Below, in pieces: positions 1 to 64,000 of a stretch of 64,000 nt of DNA. The notes beneath the pieces are model-generated. The model saw only the letters and a list, made by a program, of their open reading frames with translations. It was not told where the DNA came from and made no database searches. Location: assembly GCA_049860595.1 (NCBI GenBank), contig CP187551.1, one strand, 5' to 3'. The first letter of the stretch is position 1; the number at the start of each line of letters is the position of its first letter. The DNA is from Methanocaldococcus sp. 16A (GTDB taxonomy: Archaea > AGJL01 > Methanococci > Methanococcales > Methanocaldococcaceae). Position numbers and translations under genes: made by a program.

Positions 1-36
1 ACGTTGAGTATATGGAAAGATGAAACACGTTTTAGA

Positions 37-125
37 GCGGAGGTAGCCAAGCCCGGCTACGGCGTGGGACTGGAGATCCCATGGGGCTTTGCCCCGCGGG
101 GGTTCAAATCCCCCCCTCCGCGCCA
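37..125 (+). tRNA. tRNA-Ser(GGA)
   Basis: GCGGAGG/CCTCCGC acceptor stem, anticodon loop CT-GGA-GA, long variable arm, GGTTCAAATCC T-arm, encoded CCA, then a poly-T run. Confidence 0.97.
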
Positions 126-184
126 CTTATTTTTTTATTTTTTTAATATAATTATTATAAAACACGAATTATGGAGGTGCAACC

Positions 185-649
185 TTGACCGAGAATATGC
201 AAAATTCTGAATTTAAATACTTAATTAGAGTTTCAAGGACAGATTTAGACGGAAATAAGAAGTTAATAATGGCTCTCCAAGATATCTATGGTGTTGGAGA
301 GGCAATGGCAAGAGCTATTGTAAGAGTTGCCAAATTAGACCCTAACAAATTAGCTGGTTACCTAACAGATGAAGAAGTTAAGAAAATTGAAGAGATATTA
401 GCAGACCCTGCTAAATTTGGAATTCCATCATGGATGTTTAATAGAAGAAAAGATTATGTTACTGGGGAAGATAAACACGTTATTGAAAGTGACTTAATGA
501 TTATAAAACAAGAAGACATCAACAGATTGAAGAGAATCAGATGTTATAGAGGAATTAGACACGAACTTGGATTACCATGTAGAGGACAGAGAACAAGAAG
601 TACATTTAGAAGAGGACAAACAGTTGGAGTTTCAAGAAGAAAGAAATAA
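185..649 (+). CDS. rps13: 30S ribosomal protein S13 (uS13)
   Basis: [18 protein letters not shown] motif; TTG start after GGAGGTG RBS. Confidence 0.97.
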
Positions 650-703
650 ATTATTAGATAAAACACTTAATACAACAGTTAAAAAATTATTGAAGGTGAT
701 TAG

Positions 704-1267
704 ATGGGAGATCCAAGGAGAAGATTTAAAAAGACATATGAAACACCAAACCATCCATGGATTAAAGAGAGAATTGAAAGAGAAAAAGAATTATGTAGGA
801 AGTATGGTTTAAGAAGAAAGAGAGAAGTTTGGAAAGCAGAGACAATTTTAAGAAAATACAGAAGACAGGCAAGAAGATTAATCAGCGATAGAACAGAGCA
901 AGGGGCTAAAGAGGCTGTTCAGTTATTTAACGTATTGAAAAAATATGGTATTTTAAAAATTGAAAACCCTACACTTGATGATGTCTTATCATTAACTGTT
1001 GAGGACATCTTAGAAAGAAGATTACAAACACTTGTATTTAGAAAAGGATTAGCAAGAACACCAAGACAAGCAAGACAGTTAATAGTTCATGGACATATAG
1101 CAGTTAATGGCAGAGTCGTTACTGCTCCAAGCTACATGGTAACTGTTGAAGAAGAAGATAAAATCAGCTATGCTAAAAACTCCCCATTCAACGATGAAAA
1201 CCATCCAGAAAGAGCAAAAATCATTGGATTAGTCTCAGAAGAAACACAGACACAAGAGACAGAATAA
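704..1267 (+). CDS. rps4: 30S ribosomal protein S4 (uS4)
   Basis: MGDPRR...LERRLQTLV...[11 protein letters not shown] motifs. Confidence 0.97.
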
Positions 1268-1292
1268 AAATATAAATTAAAGGTGAAACACT

Positions 1293-1682
1293 ATGGCAGA
1301 ACAAAAAAAGGAAAAATGGGGAATAGTTCATATATATTCATCATATAACAACACAATAATCCATGCAACAGACATTACAGGAGCAGAGACAATTGCAAGA
1401 GTTTCTGGAGGTATGGTTACAAGAAACCAGAGAGATGAGGGCTCTCCTTACGCAGCAATGCAGGCAGCTTTCAAATTGGCAGAGATTTTAAAAGAGAGAG
1501 GAATTGAAAATATACACATAAAGGTTAGAGCTCCAGGAGGTAGTGGGCAGAAAAACCCTGGACCTGGGGCTCAAGCTGCTATTAGAGCATTAGCAAGAGC
1601 TGGATTAAGAATTGGAAGAATTGAGGATGTTACACCAGTTCCACACGATGGAACAACACCTAAGAAGAGGTTCAAAAAATAA
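1293..1682 (+). CDS. rps11: 30S ribosomal protein S11 (uS11)
   Basis: [18 protein letters not shown] and [11 protein letters not shown] motifs. Confidence 0.97.
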
Positions 1683-1693
1683 GGTGATAATCT

Positions 1694-2266
1694 TTGATTA
1701 CAATCAAAGAGAAGAAAAAGACAAGAATTGGGGAAGAATTTATTTTTTCTTTGAAAGCCCCAATTTCATTTTCTAATGCCCTTAGAAGAATCATGATTTC
1801 TGAAGTCCCAACCTATGCTATTGAAGATGTCTATATATACGAAAACTCATCATCAATGGATGATGAGATTTTAGCACACAGATTAGGTTTAATTCCCATT
1901 AAAGGAAAACCAATTTTGGAGAATGAAGTTATAACATTCACCTTAGAAAAAGAGGGACCTTGCACAGTTTATTCATCAGATTTAAAATCTGATAATGGGG
2001 AAGTTGCTTTCAAAAACATCCCAATTGTTAGATTAGGAAATGGGCAAAGAATACAGATTGAATGTGAAGCAATTCCTGGCATTGGTAAGATTCATGCAAA
2101 ATGGCAACCATGCAATGCTGTCTATAAACAAATTGCTGAAGATGAAGTTGAGTTTTTTGTTGAAACTTTTGGACAAATGGAAGCAGAAGAAATATTAGAA
2201 GAAGCTGTTAAGATACTAAAAAATAAAGCTGAAAGTTTCTTACAACAGCTTGAATTAATTGAGTAA
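1694..2266 (+). CDS. rpoD: DNA-directed RNA polymerase subunit D (Rpo3), short form without Fe-S domain
   Basis: [30 protein letters not shown] motifs; follows rps11. Confidence 0.95.
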
Positions 2267-2345
2267 CAAAACATTCTTTCATTTTAATATTATCTATCAA
2301 ACCTTAAATAATTATAAAAGGTTTGGAGGAAAACACGGTGAGACG

Positions 2346-2708
2346 ATGAGAAAAATAACAGCTACAAACCCAAGATTAATTAAGTTAATTGAGATGTTAA
2401 AGCAAGAAAGTTATAAAAATCAGGCAAAGATTTGGAAGGACATAGCAAGAAGGTTAGCAAAACCAAGAAGAAGAAGAGCTGAGGTAAACTTAAGTAAGAT
2501 AAACAGATACACAAAAGAAGGAGATGTCGTTTTAGTTCCTGGTAAAGTCTTAGGAGCTGGGAAGTTAGAGCATAAGGTTGTTGTTGCAGCATTTGCATTT
2601 AGTGAAACAGCTAAAAAATTGATTGAAGAAGCTGGTGGAGAAGCAATAACAATTGAAGAATTAATAAAAAGAAATCCAAAAGGTTCAAATGTAAAAATTA
2701 TGGCATAA
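2346..2708 (+). CDS. rpl18e: 50S ribosomal protein L18e
   Basis: TNPRL...VNLSKI...VPGKVLG motifs; start set at ATG after GGTGA. Confidence 0.96.
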
Positions 2709-2723
2709 AACACGGTGATAATA

Positions 2724-3137
2724 ATGACAGTAATAGATGCTGAAGGAGCGATATTGGGAAGATTGGCTTCAGAAGTAGCTAAGAGAGTTTTGAGAGGAGA
2801 AGAAATTGTTATAGTAAATGCTGAGAAGGTAGTTATAACTGGGAATAGAGATTGGATTATAAAAACTTACCAAGAAGAGAGGGAAAAGAAAAACGTTGCT
2901 AACCCAAGAAGATTTGGACCTAAATTCCCAAGAAGGCCAGATGACATATTAAGAAGAACTATCAGAAAAATGCTCCCATACAAAAAACCAAAAGGAAGAG
3001 AAGCATTTAAGAGAGTTAAAGTTTATGTAGGAAACCCTAAAAACTTAACAGTTGATGAAAAAATAAGCCACAAATTAAACACTAACAAATATATAACATT
3101 AGCTGAGTTAAGCAAACACTTAGGAGCGAAGTTCTGA
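2724..3137 (+). CDS. rpl13: 50S ribosomal protein L13 (uL13)
   Basis: IDAEGAILGRLAS and RTIRKMLPYK motifs. Confidence 0.96.
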   Translation: MTVIDAEGAILGRLASEVAKRVLRGEEIVIVNAEKVVITGNRDWIIKTYQEEREKKNVANPRRFGPKFPRRPDDILRRTIRKMLPYKKPKGREAFKRVKVYVGNPKNLTVDEKISHKLNTNKYITLAELSKHLGAKF

Positions 3138-3146
3138 GGTGATTAA

Positions 3147-3557
3147 ATGGGAAAAATCGTCATAACAGTTGGTAAAAGAAAGAGAGCCATTGCGAGAGCA
3201 GTTGCAAGAGAAGGGAAGGGAAGAATAAGAATAAATAAAATACCAATTGAGTTAATTGAGCCTAAGTATAAAAGAATGAAGTTAATGGAACCAATTTTAT
3301 TAGCTGGAGAAGAAGTTATTAGCCAAATGGATATTGATGTTACAGTTAAAGGCGGAGGAGTAATGGGACAAATGGATGCTGCAAGAACAGCTATTGGTAA
3401 GGCAATTGTTGAATTTACAGGTAGCAAAGAGTTGAGAGATAAGTTCTTAGCTTACGATAGAACATTATTAGTTAGCGATGCAAGAAGAACAGAGCCTCAC
3501 AAACCAAGTAGGTCTACAAAAGGGCCGAGAGCAAAGAGACAAAAGTCATACAGATAA
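3147..3557 (+). CDS. rps9: 30S ribosomal protein S9 (uS9)
   Basis: [18 protein letters not shown]-terminal [11 protein letters not shown]. Confidence 0.97.
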
Positions 3558-3614
3558 ATCCATTTTTATTTTTTGGAAAAAATATTATTTTTTCTTTTTA
3601 TTTGGGTGAGAAAT

Positions 3615-3836
3615 ATGATGTTTCCTATTAGATGTTTTTCCTGTGGTAATGTTATTGCTGAAGTTTTTGAAGAGTATAAAGAAAGAATTTTAAAAGGAGA
3701 GAGTCCAAAAGAAGTTTTAGATGATTTGGGAATTAAAAAATATTGCTGTAGGAGGATGTTTATCTCCTATAGAATAAGCGAGGATGGAAAAGAGATTATT
3801 GACGAGATAATAGCTCACGATGAAAAGCTTTTATAA
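3615..3836 (+). CDS. rpoN: RNA polymerase subunit N (Rpo10)
   Basis: MMFPIRCFSCG...YCCRRM zinc motif; ATG after GGTGA. Confidence 0.96.
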   Translation: MMFPIRCFSCGNVIAEVFEEYKERILKGESPKEVLDDLGIKKYCCRRMFISYRISEDGKEIIDEIIAHDEKLL

Positions 3837-3853
3837 ATTATTAATTTTTAGAT

Positions 3854-3930
3854 GGGGCCGTGGGGTAGCCTGGACATCCTGTGCGCTTGGGGGGCGTGCG
3901 ACCCGGGTTCAAGTCCCGGCGGCCCCACCA
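3854..3930 (+). tRNA. tRNA-Pro(GGG)
   Basis: GGGGCCG/CGGCCCC acceptor, anticodon loop TT-GGG-GG, GGTTCAAGTCC T-arm, CCA. Confidence 0.96.
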
Positions 3931-3940
3931 TTTAATTTTT

Positions 3941-4016
3941 ATACGTCTTTCGCATTTTATATATTGATAGAGCATCTATATTCCTTATAAACATTTATTC
4001 CTGCGAAAGTTCCAAT
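3941..4016. repeat. palindromic intergenic element, family 1, degenerate copy A
   Basis: ATACGTCTTTCGCA...ATTTATTCCTGCGAAAGTTCC matches the ATAGGACTTTCGCAG/CTGCGAAAGTCCTAT ends of other copies. Confidence 0.75.
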
Positions 4017-4042
4017 ATTATATTATTTTTAGGGGTGAGAGA

Positions 4043-4216
4043 TTGAAATTAACAAAATTTGAGATTGCAAGAATATTGGGGGCGAGAAGTTTGCAGATAT
4101 CAAATGGGGCTTATGCAACAATAGAAACAAAATGTGATACCTCATTAAAAATAGCATATGAAGAAATTAAACAAGGAAAAGTTCCATTAAAGCCGATAAG
4201 ACCTGTGAAGGCATAA
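4043..4216 (+). CDS. rpoK: RNA polymerase subunit K (Rpo6), 57 aa, missing from ORF track
   Basis: TTG start after GGGGTGA; manual translation MKLTKFEIARILGARSLQISNGA...GKVPLKPIRPVKA has the Rpb6 T-x-[FY]E-x-AR-x-[IL]G-x-R motif. Confidence 0.95.
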   Translation: MKLTKFEIARILGARSLQISNGAYATIETKCDTSLKIAYEEIKQGKVPLKPIRPVKA

Positions 4217-4327
4217 ACTGTTTTAACTAAAAAGTGGAGTTAAAGTTGTGAAAACATGCTGTGTAGTATAGCAATAGAAGCTTTGCTTCTATGCCATTAA
4301 AACCGATAAGACCTGTAAAAGCATAAA
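4184..4327 (+). repeat. 34-bp direct repeat of the rpoK 3' end (4184-4217 and 4294-4327) flanking a family-2 hairpin end
   Basis: ccattaaagccgataagacctgtgaaggcataaa vs ccattaaaaccgataagacctgtaaaagcataaa (31/34 identical). Confidence 0.9.
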
Positions 4328-4360
4328 ATTATAATTATTTTTTAATTGGGGTGGATGTAA

Positions 4361-5305
4361 TTGACAAATGTTATTATTGAAAAAATAAGTGCAAAAGAAG
4401 TTTTTAAAGGAGCTAAAATTAAGGTAATGATTACAACAATGACAAACATATCTATTGGCTATGACATCATTGAAGTGAATAATCCAGAGGAAGCAATAGC
4501 GGATGTTGAAAATGTCATAGCCCCAGAACTTATTGGATATCCAGCAACAGATATTGATTTCATCGATACATTAATTTGTGAGACATCAGTTAATAATCCC
4601 ACTGTAGCAATGGGAATTTCTATTAGCGTAGCAAGAGCAGCTTCAAACAGCTTAGATATTCCTTTGTTTAAATTCTTAGGAGGGGCTTTAACAACTGACT
4701 TGCCTATAGTTGCCTCTGGAATATTGGTTGATAAAAATAACAATGAATTAATTCCAATAGTTATGGCAGAATCTATAGAGGATATTGTTAATTTGTATTT
4801 AAAACTTACAGATATTTTATCAGAAGATTATGACATTATAAATATTAATGGAGCATACACATGCAAAGATATATTTAATGAGATTTCAAAGATTAGAGAT
4901 TTAATAGATGAAATCAAAGAAGATGAGGATTTAGATATTTTATTAGGACTTAGCTCTAAAAAAGAGAATGTTAAAGATAAAGATTTATCCCAAATTGACT
5001 ATTTAGAGGTAGAAGAGCCTGTAGAATTTGATGGATTCCTATGCACAGATAGCATTTATGAAGAAAGTGATTTTGTTAAAATTTACCCTTATGAGATGGG
5101 AACAATAACTGAGACGTATTATTATATAAATTACATTATGGACAAAGGGCTTTATCCAGTAATATTTGGAAACAACTCATCATTTGCACATGTAGCTGTT
5201 AGTTTTAAAGTTCCTTTTTTAAGAGCAGCCCTCTCTTCAAATGTGCTAAATGAAGTTTGGAATATAGAGAGAACTATAGTTAATCCAAATATTAGAAGGT
5301 TTTAA
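4361..5305 (+). CDS. enolase-like protein lacking catalytic motifs
   Basis: VIAPELIG and ISVARAAS..IPLFKFLGG align with the true enolase in this window; PSGAST, GDEGG and SHRSGET are absent. Confidence 0.8.
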   Translation: MTNVIIEKISAKEVFKGAKIKVMITTMTNISIGYDIIEVNNPEEAIADVENVIAPELIGYPATDIDFIDTLICETSVNNPTVAMGISISVARAASNSLDIPLFKFLGGALTTDLPIVASGILVDKNNNELIPIVMAESIEDIVNLYLKLTDILSEDYDIININGAYTCKDIFNEISKIRDLIDEIKEDEDLDILLGLSSKKENVKDKDLSQIDYLEVEEPVEFDGFLCTDSIYEESDFVKIYPYEMGTITETYYYINYIMDKGLYPVIFGNNSSFAHVAVSFKVPFLRAALSSNVLNEVWNIERTIVNPNIRRF

Positions 5306-5399
5306 TTTTTTATTTTTTTAACATTTTTTCCGATAATTATTTATACTGAAAATAGAAACCATAATTTAAATCCATTATTAAGTGTTAGAGGTGGTAATA

Positions 5400-5588
5400 A
5401 TGGCTGTAACAATTGATTACAATTTATGTAAAGGAGCTGAGTGTGCAGAGTGTGTAAATAACTGCCCAATGGAAGTTTTTGAAATTGATGGGGATAAAGT
5501 AGTTGTTGCAAGAGAAGAGGATTGCACTTATTGTGGAGTTTGTGAAGATGTCTGCCCAACAGGAGCTGTAAAAGTTGAACCAGAATAA
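5400..5588 (+). CDS. 2[4Fe-4S] ferredoxin
   Basis: CKGAECAECVNNCP and CTYCGVCEDVCP motifs. Confidence 0.93.
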   Translation: MAVTIDYNLCKGAECAECVNNCPMEVFEIDGDKVVVAREEDCTYCGVCEDVCPTGAVKVEPE

Positions 5589-5628
5589 AAAAAGAGAAAA
5601 AATTTCAATTCTTTTTAAAATCTAATTT

Positions 5629-5877
5629 TTATTGTTCCATTTCTTCTAATGCTTTAAATAGTTCTTCCCATGCTTCTAAACTTAATTTAGCATCTTCTTC
5701 ACTTAAAACTTCTAAAGCATAACCAGTGTGGATTAATATATAATCACCTATTTTAACCTCTTTATCTAAGAGTGTTAATTTTGCCTTTTGTTTGACTCCT
5801 TTATATTCTGCTATTGCATATTTTTCTCCATCTTCCTCTATAATCTCAACAACTTTACATGGAATAGCCAAACACAT
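5629..5877 (-). CDS. hypC: hydrogenase maturation chaperone HypC
   Basis: MCLAIP N-terminus, [11 protein letters not shown]. Confidence 0.96.
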
Positions 5878-5951
5878 ATTTCATCACCAAAAATAGGTAA
5901 TAGTTTTTAATATAAAATTCTGTTTATGAAATTTTTTGTTTATAGTATTAA

Positions 5952-6446
5952 TCAAAAATGGATGTGGTCTTTTAAAACAAACGGCAGAATAACCATCCCA
6001 TGCCTAATTAACCTACTTAAAAATACTGCAATCATATATTCTCCAAATGGCATTTTAAAGCTACCACAAATCCAACATATAACCTCAAAAGGAATTGGTG
6101 TAAAGCTTACAACTATAACACCAAGAATTCCCCACTTTTTTAAATAGATAGTTCCTTTCTCTATTTTTTCCTTTTCAAATAATTTTAACATTAACTTTTT
6201 TCCATACTTCATTGCAAGGTTATAGGTAACTGCAGCCCCAAAGTTGCATGCAACTGTTGAAATAATCCAAACCAATTTCCAATCTAATCCAGCTAATAAT
6301 CCAGCGGCAATAAATATCTCTGTTGGAAAAGGTTGAAATATTGGCTCAGAAAATCCTACTAAGAAAATGCCAAAATACCCATAATCCTTTATAAGGTTTA
6401 ATAGAAATTCTTTAAATATCTCGAGGTTAGTCATATCTATCGCCAA
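5952..6446 (-). CDS. DedA/YqaA (SNARE-associated) family membrane protein
   Basis: FSEPIFQPFPTE and SFTPIPFE motifs, hydrophobic helices; real start may be ATG 6434. Confidence 0.85.
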   Translation of the reverse strand: MAIDMTNLEIFKEFLLNLIKDYGYFGIFLVGFSEPIFQPFPTEIFIAAGLLAGLDWKLVWIISTVACNFGAAVTYNLAMKYGKKLMLKLFEKEKIEKGTIYLKKWGILGVIVVSFTPIPFEVICWICGSFKMPFGEYMIAVFLSRLIRHGMVILPFVLKDHIHF

Positions 6447-6476
6447 AATTTCTTGATGTTTTATGATTTATTTATA

Positions 6477-6572
6477 ATAGGACTTTCTCAATTTAATATT
6501 TAAATTTGGAACTTTGACACCTTTAGGTGTCTATATTCATAAATAATATATTTATTCCTACGAAAGTCCTAT
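6477..6572. repeat. palindromic intergenic element, family 1, copy B
   Basis: ATAGGACTTTC...GAAAGTCCTAT ends with central GACACCT-TT-AGGTGTC hairpin. Confidence 0.9.
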
Positions 6573-6592
6573 TAAATTGCGGAGGGATAATT

Positions 6593-7471
6593 ATGAAACT
6601 AAAGCCAGAATGTGCTATATGTATAATAAGGCAGGTTGTTGATGCTGTCAATGAAATAACCGCTGATGAGAAAGAGCAATTTAGATTAATAAAAAGTACT
6701 ATGGAAGTTATTAAAGATGTTTATGGTGAGAGTGCAGTTCCAGCATGGATGGGAACTATAGTTCATAGATATTTAAAGAAAATTAGCAATAACAACGACC
6801 CTTATAAAAATTTAAAAGATAAAGCAAACAAAATAGCTTTGCAGTATTTAGATAAAGTTAGAGAGATGAGTAATATAGAAGATGAAATTGAGAGATTGAG
6901 AAAGAAGGTTTTAGCAACAATAGCAGGGAATGTTATTGACTTTGGGGCTTACAGCACAGGGATAAATATTGAAAAGTTAATTGAAGATACATTAAATGGG
7001 AAGTTAAAGATAGATGATAGCAAAGAGCTTTTAAATGATTTAAAAGATAAAAACATAAAAAAGATTTTATATATATGTGATAACGCTGGAGAGATTATTT
7101 TTGATAGGGTTTTAATAGAAGAGATTAAAAAATATGATAAAAATATCGTTGCAGTAGTTAAAGGAAAACCGATTCTAAATGATGCTACATTGGAGGATGC
7201 AAAAATAGCAAAGATTGATGAGATAGCTAAGGTAATAACAACAGGCTCAGATATTATAGGAATTATTTTAGAAGAGTGTTCAGAAGAATTTTTAAAAGAG
7301 TTTGAAAGTGCTGATTTAATTATAGCAAAAGGAATGGGCAATTATGAAAGTTTAACAGAATATGAGGATAGGATAGATAAGCCAGTTTATTATATATTGA
7401 AGGCAAAATGTAAGCCAGTTGCTGAGAACATTGGTGTTGATGTAGGAGATAATGTTTTGTTAAAAAGGTAA
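6593..7471 (+). CDS. damage-control phosphatase, ARMT1/DUF89 family
   Basis: ECAIC, AGNVIDFG, DNAGEIIFD, KGMGNYESL motifs; start ATG 6593 (ORF-track extension runs into the repeat). Confidence 0.92.
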   Translation: MKLKPECAICIIRQVVDAVNEITADEKEQFRLIKSTMEVIKDVYGESAVPAWMGTIVHRYLKKISNNNDPYKNLKDKANKIALQYLDKVREMSNIEDEIERLRKKVLATIAGNVIDFGAYSTGINIEKLIEDTLNGKLKIDDSKELLNDLKDKNIKKILYICDNAGEIIFDRVLIEEIKKYDKNIVAVVKGKPILNDATLEDAKIAKIDEIAKVITTGSDIIGIILEECSEEFLKEFESADLIIAKGMGNYESLTEYEDRIDKPVYYILKAKCKPVAENIGVDVGDNVLLKR

Positions 7472-7508
7472 AAAATCTCTTAAAACAAAAATAATTTGAG
7501 GAGATATT

Positions 7509-8561
7509 ATGGTTACTTACAAAGATGCAGGAGTAGATATATCACATGAAGATAGAGTAATTAAAGCATTAGTTTCACAGATAACATTTAAAAGGGAAGA
7601 TATAAAGCCTGCTGAGTTAGGATTGCATTATGCAGGAGCTGTTGAGTTTGGAGATTATTATTTAGTTTTATCTACTGATGGTGTTGGAAGTAAGATGATA
7701 GTTGCAGAGATGGCTAATAAGTTTGATACAGTTGGAATAGACATGATAGCTATGAATGTAAATGATGCCATATGCATTGGAGCAGAGCCAATAGCGTTGG
7801 TTGATTACTTAGCAGTTGGGCATATAACTGAAGAGATAGCTGAGCAAATAGGAAAGGGCTTAAATGAAGGAGCTAAGGAGGCAAATATAAACATTGTTGG
7901 TGGAGAAACAGCTACTCTCCCGGATATGATTAAAGGAATTGATCTGGCAGGGACTGTTTTAGCAATAGTTAAAAAAGATGAAATTATAAGTGGAAAAGAT
8001 GTTAAACCAGGAGATGTAATTGTTGGATTAAGAAGCTCTGGAATACACAGCAATGGGTTATCTTTAGCAAGGAAGGTATTTTTTGACATAGCTAAGTTAG
8101 ATATTAATGACAAGCTCTCTTATGGAAAGACCGTTGCCGAAGAGCTTTTAACACCAACAAGGATTTATGTAAAGCCAGTTTTAGAGATGGTTAGAGATAA
8201 GGATATTAATGTTAAAGGTTTAGCCCACATAACTGGAGGTAGCTTTAGAAAACTTAAGAGGTTGAATGATAAAGTAACTTACTATATTGACAACCTTCCA
8301 GAACCATTGCCAATATTTAAAGAAATCCAGAGATTAGGAAATGTTCCAGATGAAGAGATGTTTAGAACATTTAATATGGGTATTGGATTCTGTGTAATTG
8401 TTGATGAAGAAGATGCTAACAAAGTTATAAAAATAGCCAATAAATATAATATCCCAGCTCAGATAATAGGTAGAGTTGTAGATAGCTTAGAAGTTAATGG
8501 AAAAAAAGTTGTAGGTAAATCTGTAGTTAAATATAACGATAAGCTCATTATATTAGAATAA
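7509..8561 (+). CDS. purM: phosphoribosylformylglycinamidine cyclo-ligase
   Basis: TYKDAGVD, TDGVGSK, GGETA, SSGIHSNG, FRTFNMGIG. Confidence 0.97.
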   Translation: MVTYKDAGVDISHEDRVIKALVSQITFKREDIKPAELGLHYAGAVEFGDYYLVLSTDGVGSKMIVAEMANKFDTVGIDMIAMNVNDAICIGAEPIALVDYLAVGHITEEIAEQIGKGLNEGAKEANINIVGGETATLPDMIKGIDLAGTVLAIVKKDEIISGKDVKPGDVIVGLRSSGIHSNGLSLARKVFFDIAKLDINDKLSYGKTVAEELLTPTRIYVKPVLEMVRDKDINVKGLAHITGGSFRKLKRLNDKVTYYIDNLPEPLPIFKEIQRLGNVPDEEMFRTFNMGIGFCVIVDEEDANKVIKIANKYNIPAQIIGRVVDSLEVNGKKVVGKSVVKYNDKLIILE

Positions 8562-8620
8562 ATCGAGTATAGATTTTAACTTTTTAGTTTTCTTAATTTT
8601 TTCTTAGTTTCTTTTTATTT

Positions 8621-8692
8621 ATAGGACTTTCACAGTCTATATATTCTCTGTATTTAGATGCCCTAAAACATTTATTCCTGTGAAAGTCCTAT
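8621..8692. repeat. palindromic intergenic element, family 1, copy C
   Basis: ATAGGACTTTCACAG...CTGTGAAAGTCCTAT perfect 15-bp inverted ends. Confidence 0.9.
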
Positions 8693-8732
8693 ATTTACTA
8701 AATTAAAAAACAAAAATAAAAAGGGTTTTAAT

Positions 8733-10148
8733 ATGTGTGGGATATTTGGTGTCTACTCTTATGAAAAACTAAATGTAGCTAAGAGAATTTATTATGGATT
8801 GTTTGCTTTACAACATAGAGGGCAAGAAGGTGCTGGAATTGCTACAAGTGATGGAAAAAACATACACTACTATAAGAATATTGGATTGGTTACAGATGTC
8901 TTTAAAAATGAGACATTGCAAAATTTATTTGGATATATAGGAATTGGACATGTAAGATATTCAACTACTGGAGGAAAGGCTGTTGAAAACTGTCAGCCGT
9001 TTGTTGTTAAAAGTTCATTTGGCAATATAGCTATAGCCCATAATGGAGATTTAGTAAATTCAAATGAATTAAGAAGAGAATTAGAGATGAAAGGGCATAT
9101 ATTTACCTCCTCAACCGATTCTGAAGTTATAGCTCAACTTTTAGTTAGAGAGTTGTTAAAAACATCTGATAAGATTGAAGCAATAAAAAATACACTAAGA
9201 AAACTTGTTGGAGCTTATTCACTTTTAATAATGTTTAATGATTCTTTAATTGCTGTTAGAGACCCTTGGGGATTTAAACCATTGTGTATTGGAAGAGATG
9301 ATAGCAATATCTACATATCATCTGAGGATTGTGCATTAACTACCTTAGATGCTGAATTTGTTAAAGATATTGAGCCAGGAGAGATTATAGAGATTAAAAA
9401 TGGAGAAATGATATCTCACAAATTGGATTATGATGTTTCTGAATACAATCCTGTGAATAATGATATGCCTTCAATATATAAAGGAGCTACAACGTGTATG
9501 TTTGAGTATGTGTATTTTGCAAGACCTGACTCAACAATTGATGGTATCAGCGTCTATAAGGTTAGAAAGAGGATTGGAAAAATTTTGGCTAAAGAACATC
9601 CAGTAGATGCTGATGTAGTATCTCCAATCCCTGATTCAGGAGTTGCATTTGCTTTAGGGTTTTCTGAGGAATCAGGAATTCCTTATTATGAAGGTTTAAT
9701 AAAAAATAGATATGTCGGAAGAACTTTTATTTTGCCTTCTCAAAATGAGAGAGAATTGGCTGTTAGATTAAAATTAAGCCCAGTAAAAAGTGTTTTAGAA
9801 GGAAAGAGAGTAGTTTTAGTTGATGATAGTATTGTTAGAGGAACTACTTCAAGAAGAATTGTAAATATGGTTAGAAAAGCTGGAGCTAAGGAAGTGCATT
9901 TAAGAATAGGCAGTCCTAAAATTATATCTCCTTGCTATTATGGTATAGATATGGCTACCAAAAAGGAGCTTATTGCTTCAAACAAAACAGAAGAAGAGAT
10001 TGGAAAAGCCATTGGAGTTGATTCTATTGGATATTTGTCATTGGAAGGTTTGATTAAAGCAATAGGTAGAAAAGATTTGTGTTTAGCTTGCGTAACTGGA
10101 GAGTATCCAACAGAAATTAATTTTGAAAAGATATTGGAAAGAGAATAA
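8733..10148 (+). CDS. purF: amidophosphoribosyltransferase
   Basis: [23 protein letters not shown] motifs. Confidence 0.97.
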
Positions 10149-10156
10149 ACACAAAT

Positions 10157-11203
10157 TTATAAATACTTTTTAACAAAGTATTCAGCATTTAATACACTCG
10201 CTCCAGCAGCCCCTCTAATTGTGTTATGCTCTAATGCTGTATATTTTACATCAAATATTGGGTCTTTTCTGATTCTACCAACAACAATACTCATTCCATT
10301 ACCTTCATTTCTATCTAATCTTGGTTGAGGTCTATCTATCTCTTCCCTAATAACAATTGGTTTAGCATAAGTTGGGAGGTTTAAATCTTTTAATGGGTCA
10401 AATTTATCCATAGCCTCTTTTATTTCCTCTGGCTCAGCTCCTTCAATTGTTTTGACAAATATGCTTTCAGTATGCCCATCAATAACTGGCACTCTGTTAC
10501 ATGAAGCACTTAACTTAAAGTTAGCAAATTCAACTTTTCCATCTTTTAAAGTTCCTAACAACTTTAAACTCTCTGTTTGCATTTTTTCTTCTTCATTTTT
10601 AATAAATGGAATTAAATTATCTAAGATTGCCATTGAAGGAACGCCATTATAACCTGCTCCACTAACTGCCTGTAATGTAGTTATAATTACTGAATCTAAA
10701 CCAAATTTGTCCATTATTGGTTTTAGAGTTATAACAGCACAGATTGTTGAACAGTTAGGGTTTGTTATTATAGCTCCATCCCATCCTCTCTTTTCCCTCT
10801 GAATCTCTATTAAAGCGAGATGGTCTGCATTAACTTCTGGGATAACAAGAGGTACATCATCTTCCATTCTATAAGCTGATGCATTAGAGAAAACTAATTT
10901 TCCTTCTTTAGCAAATTCTGGTTCAAACTTTTTAGCTAAATCTGATGGTAAAGCTGAGAAGACGATATCAACATCTTCAAATGCTTCATGCTTAGGGTCT
11001 GTTGGTATAACTGTCATATCCTTTACATTTTCAGGAATATCTCTATCTTGGAACCAGTAGCATGCATCTTTATACTTTTTCCCAGCACTTCTCTCTGATG
11101 CTGCTAAGGCAGTTAATTCAAACATAGGATGCTCTGCCAATAATTGAACGAATCTCTGCCCCACGCTTCCAGTAGCTCCTAAGACACCAACTTTTATTTT
11201 CAT
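10157..11203 (-). CDS. asd: aspartate-semialdehyde dehydrogenase
   Basis: [29 protein letters not shown] motifs. Confidence 0.97.
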
Positions 11204-11213
11204 CTTTTCACCT

Positions 11214-11621
11214 TCAGACAATTATTTTAAAAATTAACTCTTTCCCTTCTTTTAATTTTTTTACTATTTCTCTATTAATATCTTTTGCTGATTTATTTGC
11301 ATTAATCATTAACGTTCTTGGACATATATAATTACTCTTTCTAATAACAATGTCTGTTGGATGGTTTAAAATTAAATCTTTGTGCCCTTCTCCAACTATA
11401 ACCTCTTTTATTCCTTCAACTTCAATCTCTACAATTATTTTTTTAGCATTTCTAAGTTTTTCTCTAAACTCTTCACTAAAATCAGCCATAGATTTATCTG
11501 CCTCTATTCCTATAATGCAATGTCCAGTAGGAGTTAGATAGTTTTCTTTTGTAATCTCTAAGGTTGTTTTATGAGTTGCTGAGACATTTTTATGTCCCTT
11601 AGCTTTTATTGTAAATTCCAT
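11214..11621 (-). CDS. DUF371 domain protein
   Basis: [20 protein letters not shown]...TPTGHCIIG signature. Confidence 0.85.
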
Positions 11622-11645
11622 AAAAATCCCTCGTAAAATTAATTT

Positions 11646-12365
11646 TTATTTATTAATTCCAAAAAAGTCTAAAATTTCATAAGGATGCTTTAGTACAATT
11701 ACATCTTCTAATTCTTTTAATTTTTTAGTATTTTTGGCGTCTATTTTTCTAACTCTCATTTTAATTTCTTTTCCTTCAATTATTGCATTATAATGGCAGA
11801 TTTCTTTACAATTTCCACAACCTACACATTTTGGTAAGTAGATTTCAACAAAGTTATCTCTTTTAATTATAGCTCCATTAGGACAAACTTTTATGCATTT
11901 TAAACATAGTTTGCATTTTTCTCTATCTATTGAGTATGGAAGTTTTGTAGTTACAATTCCCTCTTTGTAATCAACTGGAACAATTATTGATTTAACGAAA
12001 CCTTTTCCCGCCTGTGCAATTGCATTAGTTACTAAACTGTCGGCTATACCATTAACTACCTTAGCAACCGTATTTCCAGATGTTGGAGTGGATATTAAAT
12101 AATCATATTTTCCTAAGCTTAATCTTCCAGTAATTGGAGATGAATGAGGATGCTCTCTCTCTAAAATTAACTCTTCATAATAATTTCCATTAGAGATATT
12201 GTATAACTCCCCAAATAAACCATACATCTTTACTACTTCCTCTCCTGCTCTTGATACTAAAGTAGTTACTTTTAAATCTTCAATCTCTTCCTTCAATTTT
12301 TTCATTACTTGAAAGCTCTCTCTTAATAAATGCCCAGCTCCTGTAATACACCAAACAATCCTCAT
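11646..12365 (-). CDS. dmrX: dihydromethanopterin reductase, AfpA-like flavoprotein with 2[4Fe-4S] (DmrX type)
   Basis: WCITGAGH, NTVAKVVNGIADSLVTNA, two CxxCxxCxxxC motifs. Confidence 0.85.
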   Translation of the reverse strand: MRIVWCITGAGHLLRESFQVMKKLKEEIEDLKVTTLVSRAGEEVVKMYGLFGELYNISNGNYYEELILEREHPHSSPITGRLSLGKYDYLISTPTSGNTVAKVVNGIADSLVTNAIAQAGKGFVKSIIVPVDYKEGIVTTKLPYSIDREKCKLCLKCIKVCPNGAIIKRDNFVEIYLPKCVGCGNCKEICHYNAIIEGKEIKMRVRKIDAKNTKKLKELEDVIVLKHPYEILDFFGINK

Positions 12366-12701
12366 GTATATCCCAATTAAATTGTAAGTTTAGATTTCAA
12401 ATTAATGTTAATAGGCATATAAAGATTATGAACGAAATATATTGTAAGTTCATAACTTTATTAATACTATTTGAGTTATAAAATTAAACTGTTGATATAT
12501 AGAGGATTATGAAGATAGGTACACTTTATTTCCAGTAAATATAGTCTCATAGTTTTTAAATAATGATTAATGAGAAAATTTTTGCTTTGTAGTCAAATAC
12601 TAAATAGTAAATTATATATATGGGTCTATTTTTGAAATAATTAATGATAGTGAATATAAACACAAAATAGTTTAAAATTGTAAAGTAAATGGTGATAAAA
12701 G

Positions 12702-14366
12702 ATGAAAGTGGGGAAATATGTTTTACTACTTGCATTAACTTTACTATTTGCTGGAGGAGTATGGGGAGAGCAGGTAGAGAATGGGTTGGTAGCATACTAT
12801 AGTTTTGATAATATTAACGGAAATATATTAGTAGATGATAGTGGAAATGGTCACAATGGAGTAATATACGGTAATCCAAAAGTCGTTGAAGGTGTTAAGG
12901 GTAATGCATTAGAATTTGATGGACAAAGTTATGTTCATCTTGGAGATACATTAACAGGAAAAGTTTGGGATGCTGTAACAGTTTCAGCAGTTATAAAACC
13001 AGAAGAGCAAAGTAATAATGACTTTTCTGAGATCTTTTATGATGGAAGTGATGGAGAATTTGCACTTAGTCTTAGAGAAAATACAGTTTCCTTTAATGTA
13101 AAACTTGAAGATAAAAAATGGTGGAAAGTTTCAGCAAGTCTTCCCGAACTAAATAGATGGTACCATGTTGTAGGGACCTATTCAAAAGATGAAGGAGTTA
13201 TAAAGCTGTACATAAATGGAATTTTAGTTAATAAAACAAAAATACCATACGAACTTTTATTTGATCCTGTAACATATTATGGAGGTAAATATAATCCAAC
13301 TATAGGTGCATACTGTGATGGGGGAGGTTCAACCAATCATAAATATAAAGGAGCTATAGATGAACTTAGAATTTATAACAGAGTCTTAAGTGATGACGAA
13401 ATTAAAAAACTTGCTGAAGACGTAGGATTACTGACTACCTCTATATATTCAATATATAATAAACCTAATAATAATGAAAATGAAAATAATATAACTAATG
13501 AGTTTAATCAAGTAAATACTCAGCAGGAAGAAAATACAACTAACAATGTAGAAATTAATATAAAAGAATCAGAAGTTGAAGGACTGTCTGTAATAAATAT
13601 AGATTCAGAACCGACAGGAGCGGAGATTTACATAAATGGGAAATATTATGGAAAAACACCAGCTAAAATAGAATTAGAACCTGATACATATCAAATTGAG
13701 GTTTATAAAGAAGGATATAAATTATATACATACACTCTAACTACAGAATCAAATAAAGAGTATGTATTACACATAACATTAGAAAAAGAACAAACTAAAC
13801 AGCAAGATCCAACATTTGGAGGTAAGTTCATAGAACCTCCAACTGTTGTATTACACATGGTAAAAGATAAAATAAAACCAGGAGAGCAGGGAATAATTGA
13901 ATTAACTATCCAAAATCCAGATGTTAATAGTATAGCATTAGAGGGAGATTTAATAGTAAAAGTACCTTCAAATCTTGCAGTAGAGGGAGGTAATGTAATA
14001 GGTGGTGGAGGATACTACACTACAAAATTCATAGCAAAACCCGGAGTTTCAAAAACACTAACACTCTACATAACGTGTTTAGATGATAACCCAGGAAAAT
14101 ATTTAGTTTATGGAAAAGTATATTACTACCCTGAAGGAGACAAAGAAAATTACCGAGAGGTAACATTTACCAAACCTATAGAAATAATAGGTGTTGAAAA
14201 AGAAGAACAACCAAAAGAAACTATTACACAACAACAAACTGAAAATAAAGAAAGTTTAGTAAGTATATTCTATAAAAATCCAGAATACTTAATAATAATT
14301 ATAGGAATAATCGTCTTTGGTATCGTAGGAATTGCCTTCGCTATAGCTTTCGCTATAAGAAAATAA
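12702..14366 (+). CDS. secreted, membrane-anchored protein with LamG-like jellyroll and PEGA domains
   Basis: signal peptide; GLVAYYSFD...WYHVVGTY...GAIDELRIYNRVLS (LamG_3); IDSEPTGAEIYING..GKTP (PEGA); C-terminal TM helix ending in RK. Confidence 0.85.
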   Translation: MKVGKYVLLLALTLLFAGGVWGEQVENGLVAYYSFDNINGNILVDDSGNGHNGVIYGNPKVVEGVKGNALEFDGQSYVHLGDTLTGKVWDAVTVSAVIKPEEQSNNDFSEIFYDGSDGEFALSLRENTVSFNVKLEDKKWWKVSASLPELNRWYHVVGTYSKDEGVIKLYINGILVNKTKIPYELLFDPVTYYGGKYNPTIGAYCDGGGSTNHKYKGAIDELRIYNRVLSDDEIKKLAEDVGLLTTSIYSIYNKPNNNENENNITNEFNQVNTQQEENTTNNVEINIKESEVEGLSVINIDSEPTGAEIYINGKYYGKTPAKIELEPDTYQIEVYKEGYKLYTYTLTTESNKEYVLHITLEKEQTKQQDPTFGGKFIEPPTVVLHMVKDKIKPGEQGIIELTIQNPDVNSIALEGDLIVKVPSNLAVEGGNVIGGGGYYTTKFIAKPGVSKTLTLYITCLDDNPGKYLVYGKVYYYPEGDKENYREVTFTKPIEIIGVEKEEQPKETITQQQTENKESLVSIFYKNPEYLIIIIGIIVFGIVGIAFAIAFAIRK

Positions 14367-14377
14367 ATAATATTTTA

Positions 14378-15160
14378 TTATAACTCCTCTAAACTCAAAT
14401 TTTTCAATCTTTCAGCAATGTAATCAATCATCTCCTTTAAATTCTTCATATTGTCAAAACCATCAATGATTTTTAAAAGTTCTTCCTCATCTTTATTTTT
14501 AAATTCTCTAACATATTTGATTAATAGAGGTAGAGCTCTTGTTAATTCATCAACTATTGTTATAGTGGATTTTCTTGCAGTTCTTGATAATGGATTTAAA
14601 TCAATAGCTATGACCTTTTTTCCCATATTAACTAAAGCTTCTGCTCTATCTCCATCTTCTAATGGAACTAAAACAACATCCGCACTAAATATTCCTTCTT
14701 CTGAAACCTTTCCCCTTAAACTATCCAAGTTTGGAATTCTTTTATTGGCATCATCAATACCCAAAATTTTTATCTTTCCTGTCTCTATATCCTCTCTAAA
14801 TTTCTCTTCAAATTCTTTTTTTATAGCCAACTCTCTCTCTTTAGTTCTATAAAATAAATTAACCTCTATCTTTCCATTCAGCTCTTTTGCAAGCTCAACA
14901 ACTTCATCTATTGCTAAAGCTACTGTGTTTCCATTAACACTTATTACTGGATTTTCAGCTAAAACTAATAAAGCAGAAGCAGCTTTTATTGCCTCCAATG
15001 CTATTGGTGTTGTTTTTTCCCCAATTAAATAGTCAAATGTCTCTCCTCTACCATGAGCTATTAGCCCAGCTTTAGCTAAAATCCCTTTATCTAATGCTTC
15101 AATAACTTTTTCTCTCTTCATTAAAGATTCATACCTTGGATGAGTTTTTGGAATCTCCAT
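14378..15160 (-). CDS. 4-phosphopantoate--beta-alanine ligase (archaeal PPS)
   Basis: [38 protein letters not shown]. Confidence 0.93.
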
Positions 15161-15235
15161 TAGGTATCACCAAGTTTTTATATGGTTGTTTGTAATAAAA
15201 CTTTTTGTATATAAGATAATATTTAAGGTGGTAAA

Positions 15236-16333
15236 ATGAAACTACATGAATATGAGGCAAAGAAAATATTTAAAGAGTATGGAATACCTGTTCCAGAAAG
15301 TTTTTTAATAAATAAAGGAGATGATTTAAACAGCATAAATGTTGATAAAGAAGTTGTTTTAAAAGCTCAGGTTTTAGTTGGTGGAAGAGGAAAAGCAGGA
15401 GGGATTTTATTCGCATCAAACAAAGAAGAATTTATAAAAAAGGCTGAAGAATTGTTTAACAAAGAAATTAAAGGAGAAAAAGTAGAAAAAATTTTAGTTG
15501 AAGAAAAATTACCAATAGAGAAAGAATACTATATATCAATTATTATTGATAGAGATGCTAAAAAACCGTTAGTTATTTTCTCAACTAAAGGAGGAGTAGA
15601 TATTGAAGAAGTTGCAGAAAGAGAGCCAGAAAAGATTATAAAGTATCACATTGATGTTAAAAAACCTTTCCTACCATATATAGCGAGATGGATAGTTAAA
15701 GATGCTAAGTTACCAAGTAATGAGATAGGAAAGGTTGCTGATGTAATTTATAAATTATACAAAATCTTTAAAGATTTAGATGCAACAATGGTTGAAATAA
15801 ATCCTTTAGTTATAACTAAGGATGGAAATGTCTATGCCGCTGATGCTGTCCTTCATTTAGATGATGATGCAGCATTTAGACATAATTATGAGATATTTGA
15901 AGAATATAAAAACAAAGAAAAATTGCCATTTGCGTATGTTGAATTAGATGGAGATGTAGCTGTTATAGGTAATGGGGCTGGTTTAACATTAGCAAGTATG
16001 GATGTAATTAACAACCTCGGCAGAAAACCAGCTTGCTTCTTAGACATTGGTGGAGGAGCTGATACTGAAACAGTAAAATTAGCTTTAAGAAAAGTTTTAG
16101 AGAATAAAAATGTTAAAGGTATATTTATCAATATCTTAGGAGGAATTACAAGATGTGATGAAGTTGCCAAGGGAATAGTTGAGGTTTTAAAAGAACATCC
16201 AAACGTAAAGTTTGCTGTTAGAATGATGGGAACTAATGAGGAAATCGGTAGAAAAATTTTAGAAGAACATGGAATTCCTTATGAAACATCAATGGAAGAG
16301 GCTGGAAAAAAATTAATCGAATCATTAAGTTAA
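15236..16333 (+). CDS. sucC: succinyl-CoA synthetase beta subunit
   Basis: MKLHEYEAK, GGRGKAGG, GNGAGL, GGITRCD. Confidence 0.95.
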   Translation: MKLHEYEAKKIFKEYGIPVPESFLINKGDDLNSINVDKEVVLKAQVLVGGRGKAGGILFASNKEEFIKKAEELFNKEIKGEKVEKILVEEKLPIEKEYYISIIIDRDAKKPLVIFSTKGGVDIEEVAEREPEKIIKYHIDVKKPFLPYIARWIVKDAKLPSNEIGKVADVIYKLYKIFKDLDATMVEINPLVITKDGNVYAADAVLHLDDDAAFRHNYEIFEEYKNKEKLPFAYVELDGDVAVIGNGAGLTLASMDVINNLGRKPACFLDIGGGADTETVKLALRKVLENKNVKGIFINILGGITRCDEVAKGIVEVLKEHPNVKFAVRMMGTNEEIGRKILEEHGIPYETSMEEAGKKLIESLS

Positions 16334-16337
16334 TTTA

Positions 16338-16413
16338 ATATGACTTTCGCAGTTTATGTATTTAATAAGGTATTTATGATGCCTTATTATATTTATTCCT
16401 ACGAAAGTCCTAT
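16338..16413. repeat. palindromic intergenic element, family 1, copy D
   Basis: ATATGACTTTCGCAG...ATTTATTCCTACGAAAGTCCTAT. Confidence 0.85.
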
Positions 16414-16472
16414 AATAAGCTAATAAACTAAAGAGCAATATTTAATTTTTTTAATTAATTTTTGGTGAAATA

Positions 16473-17408
16473 ATGATATTAGTTACTGGAGGAGCAGGTT
16501 TTATTGGTAGCCATATTGTAGATAAGCTCATTGAAAATAATTATGATGTAACTATTTTAGACAATTTAACTACAGGAAATAAAAATAATATAAATCCAAT
16601 GGCAGAGTTTGTAAATGCAGATATTAGGGATAAAGATTTAGATGAAAAGATTAATTTTAAAGATGTCGAAGTTGTTATTCATCAAGCAGCTCAGATAAAT
16701 GTTAGAAGCTCTGTTGAAAATCCAATATATGATGGAGATATCAACATTTTAGGGACAATAAATATCTTAGAGTTTATGAGAAAGTATGACATAAATAAAA
16801 TTATATTTTCATCATCTGGAGGAGCGGTTTATGGAGAACCAAACTATCTCCCAGTAGATGAAAATCATCCAATAAACCCACTATCCCCTTATGGACTAAG
16901 CAAATATGTTGGAGAGGAATATATAAAGCTATATAATCGCCTCTATGGGATTGAATATGCAATTTTAAGATACTCAAATGTTTTTGGTGAGAGGCAGGAC
17001 CCAAAAGGAGAGGCTGGAGTTATAAGCATATTTATTGACAAGATGTTAAAAAATCAAAACCCAATTATTTTTGGAGATGGTAACCAAACAAGAGATTTTG
17101 TCTATGTTGGAGATGTTGCAAAAGCAAATATTATGGCACTAAATTGGAAAAATGAAATTGTTAATATAGGAACTGGAAATGAGACATCAGTAAATGAATT
17201 ATTTAATATAATAAAAAATGAAATTGGGTTTAAAGGAAATGCAATATATGATAAACCAAGAGAAGGAGAGGTTTATAGAATTTATTTAAATATAGATAAA
17301 GCAAAGTCATTAGGTTGGGAGCCAGAGGTTGATTTGAAAGAAGGGATAAAGAGAGTTGTTAATTGGATGAAAAACTATAAAGGGAAACACTTTTATTCCA
17401 AAATTTAA
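16473..17408 (+). CDS. galE: UDP-glucose 4-epimerase family NAD-dependent epimerase
   Basis: GGAGFIG, SPYGLSK (YxxxK), RDFVYV. Confidence 0.85.
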   Translation: MILVTGGAGFIGSHIVDKLIENNYDVTILDNLTTGNKNNINPMAEFVNADIRDKDLDEKINFKDVEVVIHQAAQINVRSSVENPIYDGDINILGTINILEFMRKYDINKIIFSSSGGAVYGEPNYLPVDENHPINPLSPYGLSKYVGEEYIKLYNRLYGIEYAILRYSNVFGERQDPKGEAGVISIFIDKMLKNQNPIIFGDGNQTRDFVYVGDVAKANIMALNWKNEIVNIGTGNETSVNELFNIIKNEIGFKGNAIYDKPREGEVYRIYLNIDKAKSLGWEPEVDLKEGIKRVVNWMKNYKGKHFYSKI

Positions 17409-17448
17409 TATAGCATATCCAATAATTTTGATGAACCTTTTTCTAAAA

Positions 17449-17544
17449 GCATAGAGGGAAACCCTCTATTGCTATACTCCCTAACACCTCTGCCTTTGGC
17501 AGAGGTGTAAATTTTGGGTATACCAATAGGGCGAAGCCCTATGG
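17449..17544. mobile_element. 96-bp triple-hairpin MITE-like element (family 2) with 8-bp flanking direct repeat TTCTAAAA
   Basis: inverted ends CATAG-hairpin-CTATTG(C/G)TATAC; central 11-bp stem ACACCTCTGCC/GGCAGAGGTGT; TTCTAAAA at 17441-17448 and 17545-17552. Confidence 0.8.
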
Positions 17545-17631
17545 TTCTAAAAGTTTCGATGAAAAATATAAATAGGTAATGGAGTTAATTTTATATGCAT
17601 TTATACAACAGATATCAGATAGGTTGAGAGT

Positions 17632-17895
17632 ATGGATAATGTAGTGTTAATAGGGAAAAAGCCAGTGATGAACTACGTCGTAGCAGTTCTAACACAGTTA
17701 ACAAGTAACGATGAAGTGATAATAAAAGCAAGAGGAAAGGCTATTAATAAAGCAGTGGATGTTGCAGAGATGATAAGAAACAGATTTATAAAAGACATAA
17801 AAGTTAAGAAAATAGAAATAGGGACAGACAAGGTAAAAAACCCAGATGGGAGAGAAGTTAATGTCTCAACAATTGAAATCATTTTAGCTAAATAA
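17632..17895 (+). CDS. albA: DNA/RNA-binding protein Alba
   Basis: [32 protein letters not shown]. Confidence 0.97.
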
Positions 17896-18006
17896 ATTTT
17901 TATAGTTCTTTTTTTATAATTGTTAATTGGAAATTCTTAATAAATTCTTATTTTATGGATATGCAATTTTTATTGCACAAAACTATAATTTAGAAAAGGT
18001 GTTATT

Positions 18007-18459
18007 ATGCTAAATTCTATAAAAATTAGTGCAATAGTACATGCTACAGAAGATGAAGATAAAGTTTTAGAGGCTATAGAGTTTATTATTCCACAAGATG
18101 TTGATGAGGAGAAAATAAACTTAGAAGTTGTTGAAACTCAAGGTTATTTTGGAAATCCTATAAAGATTATCAATATTAATGTTGAAGGAAAAGAAGCTAA
18201 GAAGATATTTAAACATGTTATAGATTTGATAAAATCAGATGAAAGAAATTTAAACAAATTGAAAAAAGATTTACACTTAAGAGTTGAGGATAACAAATTT
18301 TATATTAGATTTGACAAGCAAAGAGCTTATTTAGGAGAGTGTAGAGTTATAGATGGAGACGATGTTATAAGAGCTGTTTTTAATTTCAAAATATTTACTC
18401 CAAAAAATAAGGAAGAGAAAGTTAAGGAGATTATTACTAAAGAATTAGGGCTGGGATAA
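18007..18459 (+). CDS. predicted RNA-binding protein (DUF54/COG1325)
   Basis: VHATEDEDKV, GYFGNPI, YIRFDKQ. Confidence 0.88.
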   Translation: MLNSIKISAIVHATEDEDKVLEAIEFIIPQDVDEEKINLEVVETQGYFGNPIKIININVEGKEAKKIFKHVIDLIKSDERNLNKLKKDLHLRVEDNKFYIRFDKQRAYLGECRVIDGDDVIRAVFNFKIFTPKNKEEKVKEIITKELGLG

Positions 18460-18461
18460 AT

Positions 18462-18839
18462 ATGCATGAATTGTCCTATGCCACAGCTATGCTTGAGGCA
18501 ATTCTAAATAGTGTAAAAAAAGAAGAAGATAAAGGAAAAAAGATAAAAAAAGTTAGTGAAATTAACTTAGAAGTTGGAGAACTAACATTTATTAATGTTG
18601 AGCAGTTAAAATTTGCATTTGAAGTTATTGCAGAAGGAACTATATGCGAGAATGCTAAAATTAATGTTGAATTTATAAAACCAAAATGTAAATGCTTAGA
18701 TTGTGGATATGAAGGAGAGGCAGAGATAGTAGATGAGTTTGAAATATACTGCCCAAATTGTAAAAGTATAAGGTTGAAGTTATCTGGAGGTAAAGAGTTT
18801 AATATAAAAAATGCGACTGTTGAGTATGAAGAAGAATAA
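18462..18839 (+). CDS. hypA: hydrogenase maturation nickel metallochaperone HypA
   Basis: MHELS start, two CxxC motifs. Confidence 0.96.
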   Translation: MHELSYATAMLEAILNSVKKEEDKGKKIKKVSEINLEVGELTFINVEQLKFAFEVIAEGTICENAKINVEFIKPKCKCLDCGYEGEAEIVDEFEIYCPNCKSIRLKLSGGKEFNIKNATVEYEEE

Positions 18840-18881
18840 AAATTAATAAAAAATAAAAAAGTAAGAAATTTAGCTATTTAT

Positions 18882-20279
18882 TTATTTTTTTCTATACTTT
18901 GGATGGTATTTCTCAATTAATTCTCTATCAACTCTTTTCAACTCTTCTTCTGGTAATATAGCTAACAACTCCCACAACAAGTCAAGAGTTTCTTCAATAC
19001 TTCTGTCTTCATCTTTTCCTTGTCTAACAAACTTATCTTCAAACTCATCTGCAAATCTTAAGTATGCTCTATCTCTATCTGTCAATGCCTCTTCCCCAAC
19101 GACAGCAACTAAATCTCTTAAACTTCTACCTTCTGCATATGCAGCATAAGCCTGGTTAATAACTTTCTTGTGGTCTTCTCTTGTTTTTCCTGGACCTTGT
19201 CCGTTTCCAGCCAATCTTGATAATGATGGAAGGACATCAACTGGTGGATAAATCCCCTTTCTGTGCAATTCTCTTGAGAGAACAATCTGTCCCTCTGTAA
19301 TATAACCAGTTAAGTCAGGGATTGGGTGGGTAATATCGTCATCTGGCATTGTTAAGATTGGAATTTGAGTAATTGTTCCAACTCTTCCTTTAACCCTACC
19401 AGCTCTTTCGTATAAAGTTGCCAAGTCAGTATACATGTAACCTGGGTAACCCCTTCTTCCTGGAACCTCGTTTCTTGCGGCTGATATCTCCCTTAAAGCC
19501 TCACAGTAGTTTGTCATATCTGTTAGGATAACGAGAACGTGCATATCTTTCTCATAAGCTAAGTATTCAGCAACAGTTAAAGCAATTCTTGGTGTTAAGA
19601 TTCTTTCAATTGCAGGGTCGTTTGCCAAGTTAATGAAGACAACAGCTCTCTCTAAAGCTCCAGTTTTTCTAAACTCTTCCATGAAAAAGTTAGCCTCCTC
19701 TGATGTAATACCCATTGCCGCGAAAACTACTGCGAACTTCTCTCCTTCTCCTCTAACCTTTGCCTGTCTTGCAATCTGAGCTGCCAATTGGTTGTGTGGC
19801 AAACCAGAACCTGAGAATATCGGTAATTTCTGCCCTCTAACTAATGTGTTCATTCCATCGATTGTTGAAATACCTGTTTGGATGAAATCACTTGGAACCT
19901 TTCTTGAAACTGGGTTTAATGGGTAACCGTTAATATCCAACTCTTTCTCAGGAACTATTTCTGGTCCTCCATCAATTGGTTTTCCTCTACCATTAAATAT
20001 TCTTCCAAGCATCTCCATTGAAACTCCAATCTTAGCAGTTTTTCCTGTAAATCTTACTTTTGTTTGGTTTGTACTCAACCCAGTTGTCCCCTCAAATACC
20101 TGAACAACTGCCAATCCTTCTCTTGCCTCTAAAACTTGCCCCATTCTCTTCTCTCCATCTGGAGTAATAACTTCAACAATCTCTCCATAAGCTGCTCCTT
20201 CAACACCTTCAACAATTAACAATGGCCCTGCGATACTCTTAACTGATGAGTACTCAATTGCTGATGTAGTTGCTGCCAC
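18882..20279 (-). CDS. atpB: A-type ATP synthase subunit B
   Basis: [27 protein letters not shown]; likely GTG start. Confidence 0.97.
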
Positions 20280-20367
20280 TTTCATCACCTCAATAAAAAG
20301 TTTGTAAAGTTAAATAGGATGTAGTTTAAAAGGAAATTTAGTTTTTAGCTAATTGATATTAGCTAAT

Positions 20368-22131
20368 TTAGTTTAATGAACCTAATTCATTCTTAACTTT
20401 CTCCATAATCTCTTTTGATTTAACATTTATGAATTCATCGTGTGGGATATATTTCATTCTTGCAATATCTTGCTTAACTGAAACTTTCAATATTTTAGCT
20501 GGGTCAACTCCTCTTTCAACAGCTTTCAATGCCTCTTGGTAGAATGTCATAATTATCTTTAACATTAAGTATTGCTTCATTGGAGGGCAGTATGTATCTA
20601 CTTCATCAAATGCATCTTGCTGTAAGAAATCTTCTCTTAGCATTCTTGCTACTTCTAAGATAACTCTCTCCCTATCTGGCAATGCATCTGGCCCGACTAA
20701 CTGAACAATCTCTTGCAACTCTGCTTCTTTCTGCAACAATCCCATTGCTTCATCTCTTAACTGTCTCCAATCTGGTCCAGTATTTGTGTTCCACCACTCT
20801 GTAACGTCATCAACATATAATGAATAACTCTGCAACCAGTTAATAGCTGGGAAGTGTCTTCTTCTTGCTAAGTTAGCATCTAACGCCCAGAATACCTTAA
20901 CAATTCTTAGTGTGTTTGATGTAACTGGTTCTGAGAAGTCCCCTCCTGGTGGTGAAACTGCCCCAACAATTGAAACGAATCCTTCTCTGTTGTCTTTTCC
21001 TAAACAGATAACTCTTCCAGCTCTTTCATAGAACTGAGCCAATCTTGAAGCTAAGTATGCTGGATATCCTTCTTCCCCTGGCATCTCTTCCAATCTACCA
21101 GAAATCTCTCTCATTGCCTCTGCCCATCTTGATGTTGAATCTGCTGTTAATAAAACCCCGTAACCCATATCTCTAAAGTACTCTGCAATTGTAATTCCTG
21201 TATAGACAGAAGCTTCCCTTGCAGCGACAGGCATGTTTGATGTGTTTGCAATTAATACAGTTCTATCCATCAATTTGTTTCCTGTCTTAATATCCTCTAA
21301 GTGTGGGAATTCTTCAGTAACCTCTGTCATCTCGTTTCCTCTTTCTCCACATCCAATATAAACGACAACGTCAGCATCACTCCACTTAGCTAATTGATGC
21401 TGAGTAACTGTTTTTCCAGAACCGAATGGACCTGGAATTGCTGCTGTTCCTCCCTTAGCTAAGGTGAAGAATGTATCCTCTACTCTTTGTCCTGTAATCA
21501 TTGGGATTTTTGGAGGTAACTTCTCTTTATATGGTCTTCCTTTTCTTACAGGCCATTTTTGCATCATTGTTAATTCTTTTCTTTCTCCATTCTCTAATTC
21601 AACAACTGCAACAGTCTCTTCAACAGTGAATTTTCCTTCTTTTATTTCAACAATTTTTCCTTTAACTCCAACAGGTACTAAGATTTTGTGAACTATTGAA
21701 GGGGTTTCATCAACAGTACCAATGATGTCTCCTTCTTCAACATAATCTCCTTCATTTACAACTGGCTTAAATTCCCATTTTATATCTCTTGATAGTGCAG
21801 GGACATCAACACCTCTTGGGATAAAGATTGAACCAGTTTTCTCTTCAATTGCTGTCAAAGGTCTTTGAATACCATCATACATCGCTCTTAACATTCCTGG
21901 ACCCAATTCAACTGATAATGGAGCACCAGTCCCAACAACTGGCTCTCCTGGCTTAATTCCAGAAGTCTCCTCATAAACCTGAATAACTGCCCTATCATCT
22001 TGCAACTGAATGATTTCTCCAGTTAATTTCTCTTCTCCTACCTTAACGACCTCATACATCTGAGCTCCTTTCATTCCTTCTGCAACTACAACAGGTCCAG
22101 CAATTTTGATAATCTTACCAACAACTGGCAT
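20368..22131 (-). CDS. atpA: A-type ATP synthase subunit A (no intein)
   Basis: GPFGSGKT Walker [17 protein letters not shown]. Confidence 0.98.
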
Positions 22132-22212
22132 ACTCTCTACCTCACAGTCTATGTTTTATCCAACATTAAGATTTAAAGTATTATTTATAAGTTATTAAAT
22201 TTGTTATTTAGA

Positions 22213-22509
22213 TTATTTCATTGAAACTCCTACTGCTTTTCTTATTAACTCTTTAACTGGGTCTATTCTATCAAGTTTACCATGCTTATCTGGAATTTCA
22301 ACAATAACCTTATCTATATTTTTTATTTTATCTTTTATACTTTCAGCAATCCTTTCTGTGATAATTATAAATGCAATATTTTCATTGTTTGCAAGCTCAT
22401 TGACTGCTTTAACTGCTTCTTCATCATTTTTAACTTCATAAACATCAGTTAAACCAGCCAATCTGAAACCAATGGCTGTTTCTCTATCGCCAACAACACC
22501 TATTTTCAT
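22213..22509 (-). CDS. atpF: A-type ATP synthase subunit F
   Basis: IGVVGDRETAIGFRLAG; operon position. Confidence 0.96.
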   Translation of the reverse strand: MKIGVVGDRETAIGFRLAGLTDVYEVKNDEEAVKAVNELANNENIAFIIITERIAESIKDKIKNIDKVIVEIPDKHGKLDRIDPVKELIRKAVGVSMK

Positions 22510-22518
22510 TTACCTCAC

Positions 22519-23718
22519 CTATAAAGATATAAGCAAGCTTCTTATTTCTTCTGGCTTTAAGTTTTCTATTTTACCTTTTATTATTGCCTTAAGGTTTTTA
22601 ACTTCAAGCTCTTTGCTAACAATTAAACCAATAATTGGACCTACACCAAATGGTTTTCTTGTTGATAACTTCTTACCTTTTTCTAATACAAATTTATCCA
22701 ATGCCTTTTCAAATGCATAAATTGATTTGGTTTTTTCAAATTCTTCCATAGCTTCAGATAAAACTTCAGCATAGCTTGTTCCTTCTAAACCGCTTAAAAC
22801 TCCCTCTATTCCACCAGCACTCATTAAATCTTTTAACTTCCAATCTGCCAACTCATAGCCAGTTAGAGTAACATATTTACTGAGCTCATCTGCTGACAAA
22901 CCATCTGCTTTACCTTTTAATATAACTTTTAAGTTTTCTACATCAATTAATGTCCCTACAAATTCTCTAAATAAGTCCTCTTCCTTACCTTCAGTCATTA
23001 TTGTTTTTCTTAAGCTATCTAAGTAGTATTTATCTAATGCCAACTCAAATCCTATTATGTTAGATGTTTGTTCATAGTTTGACAGTTCCTCTTGCAATAC
23101 CTTAAAGTATTCTGTTCCATCTAAACCTCTAACAACTTCCTCAACTGTTTTAACTTCACTAAGCTCTTTTAATTTTTCGACTGGTATGTTTCCTAATGGA
23201 ATTAATAAGCTGTATGTTTCTTCAGCATTTAAACCTACAAACTTAGCTCTTATTAATGTTTTTATATTTTTAATGTCAAACTTCTTAGCAAAGACCTTTA
23301 AAACTTTCTTTGCACCATCTGGTGATATTCTGAATATTAAAGCATACAAGTCAGCTAAATACATGTCTAATGCCTTTTCAACAGCAACAGGATCTTTTAA
23401 TTCATTCATAACCTCTGCAACATACTGCCCATAATCAGTATCTTCTAACAATCCAACTAACTCCTCTAAGCTCCCAGATTCAATTAATTCATTTAACTTG
23501 GCATCATCAAGTAATCTTGCTTCTCTACTTCTTATTCTCGCATTGACATAAGCGTAAGGAGCTAAATCAATAACCATCTTTGTAATCCATACAATTACAA
23601 TAAGAACAATGATGACAGTTGCTATAACAATGAGCAATGTTAAAGGATTATCGAAATATGTCATTAATGTTGAATATAATGTTTTTAAATTTAATAAAGT
23701 CTCTATGTTTATCGCCAT
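22519..23718 (-). CDS. atpC: A-type ATP synthase subunit C
   Basis: YAYVNARIR and EVKNLKAII motifs; N-terminal hydrophobic extension. Confidence 0.95.
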   Translation of the reverse strand: MAINIETLLNLKTLYSTLMTYFDNPLTLLIVIATVIIVLIVIVWITKMVIDLAPYAYVNARIRSREARLLDDAKLNELIESGSLEELVGLLEDTDYGQYVAEVMNELKDPVAVEKALDMYLADLYALIFRISPDGAKKVLKVFAKKFDIKNIKTLIRAKFVGLNAEETYSLLIPLGNIPVEKLKELSEVKTVEEVVRGLDGTEYFKVLQEELSNYEQTSNIIGFELALDKYYLDSLRKTIMTEGKEEDLFREFVGTLIDVENLKVILKGKADGLSADELSKYVTLTGYELADWKLKDLMSAGGIEGVLSGLEGTSYAEVLSEAMEEFEKTKSIYAFEKALDKFVLEKGKKLSTRKPFGVGPIIGLIVSKELEVKNLKAIIKGKIENLKPEEIRSLLISL

Positions 23719-23730
23719 TAGGCATCACCT

Positions 23731-24351
23731 TTAGAATAACTTCTCTGTGATTCTCGCCCTAATTACATTCAAGTTTCTATTAAATATCGCTTCTAAGCTG
23801 TTGTCTAATGATTTTAATCCATCAATAGTTTCTATTATACATCCTCCAGTAATATCTACAGGTTCCCCCTTTTTCAGTACAGTTACTTTTTTTGTCATGT
23901 TTTCAACTTCTTTTTCTAAATACCACAAAGTTGCATCATCAATAATTTCCATATCTCTTTTATTTAGTCTTACAACCAATTCTCCTCCTCCTAATGAGAC
24001 AGCTCCATCTCTTATTAAGTTTATTAACTTATCTTTATACTCTGGTTGTTCAGGCAATTTAACAAGCTCTTCTTTTAATTTTTCTATTGCCTTATCCATA
24101 ATCTCTTCTTTAGCTTCCAATAACTTTTTCTTTGCTTCTAATTTTGCCTCTGAAATAATTCTACTCTTAGTCATTTCTGCTTCTTTTTCTCCTTTCTTTA
24201 ATATCTCTGCTTTTCTTTTCTCTGCTTCTTCCCTTGCTTTCTCTAAGATTTTAGCTTTTTCTTCCTCTGCCTGTGCAATTATTTTATTAGCCTCTGCTTT
24301 AGCATCTTCCAATATCTTTGATTTTATTTTATCAACTCCCATCAATTTCAC
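23731..24351 (-). CDS. atpE: A-type ATP synthase subunit E
   Basis: coiled-coil N-terminus, ITGGCII...DNS; real start possibly ATG 24342. Confidence 0.95.
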   Translation of the reverse strand: MKLMGVDKIKSKILEDAKAEANKIIAQAEEEKAKILEKAREEAEKRKAEILKKGEKEAEMTKSRIISEAKLEAKKKLLEAKEEIMDKAIEKLKEELVKLPEQPEYKDKLINLIRDGAVSLGGGELVVRLNKRDMEIIDDATLWYLEKEVENMTKKVTVLKKGEPVDITGGCIIETIDGLKSLDNSLEAIFNRNLNVIRARITEKLF

Positions 24352-24407
24352 CTGTTAAGATTAAATTTAAAAATTTTTTATAAAGTTCAAAAAAGGATTT
24401 AGCTAAT

Positions 24408-25064
24408 TTAGACCATGAGCATGATTAAGATTGCTATCAACAAACCAAAGATAGCGAATGTCTCTGGCATAACCGCTAAAACCAATCCTTTACCCATTGC
24501 TTCTGGGTCCCTTGCAGTAGCTCCAATAGCTCCTGCAGCAGTAATACCCTGCCCAATACCAGAGAGACCAGCAAACCCAACTGCAAACCCTGCCCCTAAA
24601 GCAGCTATCTCTGTTGAACCTGGACCGCTAAAGACACCAACCAACAACAAGATAGCGATTAACAAACCATAGATAGCCTGGGTCTCTGGAAGGACAGAGA
24701 AAACCATTGCTTTACCGAATATGCTGTTGTCTTCAGCAACAGCTCCTAAACCTGCTGAAGCAGCTATTCCCTGACCAATAGCTGATAAACCTGCTAAACC
24801 AGCTGCCAAACCAGCTGCAAACATTGCCCAAGGTGAAGCAGTCTTAAATACAAACAAGATAAGGATTGCTACTAAGAATCCATACAAACCCTGTGTCTGT
24901 GGAAGTGCTTGGAAAACAATAGCTGTACCGAACTTATTAGGGTCTTCTGCAACAACTCCCGCTCCACTAGCTCCTGTAATTCCTGCCCCAATTCCTGAAC
25001 CTAAACCAGCAATACCTACTGCTAAACCTGCACCAATAGCTCCTAAGATTAAAGGGTCTACCAT
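24408..25064 (-). CDS. atpK: A-type ATP synthase proteolipid subunit K (c), triplicated
   Basis: three hairpin repeats with ALPQTQ, VLPETQ, VMPETF. Confidence 0.96.
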   Translation of the reverse strand: MVDPLILGAIGAGLAVGIAGLGSGIGAGITGASGAGVVAEDPNKFGTAIVFQALPQTQGLYGFLVAILILFVFKTASPWAMFAAGLAAGLAGLSAIGQGIAASAGLGAVAEDNSIFGKAMVFSVLPETQAIYGLLIAILLLVGVFSGPGSTEIAALGAGFAVGFAGLSGIGQGITAAGAIGATARDPEAMGKGLVLAVMPETFAIFGLLIAILIMLMV

Positions 25065-25126
25065 ACAATATCACCTCAATTTTATTAAGTTTTAAGTTGT
25101 ATTTTTTGTTTTTATATTTTATTGTC

Positions 25127-25220
25127 ATAGGACTTTCGCAGGAATAAATTTTTTTATTGAATATAGACACCTATAGGTGTCAAAGTTCCTCATTAAATAT
25201 ATAAACTGCGAAAGTCCTAT
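25127..25220. repeat. palindromic intergenic element, family 1, copy E (opposite orientation) between atpI and atpK
   Basis: ATAGGACTTTCGCAG...CTGCGAAAGTCCTAT perfect 15-bp ends; central GACACCT-AT-AGGTGTC. Confidence 0.92.
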
Positions 25221-25263
25221 GTTATATCAGATATTAGAAAGATTTAAATAATCTTAAAAGGAA

Positions 25264-27294
25264 TTAAGCGGTGGTATATTCCCTATTTGCCTTAAATGGA
25301 CTAAACTTTTTACCTCCACCTTCATAGAACTGACTGAAGAACTCCACATAGTGCAATCTTAGAGAGTGTATAAACGCTCCTAATCCATTCATTACGAAAT
25401 TGAATGCATGCCCTACCAATAGTATGAGCAGAGCAATTATTATTCCAACTACTGGAATGGATTCTCCAACAATCTTAGCCATAATGTTTACTGCCATTGC
25501 TAAACCTCCAGTAGCCAAACAGAGAGCTAACAATCTTGCGTAAGACAACACGTTTCCTAAGAATCCTGTTATATCCATAGCTCCTAAACCAGCTCCCATG
25601 ATTCCATTTTCTTTGAATCCCTTAAATGCACAAAGTATTATAACAACAGCTACAGCTCCCCATATTATTACTGATATTCCATATATTGGACTTATTGGGA
25701 ATATGATTCCAACTATCAATGCCAATATTAAGAATATCCAAATACCTTGATTGAATATTGCCTCCTCCTTATTACCTTTTTTCATATTTTCCATAAATCC
25801 AACTATCAACCCAATTAGTAAATGTAAGATACCAACAACTATAGAAAATCCTAATATTGCTATTGGACCGTTTGGAATGTATTTACTTTCCCCTAATGGA
25901 TTAACCAAAGCTAATCCATAGTCATAGAGATTTATATTTAAGAATTGTAGCAAGAAATCTCCCAAGTAACCTCCTGTTATAATACCCATTATAATTGTTG
26001 AGATTCCAGCTAATGTTAATATATAACCAAGCTTATTAGCTCCTTCACTAACTTTACCCATTTTTTTCCACGTCCATAAACCAACTATAGTTAGCAATAA
26101 ACCATAAACAGCATCTGTTAGCATAATTCCATAGAACAACAAGAAACCAGGAACTAACAACAATGTTGGGTCTACCTCATTGTATTTTGGTAGTGCATAC
26201 ATCTCTGTAAGCATCTCAAATGGTTTAATTGCCTTTGGATTATCTAACAATACTGGAATCTTCTCCTCAGGTTCATCTGGTTCACTTATTTCAACAAATG
26301 CAAAGCCATCTGCTGCATTCTCAATTAAATTCTTTGCTTTTTCAGCATCTCTTGCAGGAACCCATGCCTCTATGTAGTAAGTTCTATTTGTTTTACCAAA
26401 TTGTGAGTATGCATCTCCTCTTGCCTTCTCTATACTCAGGAGTTCATAGACAGCCAATAACTCTTTCTCCCATTTTTCTGCTAAAGCTCTTAATTTCTCT
26501 ACTAAGCTATTTCTTTCTGATTCTATTGATTTTAATTCACTCTCTATCTTTGATAAAGCTTCACTTGGTGTCCCTTCCACATCACTTATATCATATCTCT
26601 CAAATTCGAACTTTCTAATCTCTGATAAGACACTCTCAAGCTTCTCTTTCAATGTAACAAATACAATTGGGACTCTAATCTTTTTATCCTTTTCAAATTC
26701 ATTTCCAGTGAATACTTCAATGTATCCATCTGCTACTTTATCAAGCTCTGCTTTTAATTCAGCAACTTTTTCTTTAGGGACACTTCCAGCTCCAATAAAC
26801 ACATACTCCCCAGAACCAAGGTATTTTAAGTCAAACTCTAAACCTTTTAAGTAAGATATTTGCTCTTTTAATTGCAATAACTTAGATTTTTTGTTATCTA
26901 ACTCTGATAATTTTTCAGCTGATTCATCAACATCTTTGCTAATATCACTTAATACCTTTTCAGCATATTCAATAACTTCTTTGTAAGAGTTGAAAGAAAC
27001 TTTCTTCTTTTCAATAGGTTTTGGATTCAAAATATCTTTTATACTTGTCTCTTTCTGGCTAACACTTGAAAACATATCTAATACTCTACTAGCCTTTATC
27101 ATCAATGATGTAACATTTCTAACATAATCAGCTGATGATGATTGTGACAACAATGTCTTCCATTCCAAATCTTCCAATTTTTCAGATAAATCACAAAGTT
27201 CAACAATTCCTGCTTCATGTAGACTTCTTACAACATTATCAATTTTTTCATCCAATATCACCGCTTTTAACTTCTTCATTCTTACAGGTCTCAC
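25264..27294 (-). CDS. atpI: A-type ATP synthase subunit I (a)
   Basis: PKYNEVDPT, SYARLLAL, HSLRLHYVEFF. Confidence 0.96.
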   Translation of the reverse strand: MRPVRMKKLKAVILDEKIDNVVRSLHEAGIVELCDLSEKLEDLEWKTLLSQSSSADYVRNVTSLMIKASRVLDMFSSVSQKETSIKDILNPKPIEKKKVSFNSYKEVIEYAEKVLSDISKDVDESAEKLSELDNKKSKLLQLKEQISYLKGLEFDLKYLGSGEYVFIGAGSVPKEKVAELKAELDKVADGYIEVFTGNEFEKDKKIRVPIVFVTLKEKLESVLSEIRKFEFERYDISDVEGTPSEALSKIESELKSIESERNSLVEKLRALAEKWEKELLAVYELLSIEKARGDAYSQFGKTNRTYYIEAWVPARDAEKAKNLIENAADGFAFVEISEPDEPEEKIPVLLDNPKAIKPFEMLTEMYALPKYNEVDPTLLLVPGFLLFYGIMLTDAVYGLLLTIVGLWTWKKMGKVSEGANKLGYILTLAGISTIIMGIITGGYLGDFLLQFLNINLYDYGLALVNPLGESKYIPNGPIAILGFSIVVGILHLLIGLIVGFMENMKKGNKEEAIFNQGIWIFLILALIVGIIFPISPIYGISVIIWGAVAVVIILCAFKGFKENGIMGAGLGAMDITGFLGNVLSYARLLALCLATGGLAMAVNIMAKIVGESIPVVGIIIALLILLVGHAFNFVMNGLGAFIHSLRLHYVEFFSQFYEGGGKKFSPFKANREYTTA

Positions 27295-27312
27295 TAAAAT
27301 CACCTTGTTAAT

Positions 27313-27627
27313 TTAGATTTCAAGAATCTCTGATAACTTCAACGAGAGTATCTTAACCTTAGCAATTGATATAATCTCTTTAATCTCGTTTTCTGTCTCT
27401 TCAATAATCTTCTCAGCTTCTTTTTTAGCCTCTTCCTCAGCTTTTTTAATCATTTCTTCAACAAGTTTTTTTGCTTCTTCTTCAGTTTCAGCAATGAGTT
27501 TTTTTGCTTCTTCAATTGCTTCTGCCTTTATTTGCTCAGCTCTATTTTTTGCTTCTTCTATTTCCTTAACTGCCTGCTCTTCAGCTAACTTTACCTCTTT
27601 TATTGCATCCATAACACTAACACTCAT
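27313..27627 (-). CDS. atpH: A-type ATP synthase subunit H
   Basis: E/K/A-rich coiled coil, first gene of the operon. Confidence 0.9.
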
Positions 27628-27715
27628 ACTTCCACCTGCAGTTATTGGTAATATTTTAAAAATAGAGCAGGTATATAAAATTTTTTATCCTCAGGTCTAT
27701 CACTATTTTTAGATA

Positions 27716-28225
27716 TCAGAGATATTTAGTGTGAGTGTGTATGATAGCGGGAATACAGCCAATGGCTGTGCAAGTTTCTAAAGACACTCTCTTTTCGGTT
27801 ATATCTAAATGGTATGTACATGATTCCATTATATCCTTCGGCAATCCATGTCTGCCTAAACCAACATATATCCCAACGGGTTTCTTCTTTAATAAATAGG
27901 CAGTGTCTAATGGAGTTATAACCTTTTTCTCATCTGGCTTAGATGTTGAAGCAATTGGAATTCCAAATTGAGGAAGAAATTTATCAACAATAAAAAATCT
28001 ATTTTTTTCAATTAATTTTTCTAAATATTCTCCAGAATTACCAATGGTTGTTTTTATATTTAAAATATCTTCCATCTCACACGGAAAGTCCATTATAGCC
28101 AAGTTGCAATCAAACGCATAACATATTGGAGCAGCTCTTGCAATAGCCCTCTTATGAGCTTCATGCCACCTCGTTTTATCATAAGAGTTGTATAAAATCA
28201 GAGTCATTCTCTTTAACTTTTTCAT
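27716..28225 (-). CDS. DUF531 family protein (putative SPOUT methyltransferase)
   Basis: EAHKRAIARAAP, GLGRHGLP, SLETCTAIG. Confidence 0.8.
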   Translation of the reverse strand: MKKLKRMTLILYNSYDKTRWHEAHKRAIARAAPICYAFDCNLAIMDFPCEMEDILNIKTTIGNSGEYLEKLIEKNRFFIVDKFLPQFGIPIASTSKPDEKKVITPLDTAYLLKKKPVGIYVGLGRHGLPKDIMESCTYHLDITEKRVSLETCTAIGCIPAIIHTHTKYL

Positions 28226-28317
28226 ACTTTACCTCAGAGGAAATACATTTCCTATTTAAATAGTTTTTTGTAATTATGGAAAAAGTTATTAATATATGTT
28301 TATTTTTTGCATAGAAC

Positions 28318-28332
28318 CGAAAAGTATATATA
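28318..28332 (+). promoter_or_regulatory. BRE-TATA promoter of tRNA-Leu
   Basis: CGAAAAG-TATATATA about 33-47 bp upstream of the mature tRNA. Confidence 0.7.
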
Positions 28333-28364
28333 TGAGTTCATCTATTCTATAATTCGCTTGCGGT

Positions 28365-28452
28365 GCAGGGGTCGCCAAGCCTGGCCAAAGGCGCCGGACT
28401 TAAGATCCGGTCCCGAAGGGGTTCGGGGGTTCAAATCCCCTCCCCTGCACCA
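28365..28452 (+). tRNA. tRNA-Leu(TAA)
   Basis: GCAGGGG/CCCCTGC acceptor, CCGGA-CTTAAGA-TCCGG anticodon arm, variable arm, CCA. Confidence 0.97.
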
Positions 28453-28542
28453 TTTTTTATTTTAGAAGATAATATTGACTAATTTAGATTAATAGATATA
28501 TTTAGCAAATAATTAAATAGCTCTTTTTTTAGAGTATTTATA

Positions 28543-28616
28543 TCCCCCCAGTGGGTTAGCTCTCTTGACCTGGCAGAGCTAAGGATGAGAGAGGGTGTTA
28601 AACTGGGGGGACATTA
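28543..28616 (+). ncRNA. box H/ACA pseudouridylation guide RNA (single hairpin with K-turn)
   Basis: P1 CCCCCCAGT/ACTGGGGGG followed by ACA; pocket GGGTTA/GTTAA; P2 GCTCTCTT/GAGAGGGT; K-turn TGA..GAT-GA; 14 nt from pocket top to ACA. Confidence 0.88.
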
Positions 28617-28640
28617 CCTTTATAAAATTTTGGTGAGAGC

Positions 28641-29198
28641 ATGAAAATCTATTTTGCTACTGGAAATCCAAATAAAATTAAAGAAGCAAATATTATTTTA
28701 AAAGATTTAAAGAATATAGAGATTAAACAGATAAAGATTGAATATCCTGAAATTCAGGGAACATTAGAAGAAGTTGCAGAATTTGGGGCAAAATATGTTT
28801 ATGAAAAAATAAAAAAGCCAGTTATTGTTGAAGATAGCGGGTTTTTTGTTGAAGCTTTAAATGGTTTTCCTGGAACATATTCAAAGTTTGTTCAGGAAAC
28901 TATAGGTAATGAAGGAATTTTAAAATTGTTGGAAGATAAAGATAATAGAAACGCTTATTTTAAAACTGTTATTGGTTACTGTGATGAAAATGGAGTTAAA
29001 CTATTTAAAGGTATTATAAGAGGAAAAGTTTCAGAAGAAATAAGAAGTAAAGGATATGGATTTGCTTATGATAGTATTTTTATTCCTGAAGGGGAAGAAA
29101 GAACTTTTGCAGAGATGACTACCGAAGAAAAGAGTAAAATATCCCATAGAAAAAGAGCTTTTGAAGAATTTAAAAAATTTTTATTGGATAGGATTTAA
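28641..29198 (+). CDS. rdgB: dITP/XTP pyrophosphatase (Ham1/RdgB)
   Basis: [27 protein letters not shown]. Confidence 0.96.
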
Positions 29199-29756
29199 AT
29201 AATTTTTAATGATTTCTTCAATTTCTCCGTTATCTATTAAGTAAGTATCAAAAAACAATTTTGATTTTGGAACTAAAACAATATATTTAATACTATTCTT
29301 AGAGTTTAATGCTTTTACTTTATATCCTTTAAAAAATTTCCAAGGTAAAACAAGATAGTAATTTAAAAATGGCTTTAAAAAATTAAATATTTCAAAATAT
29401 ACGATAATTCCTTCATTATAAATCTCAACATTCCCAGATGTTGGATTGAGTTCGTCATAAATAATAGCAATAGAGAGAAATATAATAGAAAAAGCTATTA
29501 TTTTGTTATCTGGATGATTTATATTTATTAAAAGATAAAATGAGAAAGATAAAAGAATAAAAACCATTATTAATGTAAAAATCCATCTACCTTTATACAT
29601 TCCTAACTTAGTTGAAGTTATATAACTCCATTTATTTTTTGCTTTTTTGTATTTTATATATAGATATAAATCTAAAATTCCTCCAGGACTAAAAATAACA
29701 ATTACAATGAGAAAACAAGGAAAGAACAATAAAAATAATAGTAATACAGCATCCAT
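29181..29756 (-). CDS. membrane protein of unknown function
   Basis: about 3 hydrophobic helices, then [17 protein letters not shown] soluble tail. Confidence 0.7.
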
Positions 29757-29767
29757 AATTTCCCTCT

Positions 29768-30286
29768 TTAATGTTTAAAATATCTTTTAAGTATTTCTTC
29801 GAGTTTTCTACCCTTATCTTTTAAATAAACATCTGATGAAATATATTTTTTTCCAATTAGTTTTATTTTATCTTCAATTTTCTCATAACCTTCAAATGCT
29901 CTCCATGTAGATAATTTTTCAAAATAAAATCCATCGTTGGATATATAAACTGGAAACTTATAAAATCCAACAAAACACATTAGAGCAATCATAATTATAG
30001 CCATAAATATAACCAATACATAAAGTTTTAAAAAAACATATAAAAAAACTGCCCATAAGATTATAACAAATAAGAAAGATATTATTAGATTTCTAAATGC
30101 TTTTGGCATAAGATTTTTAAGATTATCTCTATATTGAATTATTGCATTGTTTTTTACTTTATCCCTTTCTAACTTAAAGTATTTTATAATCACATATAAA
30201 GGAATTAATCCAAGAATAAATATTAAAAATCTAACATAAAGATAAAGCATTAGCCCAATTCCGTTCATATTCTCACATATTGACAT
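29768..30286 (-). CDS. membrane protein of unknown function, probable distant paralogue of its neighbour
   Basis: 3 hydrophobic helices, then ISNDGF..TWRAFEGYEK tail. Confidence 0.7.
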   Translation of the reverse strand: MSICENMNGIGLMLYLYVRFLIFILGLIPLYVIIKYFKLERDKVKNNAIIQYRDNLKNLMPKAFRNLIISFLFVIILWAVFLYVFLKLYVLVIFMAIIMIALMCFVGFYKFPVYISNDGFYFEKLSTWRAFEGYEKIEDKIKLIGKKYISSDVYLKDKGRKLEEILKRYFKH

Positions 30287-30351
30287 TGTATAATATCTAT
30301 ATTTAACACATTTATAAATATAAAAATTTTTACATAAAATTTGGTGAAAAC

Positions 30352-31233
30352 ATGAATCCTTTTGACATAATGAAAGCTTCTCAAATAGCTTGCTGTTTAG
30401 AAGTTAGCTCTTTCAAACCGGGAAATGTTCATAGAAATAGGGACTATAAAGATATCAAATATCATCACTTTATAAACTCTGGAATTGCATTTGGAAACGT
30501 TGTTTATGAAGCGGCTCAAAAAGATAGAAATGTTGGCTTATACATAAAAAAGGCAGTAATTGAGAGCAAAAAATGGTCTCCAACTAATGCAAATTTAGGA
30601 ATTATAATGCTACACATCCCTATAGCAATGGCTGCTGGAAAATTAAAGAATTTTAATGAAAATAAATTAAAAGATAATTTAAAGAAGATTGCTGAAAATA
30701 CAACCGTTGAAGATGCAATAAACGTCTATGATGCTATAAATATAGCAATGGCTTATGTCAATAAACCAAAGAAAGGGCCCGATGTCACTTCAGAAGATGC
30801 AAAAAAAGAGCTTATTGAAAAGGGCTTAACTCTTTTAGATGTTTATAAAATATCTGCAGAATGGGATAATATAAGTAAAGAATGGGTTGATAACTTTAAA
30901 ATCTCATTTGAGGGCTATAATTTATTAAAAAAGTATTATAAAGAATTTAACAATATCAACTTAGCTGTAACAAAAACATTTTTAAACCTATTGGCTAAAT
31001 ATCCTGATACATTAATTGCAAGAAAGAAAGGTTTTGAAACTGCTTTAAAAGTTTCTAAAATGGCTGAAGAAGTTTTAAATGATTTTAGAGAAGAAAAGGT
31101 CAAAGAATTTGACAAATATTTATCAAAAGAAGGAAACAAACTAAATCCTGGAACTACAGCTGATTTAATTGCTTCATCATTGATGATATTTATATTAGAT
31201 AGAATAGACAGTGGGAAAACAATACTTTGGTGA
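30352..31233 (+). CDS. CitG-like triphosphoribosyl-dephospho-CoA synthase family protein
   Basis: [27 protein letters not shown]. Confidence 0.88.
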
Positions 31234-31237
31234 GAGA

Positions 31238-32971
31238 ATGGAAAAAGATATCTATGAAAAGATTATGGATTTAGCAAAAAGAAGAGGATATTTATGGAGC
31301 TCATTTGAAATCTATGGAGGAATTGCAGGGTTTGTTGATTACGGTCCATTAGGTTGTTTATTAAAAAACAACATTATATCAAAATTTAGAGAGCAATATA
31401 TTATTAAAGAAGGGTTTTATGAGATTGAGAGCCCAACAGTAACACCTTATGAAGTTTTAAAGGCATCTGGGCACGTTGATAACTTTACAGATCCAATTGT
31501 TGAGTGTAAAAACTGTTTAGAGTCTTTTAGAGCTGACCATTTAATTGAAGAGTTTGTAGATGTAGATACTGAAGGGAAGACTTTGAAAGAATTAGAAGAG
31601 CTCATTAGAAAACATGATATAAGATGTCCAAAATGTGGAGGAGAGCTTGGAGAGGTTAAGAAATTCAACTTGATGTTTGTCACATCTATAGGACCAGGAG
31701 GAAAGAGAACTGGTTATATGAGACCTGAAACTGCACAGGGAATATTTATTCAATTTAGAAGATTGGCACAATTTTTCAGAAACAAGTTGCCTTTTGGTGT
31801 TGTTCAAATTGGTAAAAGCTACAGAAATGAAATTTCCCCAAGACAGGGAGTTATTAGGTTGAGAGAATTCACTCAAGCAGAGATTGAATACTTTGTCCAT
31901 CCAGAAAGAAAAGAGCATGAAAAATTTGATTTAATTAAAGATGAAGTAGTTCCATTACTGCCAGCTGAAAGGCAGATGGATGAAAACTTAAGCGATGAAG
32001 AAAAAATAATCAAAATAAGCATTGGAGAGGCTGTTGAGAAAGGAATTATAAGACATCAAACAATTGCCTACTTTATAGCTTTAACAAAGAGATTTTTAGA
32101 GGATATTGGAATTGATAAAGATAAAATTAGATTCAGACAGCACTTGCCAAATGAGATGGCTCACTATGCAATTGACTGTTGGGATGCTGAGATATACACA
32201 GAAAGATTTGGATGGATTGAGTGTGTTGGAATTGCAGATAGAACAGATTATGACTTAAGAAGCCACTCAGCACATAGTGGTGTGGAACTTTCTGTATTTG
32301 TTGAGCTTGATGAGGAAAAAGAAATAGAAACTTACGAAATAAATCTAAATTATAAAGTTGTTGGAAAGATATTTAAGAAAGATACAAAGACAATTGAGGC
32401 ATATATAAACAATTTAAGTGAAAAAGAGAAAGAAGAATTTGTTAAAAATATTGAAAAGGATGGTAAAGTAATTATAACAGTTGATGGAAAAGAATTTGAG
32501 ATTTTAAGAGATTATGTTGAAATTAAAAAGGTTAAAAAAGTTATTAAAGGAGAGAAAGTTATTCCACATGTTATAGAGCCTTCTTATGGAATTGATAGAA
32601 TTACCTACTGTTTATTAGAACACTCTTATAGAGAGGAAGAGGATAGAGTTTATTTAAACCTAAAGCCGTCAATTGCTCCTATAAAAGCTTATGTCTTACC
32701 ATTAGTTAATAAGGACGATATGCCAAAAATAGCTAAAGAAATAGAGCAAATGCTGAGAGAAAATGGCATTATAGCTGAGTATGATAACAGTGGAGCTATT
32801 GGAAGAAGGTATATGAGAGCTGACGAAATAGGAGTTCCATTCTGTATAACAGTAGATGGACAAACATTAGAGGATAAAACTGTAACTGTTAGGGATAGAA
32901 ATACAAGAGAGCAAGTTAGAATTAAAATAGATGAACTTGTTGATTATTTAAAAGAGAGATTAAAGGAATAG
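31238..32971 (+). CDS. glyS: glycine--tRNA ligase
   Basis: YMRPETAQG, RNEISPRQGVIRLREF, VIEPSYGIDR. Confidence 0.97.
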   Translation: MEKDIYEKIMDLAKRRGYLWSSFEIYGGIAGFVDYGPLGCLLKNNIISKFREQYIIKEGFYEIESPTVTPYEVLKASGHVDNFTDPIVECKNCLESFRADHLIEEFVDVDTEGKTLKELEELIRKHDIRCPKCGGELGEVKKFNLMFVTSIGPGGKRTGYMRPETAQGIFIQFRRLAQFFRNKLPFGVVQIGKSYRNEISPRQGVIRLREFTQAEIEYFVHPERKEHEKFDLIKDEVVPLLPAERQMDENLSDEEKIIKISIGEAVEKGIIRHQTIAYFIALTKRFLEDIGIDKDKIRFRQHLPNEMAHYAIDCWDAEIYTERFGWIECVGIADRTDYDLRSHSAHSGVELSVFVELDEEKEIETYEINLNYKVVGKIFKKDTKTIEAYINNLSEKEKEEFVKNIEKDGKVIITVDGKEFEILRDYVEIKKVKKVIKGEKVIPHVIEPSYGIDRITYCLLEHSYREEEDRVYLNLKPSIAPIKAYVLPLVNKDDMPKIAKEIEQMLRENGIIAEYDNSGAIGRRYMRADEIGVPFCITVDGQTLEDKTVTVRDRNTREQVRIKIDELVDYLKERLKE

Positions 32972-32975
32972 ATGA

Positions 32976-33263
32976 TTATTTATCCTCAAATAAATTTTTT
33001 ATAATCTCATTATCAATATAAAATTTGAATTCTTTCGCTTTATAAATTCTCTTTGCTCTACTTCCTTCTAAAACTAAATCACTCTCAACTAAACCTGCTT
33101 CTTCTAATTTTCTTAAATGGGCATAGACAACAGGTCTTGATAGTTCCAACTCCTTAGCTAATTCATAGATATTTTTTGGTTGTTTATTTAATATATACAG
33201 TATTTTAACCCTTATTGGATTAGACAATGCTTCTCCCATTTTTACTACATCTATCAACTTCAT
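32976..33263 (-). CDS. ArsR family transcriptional regulator
   Basis: ALSNPIRVKIL...ELAKEL..SRPVVYAHLRKLEEAGLV winged HTH. Confidence 0.92.
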   Translation of the reverse strand: MKLIDVVKMGEALSNPIRVKILYILNKQPKNIYELAKELELSRPVVYAHLRKLEEAGLVESDLVLEGSRAKRIYKAKEFKFYIDNEIIKNLFEDK

Positions 33264-33267
33264 AAAA

Positions 33268-33525
33268 TCACTCTATTTCCTCCCATTTCTTCTTTAATTC
33301 CCTAACAATTTCTTTTATCTCTTCAACATCCTTCTCTATTTTTATAAGCTTTTCATTGTCTATTGAACTTGATTGCTTTTTTAATGGAGAAATTAGTATA
33401 TACATTATAACTGCAACAATTACTACAAAAATAATCATCCAGAGAATACTATAAAATGGACTTATAGTTACTCCCTCACTACCTACGTAATGTACTCCCA
33501 AACCCATAGGCATAAATCCCACCAT
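33268..33525 (-). CDS. small single-pass membrane protein with coiled-coil tail
   Basis: ILWMIIFVVIVAVIMYILI helix; co-oriented with the ArsR gene. Confidence 0.75.
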   Translation of the reverse strand: MVGFMPMGLGVHYVGSEGVTISPFYSILWMIIFVVIVAVIMYILISPLKKQSSSIDNEKLIKIEKDVEEIKEIVRELKKKWEEIE

Positions 33526-33599
33526 ATAAACTTTTAAAATTATTATATTTCAGCAAAATTTTTATTGAATTCTTTGTTTTGAGAAATATTTAATTTATT

Positions 33600-34850
33600 T
33601 TAATTAACTATCTCACCATTAAACACTATAGAAGGAGATATTAACTTGCCTCTCTGCTCAACATCATTTAATGGTATAGCCTCTTTAAACATCTCAAATA
33701 TATTTCCTCCAAACATTCCTTTTTTGATTGGGGTTATATCTCCATTCTTATATAAATATGAGTTTTGTATTTCTACAGCAAAATCTCCAGTTATTGGGTT
33801 TGATGTATGAGAGCCAATTACTCCATTAATATAGACATATTCGTCAAAGTCATCTAAGCTATTTTTTGTTTCTTTAATAATAAAGTTTGTTGGTGAAACA
33901 TAAGGTAGGGAGCTATAACTTCTTGAACAATTTCCTGTTGAGTTTTTTCCTTCTTTATTAGCTCTCTTTATATCATACAAATAATTTTTTAGAACTCCAT
34001 CTTCAACTAAAACTGTTCTTTGTGTAGCTGTACCTTCACCATCACACTTTGAAGAGTAGAGAGCATAATCTAAAGTTCCATCATCAACTATTGTTATATT
34101 TTCACTAAAAATCTGTTCTCCAATTTTTCCTTTTAAAATGCTTCTATCTCTTTGTACGTTTTCAGCACTGAATGCTGGCATTAATGTATAAGCTAACAAA
34201 TCATACAATGCCCTTGGGGATAAAACTATATTTCCTTTGTATGAAATAGCTTTTCCATTTACTGACTTTTTAGCTAAATCTAACGCTTTATAGCTAATTT
34301 CTTCAACATCAAAAATATTATGCTTTGTTCTGCATTCATAAGATGTTTCTCCATTATACATTATAGATATTGATGCAGAGAAATACGTGTCTTGTTCTTC
34401 AACATCTACACCATTTGAATTTATTAATCTTGCATATCCAATTTCTTTAGAAATTCCTCCGCTTAAAACAATTGCATTATTATCTAAGGCGATATCTCTC
34501 ATAGTTATTAAGCTTTCTAACAATTTTTCTTCATCTAAATCCAAAATTTCTTTATAAAACATCCCCTTTGGCTCTTTATATTTTTGCGGTTCAGCAAATT
34601 TAGTATATTTATCCTCAACCAAATTTTTCATGGCTTTATAGACAATATTCTCATCAAATTTGTTTGAATAAGCGAAACCAACCTTTCCATCCTTTATAAC
34701 TCTAACTCCAATACCATAGGAAATTCCTGTTTGAAAACTATCTACACTTTTTCCATCTAAATCAACACTTACATCATAAGATTTAACAAAAAGAACTTCA
34801 GTTTCAAATCCTTCTCTCTCTCCAATTTTTATTAATTTCTCTAAATCCAT
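33600..34850 (-). CDS. TldD/PmbA family protein
   Basis: GIGVRVIKDGKVGFA, DGEGT, SNPITGDF. Confidence 0.92.
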   Translation of the reverse strand: MDLEKLIKIGEREGFETEVLFVKSYDVSVDLDGKSVDSFQTGISYGIGVRVIKDGKVGFAYSNKFDENIVYKAMKNLVEDKYTKFAEPQKYKEPKGMFYKEILDLDEEKLLESLITMRDIALDNNAIVLSGGISKEIGYARLINSNGVDVEEQDTYFSASISIMYNGETSYECRTKHNIFDVEEISYKALDLAKKSVNGKAISYKGNIVLSPRALYDLLAYTLMPAFSAENVQRDRSILKGKIGEQIFSENITIVDDGTLDYALYSSKCDGEGTATQRTVLVEDGVLKNYLYDIKRANKEGKNSTGNCSRSYSSLPYVSPTNFIIKETKNSLDDFDEYVYINGVIGSHTSNPITGDFAVEIQNSYLYKNGDITPIKKGMFGGNIFEMFKEAIPLNDVEQRGKLISPSIVFNGEIVN

Positions 34851-34943
34851 GCCCTCACCTAAATAAGAATTTTTTAGAGCAATAAATCAAAAAAGTAATT
34901 AAAAGCTAAAAATAATTAATAAAATAAATTAAATAAAAAAAGA

Positions 34944-36227
34944 TTAGAATGGACACCTGAAGTTTCTTCCAGCATATTTGCTTAATCCCAATTCTTGCTC
35001 AATTCTAATTAGTTGGTTGTATTTAGCTGTTCTTTCCCCTCTTGCTGGAGCTCCTGTCTTTATCTGTCCAGAGTTCAAAGCTACTGCTAAATCAGCTATT
35101 GTTGTATCTTCAGTTTCCCCACTTCTGTGAGAAACTATAACTCCATAACCATTTCTAAATGCTAAATTAGCAGCATCAACAGCTTCACTTAATGTTCCAA
35201 TTTGATTAACTTTTAACAATAAAGCATTTGCAGCTCTTTTTTCTATACCTTTTTTCAATCTCTCAGTATTTGTAACGAACAAATCATCTCCAACTATCTG
35301 TATATCTAACTCTTTAGTTATCAACGCAAAGCCCTCAAAGTCCTCTTCATGGAATGGATCTTCAATTGAAACTATTGGATATTCTTCAACTAAAGCTTTA
35401 TAATAATCTAAAAGCTCCTCTCTTGTTAATTTTTTGCCTTCAACATTATAGTAGCCGTCTTTATAAAACTCTGAAGCAGCAGCATCTAAGGCAAAGACAA
35501 TCTCATCCTCATATCCCGCCTTTTTAACACTTTCAGTTAATAAATCTAATGCCTCTCTTGATGTTTTTAATGGAGGAGCAAAACCCCCCTCATCTCCAAC
35601 ATTTATAGCATTTTTACCATACTTATCTTCAATAACCTTCTTTAATACATGATAGACCTCTGAACCCATCCTTACAGCTTCAGAAATTGATGTAGCTCCA
35701 ACAGGCATTATCATAAACTCTTGTAACTCTAAATCATTTCCAGCATGTTTCCCTCCATTTATGACGTTCATCATTGGAACAGGCATAACAAAAGAGTTAA
35801 AGCCCCCTAAATATTTATACAATGGCATTTTTGCTGTTGCTGCTGCTGCCTTTGCTACAGCTAAGGAAACTGCCAATATTGCATTAGCCCCTAACTTTGA
35901 TTTGTTTGGTGTTCCGTCCAATTGAATCATTATATTATCTATTTCTCTTTGCATTCTTGCATCATATCCTAAAAGTTCTGGCCTAATTATTGAATTAACA
36001 TTTTCAACAGCCATTAAAACTCCTTTTCCACCAAATCTCTTTTCTTTATCTCTCAACTCTAATGCCTCATGTGTCCCAGTTGATGCACCACTTGGAACAA
36101 TAGCAGAACCATATCCATTTCCTTTTGTTATAACTTCCACTTCAACTGTTGGGTTTCCTCTTGAATCAATAACTTCTCTTGCAACAATTTCTTTAATTTC
36201 AAATCTCTCATCCATGTTGTATAACAA
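34944..36227 (-). CDS. eno: enolase
   Basis: DSRGNPT, PSGASTG, GDEGG, SHRSGET, KTGAPAR; TTG start after GGTGA. Confidence 0.98.
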
Positions 36228-36248
36228 ATTATCACCCTCCAAATTTAT

Positions 36249-36343
36249 ATAGGACTTTCGTAGCTTTATATATTAATTTGGAATTTAGACACATTATAGG
36301 TGTCCATTGTTCAATAAAAAATTTGTTCCTGCGAAAGTCCTAT
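36249..36343. repeat. palindromic intergenic element, family 1, copy F
   Basis: ATAGGACTTTCGTAG...CTGCGAAAGTCCTAT; central GACAC..GTGTC. Confidence 0.9.
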
Positions 36344-36388
36344 AGTTTTGTACAACATAAATTTAAATTCTATATGTGATGCTCAAAC

Positions 36389-37732
36389 TTATATATATGG
36401 GGTCTTCCCGATGTAGTCTAATATATGAAAATTAAGACATTTAAAATAGCGACCATTATAATCAACTTTATAGACTACATCGGGATTGGGCTTCATTAGT
36501 CTCAACTCCCCTCTGGGTTCATTGGGGAGTAAATCATCGACCTCAGCCCCAGCCACGGGGACCCCAACTCCGTCTAAGAGTTTTTTAACTAATTTAACTC
36601 CTCTTTTAAAGATATTAAAAGAGCCAACTAATTGTCTATTAAAAGCTCCACATTTTTCGCATTTAACAACCTGTCCCTCTTGGGACTCCATTTTACTCCC
36701 GCATACGGGACAGGTTTTTGATGTGTAGTGTGGATTAACATAAAAAACAATACTCTTATATTCTAACTTTCTCGCAATACTTCTCCAACTCGTTCTATCT
36801 AAATCTCTGTTAAACTCCGAATTCTTATCATACATATTAAATTTGTTTAAATCTTCAAAGATAAAAATAGCATTAGGAAATAGTCTGGATAATTGAATAG
36901 TTAGTTTATTGATAAAATCATTAACTCGATTTTTTCTTCTATTGTAATATTTTCTTAACAATCTACCGATTCTTTTAGGAGCTTTTTTATAGATTGATTT
37001 TAATTTATCGATAATAGTATCATAAACCTCTTTAATCCAATGCAACTCGGATATATCAATCCTTATCCAACCCTCTGTTGGGTGATATAAATCTAATGAC
37101 TTTAAGTTACTATCAACTCCAACTACAACCTTTTTATTCGATAAATCAATAGGTTTTTTAAAAGTTATTAATGCCTCGTTATCCTTTAAAATAATCTCTC
37201 CTATGTCAAAATCTCTAACTTTATCAAAGAACCATTTATTTTTAATATCTAAAATTAAGTATTCTTTTCTCGGTTTTATAGTAATTCTTATTTCTCCTTT
37301 ATCTTTATTATATTTTATTAATGTTGTTTTAACTCTAACGAATGGTCTTTTAAATGTTGGTTTAATTCTTTTTCTTTTTCCTTTTAAATAATTAGATTTC
37401 CAACTTTCTATTGTAGAGTATGCTACTTTAATAGCTCCATCGACATAATGCTTTGCAAAATTCCATCCATTTAGTAATTCATTTCTTAACTCTCTCTTAA
37501 AATCCTTATCCTTAGGAATTTCTGGAATTAATCGTGTGGTAGTGTAGTGTTTATATTTGTTCCTCAGTTTATACCGATGTTTAACTATTTTTTCTTTCCA
37601 GTTTATGTTATTCCAAATAATATCTACTGCTTTTTGAGCAATGTTTATAAATTCGTATGGTAAGTTTTTTAAATCATAACTGTATTTAACTTTATATGTC
37701 AATACAATTTCACTGGGAAGTTTGTTATTCAT
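36389..37732 (-). CDS. tnpB: TnpB-family RNA-guided nuclease (IS200/IS605/IS607 OrfB), no adjacent transposase
   Basis: RuvC-I VGVD207, RuvC-II FE293DL, TSKTCPVCG..CEKCG zinc ribbon, RuvC-III NRQLVGSFNI. Confidence 0.92.
   Translation of the reverse strand: MNNKLPSEIVLTYKVKYSYDLKNLPYEFINIAQKAVDIIWNNINWKEKIVKHRYKLRNKYKHYTTTRLIPEIPKDKDFKRELRNELLNGWNFAKHYVDGAIKVAYSTIESWKSNYLKGKRKRIKPTFKRPFVRVKTTLIKYNKDKGEIRITIKPRKEYLILDIKNKWFFDKVRDFDIGEIILKDNEALITFKKPIDLSNKKVVVGVDSNLKSLDLYHPTEGWIRIDISELHWIKEVYDTIIDKLKSIYKKAPKRIGRLLRKYYNRRKNRVNDFINKLTIQLSRLFPNAIFIFEDLNKFNMYDKNSEFNRDLDRTSWRSIARKLEYKSIVFYVNPHYTSKTCPVCGSKMESQEGQVVKCEKCGAFNRQLVGSFNIFKRGVKLVKKLLDGVGVPVAGAEVDDLLPNEPRGELRLMKPNPDVVYKVDYNGRYFKCLNFHILDYIGKTPYI
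36398..36575 (-). ncRNA. putative omega/sot RNA of TnpB (structured, K-turn containing)
   Basis: GC-rich segment overlapping the tnpB 3' end; K-turn hairpin 36488-36549; 15-bp perfect stem 36406-36420/36471-36485; 7-bp long-range pair 36398-36404/36560-36566. Confidence 0.7.
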
Positions 37733-37832
37733 TATGTATCCCTTAAAATTTCTTTTTTAATGTAATCATCAATTTCTATCTTTGTTTATCTATTATTTAA
37801 CAATTTCGAGAGGCGTTTATAATGGTGATAGC

Positions 37833-38840
37833 ATGATTACTGAAGCATTAAAAAAGGTTATTGAATTTAAAGATTTAAATGAAAAGGAAGCAGAAGTAGT
37901 TATGAAAGAAATTATGAGTGGAAATGCAAAGCCTACACAGATAGCTGCTATATTAACTGCTTTAAGAATGAAAGGAGAGAGTATTGAAGAAATTACCTCC
38001 TTTGCAAAAATTATGAGAGAATTTTCATTAAAAATATATCCAGATGTTCCTAAGTTGTTAGATACTTGTGGAACTGGGGGGGATAATTTAAACACATTTA
38101 ATATAAGCACTGCCACTGCTTTTGTAGTCTCTGCTTATGTTCCAGTGGCAAAACATGGAAATAAGGCAGTCAGCAGTAAAAGTGGTAGTGCAGATGTTTT
38201 AGAGGCATTAGGAGTTAATTTAAATGTTCCTATAGAGAGAGTTAAGGAGTCAATAGAAAAGATAGGTATTGGATTTTTGTTTGCTCCTAATTTCCATCCA
38301 GCAATGAAGTATGCAACACCAGTAAGGAGAGAGTTGGGGATTAGAACTGTCTTTAATATCTTAGGACCTTTAACAAATCCTGCTAATGCAAATTATCAAT
38401 TAATGGGAGTTTATGATGAAAAATTGACAGAAAAATTGGCTTATGTTTTAAAGAATCTTGGTTTAAACGGGGCTTTAGTAGTACATGGTAGTGGAATGGA
38501 TGAAATAACAACCATTGGAAAAACAAAGATATCTGAGCTGAAAAATGGAGAAGTAAAGAGCTATTACATTGAACCAGAAGATTTTGGTATTAAGAAAGCC
38601 AAATTAGAAGATATTAAAGGAGGAAATGCTGAAGAAAATGCCAAAATAATTAGGGCAATATTTGAAGGAGAAGAAGTTGGGGCAAAGAGGGATATTGTAG
38701 TTTTAAATGCTGCCTATGCTTTATATATTGCTGAAGAGGCTAAAAATGTTGAGGAAGGCATAAAATTAGCTGAAAAATCAATTGATAGTGGAAAGGCTTT
38801 AAAGAAATTAGAGGAATTAATTGAATTCTATAAAGAGTGA
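37833..38840 (+). CDS. trpD: anthranilate phosphoribosyltransferase
   Basis: [29 protein letters not shown]. Confidence 0.97.
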
Positions 38841-39094
38841 TAATTATGGAAAAATTAATTATTAAATCTATGAAAAAAGTATTTTTAGATGAATTAAAAG
38901 AGCTTGAAAATGAATTAAATGAAATATTAAAAAAATATAATGTTAAAACTATAAATGAGCTTAAAAATAAAATTTCTACTGGTGAAATTAAAGAAACAGA
39001 AATTAGAAATGATTTAGAGAAAATTGAGGTTTTAGAAGAGAATATAAATAAAATTATGAAATGTTTAAGAGATATAAATGTAAAATCTTTGTAA
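38837..39094 (+). CDS. conserved small coiled-coil hypothetical protein
   Basis: ORF coupled between trpD and thiDN; E/K-rich heptads. Confidence 0.75.
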
Positions 39095-39107
39095 CTTGGT
39101 GATTTTA

Positions 39108-40358
39108 ATGGTTATTTTAGCTATTGGTGGTTACGACCCAACTGGAGGAGCAGGAATAACTGCAGATGCAAAAACGGCTCACACATTAGGAGTTTACTGT
39201 CTAACAATAACAACATCAATAATTCCCCAAAATAACAAAATGGTTTATGAGAAATTTGATTTACCTGCAGAGAATATAAAAAAGCAGTTTAAGGCAATTT
39301 TTGATGAATTTGATATAGAATATGTTAAGACTGGAGTTTTAACACAGCCAGCCATTGATATTTTGCTAAAATATATTGATAAATACGATTTAAAAGTTAT
39401 ATGCGACCCAGTTCTTGCATCTACAACAAAGTTTTCATTTGTTGATGAAGAATTAATGAAAAAATATGTTAAGCTTTTCAATAAAAGCTTTTTAATTACG
39501 CCAAATAGAGAAGAATATAAAAAAATAGTAGATTTTGTAAAAAATAACAATCTAAAAATTAAAGATGATTTATATATCTTAATTACTGGCATTGATGATA
39601 TTTTAAAAATAGGCTCTGAAACTGTAAATATATTTAAAGGATTTAAGGTTGAGAGGGAAGTTCATGGAACAGGATGTGTTTATTCAACAGCTATAACTGC
39701 ATTTTTATCTAAAGGCTATGATTTAGAATCTGCCATCAAAGAGGCAAAAAGATTTGTTTTATCTTCAGTCATATATGCCAAAAAAACAAAGTTTGGTTAT
39801 AACTCTAACCCAACTTATGTTAATAAAGAAAAAGTGATAAAAAACCTTAGCTATGCCATATATTTATTAAAAAAGATGGACTTTACATTAATTCCAGAAG
39901 TGGGGTGTAATATAGCTGAATCATTACCATTTCCGAGAGATTTTAAAGATGTTGCCGCATTAACAGGAAGAATAATAAAAAATAAGCTTGGAGGGTTTTA
40001 TATCGTTGGAGATATAGAGTTTGGAGCGTCTGAACATATAGCAAAGATAATATTATCAGCAAATAAGTTTAATCCAGAAATAAGAGCTTGTATGAACATA
40101 AAATATGATGATGAATTAATAAAAATGTTAAAAGATAAATTTACAATGTCTTCATTTGATAGGAAAGAAGAGCCACCAAATGTCTCAACTATGGAATGGG
40201 GAACAAAAATAGCTTGTAAAAAATTTGGTGGAGTTCCAGATATTATTTATGATAGAGGAGGCGAAGGAAAAGAGCCGATGATTAGAGTTTTAGGTAGAGA
40301 TGCAATAGAGGTTATTAAAAAAGTTGAAGTTATTCAAAGAATATATAACAAAAAATAA
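39108..40358 (+). CDS. thiD: bifunctional HMP(P) kinase / thiamine-phosphate synthase ThiDN
   Basis: GGYDPTGGAGITAD, HGTGC; C-terminal ThiN IPEVG.N, FGASEH, GKEPMIR. Confidence 0.92.
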   Translation: MVILAIGGYDPTGGAGITADAKTAHTLGVYCLTITTSIIPQNNKMVYEKFDLPAENIKKQFKAIFDEFDIEYVKTGVLTQPAIDILLKYIDKYDLKVICDPVLASTTKFSFVDEELMKKYVKLFNKSFLITPNREEYKKIVDFVKNNNLKIKDDLYILITGIDDILKIGSETVNIFKGFKVEREVHGTGCVYSTAITAFLSKGYDLESAIKEAKRFVLSSVIYAKKTKFGYNSNPTYVNKEKVIKNLSYAIYLLKKMDFTLIPEVGCNIAESLPFPRDFKDVAALTGRIIKNKLGGFYIVGDIEFGASEHIAKIILSANKFNPEIRACMNIKYDDELIKMLKDKFTMSSFDRKEEPPNVSTMEWGTKIACKKFGGVPDIIYDRGGEGKEPMIRVLGRDAIEVIKKVEVIQRIYNKK

Positions 40359-40366
40359 AAAAAATA

Positions 40367-40443
40367 TGGTGGACTGGGCGGGATTTGAACCCGCGGCCTC
40401 CGCACAGCCAATGCGGCGCTCTCCCAGTCTGAGCTACCAGCCC
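40367..40443 (-). tRNA. tRNA-Ala(GGC)
   Basis: reverse complement GGGCTGGTAGCTCAG...CCGCA-TTGGCTG-TGCGG...GGTTCAAATCC...CCAGTCCACCA. Confidence 0.96.
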
Positions 40444-40578
40444 ACAAAATAGCAGAGTTTTTATATTACATTATCATATATAAACTTTTCTATCATATAT
40501 TTAAATCAATAAATTGAAAAGAAATTATTATAAAAACCTTAAAACTAATTTTTAATAAAAATAAAAAAGAGGGAAAAC

Positions 40579-42279
40579 ATGGATGTCAAAAGCAATATTA
40601 TCAATGCATTAAAAAAAGTAATTAGTGAAAAGATAGGTAAGGAAATTGACATAAAGCTGGACAAAACACCAAATTTGGAGTTGGGAGATTACTCTGTAAA
40701 TATTTGCTTTAAATTAGCTAAAGAGTTAAGGAAGAACCCAAAAATTATTGCTGAAGAGATTGTAGATAAGTTAAAAGCTATGAACATTGAGGGAGTTAAA
40801 GAGATAAAGGCAGTTAATGGATATATAAACTTCTATATTGACTACAATAAATTTGCTAAAAACTTAGTAGAAGATATTGATGAAAAAGGAAAAGATTATG
40901 GAAGAGGAGACAAAAAAGGAATAAAAATTATCTTAGAACATACTTCAGCAAACCCCAACGGACCTTTACATATTGGACATTTGAGAAATGCCATTATTGG
41001 AGATAGTTTAAAAAGAATATTGGAGTTTTATGGATATAATGTTGAAACCCACTACTATGTAAATGATATGGGCAGACAGATGGCATTGGTTGTTTATGGA
41101 ATCGATTTATTTGGTTTAGATAAAGAGAAAAAGAAAGACCATGCAATTGCTGAAACTTATGTAAAAATTAACAAATATTTGGAGGAACATCCTGAAAAAG
41201 AAGAAGAGATTCTTAAATTAATGAGAGAATATGAAGATGCCTTAGAAAAGAATGAAGAAAATGATGTGATTAAAAAATTTGAATTTGCCGTTAATTATGC
41301 ATTAGATGGGATAAAAGAGACACTAAAGAATTTAAATATTAAACATGACACCTTTGTTTGGGAAAGCTCTTATGTAAAAAATGGAATGGTTAAAGAAGTT
41401 ATAGAAAAATTAATGAAGACAGGAAAAGTAATTAAAGAAGAAACCTATATGCTCGATTTATCTGATTTTGGCATTGAAAAGAAGATGGTTTTAGCAAGAG
41501 CTAATGGAACAAGCTTATATTCAACAAGAGATATTGCTTATCATTTAGATAAATTATCAAAGTGTGATATTGGAATAGATGTTTTAGGTGCAGACCATAA
41601 ACTAACAGCCGAAATGGTTAAATCAGCTTTAAAATTACTTGGAAGTAAAGAACCAGAAGTTATCTTCTATGAATTCATCTCACTCCCAGAAGGTTCAATG
41701 AGTACAAGAAAAGGAAGATTTATTAGTGCTGATGAGTTATTAGAAGAGGCTATAAAAAGAGCTAAGGAAGAGTGTAATAAGAGAGGAGTAGAGGAAGATA
41801 TAGCCTATAATATTGGATTAGGAGCAGTTAGATACAACATAGCAAGAATTTCACCAGAAAAGCCAATGATATTTAAATGGGAAGAAGCTTTAGATTTTGA
41901 AAAAGTAGGATGTCCATTTATACAATATGCCCATGCAAGATGCTGTAGTATCTTAAAAGAGGCAGAAAATAAAGGAATCAAAGCTGAGGCAGTATTTAAC
42001 TATGAATTAACTGATGAAGAGAAAGAGTTAATTAAGATGTTAGATGAATTCAAAGATATAATTAAAGAGAGTGCTGAAAATAGAAAAGTGCATGTATTAG
42101 CTAACTACTTATTAGAACTTGCTAAGGCATTTAATAGATTCTATGCAAATTGCCCAATTTTATTGTCAAAAGTTGATGATAACATTAAAAAATCAAGATT
42201 GGCATTAGTCAAAAGCACTAAAACTGTATTAGAGACAGGTTTAGGATTGTTGGGAATAAATTGTCCAGGAAAAATGTAA
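40579..42279 (+). CDS. argS: arginine--tRNA ligase
   Basis: SANPNGPLHIGH, MSTRKG, YAHAR. Confidence 0.97.
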   Translation: MDVKSNIINALKKVISEKIGKEIDIKLDKTPNLELGDYSVNICFKLAKELRKNPKIIAEEIVDKLKAMNIEGVKEIKAVNGYINFYIDYNKFAKNLVEDIDEKGKDYGRGDKKGIKIILEHTSANPNGPLHIGHLRNAIIGDSLKRILEFYGYNVETHYYVNDMGRQMALVVYGIDLFGLDKEKKKDHAIAETYVKINKYLEEHPEKEEEILKLMREYEDALEKNEENDVIKKFEFAVNYALDGIKETLKNLNIKHDTFVWESSYVKNGMVKEVIEKLMKTGKVIKEETYMLDLSDFGIEKKMVLARANGTSLYSTRDIAYHLDKLSKCDIGIDVLGADHKLTAEMVKSALKLLGSKEPEVIFYEFISLPEGSMSTRKGRFISADELLEEAIKRAKEECNKRGVEEDIAYNIGLGAVRYNIARISPEKPMIFKWEEALDFEKVGCPFIQYAHARCCSILKEAENKGIKAEAVFNYELTDEEKELIKMLDEFKDIIKESAENRKVHVLANYLLELAKAFNRFYANCPILLSKVDDNIKKSRLALVKSTKTVLETGLGLLGINCPGKM

Positions 42280-42351
42280 ATTATTATCAAATTTTTTAAA
42301 TTTTTATAGTATTTTGTTAATATAAATTGGACAATTGGAGGATTGATTAAA

Positions 42352-42945
42352 ATGACTACTAAAAAAGTGCTTGTTATTGATAATATTGATTCCTTTGTTT
42401 GGAATTTAGTCCAATATGTAGGGACTTTAGGCTATAAAGTTAAGTTAGTGGATAATAAAATCACATTAGAAGAAATAAAGAAAATAAATCCCGATAGGAT
42501 AATTATAAGCCCAGGTCCAAAAACTCCAAAAGAAGCAGGAAATTGTATAAAGATTATTCAAGAGGTGGATATTCCAATCTTAGGAGTTTGTTTGGGACAT
42601 CAATGTATTGTTGAGGCATTTGGTGGAGAAGTTGGAAGAGCAAAGAGAGTTATGCATGGAAAGGCAAGTTTAATAGAGCATGACGGTGAGGGAATTTTTA
42701 AAGACATTCCCAACCCATTCTATGGAGGAAGATATCATTCGTTAATAGCTTATGAAGTGTCAAAAGAGTTAAAAATAACTGCTAAGAGCTTAGATGATGG
42801 CTATATTATGGGAGTTAGACACAAAAAGTTGCCAATTGAAGGAGTTCAATTCCATCCAGAAAGTATATTAACAGAATCAAATAAGCTAAAATTTCCAGAT
42901 TTAGGACTAAAACTTATTAAAAACTTTGTTGAAAATGAATATTAA
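42352..42945 (+). CDS. trpG: anthranilate synthase component II (glutamine amidotransferase)
   Basis: IDNIDSF, SPGP, GVCLGHQ, QFHPES. Confidence 0.95.
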   Translation: MTTKKVLVIDNIDSFVWNLVQYVGTLGYKVKLVDNKITLEEIKKINPDRIIISPGPKTPKEAGNCIKIIQEVDIPILGVCLGHQCIVEAFGGEVGRAKRVMHGKASLIEHDGEGIFKDIPNPFYGGRYHSLIAYEVSKELKITAKSLDDGYIMGVRHKKLPIEGVQFHPESILTESNKLKFPDLGLKLIKNFVENEY

Positions 42946-42983
42946 TTTTAATCTTAACATATAAACAAAAGAAAGCATTTTAC

Positions 42984-43478
42984 GTGGAAAATATGGACGT
43001 CTATGAAATACTATATCAATCCTGCTTGGAATATAAAGTATTGTTGGATGGTGAAGAAATTCCGCTATGGAAATTAAAAAAGGATGATTTAGAGAAAGCC
43101 AACTTAGATTTACCGTGGAATTCTATTAGAGATTTAGCCATCTATTTGTATGAACTAAAAAAGAAACAACAAAATTCTAAAGAGCTTATTAAATGTGATA
43201 TAGTAGAGATTTTAGTGGGAATAGCTTTATTAAAGCCAGAAGAAGGAAACAGCTACATGGGACTCGTTACAGAAGATATGTGTCTAACTTATTTAAGCGA
43301 GCTTATAACTGCAAGAATTAATTGCATAGCAAGATACTATTACATGATGAAAAAACCACAAAATACAAATATATTTGATGAAATTATCTTAAAATTTCCA
43401 CAAAAAAAAGATATTAGGGCATCTAACATAAACGATTTAAGGGAGTTAATTTCAAAAATTAGAGATTATTTTAAATAA
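42984..43478 (+). CDS. conserved hypothetical protein
   Basis: 164-aa ORF with typical codon usage; no motif recognised. Confidence 0.75.
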   Translation: MENMDVYEILYQSCLEYKVLLDGEEIPLWKLKKDDLEKANLDLPWNSIRDLAIYLYELKKKQQNSKELIKCDIVEILVGIALLKPEEGNSYMGLVTEDMCLTYLSELITARINCIARYYYMMKKPQNTNIFDEIILKFPQKKDIRASNINDLRELISKIRDYFK

Positions 43479-43531
43479 GACTTTTGCAGTTTATATTATT
43501 AGATAATTATATTAAGCTGTGAAAGTTCTAA
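43475..43531. repeat. palindromic element, family 1, short degenerate copy G
   Basis: ATAAGACTTTTGCAGTTTATAT...CTGTGAAAGTTCTA; overlaps the upstream gene stop codon. Confidence 0.7.
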
Positions 43532-43541
43532 TTCAGAAGAT

Positions 43542-43640
43542 TTAAATGCCCATTAAAAATACAGGAATTACTGATAACATCATAAGCAAAGCTACAAATA
43601 TTGCCAATAATTGCCTTTTACTAATTTTTGAGTTTTTCAT
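43542..43640 (-). CDS. 32-aa single-pass membrane micro-protein, missing from ORF track
   Basis: MKNSKISKRQLLAIFVALLMMLSVIPVFLMGI; ATG 1 nt after the CYTH gene stop, G-rich RBS. Confidence 0.7.
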   Translation of the reverse strand: MKNSKISKRQLLAIFVALLMMLSVIPVFLMGI

Positions 43641-43641
43641 A

Positions 43642-44166
43642 CTACCCCCTTAGCTCTAAGTATGATTTTCTAATGATATTGTCACTACTAATATTTAAAC
43701 TTTTCAGTATGTCCATTAGCTCATTCAAAATGCTATCTTTTTCATTAATATCAGATATTGACTTTTCTAATTCTAAGAATAGACCTAAGCCCTCAACATC
43801 ATCAATACTTGCCTCTATATCTCCCTTTTTGTAAATCTCTCTAATCTTTCTAATTGGTGGAACTTCTTTAAATCCAAGTTTTTTAAATATCTGTCTCATC
43901 TTTTCTTTATCTTCAATCTTTACTTCAATCTCTTCCCTAGTTTTTGATATTTTATCTATTTTTGGGCCTTTATAAGTGACAAAGAAATTACCATCTTCAT
44001 CTCTAATTCTTAAAGCTTCATCAGTTTCTTTAAAATCTCTATCAATTCCGTTGAAATATATGTCCTCTTGAAATTTTTTCTTAATAAATTTAAAGCCAAG
44101 ATTTTTTAACTGCTCTATCACTTTATCTTTATCGTCAATCTTTACCTTAATCTCAACCTCTATCAT
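43642..44166 (-). CDS. cyaB: CYTH family protein (class IV adenylate cyclase / triphosphate tunnel enzyme)
   Basis: EVEIK (ExExK), ALRIR, TYKGPK, REEIE. Confidence 0.9.
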   Translation of the reverse strand: MIEVEIKVKIDDKDKVIEQLKNLGFKFIKKKFQEDIYFNGIDRDFKETDEALRIRDEDGNFFVTYKGPKIDKISKTREEIEVKIEDKEKMRQIFKKLGFKEVPPIRKIREIYKKGDIEASIDDVEGLGLFLELEKSISDINEKDSILNELMDILKSLNISSDNIIRKSYLELRG

Positions 44167-44172
44167 AACTAC

Positions 44173-44610
44173 TCACCAAATAATAGAGATTTTTTTAACA
44201 ACATCCTCTAAGGCATTTTTTATTTCATCCTTATCTACATTTTCCACTATTAAATAAATAACTACATTTTCTCCATCTCTCTCAAGGACTGTTGATGTTA
44301 TATTTCCACCAATCTTAGATATTCTTGAAGTTATATCAGCCAATAATCCAATTCTATCCTTAGCTAGAATCTGTAATTTTAATGCTCCTAATGTGATTTC
44401 TCCCTTTTCTAATAGATATAATCCTTCTTTTGTTAATTTAACTCCACCATTCCTACCTTTTTTTGTCTCTACTAATCCTAAATCTCTTAAAACCCTAATT
44501 TTAACATCTAAGTTTTTTGGATGGATATTTAGTTTTTTGGCTAGTTCTCTAATTGTTATTGGTTCTTTTAGATGTTCCATAATTTTTTTAGTTAAACCTT
44601 CAACTTTCAT
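44173..44610 (-). CDS. winged-helix regulator with C-terminal ACT domain
   Basis: ELAKKL...GLVETKKGRNGG; DRIGLLADIT ACT motif. Confidence 0.88.
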   Translation of the reverse strand: MKVEGLTKKIMEHLKEPITIRELAKKLNIHPKNLDVKIRVLRDLGLVETKKGRNGGVKLTKEGLYLLEKGEITLGALKLQILAKDRIGLLADITSRISKIGGNITSTVLERDGENVVIYLIVENVDKDEIKNALEDVVKKISIIW

Positions 44611-44725
44611 ACTCCCACAGTAATTTATTTAAATTTACAAATTAGTTTTTGTATAAAAATAAAAAGAATAACTAAATTAAAAATAACCTAAAATAAAAAT
44701 AAAAGACATTAATATAATCTCAATA

Positions 44726-44833
44726 TTATGATCTAGCTCTCTTTCTCTCTCTCTTTAACCTTCTTAATCTTTTCTTATACCATTTCCATCTCATTCTTCC
44801 TTTCTTTTTCCATCTTCTTGAACTCCTCTTTAT
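44726..44833 (-). CDS. rpl41e: ribosomal protein eL41/eS32 (archaeal long form), probable ATA start
   Basis: (I/M)[34 protein letters not shown]; GAGGGTGA RBS 4 nt before ATA; internal ATG at 44794 gives a 22-aa form. Confidence 0.88.
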
Positions 44834-44917
44834 AGTATCACCCTCTTGTAATGTTCTCTTTAATGTTTTTCATCTAATAATATAAGAACCCTTACTTAAA
44901 CTTTTTGGTTTTAACCT

Positions 44918-45166
44918 TTATTTTAACCAGCTACCTTTTTCTACAACAACATAGCCTTCTTTATTTACCTTAGGGGCAATTTTTAGAAATTTCTCTCTGA
45001 ATTCTGGATTACTTTCAATTGCTTCATCATCTCTAAGAACATTCCTGCTGTCAATAATATAGTAGCTCTCTTCCATCTCTAAGTCAAACTTCTCTAAGAC
45101 CTCGCTAAATTTGTTGATAATTTCTTCAGCCTCTTTTTTTATTTTTTCAATGGTTTTTTCATCCAT
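44918..45166 (-). CDS. gatC: Asp/Glu-tRNA amidotransferase subunit C-like protein
   Basis: NVLRDD, FLKIAPK..GYVVVEK; size. Confidence 0.8.
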   Translation of the reverse strand: MDEKTIEKIKKEAEEIINKFSEVLEKFDLEMEESYYIIDSRNVLRDDEAIESNPEFREKFLKIAPKVNKEGYVVVEKGSWLK

Positions 45167-45178
45167 TAAACTCACCGT

Positions 45179-46048
45179 TTAGATTAAACCGAGTTCTTTC
45201 AAAACATTTTCTAATATTTTTTTATGCTCTTCACTCATCTCACATAGAGGTAATCTCAACTCACCAGCAGGTCTACCCATCATATTTAAAGCTGTTTTTA
45301 CAGGGATTGGATTAGTTTCAATAAACATTGCCTTCATCAATGGGAATAACTTATAGTGAATTTCTCTCGCTTTTTCAAAATCTCCATTTAATGCAGAATT
45401 AACCATTTCAACAAAATCCTTTGGAACTATATTAGCTACAACACTAATAACTCCTTTTCCTCCCAAGGCGATTATTGGTAGAGTTAGCTCGTCATTTCCT
45501 GAAAGAACAGTTATCTTAGCATCATGTATTAACTCAGAAACTTGAGATAAATTAGGATTTGCTTCTTTAACTGCTGAAATATTACTGTATTCTTCTGCTA
45601 AAAGCTTTACAGTCTTTGGTTCTAAATTAACAGATGTTCTTGAAGGGACATTGTATAAGATAATTGGAATATTTATTGATTCAGCAATCTTTCCAAAATG
45701 TCTTCTTAAACCTTCCTGTGTAGGTTTGTTGTAATAGGGAGTTATTGACAAAACTGCGTCTGCTCCAACATCCTCAGCAAAAATAGATAGCTCTACAGCT
45801 TCCTCTGTGCAGTTTGAACCTGCCCCTGCAATAACTTGAACTCTTCCATCAACAATCTCTACAGCCTTTTCAATAACTTTTTTATGCTCTTCATGTGATA
45901 AAGTAGGACTTTCTCCAGTAGTTCCAACAGCTACAATTCCACTAACACCATTTTCAATTAAAAAGTTTATATTCTCCTCTAATCCTTCATAATCTATTTC
46001 ATTATTTTTAAAAGGAGTAATGATGGCGGGATAGACCCCCTTAAACAT
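45179..46048 (-). CDS. dapA: 4-hydroxy-tetrahydrodipicolinate synthase
   Basis: GTTGES, PYYNKP, YNVPSRT, NPIPVK. Confidence 0.97.
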   Translation of the reverse strand: MFKGVYPAIITPFKNNEIDYEGLEENINFLIENGVSGIVAVGTTGESPTLSHEEHKKVIEKAVEIVDGRVQVIAGAGSNCTEEAVELSIFAEDVGADAVLSITPYYNKPTQEGLRRHFGKIAESINIPIILYNVPSRTSVNLEPKTVKLLAEEYSNISAVKEANPNLSQVSELIHDAKITVLSGNDELTLPIIALGGKGVISVVANIVPKDFVEMVNSALNGDFEKAREIHYKLFPLMKAMFIETNPIPVKTALNMMGRPAGELRLPLCEMSEEHKKILENVLKELGLI

Positions 46049-46058
46049 AGCTTCACCT

Positions 46059-46250
46059 TTATTGGAGCTGTCTCATTTTGTGAGTAATATATCCAGCAAT
46101 TCTATTTCTCAATCTTTTTGTTGAGATTTGAGCTACTTGTTCTAAAACTCTTTTGTTTGTTTCAAAGTCTGTTGTAAATAAATCTCTGTATTTCTTAATT
46201 AATTCCATAGCAGTTCTCTTGATTAATGCTTGTCTAATCCTTCCCATCAT
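46059..46250 (-). CDS. rps17e: 30S ribosomal protein S17e
   Basis: MGRIR..IKR, DFETNK, LRNRIAGYIT. Confidence 0.96.
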   Translation of the reverse strand: MMGRIRQALIKRTAMELIKKYRDLFTTDFETNKRVLEQVAQISTKRLRNRIAGYITHKMRQLQ

Positions 46251-46280
46251 CTCACCTGCCAAAATTTTTATTTTTTTAAT

Positions 46281-46577
46281 TTATTTGTTTTTATTTTGTG
46301 TTTCTTCAAGATATTTTCTTTGAAGGGTTTTGTTATGCTCTATTAATATTTGAAATATTTTAATACCAATATTTTCATCAACGTTATGTTCTTTACAAAG
46401 TTTTCTTATCCTATCGTATATATATTTTTCTCTATCTGGGTCGTTAATAGGAATGCCAAGCTGGTTTTTAATCTCAGCCACATCCTTAGCTAAGCTATTT
46501 CTTTCAGCAATTAACTTTAATATCTTATTATCAATCTCATCAATTTTCTTCCTAATTTCAGCAAGCTTCTCTATCAT
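46281..46577 (-). CDS. aroQ: chorismate mutase (AroQ)
   Basis: LAEIRKKIDEID..LIAER...K..DPDRE. Confidence 0.94.
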   Translation of the reverse strand: MIEKLAEIRKKIDEIDNKILKLIAERNSLAKDVAEIKNQLGIPINDPDREKYIYDRIRKLCKEHNVDENIGIKIFQILIEHNKTLQRKYLEETQNKNK

Positions 46578-46636
46578 TGTAATCACAGAATGCTTATTAT
46601 AACTGAACTAAAATATATATAAAGTTTGTTATTTAT

Positions 46637-46713
46637 ATGGGACTTTCTCAGTTTATATTATTCAATACTGCAGTAGGATGTCAATAGAATATTTATTCCT
46701 GCGAAAGTCCTAT
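46637..46713. repeat. palindromic intergenic element, family 1, copy H
   Basis: ATGGGACTTTCTCAGTTTATAT...ATTTATTCCTGCGAAAGTCCTAT. Confidence 0.88.
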
Positions 46714-46799
46714 ATATTTGTATCAACAGAAAGTGTCAAAACAAATGATAGGCAATACCTAAAAATATAAAAGAAATATAAAAATGTTTTTATATCTTT

Positions 46800-46848
46800 A
46801 TAGGACAAATACTATTTTTACTTTTATTAGTATATGTGAAAGTCCTAT
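46800..46848. repeat. palindromic element, family 1, internally deleted copy I
   Basis: ATAGGAC...TGTGAAAGTCCTAT. Confidence 0.65.
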
Positions 46849-46870
46849 AGTATTTAGAACTGGTGATATT

Positions 46871-47614
46871 ATGTTCAGAGGAGTTATGGAGAGTGCAAAA
46901 GAGTTTAAAAAAGTTGTTGATACAGTATCAACACTTTTAGATGAAATTTGCTTTGAGGTTGATGAAGAGGGAATAAAAGCTGCTGCAATGGACCCTAGTC
47001 ATGTTGCTTTAGTTAGCTTAGAAATTCCAAAATTGGCGTTTGAAGAATATGAAGCAGACACTCATGAGATTGGAATTGATTTAGAAGCTTTCAAAAAAGT
47101 TATGAATAGGGCAAAATCAAAAGATAAATTAATATTAGAGTTAGATGAAGAAAAGAATAAATTAAATGTTATCTTTGAAAATACTGGAAAGAGGAAGTTT
47201 AGCTTAGCTTTGTTAGATTTATCTGCTTCATCAGTTAAAGTTCCTGATATTGAGTATCCAAACGTAATAATGATTAAGGGAGATGCTTTCAAAGAAGCTT
47301 TAAAAGATGCTGATTTATTTAGTGATTATGTAATTTTAAAGGCTGATGAAGATAAGTTTGTAGTTCATGCTAAAGGAGATTTAAACGAAAATGAAGCAAT
47401 ATTTGAAAAAGACAGTTCTGCAATTATTAGCTTAGAAGTTACAGAAGAAGCAAAAAGTGCATTTAACTTAGATTATCTAATGGACATGGTTAAGGGAGTT
47501 AGTTCAGGAGATATTATCAAAATCTACTTAGGTAATGACATGCCTGTAAAGATAGAGTATTCATTAGCTGGAGTTAATTTAACTTTCCTCTTAGCTCCAA
47601 GGATTGAAGGCTAA
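46871..47614 (+). CDS. pcn: DNA polymerase sliding clamp PCNA
   Basis: [15 protein letters not shown]; ATG after GGTGA. Confidence 0.97.
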
Positions 47615-47623
47615 CGTGGGATT

Positions 47624-48145
47624 ATGCACGAACTATATGAAACATTAAAAAATTATTTTTTTGAAGAGATAAAGGCTGATAAATTATTAAAATTGCCCGA
47701 TAATTTTTATGATGAAGATAGAGAATATATAAAAAATATTAAAGATGAAATTGAGCTTGAGAGAGCTAAATATTATTTTAAAGAACTTAGAAAGTTAAGG
47801 ATATATAAAGCTCTGTATTTAGACAATGAGAGAGAAAACTTACTTCCAGAAGAGCTAAATATTATATACGCTATTGAAAATGTTGTCGTAGAATTGAAAA
47901 TTGAGGAAAATGTTGAATCTAATGAAGCAGATGAGATTGAGATACCAAAACCTATATATACAATAAATGATATTGATGTTGTAAAGGTTGATAAAAACTT
48001 TCCACCATTCACAGACGGCACTTTTATATATAACCTAAACAAAAATGATGTCCTCACCTTAGATAAAAAAATATCAGATATTTTAAAAAAACACAGAATT
48101 GTTTCAAGAATAGGTGAAAGTTATGAAAATGCCGAAAAAAGTTAG
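47624..48145 (+). CDS. GINS family replication protein
   Basis: LPDNFY...RIYKA...LLPEE A-domain and C-terminal B-domain; PCNA-GINS-L44e-S27e context. Confidence 0.8.
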
Positions 48146-48407
48146 AAGATACTGTCCATACTGTAAAAAACACACAATACACACTGTAGAGAAGGCAAAA
48201 AAAGGAAAACCTAGTGAATTAACTTGGGGTCAAAGGCAGTTCAGAAGAGTAACAGCTGGTTATGGAGGTTTCCCAAGACCTTTACCAGACAGGTCAAAAC
48301 CTGTTAAAAAGATAGACTTAAGATTTAAATGCACCGTCTGTGGAAAAATGCACACAAAAGCAAATGGATGCTTTAGGTCAGGTAGATTTGAATTCGTTGA
48401 GAAATAA
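48123..48407 (+). CDS. rpl44e: 50S ribosomal protein L44e (eL42)
   Basis: [23 protein letters not shown]. Confidence 0.96.
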
Positions 48408-48464
48408 ACTTTAAAAACTTTAAACTCTTTTTAAACACTTTAAATAAAATTGTAGAGAGGGGAG

Positions 48465-48653
48465 ATGATGGAGTTAATCCCACAACCAAGAACAAAATTC
48501 TTAAGAGTCCAGTGTCCAGAATGTAACAACGAGCAAGTAGTCTTTGGAAGCCCAGCTACTGTTGTTAAATGTTTAACATGTGGGAAAGTTTTGGTTGAGC
48601 CAAGAGGTGGAAAAGGAAAAGTTAAAGCTAAAATTTTAGAAATCTTAGGTTAA
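48465..48653 (+). CDS. rps27e: 30S ribosomal protein S27e
   Basis: [25 protein letters not shown]. Confidence 0.96.
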
Positions 48654-48852
48654 AAATATTATCTGATTTTTTTAATTAATTATTTGAAAACCTTATTTAT
48701 TATTTTAAACAATTTTTATCTAATTTCTAAGAAAGAAAATAGATAAATTTATTTTTATTTTAATCTATATATTTAAATATATAAATTAAATTTTATAAAA
48801 AACATTTAATAGTAAAAATACAGAAATTAAAATTAGATAAAAAGGTGGTAAT

Positions 48853-50139
48853 ATGAAAATTATTTTTAGAGGGGCAGCATTGGAAGTTGGAAGAAGCTGT
48901 ATAGAAATAAAAACTGATAAAAGTAAAATATTATTGGATTGTGGAGTTAAGCTTGGAAAAGAAATTGAATATCCAATATTGGATGAATCAATAAAGGATG
49001 TTGATAAAGTTTTTATTTCACATGCCCACTTAGACCACTCAGGAGCTTTACCAATATTATTTCATAGAAGAATAGATGTTCCGGTGATTACAACTGAGCT
49101 ATCAAAAAAATTAATTAAGGTTTTACTAAAAGATATGGTAAAAATTGCTGAAACAGAAAATAGAGAGATTCCTTACAACAACCATGATGTAAAAGAGGCA
49201 ATGCGACATACAATTCCATTAAATTACAAAGATAAAAAATACTACAAAGATTTTTCCTATGAGCTCTTTAGTGCTGGGCATATTCCAGGGAGTGCATCAA
49301 TTTTATTAGAATATAATAATAACAAAACTATCTTATATACTGGAGATGTAAAGCTGAGGGATACAAGATTAACAAAAGGAGCTGATTTAAGCTATATAAA
49401 AGATGATATTGATGTTTTAATAATTGAATCAACCTATGGAAACAGCATACATCCAGATAGAAAAGCTGTAGAGCAAAGTTTTATAGAAAAGATAAAAGAG
49501 GTTTTATTTAGGGGAGGGGTTGCTTTAATACCAGTATTTGCTGTAGATAGAGCTCAAGAAATATTATTAATATTAAATGATTATGGCATAGATGCCCCAA
49601 TCTACTTAGATGGAATGGCTGTTGAAGTTACAAAGTTAATGTTAATGTATAAAAATATGTTAAATGAATCTCATCAATTAGAAAAAGCTCTAAAAAATGT
49701 CAAAATGATTGAAAAATCAGAAGATAGAATTAAAGCAGTTGAGAATTTATCAAAAAATGGAGGAATTGTTGTAACAACTGCAGGAATGTTAGATGGAGGG
49801 CCTATACTATATTATTTAAAATTATTCATGCACAATCCAAAAAACGCTTTATTATTAACTGGATATCAAGTTAGAGATTCTAATGGAAGGCATTTGATTG
49901 AAACTGGAAAATTATTTATTGGAAAAGATGAAGTTAAGCCTAACTTAGAGGTTTGCATGTATAACTTCTCATGCCATGCTGGAATGGATGAGTTACATGA
50001 GATAATCAAAAAAGTTAATCCTGAGTTATTAATTATACAGCATGGAGAGGTTGTGCAATCAACAACATTAAGGAATTGGGCTTTAGAACATGGTTTTGAT
50101 GCAATAATTCCAAAGTTAGAAGAAAAAATAAGAATTTGA
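48853..50139 (+). CDS. beta-CASP metallo-beta-lactamase ribonuclease
   Basis: EVGRSC, SHAHLDH, AGHIPG, YTGD, ESTYG, FSCHA. Confidence 0.92.
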   Translation: MKIIFRGAALEVGRSCIEIKTDKSKILLDCGVKLGKEIEYPILDESIKDVDKVFISHAHLDHSGALPILFHRRIDVPVITTELSKKLIKVLLKDMVKIAETENREIPYNNHDVKEAMRHTIPLNYKDKKYYKDFSYELFSAGHIPGSASILLEYNNNKTILYTGDVKLRDTRLTKGADLSYIKDDIDVLIIESTYGNSIHPDRKAVEQSFIEKIKEVLFRGGVALIPVFAVDRAQEILLILNDYGIDAPIYLDGMAVEVTKLMLMYKNMLNESHQLEKALKNVKMIEKSEDRIKAVENLSKNGGIVVTTAGMLDGGPILYYLKLFMHNPKNALLLTGYQVRDSNGRHLIETGKLFIGKDEVKPNLEVCMYNFSCHAGMDELHEIIKKVNPELLIIQHGEVVQSTTLRNWALEHGFDAIIPKLEEKIRI

Positions 50140-50148
50140 GGAAGAAAT

Positions 50149-50934
50149 ATGTTAGGATTAAAGATTGAAGATGCCATAAAATACAATGAGAATTTAAAAA
50201 AATATGTGTATAAAAAAGGAGATAAACTTAGAATTGACTTTAAAGATAAAGAGGCATTAATGGAATATAACAAAACAGTTTTAAAAGTTTTGTTTGATTT
50301 AGACATTGAGTTTCATAAAAATGGGCTAATCCCTACACCAATAAACAGATATCTTTTTATAAAATCAACTTTTGAAACATTAAAAAAAATAGGTATAGAA
50401 AAACCCAAGGTTTTAGAGATTGGTACTGGGCATTCTGCCATAATTTCTCTATTAATAAAAAAATTTTATGATGCCGAGGTTTATGCTACTGAGGTTGATG
50501 AAGAATTTATAAATTTTGCTAAAAGAAACATAGAGAAAAATAAATTGGATATAAAGATTATAAATTCTAAAGGGAAAGTTATTGAAGGCATTAAAGAAAT
50601 CGAAGGAATAAAATTTGATTTAATTATCTCTTATCCTCCTTTCTATTCAAAAAATTCTGTTGCAAGTGGGAGAAAGTTTGGAGGGGCTTTAGCTAAAAAT
50701 GTAGAGCTTATAGGAGGAGGGAAATTTGGGGAAGAATTTTCATTTAAAATAATTGAAGAAGGGATTAATTTTTTAAATAAAAAAGGAGTTATTGCCTTAA
50801 TGATGCCAAAAAAACCAGAAGATAGGAGAAAGTTAATCATTGAAAAAATGAGAGATGTTGATTTAAATGTTGAGGTTGACGAAATTAAAACTGGAAATAG
50901 AATTAGGTATATAATTAAAGGATTAAGATGTTAA
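50149..50934 (+). CDS. RlmF-related SAM-dependent methyltransferase
   Basis: LIPTP..RY, LEIGTG, SYPPFY. Confidence 0.82.
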   Translation: MLGLKIEDAIKYNENLKKYVYKKGDKLRIDFKDKEALMEYNKTVLKVLFDLDIEFHKNGLIPTPINRYLFIKSTFETLKKIGIEKPKVLEIGTGHSAIISLLIKKFYDAEVYATEVDEEFINFAKRNIEKNKLDIKIINSKGKVIEGIKEIEGIKFDLIISYPPFYSKNSVASGRKFGGALAKNVELIGGGKFGEEFSFKIIEEGINFLNKKGVIALMMPKKPEDRRKLIIEKMRDVDLNVEVDEIKTGNRIRYIIKGLRC

Positions 50935-50943
50935 GGTGGAATA

Positions 50944-51723
50944 ATGCTAACTATTTTAAAATTAGGGGGAAGTATATTATCAGACAAAAATATGCCTTTT
51001 TCAGTAAAATGGGATAATTTAGAGAGGATAGCAATGGAAATAAAAAACGCCTTAGATTATTATAAAAATCAAAATGAAGAGATGAAATTAATACTCGTTC
51101 ATGGTGGTGGAGCTTTTGGACATCCTGTTGCTAAAAAATACTTAAAAGTTGAAAATGGTAAAAAAGTATTTATAAATATGAAAAAAGGATTTTGGGAAAT
51201 TCAAAAAGCAATGAGAAGATTTAATAACATAGTTATAGACACTTTACAAAGCTATGATATTCCTGCAGTTTCTATACAACCTTCTTCATTTATTGTTTTT
51301 GGAGATAAGTTAATTTTTGACATCTCCGCTATAAAAGAGATGCTTAAGAGAGATTTAGTTCCAGTAATTCATGGAGATATAGTAGTTGATGATAATAACG
51401 GATACAAAATAATTTCTGGAGATGATATAGTACCATACTTAGCTAATGAATTAAAAGCTGATTTAATACTTTATGCTACAGATGTTGATGGTGTTTTAAT
51501 TAACAACAAACCTATAAAAAGGATAGATGAAAAGAATATCGACGAAATATTAAGTTATTTAAGTGGCTCTAACAGTATAGACGTTACTGGTGGAATGAGA
51601 TATAAGATAGAGATGATTAGAAAAAATAAGTGTAGAGGTTTTGTATTTAACGGAAATAAAATAGAAAATATTTATAAAGCTTTATTAGGAAACGTAGAAG
51701 GAACAGAAATTGACTTTTTATAA
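50944..51723 (+). CDS. isopentenyl phosphate kinase
   Basis: KLGGS, HGGGAFGH, HGD, SGDD, DVTGGM. Confidence 0.92.
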   Translation: MLTILKLGGSILSDKNMPFSVKWDNLERIAMEIKNALDYYKNQNEEMKLILVHGGGAFGHPVAKKYLKVENGKKVFINMKKGFWEIQKAMRRFNNIVIDTLQSYDIPAVSIQPSSFIVFGDKLIFDISAIKEMLKRDLVPVIHGDIVVDDNNGYKIISGDDIVPYLANELKADLILYATDVDGVLINNKPIKRIDEKNIDEILSYLSGSNSIDVTGGMRYKIEMIRKNKCRGFVFNGNKIENIYKALLGNVEGTEIDFL

Positions 51724-51727
51724 TAAT

Positions 51728-54094
51728 TTATTGCTTTAACCACCTATCTAAGGTTACCTCTTCTCTATACCACTCTACTTTTTGTGGTTTAAATGAAATC
51801 TTTCCGTATTCTCCACCACCACCAGGATAAATATATATCTTCCCATTTCTAAACAGATTAATTGTTTCTGCCACTTTTGGATGAATCTTGGCTAATTCCT
51901 GAATATCTGCATTTATCAAAACCTCAATCTCATTTCCATATTTTTTAATAAACTCTTCCCATAAGCTTTGAACAGCCTTTGTAAATATTCCTTTGCCGAT
52001 GGTTAAGCTAATCATCTCAGCTAATGGAATTAGCTTATAATATGGAGGTCTAAATTCTGGATGCTTTATCTTTCCATCACTCAACTCTTCAACTCTACTT
52101 AAAACTCCTTTCTTTATACTTCCCTTACATTTTGGACATTTCCAATTGTATTTTTTAGCATCTCCTAATTTAAACCTTGTATGACATTTAGAGCATGCAG
52201 TTAAATGATACTTCCCTAATTTTGGGTCTAATCCATAATTGGCAATTATTTTATTATGCTTTATTGCTTTTTTTATTTGTTCAAAGTTGTCTTCAACTCC
52301 ACCTATGTAATCAACCTCTATTTGATTAAATTCTCTTCCCAATCTATGAGGATGATATGAATGGGCATCTGAATTTGACAAAAATGGTAAATCTCTGAGC
52401 TCTGGAATCATATCTGCCATGTCAGTATCTGCTGACAAACCAAGCTCTACAAAATCAGGTTTTTTTTCATAGCAGTTATATATTGAATCAAATGATTTAT
52501 AAAGAGATGTCCATGGCGTAAAGCAGTTATGCAAAGTTCCTGAAACAGTTACATAGCTTGAATCGTCCTCAACCTCTAAGTTATATACATATCCATTATA
52601 ATACTCTCTTTCTATTCTTATAATTGGAGTATATAGATAATTTCCTTTAATCCACCCATATCTAACATCCTTTTTTGGAAGTTTTATATCTTCATTTCTT
52701 AATACATTTATGATTTTTTCATCTTTATCTAATGGAGATATTCTCCCTTGCCATCTTGTATGATAATTAATAATGCTTCTATCTCCAATTTTTGGATTTT
52801 TTGGAACAAGCTTACTAAATGTTATTATAAAACCTAATCTTAGAGAAATTAATCTTAACTGATTCATCAAAATTTCTGAAGTAGTTACTCCTTTATCCCC
52901 TCTCCACCATCCAATAAATATCTGAATTTGCTTATTCTTAGGAAGATACAAAAACTCATTTGGAAGAGCTTTATTCCAAGCTCTTTTTTCATCTCCACAG
53001 TAGAATGTGTCTCCAAAGAATTCTCTTAAAACTCTTGAGTAATATTTTAATTCTATTCCTCCACTTCTTTCATCATTTCTTATTTTTGGTTTTAAGTTGA
53101 ATATTTTCTTCATTAGATATTCTATGTCATTGATGATTTCTTTTTCATTTTCCCCCAATGCAAATCCAATCCCATCCCTAAAGCAATAACCTTCAGATAA
53201 GAAATATCCAACTAACCTACAAAACTCTTCGGAAACTTCAATTTTTTCTGGAATCCTATTTCTCCAAGATTTTTGCTTAATATTATTAAGAAATTTACCT
53301 AATGATAAAAATTTAATATCTCTCACTTCCTTAGGTATTGGATAAACAATTACATCTCCTACTTTTAAGTCTTTAGCCATAATCCATTCTCTTTTATATT
53401 TCTCATATCTTTTTTTACATGAGGAATTTGTATATTGAGTTAAGCAGTTAAATTTACATATTCCATGGGAGCCATCACATCTCTTTTCTGTTTTAATGAC
53501 ATAGACAGGATGCTCAGGAGTTACGATTATTTCTTCTGGGAAGTATCTAACTCTAATCTTTATTATGTCTCCAATATATCTTCTTTTATAAACTTTTTCA
53601 ACTTTTTTAAACCTATTTTCATGAGTTAATACTTTATCTCCTACTTTTATATCGACTATTCTTTTAAAACCATTTTCTAATATTAGCAGTGTATCTGGAG
53701 GGACACAGTGAGCAGGTCCAATCAATCCATCAACCTCTCTAACAATATCTAAGATTTCATTACCTTTTAAATTTACTCTTGGTCGCCCCTCTTTATCAAT
53801 ATCCTTAGAATATTTTTTTAAAACTTCTCTCAACTCTTCAACCTTACTTATTGACGGTAATAAAATAAGATGATGAACTCTATGCTTATCTTCAATTTCT
53901 GTTGTTAAAACCAACTCTCTATCTTTATATTGCTTTATCTCTTCCAAATAATCTGGATGTGTGCAGTCACCTGTTCCAATGATGTTTAATCCTTTAAGCT
54001 TTCCATATTTTAAAATATTCTCTACACTCATGTCTTTAGATGTTCCACCAGAGAATCTTGAATGAATGTGCAAATCAACATTAGCTATCATCAT
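51728..54094 (-). CDS. PHP-domain endonuclease Q-like protein (TIGR00375 type) containing an intein
   Basis: DLHIHSRFS, GTGD, PAH, SNSDAHS..RLGREFN, GKYHLTACSKC..CPKC, PGGGGEYG. Confidence 0.88.
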   Translation of the reverse strand: MMIANVDLHIHSRFSGGTSKDMSVENILKYGKLKGLNIIGTGDCTHPDYLEEIKQYKDRELVLTTEIEDKHRVHHLILLPSISKVEELREVLKKYSKDIDKEGRPRVNLKGNEILDIVREVDGLIGPAHCVPPDTLLILENGFKRIVDIKVGDKVLTHENRFKKVEKVYKRRYIGDIIKIRVRYFPEEIIVTPEHPVYVIKTEKRCDGSHGICKFNCLTQYTNSSCKKRYEKYKREWIMAKDLKVGDVIVYPIPKEVRDIKFLSLGKFLNNIKQKSWRNRIPEKIEVSEEFCRLVGYFLSEGYCFRDGIGFALGENEKEIINDIEYLMKKIFNLKPKIRNDERSGGIELKYYSRVLREFFGDTFYCGDEKRAWNKALPNEFLYLPKNKQIQIFIGWWRGDKGVTTSEILMNQLRLISLRLGFIITFSKLVPKNPKIGDRSIINYHTRWQGRISPLDKDEKIINVLRNEDIKLPKKDVRYGWIKGNYLYTPIIRIEREYYNGYVYNLEVEDDSSYVTVSGTLHNCFTPWTSLYKSFDSIYNCYEKKPDFVELGLSADTDMADMIPELRDLPFLSNSDAHSYHPHRLGREFNQIEVDYIGGVEDNFEQIKKAIKHNKIIANYGLDPKLGKYHLTACSKCHTRFKLGDAKKYNWKCPKCKGSIKKGVLSRVEELSDGKIKHPEFRPPYYKLIPLAEMISLTIGKGIFTKAVQSLWEEFIKKYGNEIEVLINADIQELAKIHPKVAETINLFRNGKIYIYPGGGGEYGKISFKPQKVEWYREEVTLDRWLKQ
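52526..53707 (-). mobile_element. intein (394 aa) with LAGLIDADG homing endonuclease
   Basis: CVPPDT start, TPEHP block B, LVGYFLSEG and FIGWWRGDKG, VYNLEV..SY, HN|C splice junction. Confidence 0.95.
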
Positions 54095-54218
54095 CCCACC
54101 AAAAATTTATAAAAATCTAATGGACCAATTATAAAACCATATCAATTTAATAGGACTTTAATAAATATAACAATGAACTTTAATGCGTTTTATTTAAACA
54201 CTAAATTGGGGAGAAAAC

Positions 54219-55550
54219 ATGATTATAGATTATGAAATATTAAAAAAATATCCTCTCTGTAATAGATGTTTCGGAAGGTTGTATGCTAAGTTATTGCATA
54301 CAACAAACACTGAAAGAGGTAAGGCGTTAAAGCTATATAAAGCTTTAGAACTTGAAGCAAAGATAAAAAAAGCTAAAGAAAAAGGAATAAATTATGAAGA
54401 AGAATTAGAGTTATTAAAAGCTTTGGCAAAAAGTGGAGTCGATGAAATAAGATTGGAGGATATAAAAGATATAGAAAAAGAAAACTGCCCGTGGTGTAAA
54501 GGCATTTTTAACAAACAAAAAATGGAAAAACTATTAAATAAAGCAATTGAGATTTTAAAAGAGTATGAGTTTGACACATTTTTAATTGGAACTCATATCC
54601 CAAAAGAGATTAAAGAGCTTGAAAAAGAGATTGAAACAGAATTTATGGAAAGTATAAAGCAGGAATTTGGAAGAGAATTTGGAAAGATGTTGGCAGTTAG
54701 ATTAGATAAAGCCCCAAATAAAGAATATCCAGATATTGTTGTGCATATAAATCCATACACTGAAGAGATTTATTTACAAATAAACCCATTATTTATTAAA
54801 GGAAGATATAGAAAATTAGTTAGAGGCATTCCACAAACAAGATGGCCATGTAGAAAATGTAGAGGAAGAGGATGTGAGCTCTGTAACTACACAGGTAAAA
54901 AATATCCAATATCTGTTGAAGAAATCATTGCTAAACCGTTCTTAGAGGTTACAAAAGGTGTAGACGCAAAATTCCATGGGGCGGGAAGAGAAGATATAGA
55001 TGTCAGAATGCTTGGAGATGGAAGACCATTTGTTTTGGAGATTAAAGAGCCAAAGATAAGAAAAATTGATTTAAATAAAATTGCTGAAGAAGTTAATAAA
55101 GATGGTAGAGTAGAGGTTTTAAACTTAGAGTTTGGTGTTAGGAAGGATAAAGTTATATTTAAAAACACCCCTCATAGAAAAACATATAGAGCTTTAGTTG
55201 AATGCTCAGAAAAAATTAGTGAAGAAGAATTAAAAAAACTTGAAAAAGAACTTGAAAATAGAACTATATATCAAAAAACTCCTAAAAGAGTATTACATAG
55301 AAGAGCTGATTTAGAGAGAATCCGTAAGGTATATAAAGTTAAAACCAATAAAGTAGATGACAATCATTTTGAGATGATTATATATTGTGATGGTGGATTA
55401 TATATAAAAGAGCTAATCAGTGGAGATGATGGGAGAACAAACCCATCAGTTTCTTCTATATTAAATAAAAACTGTATATGTAAAGAATTGGATGTTTTAA
55501 AGATACATGACAATGATTCTGAAGGTGAGAATTATGGTTCAAATGAGTGA
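54219..55550 (+). CDS. pus10: tRNA pseudouridine(54/55) synthase Pus10
   Basis: [38 protein letters not shown]. Confidence 0.96.
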
Positions 55551-55830
55551 AGGATTTAGAAGAAAAACTAGAAAGAAATTATCAAAACACCCAAGAGAAA
55601 GAGGACTTTACCCAATAACAAGAGCTTTGAAAGAATATAAAGAAGGAGAGTATGTGCATATAGTTATAGACCCATCAGTCCATAAGGGAATGCCACACCC
55701 AAGATTCCATGGAAGAACAGGAATTGTTGTTGGTAAGCAGGGAAGAGCATTTATCGTTAAAGTAAGAGATGGAGGAAAATACAAACAAATCATTGCTTAC
55801 CCACAACACTTAAGACCAGCTACAGCTTAA
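55534..55830 (+). CDS. rpl21e: 50S ribosomal protein L21e
   Basis: [20 protein letters not shown]. Confidence 0.97.
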
Positions 55831-55950
55831 ATTTTCAAAATTTTTAAATTTCTCTAAATTTTTTAAAACACTTTAATTATTTTTCTTTAATTCTATAATG
55901 TGAAAGTCCTAATAATGTTATTTTTATTGTATTGAATTAAGAGGGAGAGA

Positions 55951-56274
55951 ATGATAGGAAAAAAAATTCTTAGAGAGAAGCATGTGACAATATCAGAGGC
56001 TGCTGAAATCATGTATCAGAGAGCCCAGATTGGAGAGTTGTCATATGAGCAGGGATGTGCCTTAGATTATTTACAAAAATTTGCCAAGTTAGATAAAGAA
56101 GAGGCAAAAAAATTGGTCGAGGAGTTAATATCTTTAGGTGTAGATGAAAAAACAGCAGTTAAAATAGCTGATATTCTACCCGAAGATTTGGATGATTTGA
56201 GGGCAATATATTACAAAAGAGATTTGCCTGAAAACGCTGAGGAGATTTTAGAAACGGTTAGGAAATACATCTAA
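55951..56274 (+). CDS. rpoF: RNA polymerase subunit F (Rpo4)
   Basis: LSYEQ..ALDY..KF, AVKIADILP; follows rpl21e. Confidence 0.93.
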   Translation: MIGKKILREKHVTISEAAEIMYQRAQIGELSYEQGCALDYLQKFAKLDKEEAKKLVEELISLGVDEKTAVKIADILPEDLDDLRAIYYKRDLPENAEEILETVRKYI

Positions 56275-56324
56275 TTTTTTATTACTTCTTTAAATTTGTA
56301 GATTTAAATGAAAGGTGAAATTTT

Positions 56325-56978
56325 ATGGTTAGAGGGCAATATAAAAAACAAAATAAAGAAGGAACGAGATTTCCTAAAAAAAATAAGCCTCAAAAATTTG
56401 AAAACTACGCATGGGTTTTAGATTATCTACCTTACGGTTATCCAAACAAACCTGATGAGCCAATAGTTCAAGGACTAGGAGAATACCAATTTGTATTAAT
56501 GGAGATGGTTCCAAAACCAAATGTTGATATTCAATTGGGTGAGAGAGTTTATATTGGAAAAGGGAAGAGGGATAAGATTGACCACGTTAGAAGAATGATT
56601 AAATATGATAATTTAACTCCAACAGCTAAGTCAGAGCTTCTATATGTTATAATGGAAGCTGTTAAAATGCAAGAAGATAGATTTATAAGGTTCTTCAATG
56701 AATGCCCTCCAATTACTACAAGATTACATACCTTAGAATTGCTACCAGAAATCAAAAAGAAATATATGTGGAAAATTATTGAAGAAAGGGAAACAAAAAA
56801 ATTTGAAAGCTTTAAGGACTTTGAGGAGAGGGTAGGAAAAGACCCCGTAAGGATTATAGCTAAAAGAGTTGAAAAAGAGCTTTCAGATGATAAGAAAGAT
56901 AAATACTACTTATTTGTAAAATGGAAAAAAGGAATTATATTGGATGAAAAAGAGATGGCATACTATGTAAAAGAATAA
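56325..56978 (+). CDS. DUF655 family putative RNA-binding protein
   Basis: VLDYLPYG, RVYIGKG.RDK, RLHTLELLP. Confidence 0.9.
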   Translation: MVRGQYKKQNKEGTRFPKKNKPQKFENYAWVLDYLPYGYPNKPDEPIVQGLGEYQFVLMEMVPKPNVDIQLGERVYIGKGKRDKIDHVRRMIKYDNLTPTAKSELLYVIMEAVKMQEDRFIRFFNECPPITTRLHTLELLPEIKKKYMWKIIEERETKKFESFKDFEERVGKDPVRIIAKRVEKELSDDKKDKYYLFVKWKKGIILDEKEMAYYVKE

Positions 56979-56983
56979 AAGTT

Positions 56984-57697
56984 TTATAAATAAGATTTAG
57001 CAAATTCCCTTAACTCTCTAAGTGTTCCAAAGTTTAATAAACCTATATCAGTTATTGCTATAACATCTGCATCTAAGTAATCCTTTTTTATAACTTTTGA
57101 AGATGCTGAATTGTTAATTAAATCACTTCCTGGTGATAGTGGATTAAAAGCTGGTAAAACAATATACCTTTTGTTTAATAAATAAACTGGAAATTTCATA
57201 ATTGCTCCAACTTCATCCCTAAGTTTTATTGATGGATGCTCATGCCCCAAAATCCAAAGTCTCTCCTTTAATAAATCTTTATCTTCTATTTCTTTATCTC
57301 CATGGAAAATTAAATAATTTCCAATCTCAAAATAATCAAAAATTTCACAGCTAACAGATGAGATAAAAGTGTCATGATTTCCTTTAATTAAAATAATATT
57401 AACATACTCTCTCATAAAATCAATAAACTCATTTAAAAACTTAATTTCTCTTGGATAGGGCTTAAAATTATGCTTCACATCCCCATTAATTATTAAATTG
57501 TTAATTTTATATTTTTCAATTATATTTAAAGCTTTTTTTATAACTATATCTTTCTGCAGTAGTGGAAAGTTAGCTCCTCCTTCGCCAAAAAAGACATCAA
57601 AGCCAATATGCGTGTCAGCTATTATACCATAATCCTTATAAATTAAACATCTATCAACTGTTATATAAAAATCTTTAATTTTAATTTTCTCCTCCAT
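56984..57697 (-). CDS. calcineurin-like metallophosphoesterase
   Basis: ADTHIG, NGDVKH, GNHD, GHEHP, PAFN; ATG 57697. Confidence 0.9.
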
Positions 57698-57755
57698 AAA
57701 ATCACTTATCAAACTTTTAATTTTGAAAATAAAAGAGAAAAAAGAGAGAAAGGCT

Positions 57756-58217
57756 TTATGCCTGCTCGACCAACAATCTTGCTGTCTCTGGTGTGTATCT
57801 CCAATCTGCTGGTAAAACTCCTTTTGACTTGTAGTATTTAACCAATCTTCTAATCTTTGACTCAATTAACTGTAAACCTCTCTTTGAATGTAAGTCTTTT
57901 GGATGCTGTTCTAAGTGTTTTCTTAAGTTAACAGCTCTTCTCATTAAGTTTAATAAATCTTCTGGAACTTTTGGATATAAGCCGTGTTCTTTCATTATTT
58001 TGCTTATCTTTTTACCGGTTATTAATTTAACATCTGGAATTCCGTATGTATCTCTCAATATCAAACCAATCTGTGCTGACTGATAACCTTTCTTAGCTAA
58101 CTCTACTACTAACTGCTCTACTTGCTCCGGTGTGTATTGGACCCATTCAGGAACTTCCTTCCTGACGGGTCTCTTTGAACCGGAGCGACCTCTTTTTCTT
58201 GCGTGCATTCTTGCCAT
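57756..58217 (-). CDS. rps15: 30S ribosomal protein S15 (uS15)
   Basis: [29 protein letters not shown]. Confidence 0.97.
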
Positions 58218-58221
58218 TCTA

Positions 58222-58255
58222 TCACCCGATGGTCGCCAGTCCAAAGAGACCTGGC
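58222..58255 (-). promoter_or_regulatory. GC-rich structured leader of rps15 (candidate autoregulatory r-leader)
   Basis: GCCAG..CTGGC stem followed by ACC-ATCG-GGT stem overlapping the GGTGA RBS. Confidence 0.5.
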
Positions 58256-58408
58256 TTTTGGTTTTTATTATTTTTTTATTATTTTTCAAATTTTTTAGAA
58301 TAAATAAAGTTTAAGGGAAATCTTTTTATTGTATATATACTAAATAAAAATATATCCGCTTTTAATGAACATTCACAAAAGACCTATTTATAATTTTTGG
58401 TGAGTATC

Positions 58409-59140
58409 ATGTTATTAAAAGTAGAGGACTTGCATGTTTATAGAGGGAATAGAGAAATTTTAAAAGGAGTAAATTTAGATATAAAGGAAAATGAGATTCA
58501 TGCAATTATAGGCCCTAACGGAGCAGGGAAATCAACTTTAGCTTATACAATAATGGGAGTTTCTGGATATAAGCCAACTAAAGGAAGAATTATATTTAAA
58601 GGTGTTGATATAACCGATAAAAACATTACTGAAAGAGCGAGAATGGGAATAACATTAGCTTGGCAAGAACCAGCAAGATTTGAAGGAATTAAAGTTAGAA
58701 CTTATTTAATGCTCGGAATGAATGAAAAATATAAAAAAGATAAAGAAAAAGCAGAAGAAAAAATTAGAGAAGCTTTGAAATTAGTTAATTTAGACCCGGA
58801 TAGATATTTAGATAGATATGTAGATGAAACTTTGAGTGGGGGAGAAAGGAAGAGGATAGAGTTGGCCTCAATAATATGTATAGAGCCAGATTTAGCAATA
58901 TTGGATGAACCAGATAGTGGGATAGACATTGTATCATTTGATGAAATTAAGAGAGTTTTCGATTATTTAAAAGAAAAAGGTTGCTCTTTATTAGTTGTTA
59001 CACATAGAGAAGAGTTAGCTGAACATGCTGACAGAGCTTCATTAATTTGTGCTGGAGAAGTTATCAAAACTGGAAATCCAGAAGAAGTTGGAGAATTCTA
59101 CAAAAAAAGATGTGGGAAATGCTATAAACCTTTCCAATAA
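58409..59140 (+). CDS. sufC: Fe-S assembly ABC ATPase SufC (SmsC type)
   Basis: GPNGAGKS, LSGGERKR, DEPDSG, C-terminal CxxC. Confidence 0.92.
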   Translation: MLLKVEDLHVYRGNREILKGVNLDIKENEIHAIIGPNGAGKSTLAYTIMGVSGYKPTKGRIIFKGVDITDKNITERARMGITLAWQEPARFEGIKVRTYLMLGMNEKYKKDKEKAEEKIREALKLVNLDPDRYLDRYVDETLSGGERKRIELASIICIEPDLAILDEPDSGIDIVSFDEIKRVFDYLKEKGCSLLVVTHREELAEHADRASLICAGEVIKTGNPEEVGEFYKKRCGKCYKPFQ

Positions 59141-59167
59141 AATTTTAAAATATAATGAGGGATTTCT

Positions 59168-60118
59168 ATGAGCATCAAAGAGGAATTAATGGAAATTATT
59201 GAGGCAATAAAATATACTTCTGAAAAGCCTGAAGAAATTGTTCATGGTAAAGGACCGAGAATGATTGTTAAAGAAAGTAAAATTATTGATGTGAAAGATG
59301 CTGAGGGAATAATATTAGAAGGAAAAGAAGAAGACGGGAAAATAAAAGCAAAAATCATTGTTAAAAAGGGCTATAAATTTAAACAACCAATACATATGTG
59401 CTTTGGAATTACAGAAGAAAATATCTCTCAAATTATAGATGTTGAGATTATTTTAGAGGAGGATAGCGCCATCTCTCTAATGTCTCATTGCTCATTCCCA
59501 AAAGGTAAGGGAATTAAGCATATAATGAATGGTGTTGTAAAAATAGGAAAGAATGCAAGATTCTCTTACAATGAATTCCACTACCATGGTATGGAAGGGG
59601 ATATATTAGTTAAACCAACAGTAAAAGTAGAGATTGAAGAGGGAGGAGTTTATATTTCAAACTTCACATTAACAAAAGGAAGGATAGGAACTTTAGATGT
59701 AGACCAAGAGATTATTGCTAAAAAAGATGCAATAGTAGATATAATGGTAAGAACCTATGCAATAAAAGATGATATTGTTAAGATTAATGAAGTTGTTAAG
59801 TTGGATGGAGAAAATGCTAAGTGTATTATGAAAAGTAGAGGAGCGGCAATGGACAATTCCAAAATAACTTTAAACTTAAAAATTGAAGGTAATGCCCCTT
59901 ATAGTAAAGGGCATATTGACTGTGCTGAGATTATTAAAGGAAATGCAGAAGTTGAATCAATTCCAATAGTTGTAGTAAGGAATGAGAGAGCAAGGATAAC
60001 TCATGAAGCTGCTATTGGAAGTGTTGATAAAAAGCAATTGGAAACATTGATGGCTAAAGGATTAGATGAGGATGAAGCAACGGAGATAATTGTTAAAGGT
60101 ATGATAGGAGATTTATAA
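59168..60118 (+). CDS. sufB: SufB/D family Fe-S scaffold (SmsB type)
   Basis: GHIDC, ITHEAAIG, GLDEDEA. Confidence 0.9.
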   Translation: MSIKEELMEIIEAIKYTSEKPEEIVHGKGPRMIVKESKIIDVKDAEGIILEGKEEDGKIKAKIIVKKGYKFKQPIHMCFGITEENISQIIDVEIILEEDSAISLMSHCSFPKGKGIKHIMNGVVKIGKNARFSYNEFHYHGMEGDILVKPTVKVEIEEGGVYISNFTLTKGRIGTLDVDQEIIAKKDAIVDIMVRTYAIKDDIVKINEVVKLDGENAKCIMKSRGAAMDNSKITLNLKIEGNAPYSKGHIDCAEIIKGNAEVESIPIVVVRNERARITHEAAIGSVDKKQLETLMAKGLDEDEATEIIVKGMIGDL

Positions 60119-60125
60119 AAAAATA

Positions 60126-60193
60126 TTGGCGATGATGACAATTTCGCTATCTGATTTTTCAATTAATGATGACTACTCCCGCAGCTGAGCCAA
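60126..60193 (+). ncRNA. box C/D methylation guide sRNA
   Basis: terminal stem TTGGC/GCCAA; C ATGATGA 60132; D' CTGA 60151; C' ATGATGA 60166; D CTGA 60185; two 12-nt guides. Confidence 0.93.
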
Positions 60194-60199
60194 GCTTTT

Positions 60200-61822
60200 T
60201 TAAAGATTTTTTAAATATTCATCAATATCGTAATCTAACTTTTCAAACCACATTTTCTTTCCTTTTATAACTATGTTTCCCCTCCACTCTTCTTTTGTTT
60301 CTGGAAAATCTTCTCTATAATGAGCTCCTCTACTTTCCTCTCTATATAAAGCAGATTTTGTAACTAATTTTGCAACAACAACCATATTTTTTAATTCAAA
60401 GTATTTCTGCAAATCAATAATTCCACTAACTTTGACATCATCAATATTTTTTTCAATTTCATCAATTTTATTTAATGCAGTTTTTAATCCATCTTCATTT
60501 CTAATAATAGATACATAATCCCACATAATCTTTTTTAAATCATCAATTAAATTATATACATTTAAATTTCCATCTAAGCTTTTTATTTCATCTAATATTT
60601 TTGTAACATCTTCTTCGGCATCAATATTTTCAAATTCATTATTTTCAACAAATTCTTTAGCTGATTTTCCAGCAATGGCTCCAAAAACCTGAGTATCAGC
60701 TAAGGCATTTCCTCCCAATCTATTAGCTCCATGAACTCCTCCTGTAACCTCTCCACAGGCAAATAGACCAATTATGTTAGTTTCACATTTCTCATTAATC
60801 TTTAAACCACCCATAAAATGGTGAGCAGTTGGAGAAACTATCATTGGCTCTTTTCTAATATCAATTCCAACCCTTAAAAACTGCTTTAACATAGTCTCTA
60901 ACTTCTTTTCAATAACTTCATTTGGCAAGTGAGAGACATCTAAATAAACTCCTCCATTAACTCCTCTCCCCTCTTGAATCTCTCTATAAATTGCTCTTGC
61001 AACAACATCTCTTGTTGATAATTCCATTCTTTCCTTATCATACTTTGCCATAAATCTTTCTTTATTTTTGTTATATAAAATCCCTCCTTCTCCTCTAACC
61101 GCCTCTGTAACTAAAATTCCTGTTCCAACCATTCCTGTTGGATGGAATTGTACCATCTCCATATCTATAAGTTCAGCTCCTTCATTATAAGCAATTGCAA
61201 ATCCATCTCCTGTCTTTTGTATTGGATTGGACGTTATAGGATAGAGTTGCCCAGCTCCTCCGGTAGCTAATATTGTAGCTTTGGCAAATATTGGAAATAT
61301 CTCTCCAGTTTTTAAATCTAAAAATATAGCTCCATAGCATCTATTGTCATTAACAATTAATTTTATTGCCATAACCTCTTCTAAAATTTTAATCCTTTCA
61401 AATTTTGATATATATTCCATCAATCCCCTCATTATCTCATGTCCTGTTCTATCACCACAGTAGCATGTTCTATTAAAACTCTGCCCACCAAATGGTCTTT
61501 GAGCTATAAATCCATCTTCATTTCTATCAAACAAAGCTCCAAACTTTTCTAAGTTTAAAAGTTCCTTAGGAGCGTTTTTAACTAAAATCTCTACCAACTT
61601 TGGATTATTTATAAATCCTCCACCTTTTACTGTATCATAAAAATGCTTTTTAAAACTATCTTTTGGGTTAAAAACTGCATTATATCCTCCTTCAGCCATA
61701 ACTGTGCATCCACTTTTTCCAAATAATCCCTTAACAGCTATTATGACATTTTTATCCCTACATTCTATTGCTGCCCTTGCAGCAGCTCCTCCTCCACCTA
61801 TAATTAGAATATCAGTTTTCAT
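60200..61822 (-). CDS. tfrA: thiol:fumarate reductase flavoprotein subunit (TfrA, FrdA/SdhA family)
   Basis: IGGGGA, SGCTVMAEGG, QFHPTG, HGANRLGGN, ESRGAH. Confidence 0.88.
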   Translation of the reverse strand: MKTDILIIGGGGAAARAAIECRDKNVIIAVKGLFGKSGCTVMAEGGYNAVFNPKDSFKKHFYDTVKGGGFINNPKLVEILVKNAPKELLNLEKFGALFDRNEDGFIAQRPFGGQSFNRTCYCGDRTGHEIMRGLMEYISKFERIKILEEVMAIKLIVNDNRCYGAIFLDLKTGEIFPIFAKATILATGGAGQLYPITSNPIQKTGDGFAIAYNEGAELIDMEMVQFHPTGMVGTGILVTEAVRGEGGILYNKNKERFMAKYDKERMELSTRDVVARAIYREIQEGRGVNGGVYLDVSHLPNEVIEKKLETMLKQFLRVGIDIRKEPMIVSPTAHHFMGGLKINEKCETNIIGLFACGEVTGGVHGANRLGGNALADTQVFGAIAGKSAKEFVENNEFENIDAEEDVTKILDEIKSLDGNLNVYNLIDDLKKIMWDYVSIIRNEDGLKTALNKIDEIEKNIDDVKVSGIIDLQKYFELKNMVVVAKLVTKSALYREESRGAHYREDFPETKEEWRGNIVIKGKKMWFEKLDYDIDEYLKNL

Positions 61823-61960
61823 TTTTATCACCAAAAAATAGGATATTCTCATTAGATATTTAAAAGTTATAAATCAAAATAGTTTTGTGAAAAATAATAA
61901 CACACACATGAAAATTAGACAGTTTAGAATAAAAAAAGAAGAGTAAATAGTGCAGTGTTT

Positions 61961-62809
61961 TTAGTATGGAACAGGAAGTCCTAACTCTTTCCTATGTTCG
62001 ATTTCTTTCATATTCTTATCCTTTTTAGTCTTAGCTAATTTCTCAACTAATCCTAATCCTGGTTTAACTTCATCTATTGGTTTAATTTCTAAATAACCAT
62101 CTTCAACCATTTTGTTGAATATCTCTTCTGCTCTTTCAGTTCTTATAAACACTGTGCTCCATCCATCTGGGCTTCCAACTGAACCTGTTGAAATATCTGC
62201 CAATTCTGCTGTATAATCTGTACAGACGTGGCAAGCGATTTGTTCATAAGGATGAGTTTCTTTTAATTTAATTGCTTTTGTTTCACCCCATTTTGTATAA
62301 ACCCAAAACTTACCCTTTCCAATATCCATTTTAACGACATCTTCCATCTTAACTCCACAGTGTTCTTCAACAATTAACTTTAATCCATTGTATGGGAAGT
62401 TCTCCATACAGAAGATTCCAATGATTAAAGCAATTTTATCTGGAACATGCCTAAATCCAACTGGAAACTTCATTAACTTTCTTACAGCCCTAACTTGGCA
62501 TGGAGTCCCTACAACTCCAATTTTTTCACATCCATATTCTCTAACAGCACTCTTTAATACTGATATATTAGGACAGACGGTATATTTTGTTCCTGCTGCT
62601 TCTAAAACCTCTTCTGGTGTTGTAGCTACCTTAGGAACTGCCTTAAATTCTCCAGCATTGTCTGCAACTATAACTCCATCCAACAAATTATTCTCTAAAC
62701 CATAAATAAAAGCTGTTGAAACAATCCCCCCATCCTGTGCTTTCTTTAAAACTTCTTTTAATGTACTTCTTGCTGAAACTACTTTCTTATAAGTTCCAAA
62801 AGGATTCAT
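61961..62809 (-). CDS. frhB: coenzyme F420-reducing hydrogenase subunit beta
   Basis: [35 protein letters not shown]. Confidence 0.95.
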
Positions 62810-62839
62810 CCTATTCCACCTCAAAAAATTATAATTATT

Positions 62840-63532
62840 TTATTCAATCTTCTCAATTAACTCTGGGAATCTAATTCTTGGACACTGAACTGAGCAAGCT
62901 CCACATTTAATACAAAGCTCTTTTAAGATGTTTGGTCTTCCATCTAACATCTCTATAGCTCTTGTTGGACATGCTGAAGCACATGTCCCACAACCCATAC
63001 ATAGGGATTTATTAACCACTTTGTACAATAAATCACATCCACATGCTTCACTTCCTTTTTCTGCTAATTCAGCAAATGGTTGTAAATATTCCATATCTCC
63101 ATTTAATGCAGCTGTTATTACTGAAACTATCGCCTCTGGTGAAGGAGGACAACCTGGAATTGCTAAATCTACTTTAATAACTTCAGTTAATGGAGAGAAT
63201 GAGCTATGAACTGGCTTTGATAATTGGTTTCCTCTACAGTATCTTGTAACTCCACCAGTTGCTGCACAAGCTCCTAAAGCTACAACAATCTTTGCTTTTT
63301 CTCTAACTTCCTTAGCAACTTCCAATGAGTGGTGGTCATCTAAACATACTGAACCTTCAACTAAAGCAATGTCACATTCAGGAATTTCTCTTGCATCTGC
63401 TAAAGTTTGACAATAAACTAACTCAATTGAATTCAAAACATCTAAAAGCTTTTCATAGGTATCTGCTAAAGAAACCAAACAGCCACAACAACTACACAAT
63501 TGGATATGAGCAACTTTAACCACTTTAATCAC
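62840..63532 (-). CDS. frhG: coenzyme F420-reducing hydrogenase subunit gamma
   Basis: [20 protein letters not shown], two C-terminal ferredoxin motifs. Confidence 0.95.
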
Positions 63533-64000
63533 CTCTTAACTCTCTAAGAATTATATCCACTGCCTTATCTACTGCTTTTTCAACTTCTTCACTCAATCCA
63601 ATATATACATCAGGTTCAGAGATGTATTTAGCTTGACAACCAACAACTTTAACCTCTATATTGTATTTTTCGGCAACTTCTCTCAATAGAGAAGCTAAAG
63701 GCCATGCATGAGAATCTAATCTATTATATTTTGGATTTGGAAGTTCATCTTTTTCAATTATTTTTATTTCTCCAGGTTTTAGTCCCCAATCAATTACATC
63801 AACGACAATTATCTTTTTTGTTTTTGAGCTTTCATCTATCAATGTTAAAACCTGCTGAGGGGCTCCAGCTCCAGCATCAACTAAAGCTATTTTCTCTTTT
63901 TCTTTTTCAGTTAAGATTTTATTCAATTTTTCAATGACATGAACGCTAAAGCCATCATCAGCAAATAATATATTCCCACAAGCCAATACCATAATTTCTT
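63525..64000 (-). CDS. frhD: F420-reducing hydrogenase maturation protease (5' end probably beyond the window)
   Basis: [22 protein letters not shown]. Confidence 0.92.

Follow-up and report, generated by a model that had tools for sequence, protein, structure and literature searches.

The window, a stretch of 64,000 nucleotides from contig CP187551.1 of Methanocaldococcus sp. 16A, carries a tnpB gene on its minus strand between the housekeeping genes eno and trpD (Table 1). We read the locus again from the sequence. The intact 447-aa ORF with D207, E293, the C4 zinc ribbon and N-R-Q367, all claimed in an earlier sequence-only reading, was recovered in full, and its neighbours are eno and trpD with no adjoining tnpA gene, as had been stated. 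D207 (GAT, 37112-37114) and an extra Asp, D214 (GAT, 37091-37093), lie in the segment GVDSNLKSLD. Q367 (CAA, 36632-36634) is a Gln where canonical TnpB has a catalytic Asp.

Table 1. Features of the tnpB locus (positions in the window)
Feature	Position	Strand	Basis
IS607-family insertion sequence, tnpA deleted, 1416 bp	36399..37814	-	similarity limits against relatives
Left end (LE), 52 nt, with first codons of former tnpA (TTGATGATTA)	37763..37814	-	alignment
Deletion junction and tnpA 3' remnant (last ~10 codons), running into tnpB ATG	37733..37762	-	alignment
tnpB ORF	36389..37732	-	447 aa, ATG start, uninterrupted
RuvC-I motif G-V-D207-S-N209-L-K-S-L-D214	37091..37114	-	alignment of homologues
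RuvC-II Glu E293, in IFIFEDL	36854..36856	-	alignment of homologues
C4 zinc ribbon C341/C344/C358/C361	36650..36712	-	alignment of homologues
RuvC-III motif N365-R366-Q367	36632..36640	-	aligned to D-R-D of 8bf8, 9b0l and 9yyg
Omega-RNA scaffold core, five helices, terminating exactly at right end	36399..36565	-	fold and covariation
Predicted guide segment, flank DNA immediately 3' of scaffold, contains ORF stop codon	36379..36398	-	divergence point

A TnpB/Cas12f fold is predicted for the ORF. The AF2 model has a mean pLDDT of 87.3 and matched 71 PDB chains in Foldseek at E≤0.001, the top ones being Fanzor2 (9b0l), Cas12f and TnpB (E values of 2e-13 to 1e-8). The Pfam profiles PF07282 (45.8 bits, cut-off 26.3) and PF01385 (31.6, cut-off 30.5) and the NCBIfam profile TIGR01766 (55.1, cut-off 32) scored above threshold, and NF040570 (guided_TnpB) gave 93 against a cut-off of 100. 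In phmmer alignments to PDB chains, N-R-Q stands opposite the D-R-D of ISDra2 TnpB (8bf8) and of mimivirus Fanzor2 (9b0l); the residue opposite Q367 in 8bf8 is the second D of this motif, residue 361 in the printed numbering. A 72-sequence family profile gave the same register. The folded part of the protein extends over about aa 1-388, with pLDDT below 50 at 389-415 and 436-447, and the last ~60 codons (aa ~385-447) overlie the omega-RNA scaffold, the stop codon falling 8 nt past the right end of the element. Because pLDDT is low in this tail and dS also falls there, it is read-through and not folded protein.

Boundaries of the element

The gene is not an isolated one, because it lies inside an IS607-type element with a deleted tnpA. 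The earlier description as a solo TnpB is therefore correct in that no tnpA gene adjoins it, but it overlooks the recognisable element around the gene. Similarity to at least 14 related copies starts at GCCT[CT][CT]CGAAA and stops at ...GGGAAGACCCC, and the flanks diverge outside both limits. The LE aligns to that of the complete elements L008, L011, L020, L012, L007, L021, L014 and L015, where it is located just upstream of tnpA; against positions 615-666 of L008 the blastn match is 88% over 52 nt. The tnpA product of L008 is 207 aa long with a MerR-type HTH and a Resolvase domain, and in the relatives this gene abuts tnpB. From ~37755 onward the window copy aligns to the 3' end of the relatives' tnpA, and the ~590 bp in between are gone, leaving just the first and last few codons. 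The serine-recombinase gene has thus been lost nearly entirely by a clean internal deletion.

Neither terminal inverted repeats nor a target duplication was visible at the junctions. The flanks (...TTATAAAC and ATATATAT...) do not duplicate each other, and the ends are asymmetric and defined by the limits of similarity. The right end (...CCCC) and the left end (G-CC...) are compatible with a GG/CC crossover, the flanks having given no clear rule; with CC at the right end (GG on the other strand) and G-CC at the left, they would fit the GG dinucleotide at which IS607 is reported to cross over (PMC6188088). The nine definable left flanks, searched for a TAM, were A/T-rich like the genome and gave no clear motif.

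A TnpA acting in trans, which the earlier reading had thought worth seeking, did not appear in a genome-wide search: the PF00239 (resolvase) and PF01797 (Y1) profiles had zero matches in the host genome (99.98% complete), while they matched in 12 and 6, respectively, of 14 control genomes. Since the host possesses neither kind of transposase, the element is stranded. It is a non-autonomous IS607-family element, immobile in this genome, and its ORF is a mobile-element TnpB kept with its guide RNA after the deletion of tnpA. We hold this anatomy, and the assignment to an IS607-associated lineage of Gln-type TnpB, with high confidence. The same genome also contains two miniature derivatives of the family that carry no genes. 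A second intact paralogue, located 2 kb beyond the window, belongs to a tnpA-less subfamily, in which tnpA was found at 0 of 8 loci.

The guide RNA

The 3' part of tnpB is shared with a structured, covarying omega RNA, whose scaffold terminates at the right end of the element. The single-sequence fold has a z of -4.66. In the consensus of 34 pairs, 97% of cells are paired, and 16 pairs show compensatory double changes, as compared with 8.8 in shuffles; this count was reached in 0 of 500 shuffles and fell to 1-2 when the partners were slid. At each of the 34 pairs, the window copy has either the most frequent standard pair or one that is compensated. An Rfam scan of 35500-38500 at E≤1 matched no family, HgcC included, and the omega RNA is therefore not a curated Rfam family. 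Every copy diverges directly past GACCCC, where the predicted guide begins. The 20-nt guide has a single exact match in the genome, which is itself on its own flank; there is no target elsewhere at two or fewer mismatches, and two matches occur at three mismatches.

Distribution of the RuvC-III glutamine

The possibility that Q367 arose in this copy alone in the course of its decay, against which the earlier reading had measured its own claim, is contradicted by the homologues: among the matches listed, 111 of the 112 that cover the motif have Gln at this position. Gln-type homologues range over Methanococcales, Thermococcales, Bathyarchaeia, Thermoproteota and Asgard archaea. They make up 129 of the 171 sequences in which D207 and R/K366 are aligned, and in the tree the Gln clade (45 rows) has an SH-aLRT of 99. 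Since Q367 and D214 are fixed across this clade, the alignments indicate that Q367 is the normal state of a large, archaea-wide, IS607-associated lineage and not damage.

The rest of the catalytic apparatus is preserved. D207 and N209 are unchanged in all 72 aligned sequences, in which C344, C358 and C361 do not vary either and C341 is conserved to 90% or more, and E293 is Glu in all 129 Gln-type and all 29 Asp-type sequences. The window protein has D207, N209, E293, R366, N373, T337/S338 and the four Cys, all of them kept in the clade. Within the Gln-type sequences, 97 read D-R-Q and 30, the window's subgroup, N-R-Q. N365 is an ordinary variant and not a second lesion, because D/N variation at this position occurs in tnpA-linked elements (five loci with N-R-Q, six with D-R-Q); an entire major clade with N-A-D-x-N is described in the TnpB census of Altae-Tran et al. 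2023 (PMC10691335). Exchanges between Gln and His at 367 were seen for sequence P0131, within the Gln clade, and for P0181 beside P0242. This interchange fits, as expected, a residue with a retained role.

The second residue of interest is D214, which is Asp in 128 of the 129 Gln-type sequences. In raw counts it is present in 136 of 140 sequences with Gln or His at RuvC-III, as opposed to 5 of 29 with Asp; the exceptions are three His-type sequences that lack it and five Asp-type sequences that have it. Six independent contrasts could be drawn, of which about two pointed in the same direction, none in the opposite one and about four were uninformative (p 0.25-1). After correction for relatedness the association between D214 and a non-Asp RuvC-III is not significant, and most of the signal comes from one clade. 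The co-variation of Q367 and D214 that the earlier reading had put forward for testing is thus seen in the raw counts but not in the independent contrasts, and the re-wired site using D214, favoured by the former, has too few of the latter behind it. Other acidic residues of the RuvC half enriched in the Gln clade relative to Asp-type sequences are only D/E238 (0.92 vs 0.10) and D272 (0.94 vs 0.48).

Mobility and selection

The lineage is mobile and not domesticated. Its distribution is patchy, with matches in 15 of 40 genomes of the order and up to 11 in one genome, and it is multi-copy and often tnpA-linked. The relatives' matches include many broken fragments and one copy on a plasmid contig, their contexts are unrelated, and one genome has two complete copies with 97.3% identity over 2014 bp. 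In a locus scan with the closer 22-sequence alignment as query, the upstream tnpA was intact at 14 of the 32 usable loci, broken at 1 and absent at 17. Mobility and tnpA linkage are, however, no proof of nuclease activity, because IS607 does not need TnpB in order to transpose; in E. coli, transposition is less frequent when TnpB is present (PMC6188088).

At the window locus itself the insertion is young. In all nine genus loci with both flanks visible, eno is next to trpD and the element is missing between them. The nearest relative has a 166-nt spacer with no element and flanks 95-98% identical, and therefore little time has passed since insertion. The spacers of the nearest relatives are rearranged with respect to the window and partly repeat-filled, and no exact pre-insertion joint was seen. 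As the insertion is young, the intactness of the ORF is weak evidence of selection in place. Across the lineage, the TnpB protein body, the RuvC half included, is under strong purifying selection: in pairwise comparisons with the 13 intact-ORF copies of at least 73% identity, dN/dS ranged from 0.07 to 0.15 over aa 1-384 and from 0.06 to 0.12 over aa 197-384. These values average the whole path between copies and say little about the window copy since it was stranded.

Discussion

In this study, we found that the unusual RuvC-III residue of the window TnpB belongs to a lineage of insertion sequences, and the locus is best discussed against the known members of the superfamily. ISDra2 TnpB (8bf8/8exa/8h1j; IS200/IS605) has the domain order and fold of the window protein (Foldseek E 1e-8 and 6e-7; profile E 2.6e-24) at an identity of ~15%. 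Both have the RuvC-I Asp, the RuvC-II Glu, the C4 ribbon and R-x-x-x-x-x-x-N-I at RuvC-III, and in both elements tnpB shares its 3' end with the omega RNA, which reaches as far as the right end. They differ in that D361 of ISDra2 is Gln in the window protein, and in the partner transposase, which is Y1 in ISDra2 and a serine recombinase in the window lineage. The closest solved structure is that of the eukaryotic-viral Fanzor2 9b0l (sequence E 9.5e-8; fold E 2.2e-13, TM 0.49), which differs in its canonical D-R-D and in having Thr opposite D214. D214 occupies the beta-2 position; among the PDB alignments of the family profile, the sole one to reach this region is that of the AI-designed TnpB 9yyg, which has Ala there. 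IS607 of Helicobacter pylori and its family have tnpA (MerR-type HTH and serine recombinase) followed by tnpB, as do the window's relatives, whereas tnpA has been lost from the window copy.

TnpB branches with an altered RuvC-III are not new, as the census lists six large ones, the Ser-6 and RIIIr-6 rearrangements being nearly exclusive to archaea (PMC10691335). With the census branches as described there, the Gln clade shares the clade-wide non-Asp RuvC-III, the serine-recombinase TnpA, the archaeal hosts and the mobility. The main text of the census, however, names only an Asp-to-His change (RIIIr-4, without zinc finger) and neither an Asp-to-Gln change nor a beta-2 Asp, and the Gln clade, unlike RIIIr-4, keeps its C4 zinc ribbon.

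In canonical TnpB and Cas12, a change from carboxylate to amide at the RuvC-III metal-binding position abolishes cleavage. A literature search for biochemistry or an assay of any Gln-type TnpB found no paper. Where substitutions in the active site are conserved, the census takes this to indicate that activity has been kept (PMC10691335). On sequence evidence, we regard the chances that the Gln-type clade has retained DNA cleavage as evenly balanced. D214 is a tentative candidate for a compensating carboxylate, a role that it may have but for which we consider the prospects somewhat poorer.

Taken as a whole, the explanation towards which we lean, by a modest degree, is that of a stranded IS607 element encoding a Gln-type TnpB with a re-wired nuclease site. 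The protein would still load its own omega RNA and act on DNA matching the flank-derived guide. It would most likely be a nuclease with a non-canonical metal site formed by D207, E293, Q367 and possibly the extra carboxylate of D214, and it would do what TnpB usually does, which is to cut the donor site once the element has left it. Such cleavage would have no substrate in the host genome because there is no transposase to excise the element, and the copy would persist as a young, intact passenger.

It is also conceivable, though in our judgement unlikely, that the Gln-type TnpBs, the window copy among them, are RNA-guided DNA binders that do not cut DNA and perhaps process RNA. They might then give the IS607 element a nuclease-independent form of help, such as keeping TnpA repressed, guiding it, or occupying the donor site so that it is blocked, a function to which we assign the same low likelihood. 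The replacement of a metal-binding Asp by Gln in every member speaks for this reading, and the subgroup to which the window copy belongs has, in addition, Asn for the first Asp of the D-R-D motif. The dispensability of TnpB for IS607 transposition and its lowering of the rate in E. coli (PMC6188088) are in keeping with it, and purifying selection and a conserved omega RNA suit a binder as well as a cutter. The nuclease-dead TnpBs described in the census, however, are immobile, have fixed contexts and have usually lost more than one catalytic residue (PMC10691335), whereas the Gln clade is mobile with D207, E293, R366, N373 and the zinc ribbon invariant. Gln and His, which interchange at 367, are both able to bind metal ions, and the fixed Asp214 would be left without an explanation. 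The broader proposition, that the whole clade is non-cutting yet mobile, tnpA-linked and selected, its TnpB serving the element by RNA-guided binding alone, seems to us less probable still.

A third reading is that the window copy is inert, a relic that has not had the time to decay and whose protein and RNA are functionless in this host. The deleted tnpA in a genome without transposase, the absence of the insertion from the relative with 95-98% identical flanks, the two miniature derivatives in the same genome and the many broken copies in relatives are what such a relic would look like. Against this, the ORF is uninterrupted and has all the residues that are invariant in the clade, all 34 omega-RNA consensus pairs are kept or compensated and the intact paralogue of the tnpA-less subfamily persists nearby, although each of these observations is still compatible with neutrality. 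We consider this reading improbable.

The weakest reading, very improbable in our estimate, is the regulator of TldR type suggested earlier, a domesticated nuclease-dead TnpB guided to a host promoter such as that of eno or trpD: like TldR and other nuclease-dead exapted TnpBs, the window copy has one non-canonical catalytic residue and no adjoining transposase gene, and it has a housekeeping gene on either side, the start codon of trpD being 18 nt away and eno lying downstream, but those proteins are immobile, have a fixed neighbourhood and carry guides to host promoters, whereas the window copy is a recent, lineage-typical IS insertion at a locus that is not conserved (none of the nine genus eno-trpD loci has it), from a mobile lineage with other copies in unrelated contexts, one of them on a plasmid contig, its guide matches only its own flank at two or fewer mismatches, its RuvC-III/zinc-ribbon end is neither truncated nor degraded, and the Gln is also found in copies with an intact tnpA.

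What had appeared to be an oddity thus becomes ordinary: the insertion sequence is a common one among archaea, the copy in the window is a stranded one, and its glutamine came by descent. Whether a Gln-type site cleaves DNA is a question for the clade, which is large, evidently successful and at home in hyperthermophiles, and not for the window copy. The element boundaries, the omega-RNA scaffold and the start of the guide are now defined, which provides constructs for assays. If a D-E-Q site with a beta-2 Asp cuts, nature would have provided a RuvC site with a relocated carboxylate, and small RNA-guided nucleases that withstand heat could be drawn from the clade. If the clade does not cut, the homing model for TnpB would be challenged; should TnpB act by binding alone, this would apply to hundreds of IS607-linked TnpBs in Methanococcales, Thermococcales, Thermoproteota, Bathyarchaeia and Asgard archaea, and cleavage-driven homing would not be the sole way in which TnpB benefits its element.

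Results

The tnpB gene between eno and trpD belongs to an IS607-family element that has lost its tnpA and encodes a TnpB with Gln at the RuvC-III position (Gln type). The sequence-only reading correctly reported an intact ORF with a non-Asp residue at this position, but its description of a "solo" TnpB was wrong, as the gene lies in a tnpA-deleted element. Features are listed in the table.

Features of the tnpB locus
Feature	Position	Strand	Remarks
IS607-family element, tnpA deleted	37814 to 36399	-	1416 bp
tnpB ORF	36389-37732	-	intact, 447 aa
RuvC-I D207 in GVDSN; D214 in KSLD	tnpB	-	read from sequence
RuvC-II E293 in IFIFEDL	tnpB	-	read from sequence
Zinc ribbon C341, C344, C358, C361	tnpB	-	read from sequence
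RuvC-III position N365-R366-Q367	CAA codon 36632-36634	-	read from sequence
Omega-RNA scaffold core	36565-36399	-	ends exactly at element right end

In phmmer alignments with PDB sequences, N-R-Q stood opposite the D-R-D of ISDra2 TnpB (8bf8) and mimivirus Fanzor2 (9b0l). The second Asp of the ISDra2 motif, the catalytic one, is residue 361 by the printed numbering. A profile of 72 family members gave the same register, with the consensus D-R-q-l-n-A-a-i-N-I over D-R-D-e-N-A-A-l-N-I. The protein passed the Pfam models Cas12f1-like_TNB (45.8 bits, cut-off 26.3) and OrfB_IS605 (31.6, cut-off 30.5) and NCBIfam TIGR01766, and scored 93 with the guided_TnpB model, below the cut-off of 100. Its AlphaFold model was confident (pLDDT 87.3, pTM 0.74) and matched the structures of Fanzor2, Cas12f and TnpB.

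A word-indexed protein search returned 143 proteins at E<=1e-3. Among the best 120 of these, Gln occupied position 367 in all 111 homologues with an intact motif; eight of the remaining nine end before the motif and one (P0081) is frameshifted at it. Named sources of the listed homologues included Methanocaldococcus, Methanotorris, Thermococcus (including T. kodakarensis), Thermofilum, Bathyarchaeota and Freyarchaeota. An exhaustive search of representatives yielded 812 proteins at E<=0.001, including 148 at <=1e-10 and 39 at <=1e-30; the best 150 were taken. The alignment took in the 184 fetched sequences that reach 280 aa, and in the 171 in which D207 and R/K366 align, position 367 was Gln in 129, Asp in 29, His in 11 and Asn in 2. 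In a quick maximum-likelihood tree of 83 rows (43 thinned from 123 Gln rows, together with the full set of 40 non-Gln rows that reach 330 aa), the Gln type formed a single clade of 45 rows (SH-aLRT 99) with D-R-D sequences as its sister. Three other rows fell inside it: P0139 (D-R-D), P0131 (N-R-H) and P0081 (frameshifted). Outside it, another Gln sequence, P0181, stood beside the His-type P0242 and the Asp-type P0212. The positions of P0131 and P0181 indicate that Gln and His interchange and that Gln arose at least twice. Q367 is a clade character. Position 365 varies within the type: among sequences with R/K366, D-R-Q occurred in 97, N-R-Q in 30 and E-R-Q in 2. Elements with an intact tnpA carry both motifs (six D-R-Q and five N-R-Q in the 11 loci where the motif pattern matched; it missed three further tnpA-linked loci). 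In the TnpB census of Altae-Tran et al. (2023), N-A-D-x-N is the motif of an entire major clade, the "derived" TnpBs (PMC10691335, main text). Judged from these motifs, N365 is no second lesion.

The protein has been under purifying selection. Compared with 13 intact-ORF copies of at least 73% identity, aa 1-384 of the window copy had a dN/dS of 0.07-0.15, and the RuvC half one of 0.06-0.12; in the comparison with six copies at 59-63% identity the value was 0.11-0.26. In 72 diverse members D207, N209, three cysteines and P125 were invariant, and E293, R366, N373, T337, S338 and C341 were at least 90% conserved. The active-site surroundings are retained, which sets the protein apart from the dead, exapted TnpBs of the census text (PMC10691335).

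The sequence-only reading had suggested a check of whether Q367 and D214 co-vary, with a re-wired active site that uses D214 as one of its two interpretations. In the raw counts, Asp214 was present in 128 of 129 Gln-type and 8 of 11 His-type sequences but in only 5 of 29 Asp-type sequences, 19 of which have Thr214. No conserved acidic position of the RuvC half other than 214 and, less strongly, 238 and 272 separated the Gln clade from its Asp-type relatives. The position is Ala in the AI-designed TnpB 9yyg, the only PDB alignment in the family-profile search to reach this region, and Thr in the phmmer alignment of Fanzor2. Thr214 with Asp367 against Asp214 with Gln or His367 would be the pattern expected of a carboxylate relocated between two touching residues. 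When relatedness was respected, however, six independent pairs were left, about two in the same direction, none opposite and about four without difference (p 0.25-1). The association is unproven because it comes mostly from one clade, with few independent pairs and exceptions both ways.

When the region was compared with 33 related loci by blastn, the similar stretch began about 23 nt before the tnpB ATG and ended near the stop codon; a separate 52-nt match lay further upstream. The aligned 3' ends share ...GGGAAGACCCC in all copies and diverge directly after it. In most close relatives an upstream coding sequence adjoins tnpB. In one of them (locus L008) it is a tnpA for a 207-aa protein that combines a MerR-type HTH with a Resolvase domain, and the tnpA stop codon and the tnpB ATG overlap. 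This is the IS607 arrangement. Window 37814-37763 aligns with the left ends of eight complete elements and then jumps directly to the last tnpA codons. By this alignment, the deletion that took out tnpA was a clean internal one of about 590 bp. Only 18 nt separate the element's left end from the trpD ATG at 37833 (window 37815-37835). The GGTGAT ribosome-binding site is spared, but any promoter once upstream of trpD has been displaced, and trpD transcription must start within or pass through the element.

The G+C-rich 3' end of tnpB folds strongly (z = -4.66). The omega-RNA consensus of 14 copies (13 distinct) has 34 pairs in five helices, with 97% of cells paired against 87% in shuffles. Double compensatory changes occurred in 16 pairs (8.8 in shuffles, with 16 never reached in 500 of them), and sliding the partners by 1-3 columns reduced the compensatory pairs to 1-2. 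The predicted guide would start at 36398. The ORF extends across the scaffold and stops in the flank. This tail is read-through, since pLDDT is below 50 at aa 389-415 and 436-447 and dS falls to 0.24-0.53 from 0.94-1.39 in the body; its dN/dS is 0.4-1.0. Constraint on the tail region acts on the RNA. Four copies (L012, L013, L015 and L019) have 44-89-nt insertions of short hairpins (GGAAGCGAAGCTTCC...) in the terminal loop of the last helix, which is itself kept.

At E<=1e-20 the family matched 15 of 40 genomes of the order, with up to 11 matches in one genome; many copies are broken and one is on a small second contig. Copies within a genome can be close to each other (a complete pair 97.3% identical over 2014 bp, another pair 97.1% over 1360 bp). 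For tnpA linkage, 48 locus rows were reduced by merging seven rows of duplicate places and dropping six without the tnpB 5' end and three with less than 440 nt upstream. Directly upstream in the 32 usable loci, an intact IS607-type tnpA was found in 14, a broken one in 1 and none in 17; among the linked loci are records from Thermococcus, Thermoproteota and Njordarchaeum. In all nine genus loci showing both flanks, eno and trpD are neighbours, with spacers of 74-994 nt, none of them similar to the element. In the closest relative the spacer is 166 nt long, and the flanks are 98% and 95% identical to the window's. The spacer is 877-994 nt in three loci (L042, L043 and L044) against 74-199 nt in six other genus genomes, and this additional DNA does not resemble the IS.

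The same genome holds other related sequences. About 2 kb past the window end on the same contig, an intact paralogue (L002, 1474-2718, +; 414 aa, 63% identity) carries D-S-N-L-K-S-L-D and N-R-Q, as the window TnpB does; tnpA was upstream in none of the eight loci of its ~60%-identity subfamily. Two miniature gene-less derivatives of the same IS family (L005, ~1468-1760, -; and L004/L035) consist of left-end-like sequence and an omega-RNA remnant, in L005 also a short zinc-ribbon remnant. In L005 the RNA is 139 nt long; all helices are retained, with compensatory changes, and the flank provides a guide of its own. These RNAs could be guide RNAs in trans for the two full-length TnpBs. A distant TnpB (L003, 1423-2694, -; 423 aa, 28% identity) has N-A-D-V-N at RuvC-III and Gly at the RuvC-II Glu position (VIGNLSE), resembling the RuvC-II-rearranged type (Glu to Gly) in the census text (PMC10691335). 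A ~100-nt repeat (36241-36349) with terminal inverted repeats TATAGGACTTTCG ... CGAAAGTCCTATA lies where the element's right flank approaches the start of eno. It has 48 matches in this genome (the eno-flank self match included) and no Rfam match; four relatives have 46, 38, 27 and 23 matches, and the other genus genomes 1-4. It resembles a MITE or a family of small structured RNAs.

Discussion

The window copy is a mobile element that inserted recently. A TnpA acting in trans, either Y1 or IS607 serine recombinase, had been suggested as worth seeking; neither Resolvase nor Y1_Tnp had a match in the 1.62-Mb genome of the host, which is 99.98% complete, and of 14 control genomes the same searches found them in 12 and 6, respectively. 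The element is therefore immobile now.

A re-wired site was one proposal for the function of this protein. A relocated carboxylate at D214 is, on the residue patterns, a tentative reading that we hold somewhat doubtful, and the idea of a re-wired site is alive but unproven. The other, domestication as a nuclease-dead regulator of the TldR type, does not fit a patchy, multi-copy family with tnpA-linked loci, and a conserved host regulator is rejected since copies are mobile, eno-trpD lacks the element in nine of nine genus loci that show both flanks and the only exact match of the predicted 20-nt guide in the genome is itself (two others have three mismatches).

Altered RuvC-III sites have precedents. 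The census text describes six large branches with such a site, the largest of which (RIIIr-4) is Asp-to-His, with the Ser-6 and RIIIr-6 rearrangements nearly archaea-only, and argues that conserved substitutions mean retained activity (PMC10691335). Neither Asp-to-Gln nor a beta-2 Asp is named in its main text, though its figures and supplements may have them. No assay of a Gln-type TnpB was found in the TnpB literature searched (RuvC rearrangement, IS607, Thermococcus, Methanocaldococcus). One thermophilic TnpB that has been assayed, the S. islandicus enzyme, loses cleavage in RuvC D187 and E271 mutants and is not Gln-type (PMC11579290). Sense-overlapping RNAs have been described at the 3' ends of archaeal tnpB genes, including T. 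kodakarensis (PMC4615843); these loci may or may not be the Gln-type ones. The interesting question is whether the large hyperthermophile Gln clade cuts DNA, and with which residues; it belongs to the clade and not to this copy.
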